From assembly GCF_030384885.1 (NCBI RefSeq), contig NZ_CP128613.1: a DNA stretch of 64,000 bases. One strand, given 5' to 3'. Shown one piece after another: positions 1 through 64,000 of this stretch. How positions within the stretch are numbered: position 1 is the stretch's first letter; every line of letters starts with the position of its first letter. Source of the DNA: Escherichia coli (lineage in GTDB: Bacteria > Pseudomonadota > Gammaproteobacteria > Enterobacterales > Enterobacteriaceae). The notes under the pieces were generated by a model. That model saw only the letters and a list, made by a program, of their open reading frames with translations, searched no databases and was not told where the DNA came from. The position numbers were made by a program, and so were the translations under genes.

Positions 1-10536: not shown

Positions 10537-10860
10537 TGAATAAATCATCACTAATTCTATAAGTGTCTGGTCTTATTAAGAATATAGTTAATATGCAACC
10601 CTTTAGATTCACGATCTGAAGGGTTGAAACATGGCATACGTTCAAAGATTAACCCCCGTTTGAAGGTTAGCCTGTTAGTTACATTTAGTAACACATATCT
10701 GTCTGCTTAATCCCCATTCTGCCCCCGCGGTTACGCTTTCTTATCTATTCTTTCAATCAGCACTTCACCTAATTCATCCTTAATTCTAATAACTGGCTAT
10801 TGCGCCTTACCTCCTGTTTTGTCTTTTTTTCATTACCAATGTGTACATGTGAGGAACAAT

Positions 10861-12249
10861 ATGGCACTGCAAAATGAGAAAAATAGTCGTTATCTTTTGC
10901 GCGACTGGAAACCAGAAAACCCGGCCTTCTGGGAAAATAAAGGAAAGCATATTGCACGAAGAAACCTCTGGATATCAGTCAGTTGTCTACTTCTTGCCTT
11001 CTGTGTCTGGATGCTATTTAGCGCAGTTACTGTTAATCTCAATAAAATCGGTTTTAATTTCACTACCGATCAACTCTTTTTATTAACCGCATTACCCTCC
11101 GTTTCTGGCGCATTATTGCGTGTCCCCTACTCCTTTATGGTGCCTATATTTGGTGGACGCCGATGGACGGTTTTTAGTACTGCAATCCTGATTATTCCTT
11201 GCGTCTGGCTCGGAATTGCCGTGCAGAATACGAATACTCCTTTTGGGATATTTATCGTTATCGCTTTGCTATGCGGTTTTGCAGGTGCGAACTTTGCTTC
11301 GAGCATGGGCAATATCAGTTTCTTCTTCCCAAAAGCCAAACAAGGGAGCGCACTTGGGATTAATGGCGGATTAGGAAACTTAGGTGTAAGTGTGATGCAG
11401 CTGGTTGCGCCGCTGGTGATTTTTATCCCCGTATTTGCCTTTCTCGGCGTCAATGGCGTACCACAGGCCGACGGTTCGGTAATGTCGCTGGCGAATGCCG
11501 CATGGATTTGGGTGCCATTACTGGCGATTGCCACTATTGCCGCCTGGTTAGGGATGAATGATATCGCCAGTTCACGCGCGTCAATAGCCGATCAATTGCC
11601 TGTATTACAACGTCTGCATCTCTGGCTGCTCAGTCTTCTCTATCTCGCCACCTTCGGTTCGTTTATCGGTTTTTCTGCGGGTTTTGCCATGCTGGCGAAA
11701 ACCCAGTTCCCGGATGTGAATATTCTGCGTCTGGCGTTCTTTGGCCCATTTATCGGTGCCATCGCGCGGTCGGTTGGTGGTGCTATTTCCGATAAATTTG
11801 GCGGCGTGCGGGTGACGTTGATCAACTTCATTTTTATGGCGATTTTCAGCGCCCTGCTGTTCCTTACCTTACCGGGCACAGGCTCTGGTAATTTCATCGC
11901 ATTTTACGCCGTCTTTATGGGGCTGTTTCTGACCGCGGGTCTGGGAAGTGGTTCTACTTTCCAGATGATCGCCGTCATCTTTCGCCAGATAACGATTTAT
12001 CGCGTCAAGATGAAAGGCGGCAGCGATGAACAGGCTCAGCGGGAAGCGGTCACCGAAACGGCGGCAGCATTGGGCTTTATCTCAGCGATTGGCGCAGTTG
12101 GCGGCTTTTTTATTCCGCAGGCGTTTGGCATGTCGCTCAATATGACCGGCTCGCCGGTAGGTGCGATGAAAGTGTTTTTGATCTTCTACATCGTTTGTGT
12201 GCTGCTGACCTGGCTGGTTTATGGTCGGCGGAAGTTCAGCCAAAAATAA
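10861..12249 (+). CDS. narU: Nitrate/nitrite transporter (MFS, NarK family), 462 aa
   Basis: Starts MALQNEKNSRYLLRDWKPENPAFW with SD gagga upstream; the longer ORF-track start at 10819 is rejected. Confidence 0.9.
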   Translation: MALQNEKNSRYLLRDWKPENPAFWENKGKHIARRNLWISVSCLLLAFCVWMLFSAVTVNLNKIGFNFTTDQLFLLTALPSVSGALLRVPYSFMVPIFGGRRWTVFSTAILIIPCVWLGIAVQNTNTPFGIFIVIALLCGFAGANFASSMGNISFFFPKAKQGSALGINGGLGNLGVSVMQLVAPLVIFIPVFAFLGVNGVPQADGSVMSLANAAWIWVPLLAIATIAAWLGMNDIASSRASIADQLPVLQRLHLWLLSLLYLATFGSFIGFSAGFAMLAKTQFPDVNILRLAFFGPFIGAIARSVGGAISDKFGGVRVTLINFIFMAIFSALLFLTLPGTGSGNFIAFYAVFMGLFLTAGLGSGSTFQMIAVIFRQITIYRVKMKGGSDEQAQREAVTETAAALGFISAIGAVGGFFIPQAFGMSLNMTGSPVGAMKVFLIFYIVCVLLTWLVYGRRKFSQK

Positions 12250-12254
12250 GAGAT

Positions 12255-12310
12255 TGATGCCTGACGCGTCTTATCAGTCTTACAACCGTGTCGCATCCGA
12301 TAAGGCATCA
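12255..12310. repeat. REP-like palindromic element in the narU-narZ intergenic region
   Basis: tgatgcctgacgcgtcttatcag ... ccgataaggcatca inverted repeat of the REP type. Confidence 0.4.
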
Positions 12311-12344
12311 GATCCCAAATCATTCCTGGAGCAGGAGTTATGTT

Positions 12345-15300
12345 ATGAGTAAACTTTTGGACCGCTTTCGCTACTTCAAACAAAAGGGCGAAACATTTGC
12401 CGATGGTCACGGCCAGGTGATGCATAGCAACCGCGACTGGGAGGACAGCTATCGCCAGCGTTGGCAGTTCGACAAAATCGTGCGTTCCACTCACGGCGTT
12501 AACTGTACAGGCTCCTGTAGCTGGAAAATCTACGTTAAAAATGGCCTGGTGACCTGGGAAATCCAACAGACCGACTACCCGCGCACTCGCCCTGACCTGC
12601 CCAATCATGAACCTCGCGGCTGCCCGCGTGGCGCAAGTTACTCCTGGTATCTTTACAGCGCTAACCGCCTGAAATACCCGCTCATTCGTAAACGACTGAT
12701 TGAACTGTGGCGCGAAGCCCTCAAGAAACACAGCGATCCGGTACTGGCGTGGGCATCGATTATGAACGATCCGCAAAAGTGCCTGAGCTACAAACAAGTG
12801 CGTGGGCGTGGCGGCTTTATCCGCTCCAACTGGCAGGAGCTAAACCAGTTGATTGCCGCCGCTAACGTCTGGACCATCAAAACTTACGGTCCTGATCGCG
12901 TTGCCGGTTTCTCGCCGATTCCGGCGATGTCGATGGTTTCTTACGCCGCCGGAACACGCTATCTGTCGCTGTTAGGTGGCACCTGTTTAAGTTTCTATGA
13001 CTGGTATTGCGACCTGCCGCCTGCCTCGCCGATGACCTGGGGCGAGCAAACCGACGTGCCAGAATCTGCCGACTGGTATAACTCCAGCTATATCATCGCC
13101 TGGGGTTCTAACGTACCGCAAACGCGCACACCAGACGCCCACTTCTTTACCGAAGTACGTTACAAAGGTACCAAAACTATCGCCATTACCCCGGACTACT
13201 CTGAAGTAGCCAAATTGTGCGACCAGTGGCTGGCACCGAAACAAGGCACTGATAGCGCCCTGGCGATGGCAATGGGCCATGTGATTTTAAAAGAGTTCCA
13301 TCTCGATAATTCCAGCGACTATTTTATCAACTACTGCCGCCGCTACAGCGACATGCCGATGCTGGTAATGCTGGAACCTCGCGACGATGGTAGCTACGTT
13401 CCCGGGCGCATGATCCGCGCGTCTGACCTGGTAGATGGGCTGGGCGAAAGCAACAATCCGCAGTGGAAAACCGTAGCAGTTAATACAGCAGGTGAACTGG
13501 TGGTGCCGAACGGTTCGATTGGTTTTCGCTGGGGAGAAAAAGGCAAATGGAATCTGGAATCCATTGCCGCCGGTACGGAAACCGAATTGTCGTTAACTCT
13601 GCTCGGTCAACATGATGCCGTTGCAGGCGTGGCCTTCCCCTACTTTGGCGGCATTGAAAATCCGCATTTTCGCAGCGTAAAACACAATCCGGTCCTGGTG
13701 CGCCAATTGCCCGTTAAAAACCTGACATTAGCCGATGGCAACACCTGTCCGGTCGTCAGCGTTTATGATCTGGTACTGGCAAATTACGGCCTCGATCGCG
13801 GGCTGGAAGATGAAAACAGCGCGAAAGATTACGCTGAAATCAAACCTTACACCCCAGCCTGGGGCGAGCAAATTACCGGCGTACCGCGCCAGTACATTGA
13901 AACCATCGCCCGCGAATTTGCCGATACCGCCCATAAAACGCATGGGCGCTCGATGATTATCCTCGGTGCTGGCGTCAACCATTGGTATCACATGGACATG
14001 AACTACCGTGGGATGATCAACATGCTGATCTTCTGCGGTTGTGTCGGGCAAAGCGGTGGCGGCTGGGCACACTATGTCGGTCAGGAAAAACTGCGCCCGC
14101 AAACCGGCTGGCTGCCTCTGGCCTTTGCACTCGACTGGAACCGACCACCGCGCCAGATGAACAGCACCTCGTTTTTCTACAATCACTCCAGTCAATGGCG
14201 CTATGAAAAAGTCTCTGCTCAGGAGTTACTTTCACCGCTCGCCGATGCCAGTAAGTACAGCGGTCATCTGATTGATTTCAACGTTCGCGCCGAACGTATG
14301 GGCTGGCTACCTTCTGCGCCGCAACTGGGGCGTAACCCGCTCGGGATTAAAGCTGAAGCCGACAAGGCCGGATTATCCCCCACAGAATTAACCGCCCAGG
14401 CGCTGAAATCGGGCGATTTACGCATGGCCTGCGAACAACCCGATAGCGGCAGCAATCATCCGCGTAATTTGTTTGTCTGGCGCTCTAACCTGCTTGGCTC
14501 CTCCGGCAAAGGCCACGAATATATGCAGAAGTATCTGCTGGGAACCGAAAGTGGGATTCAGGGTGAGGAACTCGGTGCCAGCGACGGGATCAAACCAGAA
14601 GAAGTCGAGTGGCAAACTGCGGCGATTGAAGGCAAGCTCGACCTGCTGGTGACGCTCGACTTCCGTATGTCCAGTACCTGCCTGTTCTCCGATATCGTTC
14701 TGCCCACCGCCACCTGGTACGAAAAAGACGATATGAATACCTCAGATATGCATCCGTTTATTCATCCACTTTCTGCGGCGGTCGATCCGGCGTGGGAATC
14801 ACGCAGCGACTGGGAAATCTACAAAGGTATTGCCAAAGCATTTTCGCAAGTGTGCGTAGGGCATCTTGGCAAAGAAACCGACGTGGTATTACAACCCCTA
14901 CTGCATGACTCTCCGGCAGAACTCTCCCAGCCGTGTGAAGTGCTCGACTGGCGCAAAGGCGAATGCGATCTGATCCCGGGTAAAACCGCGCCCAATATTG
15001 TAGCGGTGGAACGCGACTACCCTGCTACCTATGATCGCTTTACCTCGCTCGGGCCATTGATGGACAAACTTGGCAACGGCGGTAAAGGGATTTCGTGGAA
15101 TACCCAGGATGAAATCGATTTCCTCGGCAAACTCAATTACACCAAGCGTGATGGCCCGGCACAGGGGCGACCGCTGATTGACACCGCCATTGATGCATCA
15201 GAAGTGATACTGGCGCTGGCACCGGAAACCAACGGTCATGTTGCAGTCAAAGCGTGGCAGGCGCTGGGCGAGATCACCGGACGCGAACATACCCATCTGG

Positions 15301-16085
15301 CGCTGCACAAAGAGGACGAAAAGATCCGCTTTCGCGATATTCAGGCGCAGCCGCGTAAAATTATCTCCAGCCCCACATGGTCCGGTCTGGAAAGCGATCA
15401 CGTCTCCTACAACGCCGGATACACCAACGTTCATGAGTTAATTCCGTGGCGCACGCTGTCGGGGCGCCAGCAGGTCTATCAGGATCATCCGTGGATGCGT
15501 GCCTTTGGTGAAAGCCTGGTGGCTTATCGTCCGCCTATCGACACGCGCAGCGTCAGCGAAATGCGCCAGATACCACCAAACGGCTTCCCGGAAAGAGCAC
15601 TTAACTTCCTGACGCCGCATCAGAAATGGGGCATTCACTCAACCTACAGTGAAAACCTGCTAATGCTGACGCTCTCTCGCGGTGGACCGATTGTCTGGAT
15701 CAGCGAAACCGATGCCCGTGAATTGACCATTGTCGATAACGACTGGGTGGAAGTGTTTAACGCCAACGGCGCGCTGACTGCCCGCGCGGTGGTCAGCCAA
15801 CGTGTACCGCCGGGTATGACCATGATGTATCACGCTCAGGAACGCATTATGAATATTCCTGGTTCGGAAGTAACCGGCATGCGCGGCGGCATTCATAACT
15901 CGGTCACCCGCGTTTGTCCGAAACCAACGCATATGATTGGCGGTTACGCGCAGCTGGCCTGGGGCTTTAACTACTACGGCACCGTCGGCTCGAACCGCGA
16001 CGAATTCATCATGATCCGCAAGATGAAGAACGTTAACTGGTTGGATGATGAAGGTCGCGATCAGGTACAGGAGGCGAAAAAATGA
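12345..16085 (+). CDS. narZ: Respiratory nitrate reductase Z alpha subunit (Mo-bisMGD), 1246 aa
   Basis: Starts MSKLLDRFRYFKQKGETFADGHGQ with SD ggagcaggag; start trimmed from the longer ORF; overlaps narY by 4 nt. Confidence 0.92.
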   Translation: MSKLLDRFRYFKQKGETFADGHGQVMHSNRDWEDSYRQRWQFDKIVRSTHGVNCTGSCSWKIYVKNGLVTWEIQQTDYPRTRPDLPNHEPRGCPRGASYSWYLYSANRLKYPLIRKRLIELWREALKKHSDPVLAWASIMNDPQKCLSYKQVRGRGGFIRSNWQELNQLIAAANVWTIKTYGPDRVAGFSPIPAMSMVSYAAGTRYLSLLGGTCLSFYDWYCDLPPASPMTWGEQTDVPESADWYNSSYIIAWGSNVPQTRTPDAHFFTEVRYKGTKTIAITPDYSEVAKLCDQWLAPKQGTDSALAMAMGHVILKEFHLDNSSDYFINYCRRYSDMPMLVMLEPRDDGSYVPGRMIRASDLVDGLGESNNPQWKTVAVNTAGELVVPNGSIGFRWGEKGKWNLESIAAGTETELSLTLLGQHDAVAGVAFPYFGGIENPHFRSVKHNPVLVRQLPVKNLTLADGNTCPVVSVYDLVLANYGLDRGLEDENSAKDYAEIKPYTPAWGEQITGVPRQYIETIAREFADTAHKTHGRSMIILGAGVNHWYHMDMNYRGMINMLIFCGCVGQSGGGWAHYVGQEKLRPQTGWLPLAFALDWNRPPRQMNSTSFFYNHSSQWRYEKVSAQELLSPLADASKYSGHLIDFNVRAERMGWLPSAPQLGRNPLGIKAEADKAGLSPTELTAQALKSGDLRMACEQPDSGSNHPRNLFVWRSNLLGSSGKGHEYMQKYLLGTESGIQGEELGASDGIKPEEVEWQTAAIEGKLDLLVTLDFRMSSTCLFSDIVLPTATWYEKDDMNTSDMHPFIHPLSAAVDPAWESRSDWEIYKGIAKAFSQVCVGHLGKETDVVLQPLLHDSPAELSQPCEVLDWRKGECDLIPGKTAPNIVAVERDYPATYDRFTSLGPLMDKLGNGGKGISWNTQDEIDFLGKLNYTKRDGPAQGRPLIDTAIDASEVILALAPETNGHVAVKAWQALGEITGREHTHLALHKEDEKIRFRDIQAQPRKIISSPTWSGLESDHVSYNAGYTNVHELIPWRTLSGRQQVYQDHPWMRAFGESLVAYRPPIDTRSVSEMRQIPPNGFPERALNFLTPHQKWGIHSTYSENLLMLTLSRGGPIVWISETDARELTIVDNDWVEVFNANGALTARAVVSQRVPPGMTMMYHAQERIMNIPGSEVTGMRGGIHNSVTRVCPKPTHMIGGYAQLAWGFNYYGTVGSNRDEFIMIRKMKNVNWLDDEGRDQVQEAKK

Positions 16086-17626
16086 AAATACGTTCGCAAG
16101 TCGGCATGGTGCTTAACCTCGATAAATGTATCGGCTGCCATACCTGTTCGGTGACCTGTAAAAACGTCTGGACCGGACGCGAAGGCATGGAGTACGCATG
16201 GTTTAACAACGTCGAAACCAAACCGGGCATTGGTTATCCGAAAAACTGGGAAGATCAGGAAGAGTGGCAAGGCGGCTGGGTGCGTGATGTGAATGGCAAG
16301 ATACGCCCGCGTCTGGGCAGCAAGATGGGGGTGATTACCAAAATCTTCGCCAACCCGGTGGTGCCGCAGATTGACGATTACTACGAACCTTTCACCTTCG
16401 ACTACGAACATTTGCATAGCGCGCCAGAAGGTAAACACATTCCTACTGCCCGCCCACGTTCGCTGATTGACGGCAAACGGATGGACAAAGTGATCTGGGG
16501 GCCAAACTGGGAAGAATTGTTGGGCGGCGAATTCGAAAAACGCGCCCGTGACCGCAACTTCGAGGCCATGCAAAAGGAGATGTACGGGCAGTTTGAAAAC
16601 ACCTTCATGATGTACCTGCCGCGCCTGTGCGAACACTGCCTCAATCCCAGTTGCGTGGCGACCTGCCCAAGCGGCGCTATCTACAAACGCGAAGAAGACG
16701 GCATTGTGCTGATCGATCAGGATAAATGCCGTGGCTGGCGTTTGTGCATTAGCGGTTGTCCGTACAAAAAAATCTACTTCAACTGGAAAAGCGGCAAGTC
16801 AGAAAAATGCATCTTCTGTTACCCACGAATTGAGTCAGGCCAACCCACCGTGTGCTCAGAAACCTGCGTGGGTCGCATCCGGTATCTGGGCGTGCTGCTT
16901 TACGACGCCGACAGCATCGAGGAAGCGGCGAGCACCGAGCGCGAAGTTGACCTCTATGAACGCCAGTGCGAAGTGTTCCTCGATCCGCACGATCCCTCAG
17001 TGATCGAAGAAGCCCTGAAACAAGGTATTCCACAAAACGTGATTGAAGCTGCCCAGCGTTCGCCAGTCTACAAAATGGCGATGGACTGGAAACTGGCGCT
17101 ACCGCTGCACCCTGAATATCGCACCCTGCCGATGGTCTGGTACGTACCGCCGCTGTCACCAATTCAGTCTTACGCCGATGCGGGCGGCCTGCCAAAAAGC
17201 GAAGGTGTGCTTCCCGCTATCGAAAGCCTACGTATACCGGTGCAATATCTCGCCAATATGTTGAGTGCGGGCGATACCGGTCCGGTGCTGCGGGCACTAA
17301 AACGGATGATGGCGATGCGCCACTATATGCGTTCACAAACCGTGGAAGGCGTTACCGATACCCGCGCCATTGACGAAGTAGGCCTGAGCGTCGCCCAGGT
17401 CGAAGAGATGTATCGCTACCTTGCCATCGCCAACTATGAAGATCGTTTTGTCATTCCAACCAGTCATCGGGAAATGGCGGGCGATGCCTTCGCAGAACGC
17501 AACGGCTGCGGCTTCAGCTTTGGCGACGGTTGCCACGGCTCGGACAGCAAATTCAACCTGTTCAACAGTAGCCGTATCGATGCCATCAACATCACCGAAG
17601 TGCGCGACAAAGCGGAGGGCGAATAA
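16082..17626 (+). CDS. narY: Nitrate reductase Z beta subunit (Fe-S), 514 aa
   Basis: Four Cys clusters (CIGCHTCSVTC and others) and operon position. Confidence 0.92.
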   Translation: MKIRSQVGMVLNLDKCIGCHTCSVTCKNVWTGREGMEYAWFNNVETKPGIGYPKNWEDQEEWQGGWVRDVNGKIRPRLGSKMGVITKIFANPVVPQIDDYYEPFTFDYEHLHSAPEGKHIPTARPRSLIDGKRMDKVIWGPNWEELLGGEFEKRARDRNFEAMQKEMYGQFENTFMMYLPRLCEHCLNPSCVATCPSGAIYKREEDGIVLIDQDKCRGWRLCISGCPYKKIYFNWKSGKSEKCIFCYPRIESGQPTVCSETCVGRIRYLGVLLYDADSIEEAASTEREVDLYERQCEVFLDPHDPSVIEEALKQGIPQNVIEAAQRSPVYKMAMDWKLALPLHPEYRTLPMVWYVPPLSPIQSYADAGGLPKSEGVLPAIESLRIPVQYLANMLSAGDTGPVLRALKRMMAMRHYMRSQTVEGVTDTRAIDEVGLSVAQVEEMYRYLAIANYEDRFVIPTSHREMAGDAFAERNGCGFSFGDGCHGSDSKFNLFNSSRIDAINITEVRDKAEGE

Positions 17627-18321
17627 TGCAGATCCTCAAAGTGATCGGCCTGTTGATGGAGTATCCGGACGAGCTGTTGTGGGAATGTAAGGAGGACGCG
17701 CTGGCGTTGATCCGCCGCGACGCGTCGATGCTCACCGATTTTGCACTCGACCTGCTCAACGCGCCGCTGCTGGATAAACAGGCCGAATGGTGTGAAGTGT
17801 TCGACCGCGGGCGCACCACGTCGCTGCTGCTGTTCGAACATGTTCATGCCGAATCCCGCGATCGAGGCCAGGCAATGGTGGACCTGCTGGCGGAGTATGA
17901 AAAGGTCGGTCTGCAACTGGATTGTCGGGAACTGCCTGATTATCTGCCGCTGTACCTGGAGTACTTAAGTGTGCTGCCGGACGATCAGGCAAAAGAAGGA
18001 TTACTCAACGTTGCGCCGATCCTCGCCCTGCTTGGCGGACGCTTAAAACAACGCGAGACACCGTGGTACGCGTTATTTGACGCCCTTTTGCAACTGGCAG
18101 GAAGTCCCCTGTCAAGTGACAGTGTCACAAAACAAATTCGTAGTGAAGAGCGTGACGACACCCGCCAGGCGCTGGATGCGGTGTGGGAAGAAGAACAGGT
18201 GAAGTTTATTGAAGATAACGCCACGGCGTGTGACAGCTCGCCGCTTAATCAATATCAGCGACGCTTTAGCCAGGATGTCGCGCCGCAGTACGTCGACATC
18301 AGTGCGGGAGGTGGGAAATGA
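17626..18321 (+). CDS. narW: Nitrate reductase Z assembly chaperone (delta), 231 aa
   Basis: Start overlaps the narY stop (ATAATGCAG); NarJ-like. Confidence 0.9.
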
Positions 18322-18998
18322 TTCAGTATCTGAACGTCTTTTTTTACGATATCTACCCGTACATTTGTGCGACCGTGTTTTTCCTTGGCAGCTGGCTGCG
18401 CTATGACTACGGGCAGTACACCTGGCGCGCCTCCTCGAGCCAGATGCTCGATAAACGCGGGATGGTGATATGGTCGAATCTGTTCCATATCGGCATTCTG
18501 GGGATCTTCTTCGGTCATCTGTTCGGCATGTTAACACCGCACTGGATGTACGCGTGGTTTTTACCAGTGGCAGCGAAACAACTGATGGCAATGGTGCTCG
18601 GCGGTATTTGCGGCGTGTTGACGTTGATTGGCGGTGCAGGACTGCTGTGGCGCAGGCTGACAAATCAGCGTGTGCGTGCTACTTCCACCACGCCGGATAT
18701 CATCATCATGAGCATATTGCTGATCCAATGTTTGTTGGGGCTAAGTACCATACCGTTTTCAGCACAGTATCCTGATGGTAGCGAAATGATGAAGCTGGTG
18801 GGTTGGGCGCAAAGCATTGTCACTTTCCGTGGAGGATCGTCAGAAATGCTTAACGGCGTAGCGTTCGTCTTCCGCCTGCATCTGGTATTGGGAATGACCA
18901 TCTTCCTGCTCTTTCCGTTCACCCGACTGGTGCATGTGTGGAGCGCGCCTTTTGAGTACTTTACTCGTCGGTACCAGATTGTGCGCTCGCGGCGATAA
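18318..18998 (+). CDS. narV: Nitrate reductase Z gamma subunit (cytochrome b), 226 aa
   Basis: Overlaps narW stop by 4 nt; hydrophobic heme b subunit. Confidence 0.9.
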
Positions 18999-19077
18999 TT
19001 CTCCCCCTGGCCGGATAGTCCTTCGCTCTCCGGCCACTTGCAGGCTATGATAGTTCTCCAGCCACAGGAGAACGTTA

Positions 19078-19971
19078 ATGAAACCGCAGGTTTATCACGT
19101 CGATGCTTTTACCTCACAACCGTTTCGCGGCAATTCTGCCGGTGTTGTTTTCCCCGCCGATAATCTCAGTGAAGCGCAAATGCAGCTTATTGCCCGGGAG
19201 CTAGGCCATTCGGAAACTGCTTTTCTGCTGCACAGCGACGACAGCGATGTGCGCATCCGCTACTTTACGCCAACGGTTGAAGTACCGATTTGTGGTCACG
19301 CGACAGTAGCTGCGCACTATGTACGTGCAAAGGTGTTAGGTTTAGGAAATTGCACGGTCTGGCAAACGTCACTGGCAGGAAAACATCGCGTGACTATCGA
19401 AAAGCACAACGATGATTATCGTATTTCGCTGGAACAAGGTACGCCGGGCTTTGAGCCACCGCTGGAAGGTGAAACACGTGCGGCGATTATCAACGCGCTT
19501 CATCTCACTGAGGACGATATTCTGCCAGGCTTGCCAATTCAGGTGGCAACCACAGGACACTCAAAAGTGATGATCCCACTGAAATCTGAAGTGGATATCG
19601 ACGCCCTTTCGCCTGACCTTGCTGCGCTGACCGCAATCAGCAAGCAGAATGGCTGCAATGGTTTCTTCCCTTTCCAGATCCGCCCTGGCAAAAATGAAAC
19701 TGATGGTCGCATGTTCTCACCTGCGATTGGTATTGTGGAAGATCCGGTGACCGGGAATGCCAATGGACCGATGGGCGCATGGTTAGTACATCACAACTTA
19801 CTACCCCACGATGGCAGCGTGTTGCGTGTTAAAGGCCATCAGGGGCGCGCACTGGGGCGTGACGGCGTGATTGATGTGACGGTGACAATTCGAGATAACC
19901 AACCGGAGAAAGTCACCATTTCTGGCACAGCGGTGATTCTTTTCCATGCTGAATGGGCCATTGATTTTTGA
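19078..19971 (+). CDS. yddE: PhzF-family isomerase-like protein, 297 aa
   Basis: Length and sequence (MKPQVYHVDAFTSQPFRGN) with conserved neighbourhood. Confidence 0.85.
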   Translation: MKPQVYHVDAFTSQPFRGNSAGVVFPADNLSEAQMQLIARELGHSETAFLLHSDDSDVRIRYFTPTVEVPICGHATVAAHYVRAKVLGLGNCTVWQTSLAGKHRVTIEKHNDDYRISLEQGTPGFEPPLEGETRAAIINALHLTEDDILPGLPIQVATTGHSKVMIPLKSEVDIDALSPDLAALTAISKQNGCNGFFPFQIRPGKNETDGRMFSPAIGIVEDPVTGNANGPMGAWLVHHNLLPHDGSVLRVKGHQGRALGRDGVIDVTVTIRDNQPEKVTISGTAVILFHAEWAIDF

Positions 19972-19979
19972 TACCGTTG

Positions 19980-20058
19980 CCTGATGCGCTTCGCTTATCA
20001 GGCCTACAACCGGGCTAATGTGGGCCGGTTGTAGGCGTTTACGCCGCATCCGGCCCCT
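19980..20058. repeat. REP/BIME cluster between convergent yddE and nhoA
   Basis: tgcctgatgcgcttcgcttatcaggcctacaa and gtaggcgtttacgccgcatccggcc, classic REP consensus pieces. Confidence 0.7.
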
Positions 20059-20066
20059 GGCACAAA

Positions 20067-20912
20067 CTATTTCCCCGCCTCCGGATGCGTATCAAACGCC
20101 GCCATCACCAACGCCAGTTCATCCACAGTAAAGCCATGCTTTGCGTCATCTACGCCCAGACCAAACTGCTCCTGCATCACGGCATATAACGACGCCACAT
20201 CCGGTAGATTTCGCTGCTCCACTGCATGTCCATTTTCATAATGGGTGAAATGAAAATTGGTCAGTGTCAGTTTGCCACCGTCCGGCAAATGGCGGCACAT
20301 CAGCAAATGATGGCGAAAATGCGATTGCGGCCAGTGCGCCGACCAGAAATTCCCCATCACATAATCACTTTGTTGTTGTTCACAGAGATCAAAACGGTAC
20401 ATCGACTGCCAGTGCTGATGATGATTAAACTGCAACACCCAATCATCACCCTCCTGTAACAACCGATACTCTCCGTGTGGCGTGATCTGCACGAGATCGG
20501 GAACTAAACGAATCGGCGCGGTTAGCGTCTGTCCACCGAAACCGACATCAGCAATCCATTTTTCCCCTTCCAGTTCCACCAACAACAAACGATGGGTGCG
20601 CGGCGGTAATGCTGGCGGATTTGATAACACTACGCGCCCTAACAAGCTGCGAACGTTAAACCCCAGCTCGCGTAACACCCGCTCAAACACGCCATTCTGC
20701 TCAAAACAGTAACCGCCACGATGGGCTGTCACCAGTTTCTCTTCCAGCGATTGATCATCAAGCTGTATTTCCCTCGGCAGCAAAACGTCGAGGTTTTCAA
20801 ACGGAATGGTGCAATTGTGTTTCAGGTGTAATGCACGAAGCGTATCGATATTGACCGCAGCAGCTCCCGACCAGTTAATGCGGGCAAAATAATGATTCAG
20901 AATGGGCGTCAT
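20067..20912 (-). CDS. nhoA: Arylamine N-acetyltransferase / N-hydroxyarylamine O-acetyltransferase, 281 aa
   Basis: Length and sequence (MTPILNHYFARINWSG; Cys in GGYCFEQN). Confidence 0.88.
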   Translation of the reverse strand: MTPILNHYFARINWSGAAAVNIDTLRALHLKHNCTIPFENLDVLLPREIQLDDQSLEEKLVTAHRGGYCFEQNGVFERVLRELGFNVRSLLGRVVLSNPPALPPRTHRLLLVELEGEKWIADVGFGGQTLTAPIRLVPDLVQITPHGEYRLLQEGDDWVLQFNHHQHWQSMYRFDLCEQQQSDYVMGNFWSAHWPQSHFRHHLLMCRHLPDGGKLTLTNFHFTHYENGHAVEQRNLPDVASLYAVMQEQFGLGVDDAKHGFTVDELALVMAAFDTHPEAGK

Positions 20913-21086
20913 CAGGCGTTTCCGTTTGTGGTTTTCTCAATTTATAACCTGGAATAGACGCCGCACCGGCTATTTTGTGCGATCGCGGACATGCATCACG
21001 TTCGCAAATCGCCAATCCCGTTAATTTCGTTACTTATTGCGTTACGAGCTACGCTTTTAAAACACCCTTCTTAGCGAGGCGATACC

Positions 21087-21656
21087 GTGAGCCGATTCAT
21101 CCCTGTCGAATTACACCATGCCAGCCGTCTGTTAAATCATGGCCCCACAGTTTTGATAACCAGTTTCGATGATAAATCTCAGCGACGTAATGTGATGGCT
21201 GCGGCCTGGTCGATGCCGGTAGAGTTTGAACCGCCACGTGTGGCGATAGTGGTAGATAAATCGACATGGACCAGGGAGTTGATTGAGCGTAACGGTAAAT
21301 TTGGCATCGTTATCCCGGGCGTTGCGGCGACTAACTGGACGTGGGCGGTGGGAAGTGTGTCGGGTCGTGAAGAAGATAAATTTAATTGCTATGGCATTCC
21401 GGTTGTGAAAGGTCCGGTGCTTGGATTGCCGCTGATTGAAGAAAAATGTCTGGCATGGATGGAGTGTCGATTGCTACCAGCGACTTCTGCGCAAGAAAAA
21501 TACGATACGCTATTTGGCGAAGTGGTATCGGCAGCGGCAGACGCACGAGTATTTGTCGAAGGCCGCTGGCAGTTTGATGATGACAAACTCAATACACTAC
21601 ATCATTTAGGTGCTGGCACGTTTGTTACCAGCGGCAAGCGAGTCACCGCGGGCTAA
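21087..21656 (+). CDS. yddH: Flavin reductase-like domain protein, 189 aa, GTG start
   Basis: Sequence and neighbourhood match. Confidence 0.8.
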   Translation: MSRFIPVELHHASRLLNHGPTVLITSFDDKSQRRNVMAAAWSMPVEFEPPRVAIVVDKSTWTRELIERNGKFGIVIPGVAATNWTWAVGSVSGREEDKFNCYGIPVVKGPVLGLPLIEEKCLAWMECRLLPATSAQEKYDTLFGEVVSAAADARVFVEGRWQFDDDKLNTLHHLGAGTFVTSGKRVTAG

Positions 21657-21721
21657 AGAATCATATGCAGCAACCAAGTTGCTTAAGCAATTTTCCATAT
21701 GAGTTAAAAACATATTTTATC

Positions 21722-21922
21722 TCACGATTGCATATTTTTAGTGAAGATTAATTTATCCTCACCAACATCATAGTAATTGCGTATTATCGCCTCATTGATA
21801 AAGCCCTGTTTTGTATAAAATGCGCGGGCGGCACTAAAATCGACATGGCTGGAGGTCTCTACTAAAAGTAGTCTTGCGTGATTGGGACAAGTCAAGAAAA
21901 AGCAGTTTTGCAGTTTTTTATT
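21722..21922 (-). pseudogene. C-terminal remnant of a GNAT-family acetyltransferase (about 66 codons, no credible start)
   Basis: Hand translation of the minus strand gives ...ARLLLVETSSHVDFSAARAFYTKQGFINEAIIRNYYDVGEDKLIFTKNMQS*, bounded upstream by an in-frame TGA; GNAT motif-B-like (FYTKQGF). Confidence 0.4.
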
Positions 21923-22047
21923 TCAGGGCACAGTTGCGAAAATTGAATACCGTATGGACTAATGTGAGAAAATTCCGAGGTATGACTGTTTTGATATAGT
22001 GGACAATCAAGCGTCTCGAATTAACAATGAATTTCAGGTGCCAAGCC

Positions 22048-22683
22048 TTACAATTTGTAGCATGACGGATATAGGACAACATTAGGAAATCGGACAGAAA
22101 ATTCATTATAATAAAATGACAACTTATCTCTTTCTCTCACGTTCTGTGAAATTTCACAAAAGTATAAACTGAGCCAATATGCCTTTATATATAAAAAATA
22201 CTCATGTTTATTATTATCGGAAAAAGCCAAGATTTGATTAAGGCCATCAAAAATATCTTTCTCATGATCTATATGTACTCTTGATGATTTTACAATATCT
22301 TTTAATTCGCGGTAAATCTTATTAAATAGCGCAACCGATTCACTGTTATTGAATCCATAGTTGATAAAAAGACATGATTTAACATCCGATATTAGTAAGT
22401 CGTCATAATCTATCTCAATTCCACACAATTTCACGATATACTCAGCTATAGTATTACTTTGCAAGGACTCAACAACTGACAGTAAAACAGATGGATGCAA
22501 TAATATTTCAAGAAGACTTCTGTCGATATTTTTATACACATTTATTGCAAATTCATCACTCGTCCCATCGATGATGTCAGATATTAAAAAAAATACATAC
22601 TCGGGGAGTTCATACCACATATTAATTTTAATAATATCACGACACATATCTTCTAACTGTTGTAATCTATTACCTTTATTCAT
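22048..22683 (-). CDS. Hypothetical protein, 211 aa, AT-rich, no recognisable domain
   Basis: Clean ORF directly downstream of, and co-oriented with, the ISAs1 transposase; acidic soluble protein; occupies the position where K-12 has pptA (from memory). Confidence 0.55.
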   Translation of the reverse strand: MNKGNRLQQLEDMCRDIIKINMWYELPEYVFFLISDIIDGTSDEFAINVYKNIDRSLLEILLHPSVLLSVVESLQSNTIAEYIVKLCGIEIDYDDLLISDVKSCLFINYGFNNSESVALFNKIYRELKDIVKSSRVHIDHEKDIFDGLNQILAFSDNNKHEYFLYIKAYWLSLYFCEISQNVRERDKLSFYYNEFSVRFPNVVLYPSCYKL

Positions 22684-22839
22684 AACAACCTTAATATTAT
22701 ATGGAATCTTTGGCGGAATCTTCTTACTCCGCGGAATTTTACTAAAGCTTTGTTAGATAAAATATGCGTATCACTGACAGCATGTTATTAATTCACTCTG
22801 GTGTTATTTGACAAAAATACCCCCTCCTGTTTTCACCTC

Positions 22840-24135
22840 TTTGTATTTATGATAATTAAGGGGGGGTGCTAATTTAATATAAACACCCAGGGCAAGATTA
22901 CGAAAGCCCGCTCCCCGCAAGGACTGACGCCAGGTAGTTTCTGTCCATGGCTGCTTTTCGCATCTTACGCCTTAACCCTGCCCTGGATACCTTATCATTC
23001 GTCAAAATATTAATAGCAATGTGCCGTATCCCTGAAAATAATTCTGCTGCGTTTCCTCTTCTTATTTTGCTGTCGTCTTCATTCATTACCACGTCCAGAC
23101 GCCAGTGCAGCTTATTCTCCATGTGCCAGTGGTTTCGGATTGCTGTGGCGAACTTCTCTGCGGTTAAATCAGCAGAACTGATATAATATCTGACCGTCAT
23201 TTCTGGCTCTTTCTTTTGTTCTGCTATTATTGACCGAAAGGAGACTGCCACGCATAATTTCTTCAGACCTTTCCATTCAAACGTGAAATCAATAAGTTCA
23301 TCAGGGACATCGCAAACAATGTGAAGACGGATTTCTTCTCTGCCGTGACTCTTTTCACTCATTGCGTAACTGTCATGCTCTGGATTATTTAATTCTTTCA
23401 GCGGAAATTTTTCCTCGAAGGCTTTATTTAGCCGCCCCTGGTTTCCTTTTACAGCGAATAAATAATCACCTCCCTGTTTTTGTATCTTCTCTGCAATATC
23501 TTTCTGGCAACCCATCGCATCAGTTGTGATGATTTTTTCTTTAATATCCAGCATGTTAAGAAGTTCTGGGATAGCAGTAATCTCATTGGATTTCTCATCC
23601 GTCTTGATCTGTCCGATGACCAGACTGTGCATTGTTGAGAACGCACTAATGACATGAATCGCTCCCCTGCGGCGACTCTTGTCATAAGAGTGCCGGAGCG
23701 TTTTTCCATCAATTGCAATGACGCCTTTATCATCTGAAGAATGGCAGTCACGCATCCAGTTAATAAAGCACTCGTGAAATTTTGCAGGACTGATACAGGA
23801 TACAACTCTGGCAATCGTATCGTGAACAGGAATACCATTTTCAAAATCACCATATTGCTTCAAAAAATCGAGATGTGTTTCCCAAAAATCCTCTATATCT
23901 TCCCAACCTTCTGCACCCGAAATAACGGCGCAAATAGTCAACAGTAGAATATCCGATAATTTATGCTCCACTTTCCAGGCTTGTCTGTAATCGGGGATAA
24001 TAGAAATATGTTCCATCAATTTTTTAAGTACCATTTTGTTCTCCTTAATTATGTAAGGAGTATTTGATCATGTATAAGCAATAAAAAACAGCTTCAGGTA
24101 ATGAGGAATATCTCAATTTTTAAACATAAAATGCG
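22840..24135 (-). mobile_element. ISAs1-family insertion sequence (H-repeat element); ends approximate
   Basis: Contains the 378-aa H-repeat transposase; element ends not mapped. Confidence 0.45.
22898..24034 (-). CDS. ISAs1-family (H-repeat-associated) transposase, 378 aa
   Basis: Characteristic sequence [32 protein letters not shown]...[20 protein letters not shown]. Confidence 0.85.
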
Positions 24136-24203
24136 AATTGTTTAGTACAAAAAAGCAGCGTTAAGTGAGTAGGCCACCGGAACCTCCCCGACAGCCTCTC
24201 GCA

Positions 24204-24237
24204 GAACCGTACGTGAAACTCTCGCTTCATACGGCTC
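24204..24237 (-). other. Group II intron domain V (catalytic hairpin)
   Basis: GAGCCGUAUGAAGCGAGAGUUUCACGUACGGUUC: 10-bp stem GAGCCGUAUG/CGUACGGUUC with G-U pairs and the AGC triad. Confidence 0.8.
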
Positions 24238-24240
24238 CCG

Positions 24241-25758
24241 TCAGGCAAACGCGCTTCCTGGTCCTGCTTTCCAGTGGGCAAACAACTCCGGCTTCTCTTT
24301 TGACAGCCTTTCCATTAGCTGACACGCCTTCGTCTTTCTATACCGCAGGGTTTTATATTTCTTTCTCGCCCACGCAATCAGCGTCAGATTAATATATCTG
24401 CATACTTTCTTCATCGCTGATTTGTGGTATCTCGCGTAATAATTCAGCCACCCCGATATTATCGGATTCAGCCACTTCGCAATATCTTCGAGACTCATCT
24501 CCACCCTGCGTCTGATCCACAGTTTCCTGAGTTTTCCAATCATGCCTTTCTGCGCAAGGTTACTCGCCGCCGGGCTGAAACTCGTAAAGAGGTTTCCCCG
24601 CCGGTGGTTGCGTGCTCTTCGCGCTCTGAACGTATACCCCAGAAAATCAAACTGCACTGTTTCATGGTTCGCCTGTCGTTCGCTGTCTTTGCAGTAAACT
24701 ATTTTCGTTTTCTCCGGATGTAATTCCAGTCCACATTCCTGAAAACGTTTTGCCAGCTTATTCAGTAATTCCTCTGCCTGTTGTTTACTGCCACAATGAA
24801 TTAATCCATCATCTGCATAACGGCACCAGGGAATTTCCGGATAATGTAACGTCAGCCATTTATCAAACACATAGTGCAGAAATAAATTCGCCAGTACCGG
24901 GCTGATGACTCCACCCTGTGGCGTACCTTTATTTCTTTCCTTCAGTGTTCCATCCGGCATCTGCACCGGCGCTGTCAGCCACCGGCGAATAGACAGTCTT
25001 ACCCATTTATCCGCACAATGTTTATCTACTGCCCTGAGTAATAAATCGTGGGGGATATTATCGAATAACCCTTTAATATCAAACTCAAGACACCAGTCGT
25101 ATTGCCAGCAACGTTTTCTGGTGACTGCTATTGCATCCAGCGCTGATTTTCCATGCCGGTATCCGTATGAATCATTCAGGAAATAACGCTCCACTAATGG
25201 TTCAAACGTTACCAGCACCGTCATCTGCGCTATTCGATCGCTTACTGTCGGTATTCCTAAAAGTCTTTTGCTGCCATCCTTCTTCGGAATTTCCACCGCA
25301 CGCACTGGCGGCGGCATCCAGCTTCCCGACGATAACCTGTTCCAGATTTTGTACAGATTTCCTTTCAGATCCCGCTCAAAATCTTTCAGCGTCTGGTTAT
25401 CCACTCCGGCAGCTCCGGCATTCGCCTTTATCCGCCGGTACGCTTCCACCACATGCAATTTACTGACCTGAAACGGTTTTGTCTGTTCACACACAGCCTC
25501 CTCCTGCCTACAGTTGGGCTGTGATGCAGACTGCCCGACGCTGTCCCTTCGCTCCACGTTCATTACAAACGCTTCCTCACTACTACGAACAGCTCTGCCC
25601 CGGTTTCGCACATCGATACTCTCATACTCATAATTTCGGTTATTTGTATTTCTCTCTTGACATTGCGACGACCGGTTCCCGTAGTTCCTGCAAAGAGCCC
25701 GATACAGCGTCATGCCTGCTATACACCGGACACCATTCACGCAGCATTCGGAATTCAC
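24241..25758 (-). CDS. Group II intron reverse transcriptase/maturase (no obvious endonuclease domain); true start probably internal
   Basis: RT motifs including KANAGAAGVDNQTL, GTPQGGVISPVLANLFL and the YADD box (CRYADDGLIHC), then maturase X (PIISGWLNYYARY); no HNH Cys/His pattern at the C-terminus. Confidence 0.8.
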   Translation of the reverse strand: MNSECCVNGVRCIAGMTLYRALCRNYGNRSSQCQERNTNNRNYEYESIDVRNRGRAVRSSEEAFVMNVERRDSVGQSASQPNCRQEEAVCEQTKPFQVSKLHVVEAYRRIKANAGAAGVDNQTLKDFERDLKGNLYKIWNRLSSGSWMPPPVRAVEIPKKDGSKRLLGIPTVSDRIAQMTVLVTFEPLVERYFLNDSYGYRHGKSALDAIAVTRKRCWQYDWCLEFDIKGLFDNIPHDLLLRAVDKHCADKWVRLSIRRWLTAPVQMPDGTLKERNKGTPQGGVISPVLANLFLHYVFDKWLTLHYPEIPWCRYADDGLIHCGSKQQAEELLNKLAKRFQECGLELHPEKTKIVYCKDSERQANHETVQFDFLGYTFRARRARNHRRGNLFTSFSPAASNLAQKGMIGKLRKLWIRRRVEMSLEDIAKWLNPIISGWLNYYARYHKSAMKKVCRYINLTLIAWARKKYKTLRYRKTKACQLMERLSKEKPELFAHWKAGPGSAFA

Positions 25759-26050
25759 CCGTAAATTAATCCCGGCGGTATCATGAAACCTCCGGTTTTG
25801 ATGTCACTTAGGACTAACGACGTTTCAACACAGGTTCGGGTTTACTCATCTCACTGTATCTCACATAGGATCAGATCTCGTCTGATCGTTCCCCCTGCGC
25901 TCACTACCATGGCTCTTTACCACAGCAGCCGGGGTTGTTTGGGACCGACTTCCGACAGCAGATCCCGGTGGGCCTGCCACCATCTCTTCACAAGCTTATG
26001 CTTATTACATGCAAAACGTCCCGTTTTGCATCTTTGTGCCTACGGCACAC

Positions 26051-26129
26051 CGTGATCTTTCCCTGGTCCCTGTCCCGGATTGTAGTACCGGTGCCAGTTG
26101 TAGTGCAGTTCGGATTCGTCGTCATACTG
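26051..26129 (-). pseudogene. Short Rhs core-end remnant (QYDDESELHYNWHRYYNPGQG...), intron inserted at its 3' end
   Basis: Nucleotide and protein similarity to the intact core end at 27150-27230 ([21 protein letters not shown]); preceded by an in-frame stop. Confidence 0.5.
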
Positions 26130-26201
26130 CTAGCCCGGATGGCGGAGCAGTTGCTCTAGTCACTCAGAATATTGTAATAGTGATAGAGTGCAGTGCCGGT
26201 T

Positions 26202-26600
26202 TCAATATCCTAACGCTGGTCTTTTGCCTGTATTAACTGATTTAGCTGGTTTGCTACATATTAATGCCTTCAGATTTTCCCTTTCCTTGTCTGTGATACT
26301 GTCGCAAACCCTACTAGCCCATTCTACTTCACTCTTCTCCAGGCATTCTATTTTCTTATTGCTCATTGTTCTAATGTTTGGTGTTGCATCTCCATTTAAT
26401 AACATCCATGTTTCATTTTTCTTCATAAAACATCTTCCATTATGTTCAAAGATATTAGGTGTGAATATATTATCAGAATCCCATGTTACGACTTGCTCGA
26501 GGGCTATATTATCTTGATAGTCCATGCCAGCATTATAATAATCACAAGATATAATTATCATGGAAATAATTATCACTAATATCTTCCCAAGCATTTCCAT
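26202..26600 (-). CDS. Putative Rhs immunity protein, lipoprotein-like, 132 aa
   Basis: ATG directly abuts the Rhs stop (TAAATG); N-terminal signal with lipobox-like IIISC; AT-rich; the corresponding K-12 gene would be ydcD. Confidence 0.6.
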   Translation of the reverse strand: MEMLGKILVIIISMIIISCDYYNAGMDYQDNIALEQVVTWDSDNIFTPNIFEHNGRCFMKKNETWMLLNGDATPNIRTMSNKKIECLEKSEVEWASRVCDSITDKERENLKALICSKPAKSVNTGKRPALGY

Positions 26601-28314
26601 TTACTTTACCTCTTGAAATTCAAATGGGAATCCAGTGAAAGGACCTTTAGGCATAATATATCTTTGATATCCATAAAGCTCACCGAGCACTTGTAGGCTT
26701 ATAGGCGCATTTGTATTCATAGAGGGGTTGTTAAACCCGCACGCCTCAAAAATCATGTTCGTTCGGCTAAAACAATTATTTAAAACAGGAAGAGGCCCGA
26801 GGTTAATAGTTTTTAGTTTTTTATTAAGGTCTATTGCCTTATTCATCATACATTGTTCTTCTTCATCTGTTGTATCTATTATCCAAATCCAGGTATCTCT
26901 GCGGGGTTGCATCTTTTTAAAATAATCAGAGACAGAGGCTCCCATCTCATCCCCAGTTCCCGAACTCATTAATCCATATCGATTTGCCGCCGCAGCATGC
27001 CCAAAAGGATTATCAGGAACGGGGCCGTTACCTATTATCATAGTACTAAGCCCTAATGGATCAACGTGTTGCACTGGATTCAGCGGATATTGGTACAGAT
27101 TCCATCCCCCCTTCAGCCCAATCGGGTCCTGGATGATATACCTCCCCTGCAACGGATCGTAGTACCGGTTCCGGTTATAGTACAGCCCTGATTCCTCATC
27201 ATGCTGCTGCCCCGGCAGACGGTATGGCTGGTGCAGGTGATGCGGATTCTCCTCATTCAGCAGGTTGCCCCATTCATCATATTCCGCGCTCCACACCGTT
27301 TTGCCGTCTTCGCTGATGAGCGCCAGCGGCAGGCCCCGGTGGTCGCAGTGGTAAAGATGAACTTTTCGCGCCGGTGTGTATTCCGGCTCCACCTGTCTGG
27401 CCAGTTGCTCCACCGTCAGCCCGCACTGCGCAAGCCACGCCCGGCTTTCACTGCTCACGCGGTCTGCCCGGATTTCTTCCTCCAGTCTGTCCAGCAGCCG
27501 CACCAGTTCAGCCGGAAATACCACACCATGACCGTCCTCGCTCCCTTCCTGCTGTAACTTCTCCGCCAGGCTCCGGCGCTGCGCTTTCTCCAGTTCGGTC
27601 ACGTCTGTTTCGATGCGGATGAGCGGTGTGAAGCTTCCCGGCTCGTATACCGTCTGGATACGCGTGGTGTCGGTCTGTACCGTCGCCAGCCTGTCGCCGT
27701 CCCACCCGTACCACGTTACCTCCGGTTTACGCGACAGCGACATCCACCCCGTCAGGTCACGTACCCGCCGCCACACCCGTTTCCCCGTCCGGCGGCCCAG
27801 CGGGTCGTAGAGGTAGCGGCTCTCGACCAGTGGCTCGCCATGCTGTATCCGCGTGTAGAACACCAGGCGGTGCTGGCTGTCGTAGTGGTAGTGGTGGGTC
27901 CGCTCGTCGTCCGTCCGTATCACACCCGCCGGGATGCGGTCCGTCTTCTCCGTCAGCCTGCCGTATTCATCGTGGCGGTACCAGTGCATCATCGCGTATC
28001 TGTAAGCGGATATCAGAAGGCGCTTTCCAGCCGGGGCCAAAAATCCCCACAGGCGCAGGCGTCTTCGTCCGGTAGCTGCTGTAGGTGCGGGAGAGAATGA
28101 ACGGCAGCGGGCCGGGCAGCGCAAGGTCCGTCTCGCCGGGCAGCACCTTCGCCCCCAGCAGCGGATTTACCGGGTTGCCCGAAGTCATCCCGCCCGGACA
28201 CACCGAGCACGCCACGCCGGTGGGCGCGCCAATTCTTACACCTGCCGAACCCTGGACAATGGGACCGCCATACTGAGTCATATCTCCCTGACGCGCCGCT
28301 GGTTTTCCGCTCAT
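26601..28314 (-). pseudogene. rhsE: Rhs element E core gene, internally deleted/frameshifted: PAAR N-terminus joined out of frame to the 3' core plus C-terminal toxin tip
   Basis: ORF 27967-28314 encodes the Rhs N-terminus MSGKPAARQGDMTQYGGPIVQGSAGVRIGAPTGVACSVCPGG; ORF 26601-28124, in another frame, encodes the core end through DPIGL/DPLGL and a ~150-aa tip. Confidence 0.75.
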
Positions 28315-28380
28315 GATTCAATTCCTTCTTCTGTTTATTTTTAATGCTTGTTTGTTACTGAATACCGAACAGGTACGGGA

Positions 28381-29013
28381 TCAGTACTCTCTCATATCCG
28401 GCGTATCCTGCTTTTCATCAGGGGTCTTCGGTGGGGATTTCGAGGCTGCACAGTTCCAGTTAATCAACAGTGAGTCACCATTAACCTGCTCCTTACCCTG
28501 CAAATGAATTTTTGTGCCGTTGAGAAAAATTTGTCCGTCCTTAGTCAGCACCAGCCTTGCCTTACCACAGCAGAGTTCCAGATGCTCACCGGCGGAGTAA
28601 ATCGCGGTCTGCCCGGTATCATCCTTTTTCGTTTTACCAACGGTGAAGGTAACGTTATTTCCGACTTTGACGTCATAACCCAGCCCGACCATCAACGACT
28701 TATGCAAACCGATCTGCGAGGACTGCATCAGGGCCACCGAGGTGTTCATAATGCCACCTACCGTCGTCTGATACGCCACGCCCACGGTCAGCGCACGAAC
28801 AAGTCCAATCGTTTCCACCTGAACAGAGCCCACTTTAATGATCTGGTTACTGCCCACCGTCTCTATCTGGTTAACACCCACCGTCTGTATCTGATTGTTG
28901 GTAACCGCAATCATCTGATTGTTGCCGATGGTCTCAGCATGGTTGTTTATCACATCCGTGGTGCGGTTATTCAGCACCTCGGTACCGCCCCACCCTGATA
29001 ACATGATCTGCAC
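28381..29013 (-). pseudogene. VgrG C-terminal fragment (gp5-like beta-helix repeats), 5'-truncated
   Basis: 8-residue periodic repeats (NQMIAVTNNQIQTVGVNQIETVGSNQIIKVGSVQVETIG); no N-terminal VgrG domains upstream. Confidence 0.55.
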
Positions 29014-29438
29014 ATTGCCATCTTAACGTCGTTAAACACTGGCTTAATAGTGGATATTTCAAATTAGGAATTTATTAAATTCACCTGATGAATATCATAA
29101 GCAAATAGCATAGAAAATAATGACAACTCCCCCGAGGGGACCATTTCCAAAGCACTGCACCACCACCTGGTGCCCGGATGATCTTGCTTCAGTGGTAAGA
29201 GTACCTGATTCATTGTTCCCAAAATGGTGTTTTCCCCTGCCCCTGCAATAACGTGCAGCTCTCACGTGATAATCTATTGATTAGGTTATATTAAGAATCA
29301 ATATTTGAAATACATCCATTTTCTTGAATAAATCAACATATTTATTTATCAATTGCTGTTTTAGCTCTGACTCATCAAACTCTCCATATTTTTCCTACAG
29401 ATAATCGCGAATAAATACAGAGAACGCCATTTATCCTT

Positions 29439-29651
29439 TTAGCATACCTGCCGGATATTTTTATTTGTATTAATATTAATTGCATCTCCAACTCCGAGCA
29501 TATCCATCATTAAAGACATTTTGAGATTATAGAATGCCTGTGATAACAACTGAAACATCTGCACAATGTGAATAGTTAGTTTCTTTTCAGAGGAAATGAA
29601 ATAGACAAGCTGAATGAAAGAGAGAGTGATATAAATTAAAAAACATAACAT
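29439..29651 (-). CDS. Small hypothetical protein, 70 aa, AT-rich (position of K-12 yncH)
   Basis: 70-aa ORF in the yncG-rhsE interval; no motif recognised. Confidence 0.35.
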   Translation of the reverse strand: MLCFLIYITLSFIQLVYFISSEKKLTIHIVQMFQLLSQAFYNLKMSLMMDMLGVGDAININTNKNIRQVC

Positions 29652-29726
29652 GAATCTAATTAATTACGTCCATCATTGTGGATAAAGTTACTGAATAATA
29701 AATAACATAATCTTCTGGTATCCCAC

Positions 29727-30344
29727 TCAAATAATTTCATTCCTTTTTAATACTTCTTGTAATTTCGGTATCTGACATACAGCATCAGCGATCGCACTGA
29801 TATTCGTGGCATTATCCTGAAACCATTCATGCCCAGGCCCCCATGTGCGCATAGTGCAAAGATAACAGTCCACCAGCGTTAGTTGCTCACCAAACGCATA
29901 AGGTTCAGCGGTCAATTGTGAATTCAGCCAGATATAAAGCGATTTACGATATTCAATAACATTCTTCTTTAACTGTTCGGGTGCGTCAGGAGCCCAACGC
30001 TCAGGGTAATCGGCGAAAGTGAATGTTGGATAGACATTAGCAACCAGCCAGACCAATAGCCGTTGAAACTGCTGACGTTCGGCGCGCCTAACCGGTGGCG
30101 CAAGGTCCGGGCGACGATCGAGAACCATCAATGCAATCGCCGCTGTCTCCGTCATAATCTCGTCATTTTCCAGCGCCAGTGTCGGAATCTGACACAACGG
30201 GTTGAGGGTTTTCAATAACTCGCGTGAAGTTCCCTCGTGGTCAAAACCACTGACATCAACGAACTGATAAGGAATATCAGCCAGTGATAGCATCAGCTCA
30301 CTGATTGTAGAGCCCCATCCGGGTACGCCATACACCTTAATCAT
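29727..30344 (-). CDS. yncG: Glutathione S-transferase homolog, 205 aa
   Basis: GST-like N-terminus MIKVYGVPGWGSTISELMLSLADIPYQFVDV and neighbourhood. Confidence 0.85.
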   Translation of the reverse strand: MIKVYGVPGWGSTISELMLSLADIPYQFVDVSGFDHEGTSRELLKTLNPLCQIPTLALENDEIMTETAAIALMVLDRRPDLAPPVRRAERQQFQRLLVWLVANVYPTFTFADYPERWAPDAPEQLKKNVIEYRKSLYIWLNSQLTAEPYAFGEQLTLVDCYLCTMRTWGPGHEWFQDNATNISAIADAVCQIPKLQEVLKRNEII

Positions 30345-30610
30345 ATGCCCCTCACAATCTTTTAAAGATTAAGTGTAGGACAGTACACAGGTTAACCAGC
30401 AAAAGGATTTGTCATTTTTTCGTCAGTTGTATTATTCCCCTTCAGGATTGTAAGGGGATGTTTTGCATCGTTTATCGATAACGGGTAGGATGCTGCGCCG
30501 ATAGTTTTATACCCATAAAGAATAATGGTGATAACTATCATCGCCAGGATGAATAAACATTGTTCATGGCAACTTATATGACTTTTTCATTCAAGCAATC
30601 AGGGAGAGCA

Positions 30611-32110
30611 ATGAGTAAACACGACACCGACACTTCAGATCAACACGCCGCGAAACGTCGCTGGCTTAATGCCCACGAAGAGGGTTATCACAAAGCGATG
30701 GGCAATCGCCAGGTACAGATGATCGCCATTGGCGGCGCGATTGGCACCGGCTTGTTTTTAGGTGCAGGAGCCCGACTGCAAATGGCGGGGCCAGCACTGG
30801 CACTGGTCTATTTAATCTGCGGCCTGTTTTCATTTTTTATTCTGCGTGCATTGGGTGAGCTGGTGCTACACCGCCCTTCCAGTGGCAGTTTTGTCTCTTA
30901 TGCCCGTGAGTTTTTAGGAGAGAAAGCCGCTTACGTTGCAGGCTGGATGTACTTCATTAACTGGGCGATGACGGGGATTGTCGATATCACCGCCGTCGCA
31001 CTGTATATGCATTACTGGGGCGCATTTGGTGGTGTACCGCAGTGGGTCTTTGCGCTCGCTGCGCTGACCATCGTTGGCACGATGAACATGATTGGTGTGA
31101 AATGGTTTGCGGAGATGGAGTTCTGGTTTGCGCTTATTAAAGTGCTCGCCATCGTGACCTTTTTGGTCGTGGGTACAGTGTTCCTCGGTAGCGGTCAGCC
31201 GCTAGATGGCAACACCACAGGATTTCATTTAATTACCGATAATGGCGGTTTCTTTCCCCACGGTTTACTGCCTGCGCTGGTGTTGATTCAGGGTGTAGTG
31301 TTTGCTTTTGCCTCCATTGAAATGGTTGGAACAGCTGCCGGAGAATGTAAAGATCCGCAGACCATGGTGCCTAAAGCGATTAACAGCGTGATTTGGCGGA
31401 TTGGCCTGTTTTACGTCGGCTCCGTAGTGTTGCTGGTTATGTTATTGCCGTGGAGCGCGTATCAGGCAGGGCAAAGTCCGTTCGTGACGTTCTTTTCCAA
31501 ACTGGGCGTGCCTTACATCGGCAGCATTATGAACATTGTGGTGCTGACTGCTGCCCTCTCCAGCCTGAACTCAGGTCTGTACTGCACCGGGCGTATTCTG
31601 CGCTCAATGGCGATGGGCGGCTCTGCACCAAGCTTCATGGCGAAAATGAGTCGTCAGCATGTGCCGTATGCCGGGATCCTGGCGACGCTGGTCGTTTATG
31701 TTGTTGGCGTATTCCTTAACTATCTGGTGCCGTCGCGCGTATTTGAGATTGTGTTGAACTTCGCATCTCTGGGAATTATCGCCTCGTGGGCGTTTATCAT
31801 TGTTTGCCAGATGCGTCTACGTAAAGCGATTAAAGAAGGCAAAGCAGCGGATGTCAGTTTTAAACTCCCAGGTGCGCCCTTTACGTCGTGGCTGACATTA
31901 CTGTTTTTACTGAGCGTCCTGGTGCTGATGGCGTTCGATTACCCGAACGGGACTTATACCATCGCTGCGCTGCCGATTATTGGCCTTCTGCTGGTTGTAG
32001 GTTGGTTTGGTGTGCGCAAACGCGTTGCAGAAATTCACAGCACTGCGCCAGTCATCGAGGAAGATGAAGAAAAACAGGAAATTGTGCTTAAGCCAGAGAC
32101 GGCGAGTTAA
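30611..32110 (+). CDS. ansP: L-asparagine permease (APC family), 499 aa
   Basis: Starts MSKHDTDTSDQHAAKRRWLNAHEEGYHKAM with SD agggagag; start trimmed from the longer ORF. Confidence 0.9.
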   Translation: MSKHDTDTSDQHAAKRRWLNAHEEGYHKAMGNRQVQMIAIGGAIGTGLFLGAGARLQMAGPALALVYLICGLFSFFILRALGELVLHRPSSGSFVSYAREFLGEKAAYVAGWMYFINWAMTGIVDITAVALYMHYWGAFGGVPQWVFALAALTIVGTMNMIGVKWFAEMEFWFALIKVLAIVTFLVVGTVFLGSGQPLDGNTTGFHLITDNGGFFPHGLLPALVLIQGVVFAFASIEMVGTAAGECKDPQTMVPKAINSVIWRIGLFYVGSVVLLVMLLPWSAYQAGQSPFVTFFSKLGVPYIGSIMNIVVLTAALSSLNSGLYCTGRILRSMAMGGSAPSFMAKMSRQHVPYAGILATLVVYVVGVFLNYLVPSRVFEIVLNFASLGIIASWAFIIVCQMRLRKAIKEGKAADVSFKLPGAPFTSWLTLLFLLSVLVLMAFDYPNGTYTIAALPIIGLLLVVGWFGVRKRVAEIHSTAPVIEEDEEKQEIVLKPETAS

Positions 32111-32118
32111 TTGCAAAA

Positions 32119-32146
32119 TTGCCCGGCTATGTGCCGGGCAAATTTA
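32119..32146 (+). terminator. Intrinsic terminator after ansP
   Basis: Stem ttgcccggc/gccgggcaa with loop tatgt, followed by a short T-run. Confidence 0.5.
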
Positions 32147-32224
32147 GATTACTGACGAAGGTGTGCCGCATGCGGCGTGATAAAAGTCAGGCAAGTCTCT
32201 CCGTTTTCACCCTCGCCATATCTA

Positions 32225-42383: not shown

Positions 42384-43178
42384 TTATTGACCATTGTCGC
42401 CTTCGCGGGTTAGCCACCAGGCCCCCAGGATCGGCAAGGTTGTTACCAACATAACCAGCAGTGCCACCACGTTGGTTACCGGTACATCACGTGGTCGCCC
42501 AAGCTGATTGAGCAACCACAACGGTAACGTTCGTTCATGACCTGCCGTAAAAGTCGTCACGATGATTTCATCGAACGACAAAGCAAACGCCAGCATTCCT
42601 CCTGCCAGTAGCGCCGAACTGAGATTCGGCAACACCACGTAGCGGAAGGTTTGCCAGCCATTGGCCCCAAGATCCATTGACGCCTCAACCAGACTCCAGG
42701 AGGTACGGCGAAAACGGGCGATGACATTGTTAAACACCACCACTACGCAAAAAGTCGCATGACCGACCACGATGGTGAAAAATCCCGGCTCCAGATTGAT
42801 GGTTTTAAAAGCAGTTAATAGCGCCAGACCAGTGACAATGCCCGGCAGCGCAATGGGCAGCAGCAATAGCAATGAAATGGCGCTTTTACCGAAAAAGTCC
42901 CGACGCCACAGCGCAGTAGCGGCCAGTGTCCCTAATACCAGCGCAATTAATGTCGCCAGCGCCGCCACTTTAAGTGACAGTGTCACGGCTTCAAGAATAT
43001 CACTACGCTGTGCTGCCACGCTAAACCAGCGCAGCGTCAGGCCTTGCGGTGGAAAACTAAACGCCGCATCTTCAGTGTTAAACGCATAGGCGGCGATAAT
43101 CAGGATGGGAAAATGTAGGAAAACCACGCCGCCCCAGGCCGCCAGTTTGAGGAGAAACGGTGCGCGTTCAGAGTGCAT
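42384..43178 (-). CDS. ydcV: ABC transporter permease, 264 aa
   Basis: Polytopic membrane protein in the ydcSTUV operon; overlaps ydcU. Confidence 0.88.
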
Positions 43179-44109
43179 CGAACGCTCCCAGACGTTTCAC
43201 GAACGCCAGGTACAGTGCGATGAGAACAATCGGCACCAGGGTGAATGCCGCCGCCATCGGCATATTGCCAATCGCCCCCTGCTGGGAATAAACCATATTG
43301 CCGATAAAATATCCTGGAGGGCCAACCAGCTGCGGAACGATAAAATCGCCCAGTGTGAGTGAAAAGGTAAAGATAGAGCCAGCGGCAATACCCGGGATTG
43401 CCAGCGGCAGCACCACATAGCGAAAGGTTTGCCGTGGACGCGCGCCAAGATCAGCCGACGCCTGCAACAGTGACGGCGGCAAACGCTCAAGCGCCGCCTG
43501 CACGGGCAGGATCATGAACGGCAGCCAGATATAAAGAAACACGAGAAAGCGTCCCAGCCCGGAAGTTGACAACGTGTTACCGCCCACCGCGGGTAATGTA
43601 AGGAACGCTGTCAGCAGTGGTTCCAGCCCCAGATGTTGTAAAAACCACTGCGCCACGCCATCTTTTGCCAGCAATAATGTCCAGGCATAAGCTTTAACAA
43701 TGTAGCTTGCCCACATTGGCAGCATCACCGCAATATAGAAGAACGCTTTCATTTTCCCGCTGGTATAGCGCGCCATATACCACGCCATCGGAAAAGCCAG
43801 AATGGCGCTGGCGATAGTGACAGCCACAGCCATGGTTAGCGTGCGGAGGATGATGTCGTAATTCGCCGGATTAAACAGCGCGCGGATATTCGCCAGCGTC
43901 AGTTCTGGCGTTACCGACATGGTGAAATCGTCAAAGGTATAAAAGCCCTGCCATAACAACGTCAGGAGTGAACCAAAATAGACAATGCCAAACCACATCA
44001 GCGGACCAAGCAGCAGCAAAAACAGCCCCAGTCCCGGTTTCCGCCAGAAGAAACCTGACACCTTACCCAATCCTGGGCGCGCAGGTGATTGCAATACGTT
44101 CATCGCCAT
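43168..44109 (-). CDS. ydcU: ABC transporter permease, 313 aa
   Basis: Polytopic membrane protein; operon context. Confidence 0.88.
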
Positions 44110-45123
44110 TCACCTCTCCTCAACCAGCGGCACCATCACATCGCGCGACCAGGAAACCATCACCTGTTGTCCGGGCGTGAGCGTGGCAGGCAGTTCTTCG
44201 CCTGTCATATTGGCCTGACTTACCAGCAGTTTTTCACCGCCATTCAGTCTCAGTTCAAAACGGGTCGCCGCGCCCTGATACTGCACCGCCTGGATCGTGC
44301 CATTAACTTGCACTTCGCCGGGGGTGTTGAGGCGGATATGTTCCGGTCTCAGGGCAAAACTGCCTATCATGCCGCAAAGATTATCGGCCATTAGCGGCTC
44401 AAAAACGTTGGATGTCCCGACGAATCCAGCAACAAACGGCGTGCGCGGGCGCATATAGAGGTCACGCGGTGAATCAACCTGCTCAATGCGACCGTTATTG
44501 AATACCGCAACACGATCGGACATCGATAATGCCTCGCCCTGATCGTGGGTGACGAAAATAAAGGTGATGCCAAGAGACTGTTGCAGCTTTTTCAGCTCAA
44601 GTTGCATCTGCTCACGCAGCTTGAGATCCAGCGCGCCGAGCGGTTCATCCAACAGCAATACGCGCGGCTCATTCACCAATGCTCTGGCGATAGCAACCCG
44701 CTGGCGCTGACCACCAGAAAGTTGTGACGGTTTACGTTGCTGTACAAACCCCAACGCCACTTTCTCCAGCGCCTCTTGCGCCATTACGTGTCGCTGTTTT
44801 TTATCCACCCCTTTGACCATCAGCCCATAGGCCACGTTGTCAAGAATCGACATATGCGGAAATAGCGCGTAGTCTTGGAAGACGGTATTCACGTCCCGCT
44901 CCCACGGCGGCAGATTGCTGGCGGGTTTACCAAAGATAGATATAGTCCCGCCGGAAAGCTGTTCGAATCCAGCAATCAGGCGCAGGCAGGTGGTTTTGCC
45001 GGAGCCAGACGGCCCCAGCATTGAGAAAAACTCACCATCTTTTATCGCAATACTGACACCATCTACCGCGCGCACATCACCATACAGTCGCGATACGTTG
45101 TCAAACTCCACTGCGTACGTCAT
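44110..45123 (-). CDS. ydcT: ABC transporter ATP-binding protein, 337 aa
   Basis: Walker A GPSGSGKTT, signature LSGGQRQR, Walker B LLLDEP. Confidence 0.9.
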   Translation of the reverse strand: MTYAVEFDNVSRLYGDVRAVDGVSIAIKDGEFFSMLGPSGSGKTTCLRLIAGFEQLSGGTISIFGKPASNLPPWERDVNTVFQDYALFPHMSILDNVAYGLMVKGVDKKQRHVMAQEALEKVALGFVQQRKPSQLSGGQRQRVAIARALVNEPRVLLLDEPLGALDLKLREQMQLELKKLQQSLGITFIFVTHDQGEALSMSDRVAVFNNGRIEQVDSPRDLYMRPRTPFVAGFVGTSNVFEPLMADNLCGMIGSFALRPEHIRLNTPGEVQVNGTIQAVQYQGAATRFELRLNGGEKLLVSQANMTGEELPATLTPGQQVMVSWSRDVMVPLVEER

Positions 45124-45140
45124 AAAACACCCCAGCGAAG

Positions 45141-46286
45141 TTAGCGGCCGCCCATAATGGCAATATAATCCTGCGTCCAGCGACTGTAGGGAACAAACTT
45201 GCCCCCTTCTGCTATAGGCGTTTTCCAGAAGGCGATTTTATCGAAATAGTTAAAACCGTTTGTTTCACAACCTTTTTCGCCTAATAACGGACTGGCTTTA
45301 CACCCTTCCGGCACTACCGGTAACGAGCCAAACCAGGCCGCCACATCGCCCTGCACTTTTGGCGTTAATGACCAGTTCATCCATTTGTAGGCGCAAACCG
45401 GATGTTTCGCTTCGCTATGTAGCATGGTGGTGTCAGCCCAACCGGTAACGCCCTCCTTCGGGAAAACGGTAGCGACAGGCTGGCCTTCGGCTTTCAGGGC
45501 GTTGGCCTGATAGGGCCATGCACTGGAAGCAACCACACCCTCGTTTTTGAAATCGCTCATTTGCACGGTAGTGTCATGCCAGTAGCGATGGATCAAACTA
45601 TGTTGATCGCGCAGCACTTTCAGCACCGCCTGGTACTGTTCTTCGGTGAGTTGATACGGATCGCTGATGCCCAACTGCGGCTGAGTGGCTTTAACGAACA
45701 ACGCAGCATCCGCAATATAAATAGGGCCATCATAAGCCTGAACGCGGCCTTTATTGCTCTTACCGTCCGGCAGATTCTGCGCAACAAAAACCACTTGCCA
45801 GCTATCCGGCGGCGTCGGGAAGGTTTTCGTGTTGTACATCAGCAGGTTCGGCCCCCATTGGTAAGGAGTGCCGTAAACTTTGCCGCCAACGTTAAACCAG
45901 TCGCCTTTAACCACGCGCGGATCGAGCGCTTTCCAGTTGGGAATCAATGCGGTATTAATCGGCTGCACGCGTTTACCCATAATCAGGCGCAGCGAGGCAT
46001 CGCCGGACGCCGTAACCAGATCGTAACCCCCTTTGGTCATCAGACTGACCATTTCATCGGACGTCGCGGCGGTTTTTACATTCACCGCGCAACCTGTCTC
46101 TTTTTCGAATTGCGTTACCCAGTCGTATTGTTTATCGGTTTGTCCGCGTTCGATGTATCCCGGCCAGGCGATAATATCCAGTCGCCCTTCCGGTTTATCT
46201 AAATTGGTAGGCGGTTCGGCGGCGTGAGCGGTCATTATTATCATGGTGAGCGCACACAGGCTGCTGCGGGCAAATGTCTTGCTCAT
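45141..46286 (-). CDS. ydcS: Periplasmic polyamine-type substrate-binding protein, 381 aa
   Basis: Signal peptide and operon context. Confidence 0.88.
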   Translation of the reverse strand: MSKTFARSSLCALTMIIMTAHAAEPPTNLDKPEGRLDIIAWPGYIERGQTDKQYDWVTQFEKETGCAVNVKTAATSDEMVSLMTKGGYDLVTASGDASLRLIMGKRVQPINTALIPNWKALDPRVVKGDWFNVGGKVYGTPYQWGPNLLMYNTKTFPTPPDSWQVVFVAQNLPDGKSNKGRVQAYDGPIYIADAALFVKATQPQLGISDPYQLTEEQYQAVLKVLRDQHSLIHRYWHDTTVQMSDFKNEGVVASSAWPYQANALKAEGQPVATVFPKEGVTGWADTTMLHSEAKHPVCAYKWMNWSLTPKVQGDVAAWFGSLPVVPEGCKASPLLGEKGCETNGFNYFDKIAFWKTPIAEGGKFVPYSRWTQDYIAIMGGR

Positions 46287-46530
46287 AAGGTCTTACTCCT
46301 GTCGTAATTAATTGTTCAGCCGCCGTGCCGTAAAAATATCTCCTTGTTTAACCATAGACGGCGGCTTGCAGGCACACCTTCGCCCCTGAGAAAATTTAAT
46401 CAGGTTGTGAGCTACCGCGCATTATGCCGTCTGTGAGATTATCTTCTGGAGTATAGACAAGGGGTTAGGAAATATGACTGCTATTCGAAATTCATATTAC
46501 CCAACCTAAGAGGAATTAAATTAAACGCTA

Positions 46531-47937
46531 TTACAGCCGTTCTTGAATAAGTTTGCCTAATTGTTTAACCGCCTGTTCTTCGCGCTCGCCCCACTGCCAT
46601 GCAGTATTAAAACGAAAAAAACGTGACCAGTTTGCACCGGTAGAAAACATTTTACCCGGCGCAATACTGATATGATGCGTCAGTGCTGCCAGGCTTAATT
46701 CGCCCGCATCTAACGGCGCGGGGAGTTCCAGCCAGAGAAAATAACCGCTGTCATTATGATGAATTTTCACTTCCGCAGGCAGATAACGCAGCAGTGCCTG
46801 CCAGGCACGTTGTTTACGTTCCGCAAGCTGGCGACGCAGGCGACGAAGATGGGCGTCGTATCGGCGCGTGGAAAGATAATCCACCAGCGCAAGCTGCATC
46901 GGTGAACTGGTCGAAAGCGTACTCATCAATTGCAAGCGTTGAATTTTACGTGCATGTTTTCCGGCGGCGACCCAACCAATACGAAAACCTGGCACCAGAC
47001 ATTTCGAAAACGAAGAGCAATGCAAAACGCCATCGTGGCGATCCCACGCTTTCGCAGGCAGCGGTTTTTCCCGTCCAAAATAAAGTTCGCTGTACACGTC
47101 ATCTTCAATCAGCGTTACGTTGTACTGATTGAGCAACGCTACCAGTTGTTCTTTTTTCTGCTGCGTTAAGGTAAAACCGAGTGGATTCTGGCTATTAGTC
47201 ATCAGCCAGCACGCTTTCACCGGATACTCCTGCAACGCCAGTTCCAGCGCCTGAAGATCGATCCCTTCGTTAACGTCCGTCGCCACCGATAACGCCTTCA
47301 GCCGTAACCGCTCCAGCGCCTGCAACGCGCCGTAGAAACAAGGATTCTCTACTATCACCCAATCGCCTGGTTCCGTTACCGCTTGTAAACTGAGGTTTAA
47401 TGCCTCTAACGCCCCGGCGGTAATGACAATTTCATCAGGAGAAATAGTGATGCCCTGTAAGGCATAGCGACGAGCAATAGCCTGACGCAGTTCTGCGTTT
47501 CCTGGCGGTAAGTTTTCAATCACGCTCATCGCCGTGGCGGTTTTGCTTACCTGCGCCAGCGAGCGGTTTAGTTGTTGGAGGGGGAAAAGTCGCGGGTCGG
47601 GAAAGGCCGAGGCAAACGGAACTACCGACGGATCGCGACTGGCCTGCAACATATCAAAAATATAGGTGTTGATATCGACTGCTTCATCTCGAGTGACTGG
47701 AATGACTGGCGCTTTCGGCATTTTTATTGCCTGTGGCGCAACGTAATAACCCGACTGCGGTCGCGCGATAATATGTCCCTGACTTTCGAGCAACTGATAG
47801 GCATGGCTGACGGTCATAAAGCTCATGCCAGAAAGCGCCACCTGGTCACGCAACGAAGGCAAACGATCTCCGGGTTGCCAGATCCCCGACGCAATCTGCT
47901 CGCGTAATTGTTCTGCAAGCTGCTGGTATTTTTTCAT
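46531..47937 (-). CDS. ydcR: GntR/MocR-family regulator with aminotransferase-like domain, 468 aa
   Basis: N-terminal wHTH plus PLP-fold domain; length and neighbourhood. Confidence 0.88.
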   Translation of the reverse strand: MKKYQQLAEQLREQIASGIWQPGDRLPSLRDQVALSGMSFMTVSHAYQLLESQGHIIARPQSGYYVAPQAIKMPKAPVIPVTRDEAVDINTYIFDMLQASRDPSVVPFASAFPDPRLFPLQQLNRSLAQVSKTATAMSVIENLPPGNAELRQAIARRYALQGITISPDEIVITAGALEALNLSLQAVTEPGDWVIVENPCFYGALQALERLRLKALSVATDVNEGIDLQALELALQEYPVKACWLMTNSQNPLGFTLTQQKKEQLVALLNQYNVTLIEDDVYSELYFGREKPLPAKAWDRHDGVLHCSSFSKCLVPGFRIGWVAAGKHARKIQRLQLMSTLSTSSPMQLALVDYLSTRRYDAHLRRLRRQLAERKQRAWQALLRYLPAEVKIHHNDSGYFLWLELPAPLDAGELSLAALTHHISIAPGKMFSTGANWSRFFRFNTAWQWGEREEQAVKQLGKLIQERL

Positions 47938-48015
47938 TATCGAATCGTTATTATGTGCAGGTGATTCGGCAGTCTATATCAGTTGTTAAAAATGACAACT
48001 TTTCATTAACTGTTA

Positions 48016-48255
<240 letters not shown>

Positions 48256-48430
48256 TTACCTCCGTGTGTAATGTGCTCGAAAATAGCACTAAATCGCCGC
48301 AACGGCAGAATGCAATGCAAAATCAGGAAGGAAGATTCCAGAATTTCTTTGCGCTAATTTGCAAAACTGAATAATAACCTCAAGAAACGATCGGCATCAT
48401 AGCGGCAAAAGGTCAGAAAAAGGTGGCGAG

Positions 48431-48661
48431 ATGTTTTCGAAGGCGTTATCGGTTGTCTTATTAACGTGTGCACTGTTCTCAGGACAACTCATGGCAGGGC
48501 ACAAAGGACATGAATTTATGTGGGTAAAGAATGTGGATCATCAGCTGCGTCATGAAGCGGACAGCGATGAATTGCGTGCTGTGGCGGAAGAGTCGGCGGA
48601 AGGTTTGCGCGAGCATTTTTACTGGCAAAAATCGCGCAAACCAGAAGCGGGACAGCGTTGA
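48431..48661 (+). CDS. yncJ: Small secreted protein, 76 aa
   Basis: Signal peptide and sequence MFSKALSVVLLTCALFSGQLMAGHKGHEFMWVK. Confidence 0.8.
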   Translation: MFSKALSVVLLTCALFSGQLMAGHKGHEFMWVKNVDHQLRHEADSDELRAVAEESAEGLREHFYWQKSRKPEAGQR

Positions 48662-48669
48662 GTCATTTG

Positions 48670-48705
48670 TTGCCGGATGCGGCATAACGCCTTACCCGGC
48701 CGACA
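48670..48705. repeat. REP element after yncJ
   Basis: tgccggatgcggcataacgccttacccggcc matches the REP consensus. Confidence 0.6.
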
Positions 48706-48752
48706 AGATCATGCAGATTCAATAAGTTGTGAGTAACCAGAAAACTGGCGTT

Positions 48753-50714
48753 TTACCCTTTTCGCTTCGGCAATGTTTTCAGCAGCTCATCCGGACTAAC
48801 GGATGCCACTACGCTTCCCGGTAACGGCATTTTCAGTATGTGATTTTTGATTTTGCCAATGACGTGCATCTCACATGGGCGACAATCGAACTTTAGCGTT
48901 AATACTTCATCGCCATTAACCAGTTGCATTGGCGTCGCCTTCCAGCTTTTGATGTTACCTTTTGCCTGTTTCGGACACAGATTGAAGGCAAAGCGCAGAC
49001 AATGCTTGGTGATCATTACCGGCACTTCCCCCTTCTCTTCATGCGCTTCATACGCCGCATCAATCAGTTGCACACCATAGCGATGATAAAATTCACGCGC
49101 TTTGTGGTTGTAAACGTTCGCGAGGAAACTCAAATGCGTTTGCGGATAAACCGGCGCAGGGTCAGCAACCGGTTTACGACTGCCGCGCTGATAACTGGCA
49201 AGACGCGCAGCATCCAGCATTTCGGCGGCCTCACGGCGGAACTGATTTAACAGACTGTTCGGTACAAACAGCGCACCAGGCAAATTAATTTGCACATCGC
49301 GGGCGTAATAGAGGGTTTGCCCCAGCTTAGCCAGACCATCTTTCAGGTTATTAAGCGCTTTTTCGGCGTTATTAGCTTCGTCGAATTGTCCATCCAGCGT
49401 ATGCGTGACGCTGACGCCCTCTTCACTGGTCAGGGTCAGAATCAGTTGTTCCTGCCAGCCGCCCAGTTCAATGTCTACCGCTACGCGACGTTCGCTGGAT
49501 GTTTTGGTCAACGCCTGCTGCCAGTTATGGTCCAGATTACGATTAAGCGGATGATGCGGACGAATTTTATGCAAATCCGCAGGCATCTCATTTGGCCAGA
49601 CGCGGTACTGATTTTGCCCGGTTTTTTCGACTGTATTGGCGCGAAAGCCAACCACTTCACGTTTAATCATCACATTCAGACCATCGCCATTTGCTAACGG
49701 CTCGGTGACGGCAACATCGAGATGATCCTTCGCCACTTTTAATACTTCACCGACCGGCAGGCCGATAAACTTGGGGGAGTCGAACGCGCCGATATCCCCT
49801 TTACGGGCGTTAACAAAGTAGTCGGTACTGCCACGATGGAAGGTTTTTTCCGTCGACGGTACGAAGAAATGCTCGGTACGACCGGATGAAGCACGCGCCA
49901 GATCGCCACGTTCATCAATAATGGCGTCCAGCATTTGGCGATAATGCGCGGTGATATTCTTCACGTAGCTCATATCTTTGTAACGCCCTTCAATCTTGAA
50001 GGAGCGCACGCCAGCATCAATCAGCGCGCCAAGGTTAGCAGTCTGATCGTTATCTTTCATCGACAGCAGATGTTTTTCATAGGAAACCACCCGCCCCTGA
50101 TCGTCTTTCAATGTGTATGGCAAACGGCATGCCTGCGAGCAATCGCCACGGTTGGCGCTACGCCCTGTTTGCGCATGAGAAATGTAGCACTGACCAGAAT
50201 AGGCCACGCACAATGCACCATGAATAAAGAATTCAATGGTCGCGTCCGTGGCCTGGTGAATCGCGCGGATCTGCTCAAGATTCAGCTCTCGCGCCAGCAC
50301 AATCTGCGTAAAGCCAACATCAGAGAGGAACTTCGCTTTTTCTACTGTGCGAATATCGCACTGCGTACTGGCGTGCAGTTCAATCGGCGGAATATCAAGT
50401 TCCAGAATCCCCATATCCTGAACAATCAGCGCATCGACGCCGGTCTGGTAGAGGTCGGTAATCAGCCGTTGCGCAGGGTCCAGCTCATCATCATGCAAAA
50501 TGGTGTTAAGCGTGACGAAAATTTTTGCACCATAACGATGGGCAAACGGCACCAGTTCGGCAATATCTTTCAGGCTATTACTGGCATTATGACGGGCACC
50601 AAAACCAGGGCCGCCGATATAAACAGCATCGGCACCGTGCAAAATAGCTTCGCGGGCAATGGCGGCATCGCGTGCCGGGCTTAACAGTTCAAGTCGATGA
50701 GAAGATACGGTCAC
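48753..50714 (-). CDS. rlhA: U32 peptidase-family protein (23S rRNA hydroxycytidine synthase homolog), about 653 aa; GTG start assumed
   Basis: U32 family signature region (EFFIHGALCVAYSGQCYIS); start set at the internal GTG (VTVSSHRLELLSPA) by length; the ORF extends to 50756. Confidence 0.8.
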   Translation of the reverse strand: MTVSSHRLELLSPARDAAIAREAILHGADAVYIGGPGFGARHNASNSLKDIAELVPFAHRYGAKIFVTLNTILHDDELDPAQRLITDLYQTGVDALIVQDMGILELDIPPIELHASTQCDIRTVEKAKFLSDVGFTQIVLARELNLEQIRAIHQATDATIEFFIHGALCVAYSGQCYISHAQTGRSANRGDCSQACRLPYTLKDDQGRVVSYEKHLLSMKDNDQTANLGALIDAGVRSFKIEGRYKDMSYVKNITAHYRQMLDAIIDERGDLARASSGRTEHFFVPSTEKTFHRGSTDYFVNARKGDIGAFDSPKFIGLPVGEVLKVAKDHLDVAVTEPLANGDGLNVMIKREVVGFRANTVEKTGQNQYRVWPNEMPADLHKIRPHHPLNRNLDHNWQQALTKTSSERRVAVDIELGGWQEQLILTLTSEEGVSVTHTLDGQFDEANNAEKALNNLKDGLAKLGQTLYYARDVQINLPGALFVPNSLLNQFRREAAEMLDAARLASYQRGSRKPVADPAPVYPQTHLSFLANVYNHKAREFYHRYGVQLIDAAYEAHEEKGEVPVMITKHCLRFAFNLCPKQAKGNIKSWKATPMQLVNGDEVLTLKFDCRPCEMHVIGKIKNHILKMPLPGSVVASVSPDELLKTLPKRKG

Positions 50715-50786
50715 ATTCTTATCCAGTAGCTGAAAAATGGCGGCTATTTTAGCCACAAGCGCGACGTTGCGAAATAGTTTTCCCGC

Positions 50787-51323
50787 TTAACTGCGTGGGT
50801 AATGGATGAGGGAATGAAAATGTACGATTTGCTCCCCACCATTACGATAGACATGCGTAACGTCTGCAGCAAATCGAGCGCCTTTTCCACAATTAAGGCT
50901 CTGCCATTCACCATCAACGCACAGATCAAGTTGCCCATCAATGACGACAACATGTTCGATTACTCCCTTCTCATGGGGCGTCGATTCACTTATTGCACCG
51001 GGAGCCATCTGAATTGAGAAGTGTTCAAAGCAGAGTTGCGGATCATAAGGAAACAGCGAAGTGATCACCATCGCCTGCTGTTGCGGATCATAAACTGAAG
51101 GCGTAGCGGACTGCGGCGGAGAAATAAATGTCGAAAATGGCACATTCAACCCGGTGGCAATTTTCCATAATGTCGCGACCGTCGGGCTGGACTCATTACG
51201 TTCAATCTGCCCTAACATCGCTTTAGAAACCCCCGTCGCTTCTGCCAGTCGCGAAAGACTCCAGCCGCGCTGCTGACGTAGTTGTTTAAGTGTGGTGGAT
51301 AAAAAGCGAGTGAGATTTTCCAT
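50787..51323 (-). CDS. sutR: XRE-HTH/cupin transcriptional regulator, 178 aa
   Basis: HTH LAEATGVSKAMLGQIERNESSPTVATLWKIA plus C-terminal cupin. Confidence 0.85.
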   Translation of the reverse strand: MENLTRFLSTTLKQLRQQRGWSLSRLAEATGVSKAMLGQIERNESSPTVATLWKIATGLNVPFSTFISPPQSATPSVYDPQQQAMVITSLFPYDPQLCFEHFSIQMAPGAISESTPHEKGVIEHVVVIDGQLDLCVDGEWQSLNCGKGARFAADVTHVYRNGGEQIVHFHSLIHYPRS

Positions 51324-51414
51324 GTGACTCCTCCGGCAAAGCGGAAGTTTATCACTTGTGCGTTATAACGGACAAATGCTACGGTACCTGTACGCTATAA
51401 CGCACGAGGTGACC

Positions 51415-52587
51415 ATGCGTCTGTTTTCTATTCCTCCACCCACGCTACTGGCGGGGTTTCTGGCGGTATTAATTGGCTACGCCAGTTCAGCGGCAATAAT
51501 CTGGCAAGCAGCGATTGTCGCCGGAGCCACCACTGCACAAATCTCTGGCTGGATGACGGCGCTGGGGCTGGCAATGGGCGTCAGTACGCTGGCTCTGACA
51601 TTATGGTATCGCGTACCTGTTCTCACTGCATGGTCAACGCCGGGCGCAGCTTTGCTGGTTACCGGATTGCAGGGACTGACACTTAACCAAGCCATCGGTG
51701 TTTTTATTGTCACCAACGCGTTAATAGTCCTCTGTGGTGTGACGGGATTATTCGCCCGTTTGATGCGTATTATTCCGCACTCGCTGGCAGCGGCGATGCT
51801 GGCCGGAATTTTGTTACGCTTTGGTTTACAGGCGTTTGCAAGTCTGGATGGTCAGTTTACGTTATGCGGTAGTATGTTGCTGGCGTGGCTGGCGACAAAA
51901 ACTTTTGCGCCGCGTTATGCGGTAATTGCGGCGATGATAGTTGGCATCGTAATCGTTATTTTACAAGGTGACGTTGTCACAGGGGATATTGCCTTTAAAC
52001 CCGTTCTCCCCGCTTATATTGCCCCTGAATTTTCGTTTGCTCACAGTCTGAGCGTTGCACTCCCCCTTTTTCTGGTGACGATGGCATCGCAAAACGCACC
52101 GGGTATTGCGGCAATGAAAGCGGCCGGGTATTCGGCTCCTGTTTCGCCGTTGATTGTATTTACTGGATTGCTGGCGCTGGTATTTTCCCCTTTCGGGGTT
52201 TATTCCGTCGGTATTGCTGCAATCACCGCAGCTATTTGTCAAAGCCCGGAAGCGCATCCGGATAAAGATCAACGTTGGCTGGCAGCTGCCGTTGCAGGCA
52301 TTTTTTATTTGCTCGCAGGTCTTTTTGGTAGTGCTATTACCGGGATGATGGCTGCCCTGCCCGTAAGTTGGATCCAGATGCTGGCAGGTCTGGCGCTGTT
52401 AAGTACCATTGGCGGCAGTTTGTATCAGGCGCTGCATAATGAGCGTGAGCGAGACGCGGCGGTGGTGGCATTTCTGGTAACGGCAAGTGGATTGACGCTG
52501 GTCGGGATTGGTTCTGCGTTCTGGGGATTAATTGCCGGAGGCGTTTGTTACGTGGTGTTGAATTTAATCGCTGACAGAAACCGATAA
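51415..52587 (+). CDS. ydcO: BenE-family benzoate-type transporter, about 390 aa
   Basis: Polytopic membrane protein; start set at ATG 51415 after SD gaggtgacc. Confidence 0.82.
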   Translation: MRLFSIPPPTLLAGFLAVLIGYASSAAIIWQAAIVAGATTAQISGWMTALGLAMGVSTLALTLWYRVPVLTAWSTPGAALLVTGLQGLTLNQAIGVFIVTNALIVLCGVTGLFARLMRIIPHSLAAAMLAGILLRFGLQAFASLDGQFTLCGSMLLAWLATKTFAPRYAVIAAMIVGIVIVILQGDVVTGDIAFKPVLPAYIAPEFSFAHSLSVALPLFLVTMASQNAPGIAAMKAAGYSAPVSPLIVFTGLLALVFSPFGVYSVGIAAITAAICQSPEAHPDKDQRWLAAAVAGIFYLLAGLFGSAITGMMAALPVSWIQMLAGLALLSTIGGSLYQALHNERERDAAVVAFLVTASGLTLVGIGSAFWGLIAGGVCYVVLNLIADRNR

Positions 52588-52616
52588 TAAAAAGCGCCAT
52601 CTTACGATGGCGCGGC
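52588..52616. terminator. Bidirectional terminator between convergent ydcO and ydcL
   Basis: Stem gcgccatc/gatggcgc with loop ttac, A-run upstream (U-run on the minus strand). Confidence 0.6.
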
Positions 52617-52621
52617 TGGAA

Positions 52622-53290
52622 TTACTTTTTGTTAACGTCAAACATAGTGGCATCGGTCGCCATGTCATCAATAACTTGCTTAATATTCTCGAAAGCCATT
52701 GGCGTACTTTCATTATTCAGGTCTTTACCTTCGCCCTGACGAACGACTTTGATAACCGGTTTATTAGTAGCTGCATCAATCAGCTCACCTTCAAAATACA
52801 GGCGAGTATCCATGGTACGGTGGCCCGTCGCCATTTGCGTCCCCGCGACCACTAATGCGACAGGAACCACTTCATAGAATTGCAGCCCTTCTTTGCTGGT
52901 ATCTACACCGGTAATGGCCCCACGGAAAATCAGACTACGCGGCCCAGCGGTGGTAACCAGTGGTTTACGCTGCGCAATCGCTTCTTTCATTTCGGTGTTG
53001 GTATAACTCAAAATTTTATCCAGAACTTTCTGCCCTACCTGGGTAGATGGTTTCGGTACCGGATAATAAGTGATTGGGTTCCAGACGATGCTGTCATATT
53101 TACTTTGATCAAAACTCGGGTCTACCCAACGTAAAACAGGTTTACCTGTTGCTGAGGTTGTTTCTTTTAAATCAGAGTAATTGTTTAAAAAACCAGAATA
53201 TTTATCTGGCTGGGTGATTTTAGAGGCACAACCAGACAGAGCCAACAAGCCGCATAAAGCTGCAACTTTCGCAATTGATGTGGTACGCAT
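52622..53290 (-). CDS. ydcL: Lipoprotein, 222 aa
   Basis: Lipobox LALSGC and sequence/neighbourhood. Confidence 0.85.
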   Translation of the reverse strand: MRTTSIAKVAALCGLLALSGCASKITQPDKYSGFLNNYSDLKETTSATGKPVLRWVDPSFDQSKYDSIVWNPITYYPVPKPSTQVGQKVLDKILSYTNTEMKEAIAQRKPLVTTAGPRSLIFRGAITGVDTSKEGLQFYEVVPVALVVAGTQMATGHRTMDTRLYFEGELIDAATNKPVIKVVRQGEGKDLNNESTPMAFENIKQVIDDMATDATMFDVNKK

Positions 53291-53388
53291 GAATAGTTTC
53301 CTGAGATGATTATATTACTTTCTAAGTTATAGCAAAAAGCACCGCTTCGTGTTGTGGCAAAAAAAGTGTTGGTGAAAATAAATTTTTC

Positions 53389-53430
53389 AGCCCCTTTTCA
53401 GACGACATAGTCAATGCCGAAAAAGGGGCT
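53389..53430. other. Long-loop inverted repeat in the ydcL-tehB intergenic region
   Basis: agccccttttc ... gaaaaaggggct, 11-12 bp arms with a 19-nt spacer. Confidence 0.4.
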
Positions 53431-53592
53431 AAGTCAATCATCAGTAGTTAAATTTCAGTAAGTTAAGCTGCTAAAAAACTTCGACTACTGTGATTAATTT
53501 CACATCCATTCGATAAAAAATATGCTTACCGAAAAGAAGAACAGTAGACCATCTCAGCGTGGGGAATTTTCACGCGCCTTGTTCTTACCAGG

Positions 53593-64000: not shown

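Follow-up and report, generated by a model that had tools for sequence, protein, structure and literature searches.

A gene beside yddH in Escherichia coli is probably an orphan member of a small immunity family cognate to PF14436 EndoU toxins

The window analysed here (a stretch of 64,000 nucleotides from contig NZ_CP128613.1, E. coli assembly GCF_030384885.1) included the tail of the yncH-rhs/ISAs1 hotspot beside yddH. The flavin reductase gene yddH (21087-21656, plus strand) was the last conserved backbone gene: homology to K-12 broke off exactly at its stop codon (position 21656), and was picked up again at an ISAs1-family element of the ydcC/H-repeat type (22886-24153, minus strand; transposase gene at 22898-24034). 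The K-12 arrangement, ydcC (ISAs1)-pptA-yddH, shares with the window the chromosomal site, the ISAs1 element (97% identity) and the flanking backbone, but differs in one respect: pptA is present at this site in K-12 and in 4078 of 5426 complete genomes, whereas the window had a GNAT acetyltransferase remnant and an ORF of 211 amino acids (aa), the putative orphan immunity gene described below. The initial annotation had remarked that pptA was missing between yddH and ISAs1, and a tblastn search of the whole window confirmed this, with no match to pptA anywhere. The ISAs1 element adjoined the upstream region of the ORF, where 811 bp still present in E. coli 042 were gone. The window rhs was only a 5'-truncated, K-12 rhsE-like fragment (ORF 26601-28124) whose C-terminus gave no PF14436 match, and no vgrG was found within the window; the nearest complete genome, 2013C-4282, had a full vgrG-rhs at the same site. 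A group II intron located nearby was the sole Rfam match.

The GNAT remnant (21722-21883, minus strand) comprised the last ~53 codons and the stop codon of a RimI-like gene, and lacked the start codon and the N-terminal ~102 codons. In the open stretch 21722-21895, these last ~53 codons matched the RimI-type C-terminus (TIGR01575, E 2e-4), and at the DNA level they shared 96% identity with the 3' end of the GNAT gene of strain LP5-1, which is intact and encodes 155 aa. With respect to LP5-1, a deletion of 463 bp, with its junction at window positions 21881-21883, had taken the 5' end of the gene, so that the earlier description of a start-less 3' fragment was accurate. The spacer between the stop codon of the 211-aa ORF and the deletion junction (21884-22047, minus strand) was homologous to the LP5-1 sequence just downstream of the ORF, and window positions 21881-22887 matched positions 9692-10694 of locus L004 with 92.6% identity. 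In CFT073-like genomes the whole GNAT region was kept as a pseudogene (nonsense mutation plus frameshift in CFT073 itself); the window match in these genomes stopped at 221-227 bp because the window has the 463-bp deletion.

The 211-aa ORF (22048-22683, minus strand, ATG start) was intact and AT-rich, as first reported, and lay on the same strand as the ISAs1 transposase gene. Its GC content was 0.30-0.32 (31%) vs. ~0.50-0.55 in the backbone. A Shine-Dalgarno-like AAGG (22689-22692, minus strand), located 5 nt from the ATG, was kept in the E. albertii and Pseudocitrobacter loci. The native upstream sequence extended for 202 bp up to the IS end (22684-22885, minus strand) and showed no sign of a toxin remnant or of a consensus sigma-70 promoter; a promoter/terminator scan of the ORF strand in these 202 bp returned no site, with counts not above those of shuffled controls. 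Expression of the ORF is uncertain, because the retained upstream sequence has no promoter-like site and the IS removed the sequence further upstream.

The encoded protein had no recognisable motif, in agreement with the initial annotation: nothing significant was found in Pfam, NCBIfam, PADLOC, PHROGs or the PDB sequences (phmmer and family profile), and none of the ten family members had a Pfam domain. The AF2 model was confident (pLDDT 89.6), compact and all-alpha, with a longest predicted helix of at most 24 residues, and two fold searches against the PDB returned no similar solved fold. The protein is acidic (pI 4.9; 4.87), and predicted to be cytoplasmic and without a catalytic domain. 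Nineteen residues were invariant in the family, all of which were kept in the window allele. The dN/dS ratio was ~0.26-0.30 between genera and 0.24-0.47 within E. coli, the latter on 3-18 substitutions of each class, and was below 1 in every comparison made. The ORF is thus a real, constrained gene under purifying selection and not a chance ORF, as judged from homologues 26-100% identical with 19 invariant residues, the dN/dS between genera and the confident AF2 model. Since the within-species ratios rest on few substitutions, selection on the gene may be relaxed within E. coli.

The family was tiny: a set of 1.84 billion proteins contained 13 representatives of it. Members were found not only in complete E. 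coli genomes (about 190) but also in Proteus, Xenorhabdus, Pseudocitrobacter, E. albertii, Shigella and metagenomes; the name “aminopeptidase” given to some of them in databases is unfounded (no peptidase domain, no conserved metal-binding motif). In E. coli the gene was present in 193 of 5426 complete genomes (~3.6%), always at the same locus, and was eroded or missing in most others. A single match was obtained in the plasmid collection, a 4.9-Mb record that is evidently chromosomal. Decay in relatives, which the initial annotation had named as evidence against a function, was observed in part: an ISAs1 end cut the ORF in PCP07014, and the ORF was absent from ~420 CFT073-like genomes, but it was intact and an annotated CDS in nearly all of the ~190 E. 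coli carriers listed, from many hosts and lineages. A literature search returned nothing on the family, and no experiment on any member.

In other bacteria, homologues (26-63% identity) were encoded directly downstream of, and co-oriented with, a PF14436 (EndoU_bacteria) module or its remnant, with a 4-bp overlap or a gap of 9-16 bp between both genes. The linked toxin modules were of the Rhs, PAAR-linked or pyocin-S type. Seven of the nine locus types had a toxin gene (L018-20, L012-15, L009-11, L022 and L023) or a toxin remnant (L021 and L016). Three representatives followed a PF14436 gene: P0009 (63% identity, Pseudocitrobacter, three assemblies), P0024 (35%), whose VgrG-DUF4123 effector array also includes several orphan toxin/immunity cassettes, and P0025 (26%), in metagenomes with Rhs fragments. 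P0016 (52%, Shigella flexneri) followed what was left of an EndoU toxin, a C-terminal piece of 88 aa that shared 72% identity with the Pseudocitrobacter toxin, and E. albertii kept a decayed toxin 3' remnant upstream of the family gene. The toxin assignment was checked directly (EndoU_bacteria, i-E 1e-14, plus a Pyocin_S N-terminal segment). In the reverse direction, the toxin domain as query retrieved PF14436 proteins, and the two nearest toxin genes whose context could be inspected, that of Proteus mirabilis L022 (with an Rhs core fused to it) and that of L023, were both followed by a family member. Nine of ten family members had a pI of 4.7-5.1 vs. 9.3-9.8 in three of the four toxins examined. 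A linker-fused toxin-immunity AF2 model had two well-folded halves (pLDDT 89) but a pTM of only 0.58, and lends no support to an interface. Some of the partner toxins were themselves broken, by a frameshift in Pseudocitrobacter and by an in-frame stop in L023.

The window copy is an orphan, without a toxin, as is the gene in every E. coli examined. It was classed as such because no EndoU remnant was found elsewhere in the window or upstream of the E. coli alleles (tblastn, and Smith-Waterman alignments with shuffle controls), and because of the lack of PF14436 in the resident rhs C-terminus. Toxin-coding DNA had no match in the 5426 complete E. coli genomes, in a DNA-level search that a divergent toxin could escape, and no protein named as E. 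coli was among the best toxin matches. Immunity is usually allele-specific, and the closest allele with a linked toxin shared only 63% identity with that of E. coli; the cognate toxin of the E. coli allele may be extinct or not yet sequenced.

Family membership, toxin linkage in other genera, orphan state, intactness and purifying selection are shown by these data. The 211-aa ORF is most likely a member of a small, undescribed immunity family cognate to PF14436 EndoU RNase toxins, orphaned in E. coli. This assignment is based on gene context: relatives lie directly behind PF14436 modules, and the reverse search again finds the family. The initial annotation had suggested an immunity, toxin or defence gene; orphan immunity is the part that stands, given the EndoU modules in front of its relatives and the toxin-free window, and the toxin and defence options were dropped in view of the PADLOC result and the absence of an enzymatic domain. 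The usual partner of the family would be an EndoU-type RNase toxin that forms the C-terminal part of T6SS effectors, whether Rhs, PAAR-linked or pyocin-S-type. A producer cell would carry the immunity gene 3' of the toxin module and in one operon with it; the acidic, helical immunity protein would form a one-to-one cytoplasmic complex with its toxin, which is usually basic, and so prevent RNA cleavage. The E. coli orphan, if expressed, would protect only against incoming EndoU toxins of matching specificity from competitors. Binding and neutralisation of a toxin, expression of the gene in this strain and the toxin allele that this copy would match are inferences. The neighbouring GNAT fragment is what remains of a bystander gene, destroyed by the 463-bp deletion.

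Several characterized systems resemble this family in part. CdiI-STECO31, whose gene immediately follows the toxin module, neutralises CdiA-CT-STECO31, an E. coli tRNase with the EndoU fold (PDB 5HKQ; PMC9086364). As in the family described here, an EndoU-type antibacterial RNase is countered by the product of a gene directly 3' of the toxin module, but the two are not similar in sequence (phmmer; family profile vs. all PDB chains), and CdiI-STECO31 was not matched in either PDB fold search. CdiI-STECO31 is mixed alpha/beta (PMC9086364), whereas the family is predicted to be all-alpha, and the toxin it counters reaches target cells through CDI (type V secretion), unlike the Rhs/T6SS modules to which the family is linked. 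Tox-EndoU immunity families were catalogued by Zhang et al. 2012 as SUKH/SMI1_KNR4, Imm-SuFu and Imm28, and share with this family the order of a polymorphic toxin C-terminal module followed by an immunity gene, as well as poly-immunity/orphan arrays (PMC3482391). The Pfam models for SUKH/SMI1_KNR4, Imm-SuFu and Imm28 did not match any family member, so that the Pfam version of that catalogue does not include the family. In gut Bacteroidales and V. cholerae, among others, immunity genes without toxins and acquired clusters for interbacterial defence have been reported. They resemble the window gene in that a toxinless immunity gene sits in a recombination/IS hotspot near T6SS effector islands, and protection against non-kin attack would be expected. 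E. coli differs in that the gene stands alone, or in 042 and LP5-1 forms part of a short array, instead of belonging to a mobile multi-gene cluster; nor is a matching toxin known from E. coli.

The principal alternative is that the ORF is a relic without function, once an immunity gene but now toxinless, unexpressed, drifting to loss and of no protective value. We consider this unlikely, but not remote. The small proportion of carriers, the truncation in PCP07014, the IS-adjacent deletion of 811 bp upstream of the window copy with no promoter consensus there, the within-species dN/dS (0.24-0.47, on 3-18 substitutions per class) and the decay of the GNAT neighbour are all consistent with a relic. 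Against it, the ORF is an intact, annotated CDS in nearly all listed carriers across many hosts and lineages, all 19 family-invariant residues are present, dN/dS is below 1 in all comparisons and the Shine-Dalgarno-like motif is conserved; in addition, protection by orphan immunity genes is reported from other systems.

Much less probable is that the ORF survives from a former ORF-GNAT pair, for example as the antitoxin of a GNAT toxin. The initial annotation had raised such a link, and the two genes were indeed adjacent and co-oriented in the 17 genomes in which a search returned an intact GNAT. However, the ORF is upstream and even intact copies are separated by 292 bp, which is no tight operon; the GNAT resembles RimI and not the TacT/AtaT-type toxins; no GNAT was located beside the homologues in Pseudocitrobacter, E. 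albertii, Proteus or metagenomes; and the GNAT was inactivated separately (by the deletion here, by nonsense mutation and frameshift in CFT073) while the ORF stayed intact. The GNAT is an unrelated neighbour gene that decays independently of the ORF, and the proposed link was abandoned. It is equally improbable that the ORF encodes an anti-phage defence protein, as its AT-rich, IS-flanked, island-like setting might suggest, or an enzyme, as implied by the name “aminopeptidase” in some NCBI and UniRef records: no member has a peptidase or any other Pfam/NCBIfam domain, there is no conserved metal-binding motif, M1 aminopeptidases were matched only non-significantly, in their helical C-terminal domain (PDB 8sw0, E 1.4, TM 0.27), PADLOC gave no family at E<=1 and PHROGs gave nothing significant.

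As an orphan EndoU immunity gene, the 211-aa ORF does not represent a new kind of system: orphan immunity genes are expected at the ends of Rhs/VgrG islands, and its earlier description as a strong candidate for an uncharacterised function was overstated, its function being of an ordinary kind. The locus documents the erosion of the yddH-rhs hotspot through nested IS-adjacent deletions. The assignment adds to the EndoU immunity families one that lacks a structural relative and a Pfam or NCBIfam entry, and gives a testable function to entries named “hypothetical protein” or misnamed “aminopeptidase”. More tentatively, and with somewhat less than even confidence, the family may have an all-alpha immunity fold that is structurally new and specific for a gammaproteobacterial EndoU clade, and ~3.6% of E. 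coli may keep it as an acquired defence, without the weapon, against the Rhs-EndoU toxins of co-resident Enterobacterales (for example Proteus mirabilis in the gut or urinary tract). If true, E. coli would offer a case of orphan immunity across genera that can be put to the test.

The family of the 211-aa protein (ORF at 22048-22683, minus strand) was shown to be linked genetically, as partner, to an EndoU_bacteria (PF14436) toxin on T6SS-type effectors, and the neighbouring toxin genes were the decisive evidence for this assignment. Homologues came right after an EndoU toxin module in several settings that were unrelated to one another. In Pseudocitrobacter, the homologue P0009 (63% identity to the window protein) followed an EndoU_bacteria ORF after a 16-bp gap in three independent assemblies, in a cluster also having DUF2169 and Tox-PAAR-like genes. 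P0024 (35%) followed, after 14 bp, a 214-aa orphan module composed of Pyocin_S (residues 8-61) and EndoU_bacteria (residues 98-210, i-E 1e-14) domains, in a VgrG-DUF4123 effector array together with a Colicin_D toxin and its Colicin_immun partner, and more pyocin-S-type orphan cassettes. P0025 (26%), from metagenomes, was separated by 9 bp from the EndoU_bacteria ORF upstream of it, near Rhs fragments, and P0016 from S. flexneri (52%) stood 16 bp behind an 88-aa ORF equivalent to the toxin's C-terminal two-thirds (72% identity to the Pseudocitrobacter toxin). E. albertii had no toxin ORF, and the 120 bp upstream of its homologue aligned to the 3'-terminal part of the toxin gene from Pseudocitrobacter (alignment score 123 vs. 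about 20 for unrelated pairs).

The reciprocal search from the toxin domain gave 347 PF14436 proteins, and for two of the nearest the gene context was examined. An Rhs C-terminal module of P. mirabilis (L022) overlapped by 4 bp the 203-aa family member behind it (35% identity to the window protein), and a second toxin (L023) had a frameshifted family member (about 51% identity) 16 bp behind it. More distant toxin homologues were mostly ~160-aa Firmicutes proteins. As the immunity family had only 13 representatives among 1.84 billion proteins (16 clusters among 5.8 billion), these cannot have it as partner; the family therefore follows one gammaproteobacterial toxin clade. Toxin or toxin remnant was directly upstream in seven of the nine distinct locus types, the other two being the yddH locus of E. 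coli and one that lay downstream of flgN (L008, GCA_014697735.1). At the latter, with no EndoU toxin near the family member, the domain was contained in a 401-aa gene call (8001-9206), whose first ~66 residues preceded the likely true start and which had an additional C-terminal region (roughly 110-140 aa) of no known nature. The partner toxins were often broken themselves: the Pseudocitrobacter EndoU gene (L018-L020, 3235-4400) was split by an identical frameshift in the three independent assemblies, and L023 (5932-6939) carried an in-frame stop in the toxin as well as the frameshift in the immunity gene.

Named family members came from E. coli, E. albertii, Shigella flexneri and Pseudocitrobacter (the 5.8-billion-protein search), and from Proteus, Xenorhabdus and Superficieibacter (the AlphaFold database); the others came from metagenomes and further assemblies. 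Ten members, 25-94% identical to the window protein, were aligned and shared 19 invariant and 20 nearly invariant positions. The AlphaFold2 model of the 211-aa protein was confident (mean pLDDT 89.6, pTM 0.87) and all-alpha, with twelve helices; Foldseek found no PDB match below E 0.6 and, in AFDB50, family members only (e.g. P. mirabilis HI4320 B4ETQ3, TM 0.90). PDB sequences were not matched by phmmer or by the family profile, and PHROGs gave nothing significant for the 211-aa protein. Nine of the ten members had a pI of 4.65-5.12 (4.87 for the window protein) and the tenth of 5.80, while three of four partner toxins had a pI of 9.3-9.8; an acidic immunity protein with a basic nuclease is the usual pattern for nuclease/immunity pairs. 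The dN/dS of the E. coli allele against the E. albertii, Pseudocitrobacter and S. flexneri alleles was 0.26-0.30 (dS 0.76-1.3), and among E. coli alleles 0.24-0.47, with only 3-18 changes per class. An AAGG motif 5 nt from the ATG was common to the window and the toxin-linked loci.

In the window, narZYWV, yddE, nhoA and yddH formed the left end of the region, and K-12 backbone homology ended exactly at the end of yddH (21656), restarting at the ISAs1 element (K-12 ydcC; 22886-24153, 97% identity; transposase gene at 22898-24034, minus strand). The intervening DNA held a 174-nt open stretch (21722-21895, minus strand) and the 211-aa ORF, over which GC was 0.30-0.32 vs. 0.50-0.56 in the backbone. 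PptA had no tblastn match across the 64-kb window, and pptA was present at this site in 4078 of 5426 complete E. coli genomes. Gene layout, GC, the K-12 comparison and the PptA search agreed in all particulars with the ORF, GNAT fragment and missing pptA of the initial annotation. A 24-nt inverted repeat (21702-21725 and 22752-22775, 79% complementary) flanking the GNAT remnant and the ORF was probably a chance match. A group II intron (24164-25981; Rfam RF00029 at 24164-24239, RF01999 at 25864-25981), whose reverse transcriptase/maturase ORF (24241-25758, minus strand) looked intact, was inserted between ISAs1 and the 132-aa ORF (26202-26600) associated with rhs.

The region was present in 660 of the 5426 complete genomes, and 193 of these carried the ORF (at least 80% query coverage), always on the chromosome and always beside yddH; the sole “plasmid” match was a 4.9-Mb record. 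Six toxin sequences gave no tblastn match at the loci of the window, 042, LP5-1, EC42405, PCP07014 and CFT073, toxin-coding DNA had no match in the 5426 genomes in a DNA-level search, and alignment of upstream DNA from three E. coli variants to the toxin-linked loci was no better than that of shuffled sequence. In 042 (L002, 10235-11045), an ISAs1 remnant was followed by 811 bp with an extra 186-aa orphan ORF, after which came the 211-aa ORF. This IS end stood 202 bp upstream of the ORF in the window (22886/22887), and in PCP07014 (L005, 7641/7642) it fell at window position 22297, the 5' 60% of the ORF being gone. The same ISAs1 end at three points of the island in three strains reflects nested IS-adjacent deletions. 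Erosion of the arrangement proceeds in steps from the side of the IS. The 186-aa ORF of 042, of no known family, is probably another orphan immunity gene. No sigma-70-like site was detected in the 202 bp retained upstream of the ORF, so putative transcription by read-through from ISAs1 is possible.

Of the immunity, toxin and defence roles originally offered for the ORF, orphan immunity was retained, given the toxin linkage of the homologues and the lack of a toxin in E. coli. The nearest complete genome, strain 2013C-4282 (100% identity over the finding and otherwise nearly identical), had a full vgrG and a 1406-aa Rhs beside it, where the window, at 26601-28124 and 28125-29700, was ~4.4 kb shorter: vgrG was absent and rhs (507-codon C-terminal ORF at 26601-28124) was truncated and K-12 rhsE-like. 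The C-terminal toxin region of this Rhs had no Pfam match and was followed by its own 132-aa ORF, so the 211-aa protein is not the immunity protein of this Rhs toxin.

The suggested pairing with the GNAT gene was rejected, since intact GNAT was 292 bp from the ORF (LP5-1) and no GNAT gene was found beside the homologues in other genera. LP5-1 carried at this position an intact 155-aa RimI-like gene (TIGR01575, E 5e-8), from which the window differed by a 463-bp deletion (junction 21881-21883) leaving the last ~53 codons, with a weak match to the RimI C-terminus. The intact segment was found in 17 of the 5426 genomes. CFT073-like genomes kept the entire region as an unannotated pseudogene (L006, 7067-7594) disrupted by a frameshift and by a premature stop near codon 72, so GNAT loss was repeated and independent; RefSeq annotates there only a 72-aa “hypothetical protein”. 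In the 17 intact-GNAT genomes the site was without vgrG or rhs, and a run of small ORFs (72-153 aa) of no known family, from yncG/ansP to the 220-aa allele (LP5-1, L004, 10847-12609; L025, 5181-6544), looked like a poly-immunity islet.

A toxin or defence gene was not borne out: Pfam had no match to the window protein or any of ten family members, and NCBIfam and PADLOC none to the 211-aa protein. The name “aminopeptidase” of some database records was unsupported, the best likeness, to the helical C-terminal domain of M1 aminopeptidases, being non-significant (E 1.4, TM 0.27).

The immunity protein would form a one-to-one cytoplasmic complex with the toxin domain, and RNA cleavage by the bound toxin would be blocked. 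A model of the L012 toxin and immunity proteins as a toxin-(G4S)6-immunity fusion (38 alignment rows) had two well-folded halves but a pTM of 0.58, and lent the interface no support. For the window copy, defence against an incoming toxin whose specificity it matches would be the sole possible role; orphan immunity genes reportedly protect other bacteria in this way.

The closest functional analogue, CdiI-STECO31, neutralises an EndoU-fold tRNase but is mixed alpha/beta, with no sequence or fold similarity to this family, which is predicted to be all-alpha. The Tox-EndoU immunity families of Zhang et al. (PMC3482391) are SUKH, SuFu and Imm28, and these, as represented in Pfam, matched no family member. 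Judged from these comparisons, the family appears to be an undescribed immunity family of a very familiar kind. The finding raises no new question; it mends the annotation and supplies a clean toxin/immunity pair for testing.

What the first reader, a model, noticed from the sequence alone, without database searches (positions are those of the whole stretch)
24169..26050. Group II intron with RT/maturase inserted between an Rhs core-end remnant and an ISAs1 (H-repeat) element
The minus strand carries a GUGUG 5' end, an ORF with RT motifs including YADD and a maturase X domain, a textbook domain V hairpin 3 nt after the ORF stop, and a domain VI-like hairpin. The IEP shows no HNH endonuclease pattern, consistent with the bacterial En-minus classes. 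The 5' exon is the last codons of a degenerate Rhs core repeat and the 3' exon leads into the ISAs1 transposase; the intron is co-oriented with the transposase, so the retroelement sits inside a composite Rhs/IS mobile region. From memory, MG1655 has no intact group II intron here.
Basis: partly seen in the sequence, partly recalled or inferred. Interest (0 to 1): 0.7.

Follow-up and report, generated by a model that had tools for sequence, protein, structure and literature searches.

The report
Known group II intron in an IS
The finding is a real, complete, self-splicing-type mobile intron (a variant of the catalogued E. coli intron E.c.I9) sitting just inside the end of an ISAs1/H-repeat insertion sequence next to an Rhs locus; it is well formed but already known and ordinary.

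Summary
Confirmed. Window 26050->24164 (minus strand, 1887 nt) is a full-length bacterial group II intron. Rfam finds its domain I core (93 bits) and domains V/VI (63 bits). Pfam finds RT plus maturase domains and no endonuclease domain. Domains I-III fold with strong covariation across eight related introns. An intron-less allele in another strain fixes both splice sites to the base.

It is a 96.4%-identical, indel-free variant of E.c.I9, whose reference copy is in E. coli ATCC 8739 at the same locus. E.c.I9 is an ORF class D intron, like RmInt1 of Sinorhizobium. The intron is not between the Rhs remnant and the IS. It lies inside the 1291-bp H-repeat/ISAs1 element, 15 nt from its left end, so the 5' exon is the IS terminal repeat.

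Full-length copies occur in 83 of 5426 complete E. coli genomes, and 5' stubs in about 2480 more. K-12 has the empty site. The likely mechanism, by homology, is endonuclease-independent retrohoming at replication forks. Activity of this copy is untested.

Novelty: already known. Minor extras: a probably mis-annotated start codon, and flank combinations seen only at occupied sites.

The parts
24164..26050 (-). Complete group II intron, 1887 nt, a variant of E.c.I9
   Evidence: Boundaries come from the empty-site allele L003. It is 96.4% identical to E.c.I9 of ATCC 8739, with the same length and no indels. Rfam hits support both ends.
26046..26050 (-). 5' splice-site consensus GUGUG
   Evidence: Read from the sequence. 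Seven of the eight aligned class D introns start with GUGUG; the Clostridium intron starts with GUGCG.
25677..26047 (-). Domain I (intron nt 4-374), including the Rfam D1D4-2 core at 25864-25981
   Evidence: RNAalifold on 8 class D introns, with pair counts: 96.4% of cells paired against about 40% in slid controls, and 75 of 123 pairs with compensatory changes. Rfam RF01999 scores 93.1 bits.
25810..25813 (-). EBS2 core UCCU, in the internal loop 25806-25817. It pairs with AGGG at exon positions -14 to -11 (26061-26064).
   Evidence: The same loop is complementary to exon positions around -16 to -9 in RmInt1, E.c.I2 and four other class D introns. For RmInt1 the position of IBS2 at -9 to -13 is experimental (PMC4075523).
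25780..25785 (-). EBS1 core CAUGAU, in the terminal loop 25779-25788. It pairs with AUCACG at exon positions -6 to -1 (26051-26056), with one A.C mismatch at -2.
   Evidence: The homologous loop gives 6-7 bp with exon positions -7 to -1 in the six other introns, for example E.c.I2 CGUCCAG with CUGGACG.
25721..25721 (-). EBS3 (U, intron nt 330), in the internal loop of domain I
   Evidence: Alignment column 340 is Watson-Crick with exon position +1 in 6 of 8 introns, including the experimentally known G-C pair of RmInt1. In the window +1 is U, which is a mismatch. In ATCC 8739 and in the common IS allele +1 is A.
25597..25678 (-). Domain II
   Evidence: Covarying helices.
25537..25595 (-). Domain III. 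Its invariant terminal loop GUAAU (25562-25566) contains the ATG that RefSeq uses as the ltrA start.
   Evidence: fold_alignment A5.
24241..25494 (-). Intron-encoded RT/maturase. The likely start is GTG at 25494, behind the Shine-Dalgarno sequence AGGAGGAGG, giving 417 aa. The RefSeq-style call starts at ATG 25563 and gives 440 aa.
   Evidence: Pfam RVT_1 plus GIIM and no En domain. YADD is present, and so is every residue invariant in 8 class D proteins. The C-terminal motif PELFAHW is present. The protein is 57% identical to the RmInt1 protein. The start codon is inferred from homologues.
24204..24237 (-). Domain V, the catalytic hairpin
   Evidence: Rfam RF00029 at 62.8 bits; sequence.
24167..24201 (-). 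Domain VI, with the bulged branch-point A at 24170, 7 nt from the 3' splice site
   Evidence: Rfam RF00029 alignment and sequence.
22888..26065 (-). Host element: an ISAs1-family H-repeat, 1291 bp without the intron. IRL is 26053-26065, the transposase is 22898-24034 and IRR is 22888-22900. The intron lies after IS nt 15.
   Evidence: Inverted repeats. Transposase ORF of 378 aa. RefSeq annotates the same gene as ydcC/ISAs1 transposase in L001 and K-12.
26066..26160 (-). Orphan Rhs core-end remnant (..LHYNWHRYYNPGQG..) abutting the IS left end
   Evidence: Sequence. RefSeq annotates it as a partial 'RHS repeat-associated core domain' pseudogene in L003 and L004.

Best explanation
This is a full-length copy of the catalogued E. 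coli group II intron E.c.I9 (ORF class D, IIB-type RNA, the class of RmInt1). It sits at its usual homing site, 15 nt inside the left end of an ISAs1-family H-repeat, in the RhsE/nhoA region.

Shown here:
- the ribozyme domains, with exact ends fixed by an empty site;
- an intact RT/maturase protein without D or En domains;
- EBS1, EBS2 and EBS3 loops that face the IS terminal repeat;
- copies at least 99.7% identical in three different loci, within IS copies that are only 79-95% alike.

Inferred by homology with RmInt1:
- The intron is transcribed on the minus strand, through the Rhs remnant and the IS end.
- The protein binds the RNA and promotes lariat splicing at the branch A (24170).
- The lariat-protein particle recognises an intron-less H-repeat end by EBS/IBS pairing and reverse-splices into transiently single-stranded DNA at a replication fork.
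- Because there is no endonuclease, the nascent lagging strand primes cDNA synthesis.

The insertion is upstream of the transposase start and leaves both IS ends intact, so it is probably harmless to the IS. Whether this particular copy is still active is open.
For: - Identity: Rfam hits; Pfam RVT_1 plus GIIM; 96.4% identity, equal length and the same insertion point as E.c.I9 in ATCC 8739.
- Class D: stated in the supplement of PMC3522654. The protein is 57% identical to the RmInt1 protein, against about 32-45% for other intron proteins on plasmids. The class D motif core PxLFAHW is present.
- Structure: 96.4% of cells paired, and 75 of 123 pairs with compensatory change, against 6-18 in slid controls. 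Domains II and III also covary.
- Boundaries: empty site.
- Exon-binding sites: the same loops pair with the exons in six relatives and match the RmInt1 experiments.
- Selection on the protein: dN/dS is 0.20 against the ATCC copy.
- Movement independent of the IS body: the introns are 99.7-99.8% identical, while the first 500 bp of the flanking IS are 79-95% identical, at the RhsE/nhoA, ybgA/phrB and a T6SS vgrG locus.
- Orientation: the intron's sense strand is the G-rich strand (cumulative GC skew of the plus strand is -0.69) and is co-directional with the fork in K-12 coordinates. The invaded strand would therefore be the lagging-strand template, as RmInt1 prefers.
Against: - Activity is not shown.
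- EBS1/IBS1 has an A.C mismatch at -2. EBS3/IBS3 is U.U in this copy, and retrohoming of RmInt1 needed a Watson-Crick EBS3/IBS3 pair.
- I could place only one full-length copy per genome. Two genomes gave 3-4 matches to the ORF region, but I could not locate them or show that they are complete.
- Occupancy is very low: 83 genomes carry the intron, against 2391 plus 5377 unoccupied sites of the two alleles. This fits a decaying element, as PMC3522654 argues.
- The upstream vgrG-rhs operon is degraded in the window, so transcription of the intron is uncertain. Only consensus-level promoter matches were found.
- The same 3'-exon block at all three loci could also mean that the IS and intron moved together.
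Confidence: 0.9

Rival explanations
1. This is a structurally intact but functionally dead relic. The copy is inherited vertically or by recombination and no longer splices efficiently or moves, as expected under the selection-driven extinction dynamics described for enterobacterial group II introns.
For: - I could place only one full-length copy per genome, and occupancy of the available sites is very low.
- About 2480 genomes keep only 5' stubs.
- A third subtype at this same locus has a frameshifted protein gene.
- EBS1 and EBS3 mismatch the local exons.
- The upstream operon is degraded.
- PMC3522654 reaches this conclusion for E.c.I9.
Against: - The open frame is intact and keeps every class-invariant residue, including the Pro of the class D motif that the ATCC reference copy has lost.
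- dN/dS is 0.20.
- Near-identical copies sit in diverged IS copies at three loci.
Confidence: 0.45
2. The intron spreads mainly as a passenger. The composite IS (terminal repeat, intron, IS body; 3.18 kb) transposes or recombines as a unit, and the intron does not retrohome on its own.
For: - Both IS ends are intact around the intron.
- All three window-type loci share the same 10-nt 3'-exon block TAACGCTGCT, even though EBS3 mismatches it.
Against: - The IS bodies downstream of the near-identical introns differ by 5-21%.
- The last two 5'-exon bases differ between loci: CG, TC and CT.
- The TAACGCTGC allele is a common unoccupied site, with 2391 places. Target preference therefore explains the shared block.
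Confidence: 0.2
3. The reverse transcriptase belongs to a retron or to some other non-intron RT class, and the hairpins are coincidental.
For: Some truncated copies in other genomes are labelled 'reverse transcriptase/retron type' by RefSeq.
Against: - The GIIM maturase domain is present.
- Rfam group II models match on both sides of the ORF.
- Domains I-III covary.
- Precise empty sites exist.
- The closest proteins are all annotated as group II intron RT/maturases; the S. meliloti hit is identified here as RmInt1 from its 1884-nt length, exon positions and copy number, since its record carries no annotation.
Confidence: 0.01

Closest known systems
E.c.I9 (E. coli ATCC 8739, NC_010468 2411599-2413485; bacterial group II intron nomenclature, used in Leclercq & Cordaux 2012, PMC3522654)
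   Same: - Same length (1887 nt), no indels and 96.4% nucleotide identity.
- Same insertion point, after nt 15 of the H-repeat.
- Same chromosomal neighbourhood (Rhs, ISAs1, yddH, nhoA).
- Same class (D).
- The published 193-bp and 159-bp fragments are the stubs found here.
   Different: - There are 68 substitutions, 22 of them non-synonymous.
- The EBS1 loop reads UUUCAUGAUA instead of CAUGAUGAUA.
- The window protein keeps the Pro of the class D motif, where the reference has Leu.
- The 3' exon allele is TAACGCTGC instead of AGAAGTACAC.
E.c.I2 (from memory, the intron first called IntB; here strain 118UI, locus L006)
   Same: It is a class D intron of 1891 nt in the same IS family. It has the same RNA architecture, about 71% nucleotide identity, a protein 60% identical, and the same CUCACY 3' end.
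   Different: It interrupts the transposase coding sequence (LHWRLD|VVMNED) rather than the IS end. Its EBS1 and EBS2 are entirely different and match that site.
RmInt1 (and RmInt2) of Sinorhizobium meliloti, the experimentally studied class D introns
   Same: - 1884 nt against 1887 nt, with the same domain layout and the same EBS1, EBS2 and EBS3 positions.
- The protein has no D or En domain, has the class D C-terminal motif and is 57% identical.
- Both home into insertion sequences. RmInt2 even targets IS inverted repeats.
   Different: - The host and the target IS differ (ISRm2011-2 against the ISAs1 H-repeat).
- The exon positions critical for RmInt1, T-15 and G+4, are C and C here.
- No activity data exist for E.c.I9 in the searched literature.

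Membership tests
Group II intron (ribozyme) | 5' GUGYG and a 3' end a few nt after domain VI, with boundaries that restore a continuous exon | tested here: met
   GUGUG at 26050. Removing 26050-24164 recreates exactly the unoccupied allele GATCACG|TAACGCTGC of L003. That allele occurs at 2391 places in E. coli.
Group II intron (ribozyme) | Domain V catalytic hairpin, and domain VI with a bulged branch-point A | tested here: met
   Rfam RF00029 scores 62.8 bits against a threshold of 40. Domain V is GAGCCGUAUGAAGCGAGAGUUUCACGUACGGUUC. The bulged A at 24170 is 7 nt from the 3' end.
Group II intron (ribozyme) | Domains I-III fold, supported by covariation | tested here: met
   123 pairs, 96.4% paired; 75 pairs carry double changes, against 6-18 in slid controls and 42 in shuffles. 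Domains II and III are resolved. RF01999 scores 93.1 bits.
Group II intron (ribozyme) | Self-splicing or protein-assisted splicing activity | not testable with these tools
   This needs in vitro splicing or RT-PCR of ligated exons.
Bacterial ORF class D (RmInt1-like, En-minus) | Protein with RT and X (maturase) domains but no D or En domain | tested here: met
   Only Pfam RVT_1 and GIIM are found. The protein ends about 30 aa after the X domain.
Bacterial ORF class D (RmInt1-like, En-minus) | C-terminal class D motif LX3AX3PXLF[V/A]HW (PMC4615759) | tested here: met
   The window protein reads M-ERL-S-KEK-P-E-LF-A-HW. The core PxLFAHW is exact. L is replaced by M and A by S; the S is shared with the Bradyrhizobium homologue.
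Bacterial ORF class D (RmInt1-like, En-minus) | Protein groups with class D proteins rather than with other classes | tested here: inconclusive
   The protein is 55-63% identical to RmInt1 and five other RmInt1-like proteins, against 32-45% for other plasmid-borne intron proteins. The class D label comes from PMC3522654. No formal phylogeny with reference sets was run.
Bacterial ORF class D (RmInt1-like, En-minus) | IIB-type exon recognition: EBS1, EBS2 and a single-nucleotide EBS3 | tested here: met
   The homologous loops pair with the exons in all relatives. EBS3 column 340 pairs with +1 in 6 of 8 introns, including the experimental G-C pair of RmInt1. In this copy EBS1 has one mismatch and EBS3 is mismatched.
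E.c.I9 (named intron) | Same sequence family, length and homing site as the reference copy | tested here: met
   1819 of 1887 positions are identical, with no gaps. Both copies sit after ..GATCACG, 15 nt into an H-repeat next to yddH/nhoA.
Retron RT | RT next to an msr/msd non-coding RNA, without a maturase domain or ribozyme domains | tested here: not met
   The GIIM domain and the group II RNA domains are present. No Rfam retron family hit was found in the window.

The most novel reading that the evidence does not exclude
Insertion of this endonuclease-less intron may be accompanied by sequence change right at the junctions.

The observations:
- Occupied sites show flank combinations that have no unoccupied counterpart in 5426 genomes. 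These are GATCATC|..|TAACGCTGC in MFDS1019527 and GGGGAAGATCACG|..|AGAAGTACAC in ATCC 8739.
- The last 2-3 nt of the 5' exon vary between copies (CG, TC, CT, TCG, CCG).
- The two 'pure' alleles are abundant when unoccupied.

This could reflect co-conversion of a short exon tract or error-prone completion of the 5' junction during En-independent retrohoming. To my knowledge neither has been described for class D introns.
Probability: 0.15. Interest if true: 0.4.

Novelty: already known. Interest (0 to 1): 0.15.

Why it matters
Mostly it does not. E.c.I9 is catalogued, its distribution and its 193-bp and 159-bp fragments were published in 2012, and RefSeq already labels the gene ltrA.

The modest added value is as follows:
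- Base-exact ends and a domain map for this variant.
- Evidence that the annotated start codon lies in a structural loop of domain III.
- The observation that this variant, unlike the ATCC 8739 reference copy, keeps the invariant proline of the class D motif. It would therefore be the better candidate if anyone wanted an E. coli-native class D intron for mobility studies or gene targeting.
- A census of occupied and empty homing sites across 5426 genomes.

Tried and rejected
1. I first took CGUGA (intron nt 310-314) as EBS1, because it is perfectly complementary to exon positions -5 to -1. I rejected it after aligning E.c.I2 and six relatives. The covarying exon-binding loop is the hairpin loop at nt 263-272.
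2. UCUUU at nt 355 as EBS2 was rejected: it is part of a covarying helix.
3. A plasmid-borne copy (pECTOK-001_1) looked like evidence of horizontal spread. It is the same chromosomal pptA-yddH-nhoA-nar segment carried on that record.
4. Strain 2013C-4282 shows 4 matches to the ORF region. I tried to pull out other copies with a chimeric junction query, but the best place stayed at the same locus, so multi-copy status is unproven.
5. An exact-protein look-up for other contexts returned only one 1.9-kb contig.
6. I considered co-conversion as the reason why all window-type copies share the TAACGCTGC 3' exon. That allele turned out to be a common unoccupied site, so target preference suffices for it. 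Only the hybrid flanks remain unexplained.
7. Literature searches found no experimental work on E.c.I9.
Full report
**1. Observation**

- GUGUG lies at 26050-26046.
- A long open frame encodes a reverse transcriptase.
- A domain V hairpin (24237-24204) starts three bases after the TGA stop at 24243-24241.
- A domain VI hairpin (24201-24167) follows.

Rfam at curated thresholds reports group-II-D1D4-2 at 25981-25864 (93.1 bits, threshold 36). It also reports Intron_gpII, which covers domains V and VI, at 24239-24164 (62.8 bits, threshold 40). Pfam finds RVT_1 (E 7e-42) and the group II maturase domain GIIM (E 4e-13) and nothing resembling an HNH/En domain.

**2. Exact ends**

Strain P31_YH1_02.21 has the same Rhs remnant and the same IS, but no intron. 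It reads ...CAGGGAAAGATCACG|TAACGCTGCTTTTTTGTACTAAA. The window reads ...GATCACG[GTGTGCC...GGCCTACTCACT]TAACGCTGC. Because the bases on either side of each junction differ, only one excision restores the empty site: 26050 to 24164, or 1887 nt.

The bulged branch-point A is 24170, seven bases from the 3' splice site, and the intron ends ...CUCACU.

**3. Identity**

The literature search led to Leclercq & Cordaux 2012 (PMC3522654). That paper lists two E. coli introns that target the 'Rhs IS', E.c.I2 and E.c.I9. [quoted passage not shown]

The ATCC copy is also exactly 1887 nt. It aligns to the window intron without gaps at 96.4% identity (68 substitutions). It sits at the same point of an H-repeat in the same neighbourhood of Rhs, ISAs1, pptA, yddH and nhoA. 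The window element is therefore a sequence variant of E.c.I9.

RefSeq annotates the same locus in strain 2013C-4282 (99.8% identical) as ltrA, group II intron reverse transcriptase/maturase.

**4. Where it sits**

The 13 bases CAGGGAAAGATCA at 26065-26053 have an inverted partner, CAGGGCAAGATTA, at 22888-22900, just after the 378-aa ISAs1 transposase (22898-24034).
- From 26065 to 22888 is 3178 bp. Without the intron it is 1291 bp, which from memory is the published size of the H-repeat.
- The intron therefore lies inside the IS, after its 15th base, and the 5' exon is the IS terminal repeat.
- The Rhs core-end remnant (..LHYNWHRYYNPGQG..) starts only upstream of that.

**5. RNA structure**

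I collected seven relatives:
- E.c.I9 of ATCC 8739;
- E.c.I2;
- RmInt1 from pSymB. I identified it by its 1884-nt length, by T at -15 and G at +4 in its exons, and by its many copies in S. meliloti;
- introns from Methylobacter, Marinobacter, Clostridium and Bradyrhizobium plasmids.

RNAalifold on the 5' parts predicts 123 pairs. Of the pair cells, 96.4% are standard pairs, against 38-41% when partners are slid by 1-3 columns. Compensatory double changes occur in 75 pairs, against 6-18 in the slid controls and 42 in shuffles, with 0 of 500 shuffles reaching any measure.

A second alignment resolves two further domains, both with covariation:
- domain II at 25678-25597;
- domain III at 25595-25537.

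With domains V and VI from Rfam, the ribozyme is complete.

**6. Exon-binding sites**

E.c.I2 targets a different site in the same IS family, which makes the exon-binding loops stand out.
- EBS1: the terminal loop at intron nt 263-272. In E.c.I2, CGUCCAG pairs perfectly with CUGGACG. RmInt1, Marinobacter, Bradyrhizobium, Methylobacter and Clostridium give 6-7 bp.
- EBS2: the internal loop at nt 234-245. It pairs with exon positions around -16 to -9 in all relatives. For RmInt1 this agrees with the experimental IBS2 at -9 to -13.
- EBS3: alignment column 340, intron nt 330. It pairs with +1 in 6 of 8 introns, including RmInt1's experimentally known G-C pair.

In the window copy:
- EBS1 CAUGAU (25785-25780) pairs with AUCACG, with an A.C mismatch at -2.
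- EBS2 UCCU (25813-25810) pairs with AGGG at -14 to -11.
- EBS3 is U opposite U at +1, a mismatch.

The ATCC subtype has EBS1 GAUGAU, which matches the common allele AUCAUC perfectly, and its EBS3 U matches that allele's A at +1. The C-versus-G difference between the two intron subtypes follows the G-versus-C difference at exon position -1 of the two IS alleles. This supports the EBS1 assignment.

**7. The protein**

- The window protein keeps every residue that is invariant among the eight class D proteins, including YADD. It also has the class D C-terminal motif (published form LX3AX3PXLF[V/A]HW, PMC4615759) as M-ERL-S-KEK-P-E-LF-A-HW.
- The ATCC reference copy has Leu at the invariant Pro of that motif.
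- Between the two subtypes dN/dS is 0.20 and dS is 0.11, so the protein has been under purifying selection.
- The ATG used by RefSeq (25563, 440 aa) lies in the invariant GUAAU loop of domain III.
- The homologous start of the other class D proteins corresponds to GTG 25494, behind AGGAGGAGG. That gives 417 aa, in line with 416-419 aa for E.c.I2 and RmInt1 (the RmInt1 size is from PMC4615759).

**8. Population picture**

- Full-length copies occur in 83 of 5426 complete E. coli genomes.
- Another roughly 2480 genomes hold only 5' stubs (nt 1-193 or 1-159), as already published.
- There are three subtypes: at least 99% identical to the window (13 genomes), about 96% (ATCC type, about 50 genomes), and about 95% with a frameshifted gene.

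Window-type copies that are 99.7-99.8% identical sit at three loci:
- RhsE/nhoA, in the window and in 2013C-4282;
- ybgA/phrB, in MFDS1019527, where IS2 disrupts the intron;
- a T6SS vgrG island, in FDAARGOS_536.

The first 500 bp of their host IS copies are only 79-95% identical. The intron has therefore moved between IS copies more recently than those IS copies diverged.

Unoccupied sites are plentiful: 5377 places of the allele ATC|AGAAGTTCAC and 2391 of ACG|TAACGCTGC. Occupancy is thus very low. This agrees with the 'selection-driven extinction' reading of PMC3522654.

**9. Mechanism**

- Shown: the anatomy, the homing site, and the family relationship to RmInt1.
- Inferred from the RmInt1 literature: protein-assisted lariat splicing; recognition of the intron-less IS end by EBS/IBS pairing; reverse splicing into single-stranded DNA at a replication fork; and cDNA priming by the nascent lagging strand, because the protein has no endonuclease.
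- Consistent with this inference: the intron's sense strand is the G-rich strand and is co-directional with fork movement in K-12 coordinates. The invaded strand would then be the lagging-strand template.
- Not shown: transcription and activity of this copy. The upstream vgrG-rhs operon is degraded in the window, and only consensus-level promoter matches exist.

**10. Unexplained detail**

The last 2-3 bases of the 5' exon differ between copies: CG, TC, CT, TCG and CCG. Two flank combinations found around introns have no unoccupied counterpart in 5426 genomes, at the sensitivity of a 28-base exact word. These are ATC|..|TAACGCTGC and GGGGAAGATCACG|..|AGAAGTACAC.

This might mean that junction-proximal changes accompany insertion. 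It might equally reflect unsampled alleles or later mutation.

**11. Verdict**

This is a real and complete example of a known element. The insertion-site description and the 3' coordinate need correction. Novelty: already known. Interest: low.

Noticed in passing
window 25562-25566 and 25492-25510: The ATG that RefSeq uses as the ltrA start (25563) lies in the invariant GUAAU terminal loop of domain III. The homologous start of class D proteins is GTG 25494, behind AGGAGGAGG, which gives 417 aa instead of 440.
   Followed up: partly
L002 (GB089) 4001-4288; L019 (BL21) 2486-2680: The widespread 193-nt and 159-nt 5' stubs of this intron are each followed directly by a complete H-repeat that starts with its own terminal repeat. 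This suggests that an H-repeat inserted into the intron and that recombination between the two IS copies then removed the rest. About 2480 of 5426 genomes carry such stubs.
   Followed up: partly
window 26051-26053 and 24154-24163; L016, L017, L005, L002, L019: The last 2-3 nt of the 5' exon differ between intron copies (CG, TC, CT, TCG, CCG). Two alternative 10-nt blocks follow the site (TAACGCTGCT or AGAAGTTCAC). Two hybrid flank combinations seen around introns have no unoccupied counterpart in 5426 genomes.
   Followed up: partly
window ~27979 and ~28984: Relative to strain 2013C-4282, the rhs core gene has a 2504-bp internal deletion, and similarity stops inside vgrG. The vgrG-rhs operon upstream of the intron is therefore degraded in this strain.
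   Followed up: partly
L005 (ATCC 8739) ltrA: The reference E.c.I9 protein has Leu in place of the invariant Pro of the class D C-terminal motif. The window copy keeps Pro and may be the more functional variant.
   Followed up: no
L010 (Methylobacter plasmid) 945-2831; L006 (E.c.I2) 2948-4838: Two related class D introns interrupt ISAs1 transposase genes about 25 nt apart, within the conserved HWxIEN..LHWxLD motif. The association of class D introns with ISAs1 elements therefore extends beyond E. coli.
   Followed up: no
L008 (pECTOK-001_1, NZ_AP018396.1): A 219-kb conjugative 'plasmid' record carries the chromosomal pptA-yddH-nhoA-yddE-narI segment together with the intron. The chromosome of the same strain has it too.
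   Followed up: no
window 4682-4740 (-) and 63903-63966 (+): Rfam finds a SECIS_3 element (84 bits) and the RydC sRNA (80 bits). From memory the SECIS lies in the formate dehydrogenase-N gene. Both are ordinary features of this E. coli region.
   Followed up: no

Follow-up and report, generated by a model that had tools for sequence, protein, structure and literature searches.

A probable, recently inactivated type VI secretion cargo island at the rhsE site of Escherichia coli, with a retained C-terminal tip and immunity-type gene

The window is the whole stretch of E. coli DNA that was analysed, 64,000 nucleotides in length (NZ_CP128613.1), and its positions 26051-29013 correspond to the E. 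coli yncH / vgrG-rhsE / ISAs1 locus. The segment carries a remnant of vgrG, two pieces of an rhs gene, a small intact lipoprotein gene, an orphan fragment of an Rhs core end and the border of an ISAs1/H-repeat element (Table 1). The same chromosomal site in K-12 MG1655 holds rhsE (b1456), ydcD and the H-repeat gene ydcC, with a core of the same family, and is flanked as in the window by ansP-yncG-yncH on one side and by ISAs1/H-rpt, yddH and nhoA on the other. In K-12, rhsE is a textbook pseudogene.

Table 1. Features of the vgrG-rhsE locus in the window, with reading frames listed first; L003 denotes the locus sequence of strain 2013C-4282
Feature	Position	Strand	Basis
ORF, 210 aa (vgrG 3' part)	28381-29013	minus	
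ORF, 115 aa (rhs 5' part)	27967-28314	minus	
ORF, 507 aa (rhs 3' core and toxin tip)	26601-28124	minus	
Junction J2, 1871 bp missing	28980..28986 (breakpoint 28980-28984)	.	window vs L003 alignment
vgrG remnant, codons 503-702 of 702-aa VgrG	28381..28984	(-)	100% identical to L003 11211-11814 of 2013C-4282
rhs 5' remnant, codons 1-112 (N-terminal domain, start of DUF6531)	27979..28314	(-)	RHS_core and DUF6531 matches
Junction J1, 2507 bp missing inside rhs	27976..27982 (breakpoint 27978-27980)	.	window vs L003 alignment
rhs 3' core remnant, codons 948-1258 (last YD repeats, hyperconserved core end, DPLGL cleavage motif)	27048..27980	(-)	RHS_core, Rhs_assc_core, PF03527
C-terminal toxin tip, 148 aa and stop; predicted permuted NlpC/P60 (YiiX/TseH-like) Cys-His hydrolase	26601..27047	(-)	
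Immunity-type lipoprotein gene, intact, 132 aa, WP_000425544.1	26202..26600	(-)	lipobox, synteny
Second (orphan) Rhs core-end stub, ~86 bp, reading PG, stop, QYDDESELHYNWHRYYNPGQG	~26065..26150	(-)	sequence reading
ISAs1/H-rpt boundary element	22898..26064	(-)	Pfam and Rfam matches

In the vgrG remnant, the C-terminal region of the protein survives together with a portion of the gp5-type beta-helix. Pfam Gp5_trimer_C was matched over profile positions 35-111 (E 2.3e-12), the domain being partial, while the gp27-like hub (Phage_GPD) and the OB fold (Phage_base_V) are absent, both having been located inside the deleted 1871 bp. In the intact VgrG of strain 2013C-4282, Phage_GPD spans 28-327, Phage_base_V 384-450 and Gp5_trimer_C 467-576. 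The initial 10 residues of the 210-aa reading frame are read-through into former intergenic DNA. The initial annotation, made from the sequence alone, had described a 5'-truncated VgrG beta-helix fragment, which the Gp5_trimer_C match and the alignment to the intact allele bear out.

The two rhs reading frames matched complementary ends of the NCBIfam RHS_core model (NF041261; 1261 positions). The 115-aa frame covered positions 1-112 (E 1.9e-71) and the 507-aa frame positions 949-1261 (E 8.9e-202), positions 113-948 being absent from the window, and no single frame encodes a complete YD-repeat shell; the total score of the window rhs was far below the model cut-off of 2000 bits. The N-terminal part also matched DUF6531 (Pfam, E 1.1e-16), and the core end matched Pfam RHS PF03527 (E 1.3e-17) and Rhs_assc_core TIGR03696 (E 2.9e-24), closing with VDPLGL before a unique tip of 148 residues. 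The frames differ, as the offset between 28314 and 28124 is 190, which leaves a remainder of 1 on division by 3. That difference had been noticed earlier, together with an overlap of the frames at 27967-28124; the former stands, whereas the overlap is open-reading-frame read-through on both sides of a single junction at 27978-27980. Past the junction, the 5' remnant continues out of frame until the stop at 27967, and the initial 48 residues of the 507-aa frame are likewise out-of-frame sequence, so that true Rhs coding is confined to codons 1-112 (27979-28314) and codons 948-1406 (26604-27980). The N-terminus had also been called PAAR-like. It is indeed an Rhs N-terminal domain, the clade-specific domain that mounts on VgrG being present by the RHS_core match at 1-112 and by DUF6531, but the PAAR label is weakly supported, with models below threshold (Pfam PAAR_motif 17.1 bits against a cut-off of 27; NCBIfam E 0.024).

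The deletions were mapped against strain 2013C-4282, which has a near-identical genome and carries at the same site an intact VgrG of 702 aa and an intact Rhs of 1406 aa (WP_000103441.1 / WP_105267598.1, a vgrG-rhsE island). Alignment to this allele gave three collinear blocks of 99.4-100% identity, separated by stretches of 2507 bp and 1871 bp that the window lacks, and the DNA was 100% identical on either side of both junctions. J1 removes rhs codons 113-947 plus 2 nt, which causes a frameshift, and shows the microhomology GTA; J2 removes vgrG codons 1-502 and 366 bp upstream, with the microhomology TA. The internal deletion and frameshift first proposed for rhsE are therefore confirmed, both by the split of the HMM match and by the base-level alignment to the intact 2013C-4282 allele.

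Directly behind the rhs stop codon (TAA at 26603-26601) is the ATG of the 132-aa gene at 26600, exactly as the initial annotation had read it. The signal peptide of the encoded protein ends in a lipobox of the form [LVI][ASTVI][GAS]C (MEMLGKILVIIISMIIIS followed by CD, by sequence reading), cut as IIS/C; the residue at +2 is Asp, and the protein has four more conserved Cys. Cys19 and Asp20 were invariant in the homologues. We infer that the protein is a Sec/SPII lipoprotein which Asp+2 would retain in the inner membrane, facing the periplasm, and the four conserved Cys would fit periplasmic disulphide bonding. Strains 2013C-4282 and TOK-001 encode an identical protein, from DNA with two synonymous differences, and the protein sequence is unchanged across strains though the neighbouring rhs DNA differs by ~5%.

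This gene and the tip had been proposed as a cognate pair of immunity gene and toxin, and conserved synteny supports the pairing. Tip homologues with 84% and 60% identity, in Salmonella and in a metagenome contig, are each directly followed by a homologue of the 132-aa protein (77% and 44% identity, respectively) in which the lipobox Cys is conserved. As far as sequence can indicate, the putative toxin domain recurs on several delivery proteins with the immunity gene adjacent and co-varying, which is the arrangement of a polymorphic-toxin pair. The module of tip and immunity gene was present in 542-566 of 5,426 complete E. coli genomes (~10%), mostly on full-length Rhs. It is annotated there just as 'RHS element core protein / hypothetical protein'.

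The tip had been proposed for an HMM search against domain families, and this returned no family match for the tip itself: there was no match in Pfam at E up to 10, the TseH-clade model DUF6695 included, and NCBIfam, PDB phmmer and PDB profile searches were all negative. Comparison with K-12 YiiX by hhalign gave a probability of 0.3%, and a Foldseek search of the tip model against the PDB gave no significant match (best E 0.93). The AlphaFold model itself has a pLDDT of 90.9 and a pTM of 0.86. A total of 167 remote homologues were found, and all six of the long carriers checked were Rhs, teneurin-like YD or Big-repeat YD proteins. In an alignment of 38 sequences with 25-84% identity to the tip, N13, G16, H17, G25, G30, R50 and C92 were invariant. 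The invariant His therefore precedes the invariant Cys, at a spacing of 75 residues in the tip and 68-89 across the family, and three of the 38 relatives weakly matched Lnb_N/DUF4105 (best E 4e-4).

The His-before-Cys order is shared with TseH (VCA0285) of Vibrio cholerae and with the permuted YiiX/YaeF-like enzymes, although sequence identity to these is just 6-9%; TseH is a stand-alone T6SS effector, whereas the domain described here is an Rhs tip. By description, the tip also resembles Tox-Act1 of Salmonella, a T6SS toxin of the permuted NlpC/P60 type that is related to DUF4105 and TseH and has a catalytic His/Cys pair (PMC12994826). Its His and Cys are 108 residues apart (H43, C151), compared with 75 in the tip, and its immunity protein Imm-Act1 has two transmembrane helices where the window protein is a predicted lipoprotein. 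Tox-Act1 is a phospholipase that is toxic in the periplasm only, phospholipase activity of TseH was obtained in one of two assay formats, and the Tox-Act1 homologue tables hold Rhs-fused proteins as well as one E. coli Rhs with a DUF4105-like domain at its end (PMC12994826). The tip would accordingly be placed among the circularly permuted NlpC/P60 Cys-His hydrolases of the YiiX/TseH type, as a predicted uncharacterised branch of a known enzyme superfamily, with His17 and Cys92 as its likely catalytic pair. Its probable target is an envelope component, either lipid or peptidoglycan, on which it would act from the periplasm.

More tentatively, and with somewhat less than even confidence, the tip and its 167 or more relatives may form a distinct, unnamed clade of permuted NlpC/P60 toxins which Rhs/YD shells deliver, which act from the periplasm on acyl or amide bonds of envelope lipid, lipoprotein or peptidoglycan, and which are neutralised by a disulphide-bonded inner-membrane lipoprotein. 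The cytoplasm is usually given as the site of action of Rhs-fused toxins (PMC12994826), so that a periplasmic target would be atypical and such a clade, if real, an exception to the usual cytoplasm-acting Rhs cargo. If the assignment were confirmed, the recently described lipid-targeting NlpC/P60 T6SS toxins (Tox-Act1, TseH) would extend to Rhs-delivered cargo. The analysis provides a testable assignment for both proteins: a permuted NlpC/P60 hydrolase acting likely through H17/C92, a periplasmic target and lipoprotein immunity.

Beyond the immunity gene, a second short core-end remnant had been reported, and its presence stands. Its extent is corrected to ~26065-26150 with an in-frame stop, as 26051-26064 are the terminal bases of the ISAs1 left end (AGGGAAAGATCACG), which cuts the stub off. 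The stub is 75% identical to the main core end, and the homologous sequence in TOK-001 opens a complete orphan module. The ISAs1 copy encodes a transposase at 22898-24034 (Pfam DDE_Tnp_1) and is interrupted by a group II intron (~24169-26050, ltrA at 24242-25564), whose first base is 26050 (GTGTG). The intron was matched by Rfam group-II-D1D4-2 (93 bits) and Intron_gpII (63 bits) and by Pfam RVT_1 and GIIM. The same site is without the intron in K-12 and in strain 300709, and a search of the available literature on the group II intron in H-rpt found nothing relevant.

Intact islands, both that of 2013C-4282 and vgrG2-rhsE of EHEC EDL933 (PMC7216683), have the gene order of the window, with vgrG, rhs and a small lipoprotein-type immunity gene. 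They are full length, whereas 4.4 kb are gone from the window copy, which can make neither protein. The K-12 rhsE is likewise decayed and likewise retains a 3' core, a tip and a small downstream gene, but the tip and the downstream gene (ydcD) are different ones, the H-rpt is without a group II intron, and a single 4.4-kb deletion (equivalent to L003 8948-13386) took the whole of vgrG together with the 5' half of rhs; in the window there are two deletions and both gene ends are kept. The rhsE knockouts of K-12 and of other strains differ from that of the window. The locus is a case of ordinary gene decay, one more example of a familiar pattern.

We consider it probable that the segment, which occupies the E. 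coli yncH-ISAs1 (rhsE) site, is an auxiliary T6SS cargo island lately inactivated in the window strain. The T6SS core genes for which a search had been suggested were found in the relative: 2013C-4282 has a complete core cluster at aspV, with tssA, B, C, E, F, G, H, J, K and M, an IcmH/DotU (TssL-type) gene, two hcp, vgrG and rhs. For the window strain, of which 64 kb were seen, a T6SS is inferred from this relative. Because 2013C-4282 keeps the complete cluster, the decay is recent. The earlier description of the island as a fossil is misleading, as both deletions are private to the strain and very recent, and only about ten substitutions separate the window from 2013C-4282 in the remaining ~60 kb, the ISAs1 copy excluded. 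In the intact form, as seen in 2013C-4282, vgrG encodes the spike and rhs a 1406-aa YD-repeat shell protein mounted on it by its N-terminus; the last 148 residues would be the toxin, released at DPLGL, and the next gene would encode its cognate immunity protein. Two deletions with 2-3 bp of microhomology have broken vgrG and rhs and left the tip and the immunity gene intact. The locus can now supply neither the spike nor the encapsulating shell, and the toxin would therefore be undeliverable. The immunity gene may have been kept as protection against relatives firing the same toxin, while the tip, which cannot be delivered, probably does no harm in the cytoplasm and has just remained in place.

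The locus could instead be alive, with the 3' rhs fragment and its tip, together with the orphan stub, serving as a recombination reservoir that restores the tip to a full-length Rhs, or with an internal start giving a working toxin from the fragment. The 933 bp of core 3' end and tip correspond in kind to the 'C-terminal tips' downstream of rhs genes, which have been proposed as a driver of rhs variability (PMC3032704); a second rhs in 2013C-4282 has a related core end (83% identity), and the rhsD-type cores of other strains are identical to the J1 flank. Recombination of this kind is not evidenced at the locus, however, and 83% identity to the other rhs core in the relative is poor for homologous recombination. 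By established Rhs/VgrG biology, a T6SS cannot be loaded with a fragment from which two thirds of the shell, the N-terminal domain and the VgrG partner are missing. A promoter and terminator scan of 25900-29500 gave counts equal to those of shuffled sequence, so the promoter evidence also speaks against a live locus, which we regard as unlikely.

The origin of the two deletions was also considered. Neither J1 nor J2 was found in the 5,426 complete E. coli genomes, and J1 was not found among the GTDB species representatives. In a spread sample of genomes, about two thirds of those with a match have the vgrG 3' end contiguous with rhs, and deletion alleles of the window, 300709 or 3908 type did not occur in this unbiased sample of 60. 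Breakpoints of the window, 300709 and 3908 alleles fall within ~60 bp of one another; this cannot be read as a deletion hotspot, as the latter two came from searches with the window's junction (ascertainment bias). A degenerate direct repeat between the rhs breakpoint zones was also rejected, the best 50-nt window identity being 0.50 (offsets 2480-2529) against a background with a 99.9th percentile of 0.48 and a maximum of 0.60.

The sequence CGGTACC reads across both J1 and J2, and the flanks before joining were each without GGTACC (GGTAGA/AGTACC and GGTATC/GCTACC). Simple independent microhomology deletions do not predict it. Engineered deletions with KpnI linkers were rejected, since there are no extra bases and the native flanks account for all of GGTACC. 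A single non-random event rather than two independent slips might create the site at both junctions, either by serial template switching in replication or by a promiscuous restriction enzyme acting at near-cognate GGTACC-like sites, followed by end joining. J1 and J2 are separated by 1 kb within a single operon, the strain otherwise shows about ten substitutions in 60 kb relative to 2013C-4282, and a same-register hexamer at two junctions would arise by chance in ~1 of 4096 cases. The observation is post hoc, however, the GTA and TA microhomologies are ordinary in illegitimate recombination, and the motif is not seen at other rhsE deletion alleles; a single event is held to be improbable. That the deletions are assembly artefacts, such as a collapse across multi-copy rhs/vgrG repeats in a strain that is really intact, is very unlikely: rhs cores and vgrG are indeed multi-copy (the J1 flank is 100% identical to rhsD in many genomes, and the vgrG segment of 2013C-4282 matches three places in its own genome), the junctions were seen in no other public genome searched and the common CGGTACC is odd, but a collapse would join inside long shared sequence, whereas microhomology is just 2-3 bp with 100% identical unique sequence up to both sides of each junction, there are no N's or added bases, and comparable real deletions occur in the RefSeq complete genomes TOK-001, 300709, 3908 and K-12.

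With the deletions taken as real, the window strain and 2013C-4282 form a natural near-isogenic pair of an intact attacker and a disarmed, presumably still immune relative, between which direct competition is possible.

The locus lies at the classical E. coli rhsE site, between the genes ansP, yncG and yncH and an ISAs1 transposase, and it is a well-known kind of object. The family matches of its open reading frames were far beyond chance. The 1261-position NCBIfam model RHS_core was divided between a 115-aa ORF (E 1.9e-71) and a 507-aa ORF (E 8.9e-202), which together also matched DUF6531, RHS and RHS_repeat of Pfam, while Gp5_trimer_C matched a 210-aa ORF over profile positions 35-111 (E 2.3e-12). 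The rhs N-terminal and 3' core pieces therefore occupy separate ORFs, as the initial annotation had described, and the immunity-like gene does begin on the base after the Rhs stop. PAAR HMMs matched the Rhs N-terminus MSGKPAARQGDMTQY (28270-28314, minus strand) below threshold only; this sequence appears similar to the prePAAR motif AARxxDxxxH, Tyr taking the place of His.

Features of the rhsE-site locus and collinear blocks shared with L003, the intact locus of strain 2013C-4282
Feature	Window position	Strand	Evidence or counterpart
vgrG-derived ORF, 210 aa	28381-29013	-	Pfam Gp5_trimer_C
rhs 5' ORF, 115 aa	27967-28314	-	NCBIfam RHS_core positions 1-112
rhs 3' ORF, 507 aa	26601-28124	-	NCBIfam RHS_core positions 949-1261
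Immunity-type ORF, 132 aa	26202-26600	-	ATG directly after rhs TAA (26603-26601)
Second core-end stub, ~86 bp	26065-26150	-	Sequence reading: ...PG, stop, QYDDESELHYNWHRYYNPGQG
Group II intron, ~1.9 kb	~24169-26050	-	5' GTGTG at 26050; Rfam D1-D4, D5/D6 matches
ltrA, 440-aa RT/maturase gene	24242-25564	-	Inside group II intron
Block 1	19679-27980		L003 1-8303
Block 2	27978-28984		L003 10808-11814, 100%
Block 3	28980-36000		L003 13681-20701

The flanking sequences were 100% identical to those of 2013C-4282 (NZ_CP027579.1). At this site, that genome encodes a VgrG of 702 aa and an 'RHS element core protein' of 1406 aa, both in intact form, and it shares the 132-aa gene. Alignment with this intact allele resolved three collinear blocks separated by two deletions. 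The first removed 2507 bp of rhs, namely codons 113-947 and two further bases, and these two bases shift the reading frame. The second removed 1871 bp, comprising codons 1-502 of vgrG together with 366 bp upstream of the gene, which confirms the suspected 5' truncation of a VgrG with a gp5-type β-helix; the Phage_GPD hub (28-327) and OB fold (384-450) of the intact protein fall within the lost part. The internal rhs deletion was thus correctly anticipated, whereas the reported overlap of its two frames is only read-through on both sides of a single junction: the 507-aa ORF opens with 48 residues, and the 210-aa ORF with 10, that do not represent genuine coding sequence. Microhomology amounted to GTA (3 bp) at the rhs junction and TA (2 bp) at the vgrG junction, with zero inserted bases, and no extended homology was found between the two breakpoint zones of the rhs deletion.

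Both junctions read CGGTACC (27976-27982 in rhs, 28980-28986 in vgrG). Each deletion created a KpnI/Acc65I hexamer that is absent from the parental flanks in 2013C-4282 (GGTAGA/AGTACC and GGTATC/GCTACC), and two junctions would have a common hexamer in register with a probability of ~1 in 4096, for an observation made post hoc. As the deletions are only 1 kb apart and the two genomes are otherwise near-clonal, both could stem from a single complex event, such as serial template switching or breakage at near-cognate sites. The shared heptamer may instead be due to chance, or may reflect sequence-directed breakage. Linker-based engineering was ruled out because the junctions contain no extra bases.

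Over the whole 64 kb, ~50 substitutions separate the window from 2013C-4282, of which only ~10 lie outside the ISAs1 copy; none of 5,426 complete E. coli genomes spans either junction, and the GTDB species representatives also lacked the rhs junction. Both deletions are hence recent and private to the window strain, so that the "fossil" type VI secretion (T6SS) cargo island first proposed stands as a cargo island but is no old fossil. The suggested search for T6SS core genes revealed a complete cluster in 2013C-4282, beside tRNA-Asp, with tssA, B, C, E, F, G, H, J, K and M, an IcmH/DotU (TssL-type) gene, tagH, vasI, two hcp, one vgrG and another rhs; a frameshift affects the VasL-domain gene only. 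Judging from this relative, the window strain would still possess a T6SS. Given the complete cluster and the recent deletions, the island most likely still functioned as an auxiliary cargo module until just before the window strain diverged. Relative to 2013C-4282, the window also has a 6-bp in-frame insertion (ATCCTC) at 9077-9082; the gene that contains it lies downstream of ompC and encodes a hypothetical protein.

The toxin tip, the 148 residues past DPLGL, had no sequence match in Pfam, NCBIfam or PDB, and HMM search did not provide the toxin-family name that had been sought; by sequence, it lies outside every named family. An exhaustive search returned 167 remote homologues, and all six long carriers examined were Rhs/YD-repeat proteins of varied architecture. 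Across a 38-sequence alignment, N13, G16, H17, G25, G30, R50 and C92 were invariant, but only three of these 38 relatives matched Pfam Lnb_N/DUF4105, and weakly. The AlphaFold model was confident (pLDDT 90.9, pTM 0.86); against this, Foldseek gave no significant match, and neither a profile search of the PDB nor hhalign with K-12 YiiX yielded one. The tip probably adopts a circularly permuted NlpC/P60 fold, with His before Cys, and is probably a new, uncharacterised member of this known superfamily; it would act on the envelope as a Cys-His hydrolase or acyltransferase. Tox-Act1, a T6SS effector of the permuted NlpC/P60 type with a relationship to DUF4105 and TseH, is toxic in the periplasm only, has phospholipase activity, and has Rhs-fused proteins among its homologue tables (PMC12994826, 2026). 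Membership of the tip in the Tox-Act1 clade is not established, since the His-Cys spacing of Tox-Act1 is longer (108 residues, against 75 in the tip and 68-89 in its family) and its immunity partner is not a lipoprotein but carries two transmembrane helices.

The 132-aa protein begins with a signal peptide and lipobox, MEMLGKILVIIISMIIIS followed by CD, which places Asp at +2, the classical inner-membrane retention signal of E. coli lipoproteins. The lipobox Cys, this Asp and four further Cys were invariant across its homologues. The pairing with the tip recurs: a Salmonella genome encodes a tip homologue (84% identity) directly followed by a 132-aa homologue (77%), as does a metagenome contig (60% and 44%), and the module is present in 542-566 of the 5,426 complete genomes, usually on full-length Rhs. 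In strain TOK-001 the protein is identical (two synonymous changes), with the adjacent rhs DNA differing by ~5%. That the immunity protein would be an exported lipoprotein, probably with disulphide bonds, speaks for toxin action in the periplasm, which fits the fold assignment; Rhs cargo is generally described as acting in the cytoplasm (PMC12994826), and a periplasmic site would be unusual by comparison.

The two deletions destroyed vgrG and rhs and left the core end, tip and immunity gene intact. With the hub and OB fold lost, two thirds of the shell missing and the reading frame broken, established Rhs/VgrG biology predicts that nothing could be loaded or fired. The stranded tip would probably be harmless in the cytoplasm. 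The lipoprotein may still be useful against relatives bearing the same common toxin, which would explain its retention.

A second core-end remnant downstream, also noted initially, was recovered as a stub that shares 75% identity with the main core end. At the same position TOK-001 has a complete orphan toxin/immunity module, and the stub is homologous to its start. The stub is truncated by the ISAs1/H-rpt left end AGGGAAAGATCACG (26051-26064), and a complete-looking group II intron is inserted ~2 nt inside that end; the intron-less site is seen in K-12 and strain 300709. Position 26051, where the locus had been taken to start, is the intron/exon boundary, as the intron 5' end sits at 26050. 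The ISAs1 and intron unit occurs again in the T6SS-cluster locus of 2013C-4282 (L008 15284-18460), where 3.2 kb align at 98% identity. There it lies downstream of the rhs linked to the T6SS and abuts an rhs 5' fragment of 12 codons, MSVKPAARQGDM, so that the composite recurs at rhs loci. The window ISAs1 (ydcC) copy (23048-24099) holds 40 of the ~50 substitutions, a clustering which suggests that it was replaced or gene-converted from another ISAs1, and it is also non-identical to the copy at the 2013C-4282 T6SS locus. Between yddH and ISAs1, a 636-bp hypothetical ORF of low GC (~31%; ~22050-22685, WP_032184207.1) occupies the position of pptA in K-12 and TOK-001, and pptA appears absent from the window lineage.

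At least five independent rhsE inactivations with differing junctions were found (the window, TOK-001, the 300709 type, 3908 and K-12). K-12 MG1655 has one 4.4-kb deletion removing vgrG and the 5' half of rhs, unlike the two of the window, whereas TOK-001, 300709 and 3908 carry internal rhs deletions at other junctions, that of 300709 being common to 11 genomes. Clustering of breakpoints near those of the window is uninterpretable, as the alleles were found by searching with its own junction. Intact alleles appear to be the majority, since the vgrG 3' end was contiguous with at least the first 248 rhs codons in 41 genomes from a spread sample of 60 matching ones. In the 300709-type allele (L004 3679-5268, the locus of that strain), the two pieces annotated as rhs pseudogenes meet without a gap (5094/5095), and each has a length divisible by three; the internal deletion of this allele may thus have kept the frame and left a possible 'mini-Rhs' ORF.

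Follow-up and report, generated by a model that had tools for sequence, protein, structure and literature searches.

What is the AT-rich DNA at positions 29014-29726 of the window (that is, the whole 64,000-nucleotide stretch of Escherichia coli DNA analysed here), which separates a 5'-truncated vgrG from yncG? The first-pass annotation proposed that it may hold the deletion scar of a former T6SS-associated locus, an unrecognised small gene or an unrecognised RNA. Its description of the interval as about 700 bp of AT-rich DNA with low coding density and a 70-aa ORF as the longest agrees with GC and ORF counts. The GC content is 33.9%, vs. 48.5% for the whole window, which places the interval in the lowest 4.6% of 713-bp windows, and it is uneven: 29.6% at 29261-29726 (lowest 0.7%), 53% at 29124-29260, and 34% at 28984-29123. 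The ORFs other than the 70-aa ORF are 38-56 aa long, and the length of the 70-aa ORF is by itself unremarkable, since 21.5% of shuffled versions of the interval (dinucleotide-preserving) contain an ORF of at least 70 codons. The interval also adjoins the truncated VgrG 5' end as described, with the correction that the vgrG-derived part comprises 28381-28984 only. The interval and the genes on its two sides lie on the (-) strand, which is the sense strand for yncG, yncH, vgrG, and rhs.

We conclude that the interval is, very probably, acquired AT-rich DNA at the yncG end of the T6SS auxiliary island that lies between yncG and yddH (the RhsE element) and has decayed by deletion. Followed along the (-) strand, the interval begins with a 75-bp spacer and yncH; next are an AT-rich spacer of ~180 bp, a polymorphic patch that is GC-rich and ends in a weak hairpin, and the outermost 110-140 nt of a vgrG leader.

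Table. Features of the interval and its surroundings, in window coordinates
Feature	Position	Strand	Remarks
yncG	29727..30344	(-)	glutathione S-transferase family; backbone gene flanking island; annotation in relatives
yncG-yncH spacer, 75 bp	29652..29726	(-)	first DNA of variable island; no Shine-Dalgarno-like sequence before yncH ATG
yncH (b1455)	29439..29651	(-)	70 aa, DUF5445/YncH family; Pfam PF17520
AT-rich non-coding spacer 3' of yncH, 28.7% GC	29261..29438	(-)	80% identity to L013
Polymorphic GC-rich patch, 53% GC	29124..29260	(-)	weak hairpin at 29140..29128
Distal 139 nt of ~505-nt vgrG leader (110 nt within interval)	28985..29123	(-)	homology to L006
Retained 31 nt of conserved core GTGCAGATCATGTTATCAGGGTGGGGCGGTA	28983..29013	(-)	core ~35-40 nt in relatives
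Deletion junction A, 'TA' microhomology	28983..28984		base-by-base mapping to 2013C-4282
vgrG 3' fragment, last 201 codons, gp5-like C-terminal spike	28381..28984	(-)	pseudogene remnant
Deletion junction B in rhs core, 'GTA' microhomology	27978..27980		2507 bp missing, frame shifted

Colinearity with intact loci and the island boundary

Alignment to genomes with intact vgrG-rhs loci shows that the interval itself contains no scar. Strain 2013C-4282 (NZ_CP027579; locus L008), in which vgrG and rhs are intact, with a 702-aa VgrG and a 4.2-kb RHS core, is the closest relative, being 99.9-100% identical on both sides of the deletions in the window, and it is colinear with, and 100% identical to, the interval from end to end. 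Of 5426 complete E. coli genomes, 3563 have a match to at least 80% of the segment 28984-29726, in nearly all cases at 95-99% identity (~97%). The hypothesis that the AT-rich stretch is a product of deletion, that is, filler or rearranged DNA from decay of the T6SS locus, accounts for the abutment of the stretch on the truncated vgrG and for its composition, which is unlike that of the backbone; the alignments refute it. The same DNA is present, colinear and without any change, where both genes are intact, thousands of genomes carry it at ~97% identity whether their modules are intact or not, and the deletion junction lies outside the stretch and carries no inserted bases. We consider a filler-DNA origin to have next to no chance of being correct.

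The boundary of the island is observed directly in genomes that do not have yncH. These genomes keep yncG, and homology to the window stops at position 29729, inside the yncG stop codon; beyond yncG they carry alternative cargo, comprising either PAAR-vgrG-M35 peptidase (locus L004) or PAAR-vgrG-DUF2169-PAAR-like genes (locus L005). In genomes from which yncG, too, is absent, the cargo is an hcp-like gene with vgrG and rhs (loci L007 and L010). From the loss of homology at the yncG stop codon, it follows that yncH is the first element of the vgrG-rhsE-type island, rather than part of the backbone. The variable T6SS island begins exactly at the yncG stop codon, and the low GC content is a property of a horizontally acquired island edge, not of a deletion. 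Consistent with a variable locus, yncG..yddH has been listed among variable genomic regions in ExPEC comparisons (PMC12928451).

At the far end of the island, 2013C-4282 has a group II intron gene, an ISAs1 transposase gene, and then yddH. The window carries the group II intron reverse transcriptase/maturase gene (ltrA) at ~24362-25563 (corresponding to L008 1-1202), just past the ORF downstream of rhs; the ISAs1-family transposase gene (ydcC) comes next after ltrA, before yddH, in 2013C-4282. A separate observation concerns a 105-nt segment, 24058-24162, which sits between the ISAs1 transposase gene and the group II intron gene and is 93% identical to a portion of the leader of an alternative PAAR-vgrG module (L009 1-105). 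The similarity may reflect an IS end common to both, or the segment may be left over from the leader of another module.

The interval is thus common, already annotated E. coli island-edge DNA, with content that is already known. In itself this matters little; its use is to remove a false lead, the 70-aa ORF being yncH and the AT-rich DNA being normal island edge.

Deletion junctions and the vgrG leader

A deletion scar of the T6SS-associated locus does exist, at 28983/28984, 30 bases to the left of 29014; the part of the first-pass proposal that fails is the placement of the scar inside the interval. Base-by-base mapping assigns window position 28984 to L008 7130, in vgrG, and window position 28983 to L008 9000, in the leader. 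Relative to 2013C-4282, 1871 bp are absent at this junction (junction A), of which 1505 nt come from the vgrG 5' end and 366 nt from the adjoining upstream DNA; the microhomology is 2 nt long and there are zero inserted bases. The vgrG fragment that remains in the window is 100% identical to the L008 6124-7130 region, within the gene for the intact 702-aa VgrG. The bases 28985-29013, including the GTG start of the ORF called as a VgrG fragment, are leader DNA that is in frame by accident. Gp5_trimer_C is the sole Pfam domain in that ORF (28381-29013), whereas an intact relative (L011) has Phage_GPD, Phage_base_V, and Gp5_trimer_C; the T6SS VgrG/TssI domain set is thus incomplete in the window, the gp27-like (Phage_GPD) and gp5 OB-fold (Phage_base_V) domains being absent. 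Since 1505 nt of the 5' end are deleted and the N-terminal domains are gone, the vgrG piece is a pseudogene fragment.

A second deletion lies in the rhs core. Relative to 2013C-4282, 2507 bp are missing at junction B (27978-27980), with 'GTA' microhomology and a frameshift, such that the NCBIfam RHS_core profile is matched in two pieces (positions 1-112 and 949-1261 of 1261) and the core is read as two ORFs, an N-terminal one of 115 aa and a C-terminal one of 507 aa (27967-28314 and 26601-28124, respectively, minus strand). This frameshifting internal deletion makes the Rhs toxin gene a pseudogene as well. Directly after the rhs C-terminal toxin region, at the usual position of an Rhs immunity gene, is a 132-aa AT-rich ORF (26202-26600, (-) strand), which is annotated in the relative merely as a hypothetical protein.

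In the window, the KpnI hexamer GGTACC is found at both junctions, each being assembled as GGTA + (TA)CC, and GGTACC is absent from all four parental ends, which read GGTATC/GCTACC and GGTAGA/AGTACC. The presence of the same hexamer at both junctions may be a coincidence (roughly 1 in 256, judged post hoc) or may reflect a shared mechanism. Among 5426 complete E. coli genomes, none has an uninterrupted match to a 121-nt probe over junction A, from which it follows that the junction A allele is either private to the source strain or an assembly artefact; an artefact is also possible at junction B. With both junctions mapped, the true breakpoints that inactivate the vgrG-rhsE module of the source strain are now fixed.

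The DNA on the interval side of junction A belongs to a leader that is shared between loci. L008 8400-9140 is 81.8% identical to a cusS-adjacent vgrG-rhs locus at a different chromosomal site (L006), and this homology stops at the position equal to window 29123. The part of the leader that is retained in the window, 28984-29123, varies less than any other segment (3 variable sites in 140 nt). The shared homology indicates that a leader of ~505 nt travels with vgrG-rhs modules.

Alignment of the leaders of five island types defines a conserved core, GTGCAGATCATGTTATCAGGGTGGGGCGGTAGCGTAT, of ~35-40 nt, the flanks of which diverge. The core is found 250-400 bp upstream of the first T6SS gene, and the modules that bear it, at least five and otherwise unrelated to one another, are vgrG-rhs, PAAR-vgrG-M35, PAAR-vgrG-DUF2169, hcp-like-vgrG-rhs, and cusS-adjacent vgrG-rhs. 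It lies at 8991-9030 in L008, at 5759-5795 in L004 and L005, at ~5000-5040 in L006, and at ~4993-5030 in L007, and a remnant is present at 28983-29013 in the window; between L008 and L004/L005 the identity is 94.6% over 37 nt (E=3e-11). It contains a conserved GC-rich spacer, with GATC in most versions. In the intact relative, a promoter scan of L008 calls the core sigma-70-like, TTATCA-16-TATATT. The predicted -35 element survives in the window at 29001..28996 and the predicted -10 element is deleted, the deletion beginning between the two. We read junction A as an illegitimate, microhomology-mediated deletion of 1871 bp that starts in the leader, between the -35 and -10 elements of the core, and ends in vgrG. 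With the -10 element of the promoter-like core removed, both the vgrG fragment and the rhs core, which has a deletion of its own, would be pseudogene remnants lacking a promoter.

A search of window positions 28800-30000 for sigma-70 hexamers at 16-18 nt spacing yields 0 sites, vs. 5.0 +/- 2.2 expected from shuffles, and the intact relative has 3, vs. 6.0 +/- 2.6 expected. In K-12, the promoter proposed by genomic SELEX is TTGACT-17-TATTAC (PMC3946193), the equivalent of which falls in the part that is deleted here. An RpoN genomic-SELEX peak at K-12 position 1527534 (PMC8743547) maps upstream of the core, at a distance of ~43 bp. No canonical sigma-54 site (consensus TGGCAC-N5-TTGCW, with GG and GC 10 nt apart) was found on the two strands of the intact spacer, there being no GG/GC pair with at least 8/12 matches; a single 10/12 match does not have the GG.

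A degenerate-pattern scan of ~100,000 species-representative genomes returned two core loci, both of Escherichia type; one of them carries the label of a Citrobacter MAG and matches the E. coli yncG locus at 92% identity. The core motif sequence was not found in the literature searched. According to the hypothesis that the core is a shared promoter/operator that would co-regulate all orphan T6SS modules, the deletion in the window would have cut through a regulatory site common to them; we regard this as a doubtful proposal. A promoter-like core common to different T6SS auxiliary modules is a candidate common regulatory site.

yncH and the RNA question

The 70-aa ORF, which the first-pass annotation had considered as an unrecognised small gene, is the annotated gene yncH. 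Its product gives a hit to the entire profile of Pfam PF17520 (DUF5445; positions 1-52 of 52), with E=2e-39 and 133.6 bits vs. a cut-off of 25, and the ORF is located as is annotated yncH (b1455) of K-12 MG1655, 75 bp after yncG on the same strand. The ORF and its location are the same in K-12, the protein is 93-97% identical to database members, and the allele in the window differs from K-12 and database yncH by a few private substitutions, e.g. S11 and S46, and is otherwise alike. The yncG-yncH arrangement is the same in K-12, S56, BL21/NEBExpress, 2013C-4282, and 11 further genomes.

Homologues were found in Escherichia only. Word-indexed searches returned no others; an exhaustive HMMER search for distant YncH relatives gave Escherichia-type variants, frameshifted copies, and low-complexity noise; and the plasmid and phage collections yielded no more than E. 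coli chromosomes under wrong labels. A YncH protein scan of species-representative genomes gave 165 pattern matches, of which 0 were confirmed, and is uninformative.

The ORF and the locus are widespread in E. coli, but coding constraint looks weak or absent. The 18 segregating sites of yncH in 13 E. coli sequences are distributed 6:6:6 by codon position and pN/pS is 0.77, vs. 18:5:28 and 0.18 for yncG. The start is variable, with database forms of 70, 81, 93, 95, and 100 aa that arise through indels near the ATG, and the last ~66 codons are open in essentially all recovered variants. In a divergent metagenomic ortholog (L013), in which the yncG end is 92% identical, indels of +5, -15, and -4 nt occur across yncH, and identity is 77% in yncH vs. 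80% in the downstream spacer. Purifying selection on the YncH protein is not seen in these data, that is, in 18 sites from 13 sequences, the variable start, and the L013 indels that are not all multiples of three.

The hypothesis that yncH encodes a genuine small membrane protein that serves the vgrG-rhsE module, for example in an accessory, immunity-like, or regulatory role, is favoured by yncH always accompanying the vgrG-rhsE-type island and being missing where other modules fill the site; however, yncH is still present in K-12, where vgrG is lost, and YncH homologues are absent outside Escherichia despite widespread vgrG-rhs modules. The N-terminus is hydrophobic (Kyte-Doolittle ~2.0-2.3 over residues 1-19) and AlphaFold2 predicts two helices; however, the model is of low confidence (pLDDT 65.8, pTM 0.40) and too weak for a fold search, and hydrophobic peptides are the default product of T-rich ORFs, such that a hydrophobic N-terminus and a helix model do not discriminate for an ORF of this kind. 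The ORF stays open in most genomes, and against this are to be set the pN/pS without codon-position bias, the unconserved start codon and N-terminus, the frame-breaking indels in L013, and an ATG without a Shine-Dalgarno sequence. We consider the membrane-protein hypothesis unlikely.

A full-text literature search found no function for yncH. In AT-rich acquired genes, a low transposon-insertion frequency often results from H-NS coating. The transposon-insertion frequency of yncH is low in TraDIS (PMC5821084), and one source states that no information on the gene is available (PMC12924614). yncH is among the enriched alleles in an allele-mapping screen for antibiotic resistance (PMC4714920) and is in the gene table of an ASKA overexpression screen for resistance to oxidising agents (PMC8228696); given its appearance in both screens, some activity of the YncH protein is possible. 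The existence of a curated Pfam family is a counterpoint to neutrality. With moderate confidence, we take yncH to be a weakly constrained or unconstrained orphan ORF, and, on its pattern of variation, it probably has no important protein function. Near-neutral, Escherichia-only behaviour bears on whether yncH/DUF5445 should be kept annotated as a protein.

An unrecognised RNA, such as a small RNA or a structured cis-regulatory RNA, would have room in the 425 bp that separate yncH from the vgrG fragment, in which no gene is annotated. The proposal of an RNA found no support: Rfam gives 0 matches at E<=1 in 27500-31000, and of 52 sliding 100-nt windows on both strands none has a significantly more stable fold than its shuffles (best z = -1.58). 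A hairpin at 29140..29128, with a 5-bp stem (4 GC pairs) and an interrupted U-rich tail, might be counted in its favour, but the fold of that region is unremarkable (z = -0.08 vs. shuffles); the hairpin is a possible weak terminator after yncH. Conservation within the interval is highest in the leader, but no promoter-like sites are called in 28800-30000, and polymorphism in the non-coding DNA peaks in the GC-rich patch (14 variable sites in 137 nt, one of them a 1-bp indel). We consider an RNA in the interval very unlikely.

The small ORFs of the GC-rich patch are not conserved, since the 1-bp indel among the variable sites breaks their reading frames. They have no Pfam match, and the patch is specific to the yncG-yncH locus among the compared islands. 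As a recognisable gene remnant, the patch with its small ORFs (29064-29265) was rejected: Pfam, NCBIfam, and tblastn, the last run against the proteins of the compared T6SS islands, gave same-locus matches and noise only.

Comparison with acquired islands of enterobacteria

The edge of the island resembles H-NS-bound island edges of enterobacteria, with which it shares a GC content of ~30%, vs. ~49% for the backbone, and a position at the boundary of a variable island. For the K-12 spacer between yncH and rhsE, genomic SELEX lists H-NS binding and a RpoD-holoenzyme promoter (PMC3946193). A Rok/qPCR study that used a yncH amplicon classed the 3-kb surroundings of the amplicon as G+C-rich (PMC2978689). 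AT-richness and variable presence among strains both hold for the interval. We infer that the DNA of the interval would be H-NS-bound and transcriptionally quiet, the binding being known from genomic SELEX in K-12.

The module itself corresponds to the RhsE element, that is, the vgrG-rhs module at yncG..yddH, with which it shares the order yncG, yncH, vgrG, rhs core, small ORF, ISAs1/H-repeat transposase, and yddH. Decay of the module by deletion is common to the source strain, K-12, in which rhsE is a pseudogene, and BL21. The deletions in the source strain differ from those in the other two and look private, one of 1871 bp removing part of the leader and the vgrG 5' end and one of 2507 bp removing part of the rhs core. 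In K-12, by contrast, the full 737-bp spacer is kept and vgrG is absent, and in BL21, by contrast, the vgrG 5' end is retained.

Follow-up and report, generated by a model that had tools for sequence, protein, structure and literature searches.

An uninterrupted ydcO–ydcL junction at the IS609 insertion site of a divergent Escherichia coli lineage

Results

The ydcO–ydcL junction and its terminator

In the window, by which we mean the whole 64-kb stretch of DNA analysed, ydcO on the plus strand and ydcL on the minus strand converge on an unoccupied intergenic spacer of 34 bp (52588..52621). An earlier inspection made without database searches (the sequence-only reading) had described two convergent genes about 35 bp apart, and the sequence and the list of open reading frames bear this out. 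ydcO (51376..52587, plus strand) encodes a BenE-family transporter (Pfam BenE, 2e-160) and ydcL (52622..53290, minus strand) a DUF3313 lipoprotein (Pfam DUF3313, 2e-62). The RefSeq annotation of NZ_CP027579.1 (strain 2013C-4282), a record 100% identical to the window, gives both genes the same names and the same ends, with ydcO at L004 2277..3488, equal to window 51376..52587. Translation of the 3′ end of ydcO gives ...ADRNR-TAA; this stop codon (52585..52587, plus strand) is followed directly by a second in-frame TAA, and the plus strand across the junction reads ...GAC AGA AAC CGA TAA TAA AAAGCGCCATCTTACGATGGCGCGGCTGGAA TTA CTT TTT.... The spacer has the same length in CFT073 (L011 7613..7646) and in CP089930.1, deposited as ‘E. 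coli E69’ (L005 13283..13316).

Both a terminator scan and folding identified one hairpin in the spacer (52594..52613), which reads GCGCCATC-gtaa-GATGGCGC on the minus strand and GCGCCATC-ttac-GATGGCGC on the plus strand. It begins 8 nt past the ydcL stop codon and has the G+C-rich stem-loop of an intrinsic terminator, with an 8-bp stem containing six G-C pairs and a 4-nt loop. On both strands it folds better than shuffled controls do (minus strand, z = -2.6; plus strand, z = -3.3). In the ydcL direction the stem is followed, directly on its 3′ side, by the U-tract TTTTTATTAT (52584..52593, minus strand), which was seen in the sequence as well as in the terminator scan and overlaps the ydcO stop codons. 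The stem is invariant across the window, E69, MG1655 and E597, but there is variation in the loop (GTAA or GTTA) and on either side of the hairpin, a pattern that fits selection acting on the stem. We infer that the hairpin is a canonical Rho-independent terminator, at which transcription of ydcL would end.

The sequence-only reading had called this structure one bidirectional terminator. The single hairpin and its U-tract for ydcL stood, but the second direction did not: towards ydcL from ydcO, an A-tract precedes the stem, but what follows the stem is GGCTGGAATTAC, with no U-tract. That the hairpin nonetheless stops transcripts of both genes could be argued from its being the only one between two convergent genes, and from a longer plus-strand structure (-18.7 kcal/mol, z = -3.3), in which the run of A residues preceding the stem can base-pair with a CUUUUUG that lies 12 nt past the stem. 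Yet the GGCUGGAAUUAC after the plus-strand stem is not a U-tract, the consensus scan of both strands reported a site on the minus strand only, and the plus-strand U-rich stretch comes 12 nt after the stem, within the ydcL coding sequence. Bidirectionality is not established, because the U-tract is found on the ydcL side only, and we regard a true bidirectional terminator for ydcO and ydcL as rather unlikely. The hairpin resembles the Rho-independent terminators of convergent genes in its G+C-rich 8-bp stem, its 4-nt loop after a stop codon and its U-tract for ydcL; unlike the usual bidirectional terminators, it lacks a U-tract in the ydcO direction.

IS609 occupies the junction in K-12

The genome of K-12 MG1655 (NC_000913.3) carries an annotated ‘insertion sequence:IS609’ of 1748 bp between ydcL and ydcO, at 1503161..1504908, containing yncK (a tnpA pseudogene) and insQ (tnpB; ‘putative RNA-guided DNA endonuclease’). 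BLAST of a 14-kb MG1655 region (L001) against the window returned two colinear blocks, L001 1..5161 matching window 57747..52587 and L001 6910..11242 matching window 52586..48254, so that the flanks abut at window 52587/52586. The breakpoints fall at L001 5161/5162 and 6909/6910, and exactly 1748 bp are absent from the window. On its minus strand the window reads GCGCTTTTTAT/TATCGGTTTC, and the same strand of MG1655 reads GCGCTTTTTAT/CCGGTGCG...GGATGTCAA/TATCGGTTTC. Between the empty and the occupied allele there is no scar and no target duplication, and the boundary is unambiguous, as at an empty site of the IS200/IS605 family. The annotation and the BLAST breakpoints confirm the statement, in the sequence-only reading, that K-12 MG1655 has an IS609-type element (insQ) at ydcO–ydcL; in the alignment that it had proposed as a check, MG1655 shows the 1748-bp element and not the compact junction.

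The position of the insertion needed refinement. It is indeed at the ydcO–ydcL junction, but it falls within the ydcO stop codon rather than in the spacer proper: the element sits between the second and third base of TAA (TA/A, between 52586 and 52587), one base outside the interval to which it had first been assigned. The translations differ as a result of the IS end, which supplies a TGA stop spanning the junction in the K-12-type allele: K-12 YdcO ends ...DRNRY-TGA, one Tyr codon (TAT) longer than window YdcO, which ends ...DRNR-TAA. The window shares with K-12 the flanks of IS609, here joined at the insertion point, together with the TTTAT motif and the 20 nt downstream. It differs from K-12 in lacking the element, both at the junction and throughout; BLAST of the MG1655 region found no IS609-like DNA elsewhere in the 64-kb window.

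Target motif and coding content of IS609

We compared IS609 copies at three loci: ydcL/ydcO in MG1655, gltX/yfeD in EDL933 and within yajI in fS10a. In each of them TTTAT precedes the left end, and the sequence beyond the right end is unrelated. Partial matches at other loci to a ydcL–IS609 query begin at query position 96–97, that is, 4–5 flank bases before the IS. On this sequence comparison the IS609 target motif is (T)TTAT, used without duplication, in keeping with the IS200/IS605 family. In the window, the TTTAT that immediately precedes the IS609 left end in occupied genomes lies at 52587..52591 (minus strand), and TATCGGTTTCTGTCAGCGAT at 52567..52586 (minus strand) corresponds to the 20 nt flanking the right end in K-12 (identical to L001 6910..6929). 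The minus strand thus reads TTAT/TATCGGTTTCTGTCAGCGAT, a juxtaposition of motif and right-end flank that is true by construction for any empty site.

The three copies (L001 5162..5657 region, L008 and L009) are each exactly 1748 bp and align without gaps. In MG1655, tnpA is split by a frameshift, with the HVH motif in one frame and ...IRQYIEQQ in another, in agreement with its annotation as a pseudogene; in the EDL933 and fS10a copies, too, the annotation lists tnpA as a partial pseudogene. Because the 1748-bp alignment is gapless, the MG1655 frameshift is presumably common to both of these copies. IS609 either moved after tnpA had decayed, was mobilised in trans, or has a split tnpA that is still somehow expressed.

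InsQ (402 aa) aligns with ISDra2 TnpB over nearly its full length (E = 1.9e-54) and has the Pfam domains HTH_OrfB_IS605, OrfB_IS605 and Cas12f1-like_TNB. In the alignment, its GLDAG, IEDL and NADVN motifs, which hold the RuvC acidic residues, look intact. With InsQ and a remnant of tnpA, the gene for a Y1 HUH transposase, IS609 has the TnpA/TnpB coding content of the IS200/IS605 family. An Rfam scan of the MG1655 locus matched no family to IS609, so there is no curated omega-RNA family for it. Our literature search found nothing on InsQ activity or on the ydcO–ydcL junction; IS609 appears mostly in mobile-element inventories.

Among relatives, IS608 inserts after TTAC and ISDra2 after TTGAT, and their excised empty sites are the substrate of omega RNA-guided TnpB. 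IS609 resembles these elements in lying 3′ of a short fixed motif, in having no target duplication and no terminal inverted repeats, in the imperfect hairpins at its ends, and in a motif that adjoins sequence identical to the right-end flank. It is unlike them in the motif itself, (T)TTAT rather than TTAC or TTGAT, and in that InsQ activity and an IS609 omega RNA are putative. Under the TnpB/omega-RNA model, TATCGGTTTCTGTCAGCGAT beside TTAT would be the guide-matching target. The motif strand in MG1655 (plus at 1.50 Mb, right replichore) is presumably the lagging-strand template, the preferred target strand of the family.

Empty and occupied alleles across E. coli

To place the two alleles, we searched 5,426 complete E. 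coli genomes with a 200-bp query centred on the junction, which matched 5,416. The junction was uninterrupted in 2,043 of the 5,416 matching genomes, and the K-12-type junction between ydcL and the IS609 left end was complete in 3,267 (~60%). Most complete E. coli genomes are occupied (3,267 versus 2,043 that are empty), so IS609 at this site is not a K-12 peculiarity. Occupied genomes among the matches listed include K-12 derivatives, B7A, O111 and O121, which we take to belong to phylogroups A and B1; the empty-site genomes would, on the same assumption, belong to B2 and E.

We also used a 1-kb query, with which an insert no longer than 1 kb does not break the match; it joined 2,135 genomes as one place, compared with 2,043 for the shorter query; therefore about 92 genomes carry a short insert. 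The two of these that we examined, E597 and 2022N21-074, have a 709-bp IS200C in the spacer (L002 1990..2700 in E597; L003 in 2022N21-074), located only a few bases away from where IS609 inserts, within the T-run of the ydcL terminator. The spacer has been struck independently by two elements of the IS200/IS605 family, IS609 and IS200C.

The window belongs to a divergent lineage

The sequence-only reading had proposed that the window comes from a lineage other than MG1655, which proved correct and even understated. The window matches the clinical isolate 2013C-4282 at 100% identity, and by BLAST its flanks are 94.1% (ydcO–rlhA side) and 97.2% (ydcL side) identical to MG1655, while the differences among MG1655, E597 and CFT073 amount to only 1–2% over 3.5 kb of flanks. 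At narZ (12500..15500), 2013C-4282 alone exceeded 99% identity among the 5,426 complete E. coli genomes, the next best reaching 96.3%. These values suggest that 2013C-4282 represents a deep-branching lineage filed as E. coli, possibly a cryptic clade.

IS-free K-12 strains exist, and a compact junction could be an artificial one in an engineered, IS-removed K-12 derivative (MDS-type). The flanks, however, are just 94–97% identical to MG1655, and the whole window matches a clinical isolate at 100%; we rejected this origin given the divergence of the flanks from MG1655.

The empty junction in Escherichia and its relatives

Four separate lineages have the empty junction: CFT073, in which the sequence is that of the MG1655 flanks with IS609 removed; O157:H7 genomes; the window; and E69. 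We found E69 with a degenerate ydcO C-terminus pattern searched against contigs of a collection with one genome per GTDB species. The pattern matched a single locus, that of E69, and recovered neither E. albertii nor E. fergusonii nor the E. coli species representative. E69 is only ~89–92% identical to the E. coli sequences compared at tehAB–ydcL–ydcO and probably represents a non-coli Escherichia species deposited as E. coli. A search for YdcL homologues, combined with a cluster listing, placed all Escherichia sequences in one 90% cluster whose listed members were all named E. coli; it yielded no further outgroup from Escherichia but did supply the C. koseri locus.

A neighbour-joining tree of 3.5 kb of flanks gave the topology (C. 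koseri,(E69,(window,(MG1655,(E597,CFT073))))), with E69 and the window outside the group formed by MG1655, CFT073 and E597. C. koseri keeps the neighbourhood and has no IS, with EamA-type and AraC-type genes lying between ydcL and ydcO. These two extra genes restrict the ancestral status of the compact junction to Escherichia.

Elements of the IS200/IS605 family excise seamlessly, and an empty site taken by itself is indistinguishable from a site after loss. The window could accordingly descend from an ancestor with IS609, its original sequence restored by precise peel-and-paste excision. Such scarless excision is known for the family, the occupied allele is the commoner one (3,267 versus 2,043 genomes), and many occupied genomes match the window at 99–100% identity over the final 100 bp of ydcO, all of which would sit well with a secondary loss. 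Against it, the window lineage and E69 are both empty and both branch outside the MG1655/CFT073 group, CFT073 and O157:H7 are also empty, and no IS609-like DNA occurs elsewhere in the 64-kb window. The machinery speaks against it too: the resident tnpA is frameshifted, and in K-12 mutation-accumulation lines IS609 was a single copy with no transposition detected (PMC5009759). We consider secondary excision very improbable.

The preferred reading is that the empty 34-bp junction is the ancestral, unoccupied form of the IS609 site and that the window never received IS609, to which we assign a probability of roughly 0.9; its polarity is based on few reference genomes and one locus tree, and recombination could move either allele between lineages. 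The suggestion in the sequence-only reading of an uninterrupted ancestral junction is supported by the empty sites of CFT073, O157:H7 and E69 together with the flank tree. The simplest history, we infer, is one ancient insertion within E. coli sensu stricto behind all occupied genomes.

Other features of the window

The second BLAST block ends at window 48254, where the window lacks 444 bp (L001 11243..11686) that in MG1655 contain hicA and the beginning of hicB. Of HicB only the C-terminal HTH portion persists, as a 67-aa open reading frame (48016..48219, minus strand), and the CFT073 annotation shows the same N-terminal truncation of hicB. Elsewhere, Rfam reported a piece of a group II intron on each side of a 505-aa open reading frame (24241..25758), namely RF00029 at 24164..24239 and RF01999 at 25864..25981; the interval 24164..25981 (minus strand) appears to be a complete group II intron that encodes its reverse transcriptase/maturase. 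Rfam also reported a SECIS element (4682..4740, minus strand, 84 bits), which from synteny with CFT073 probably belongs to fdnG, and the sRNA RydC (63903..63966, plus strand, 80 bits). Both SECIS and RydC are expected features of this chromosomal region.

Discussion

The comparison suggests how the occupied allele probably arose. The U-tract of the ydcL terminator runs into the ydcO stop codons, and this overlap creates the TTTAT motif on the minus strand. One IS609 copy, with a decayed tnpA and an apparently intact tnpB/insQ, would have entered the site in the ancestry of K-12 and many other E. coli, inserting directly 3′ of TTTAT, between the second and third base of the ydcO TAA. The insertion left no target duplication, as in the IS200/IS605 family. 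In genomes occupied in this way, ydcO gains a TAT codon and stops at the junction-spanning TGA.

Presence or absence of IS609 at ydcO–ydcL is an ordinary strain polymorphism and already known, since the element is part of the K-12 annotation and many published genomes show the empty site. What the present analysis adds is the placement of the IS609 target, with (T)TTAT lying inside a stop codon and a terminator tail. The empty junction also marks the window as belonging not to K-12 but to a very divergent E. coli lineage, that of 2013C-4282.

The empty and occupied alleles offer a convenient natural pair for testing InsQ/TnpB activity in E. coli. The empty junction might itself be a natural cleavage target of InsQ guided from the ydcO 3′ end, and such cutting might have helped IS609 to reach and keep a frequency of ~60%; we judge this very improbable. 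If it were true, a non-transposing IS609 could spread and persist at one site through RNA-guided cleavage of empty alleles that follows recombination or the transfer of DNA between strains.
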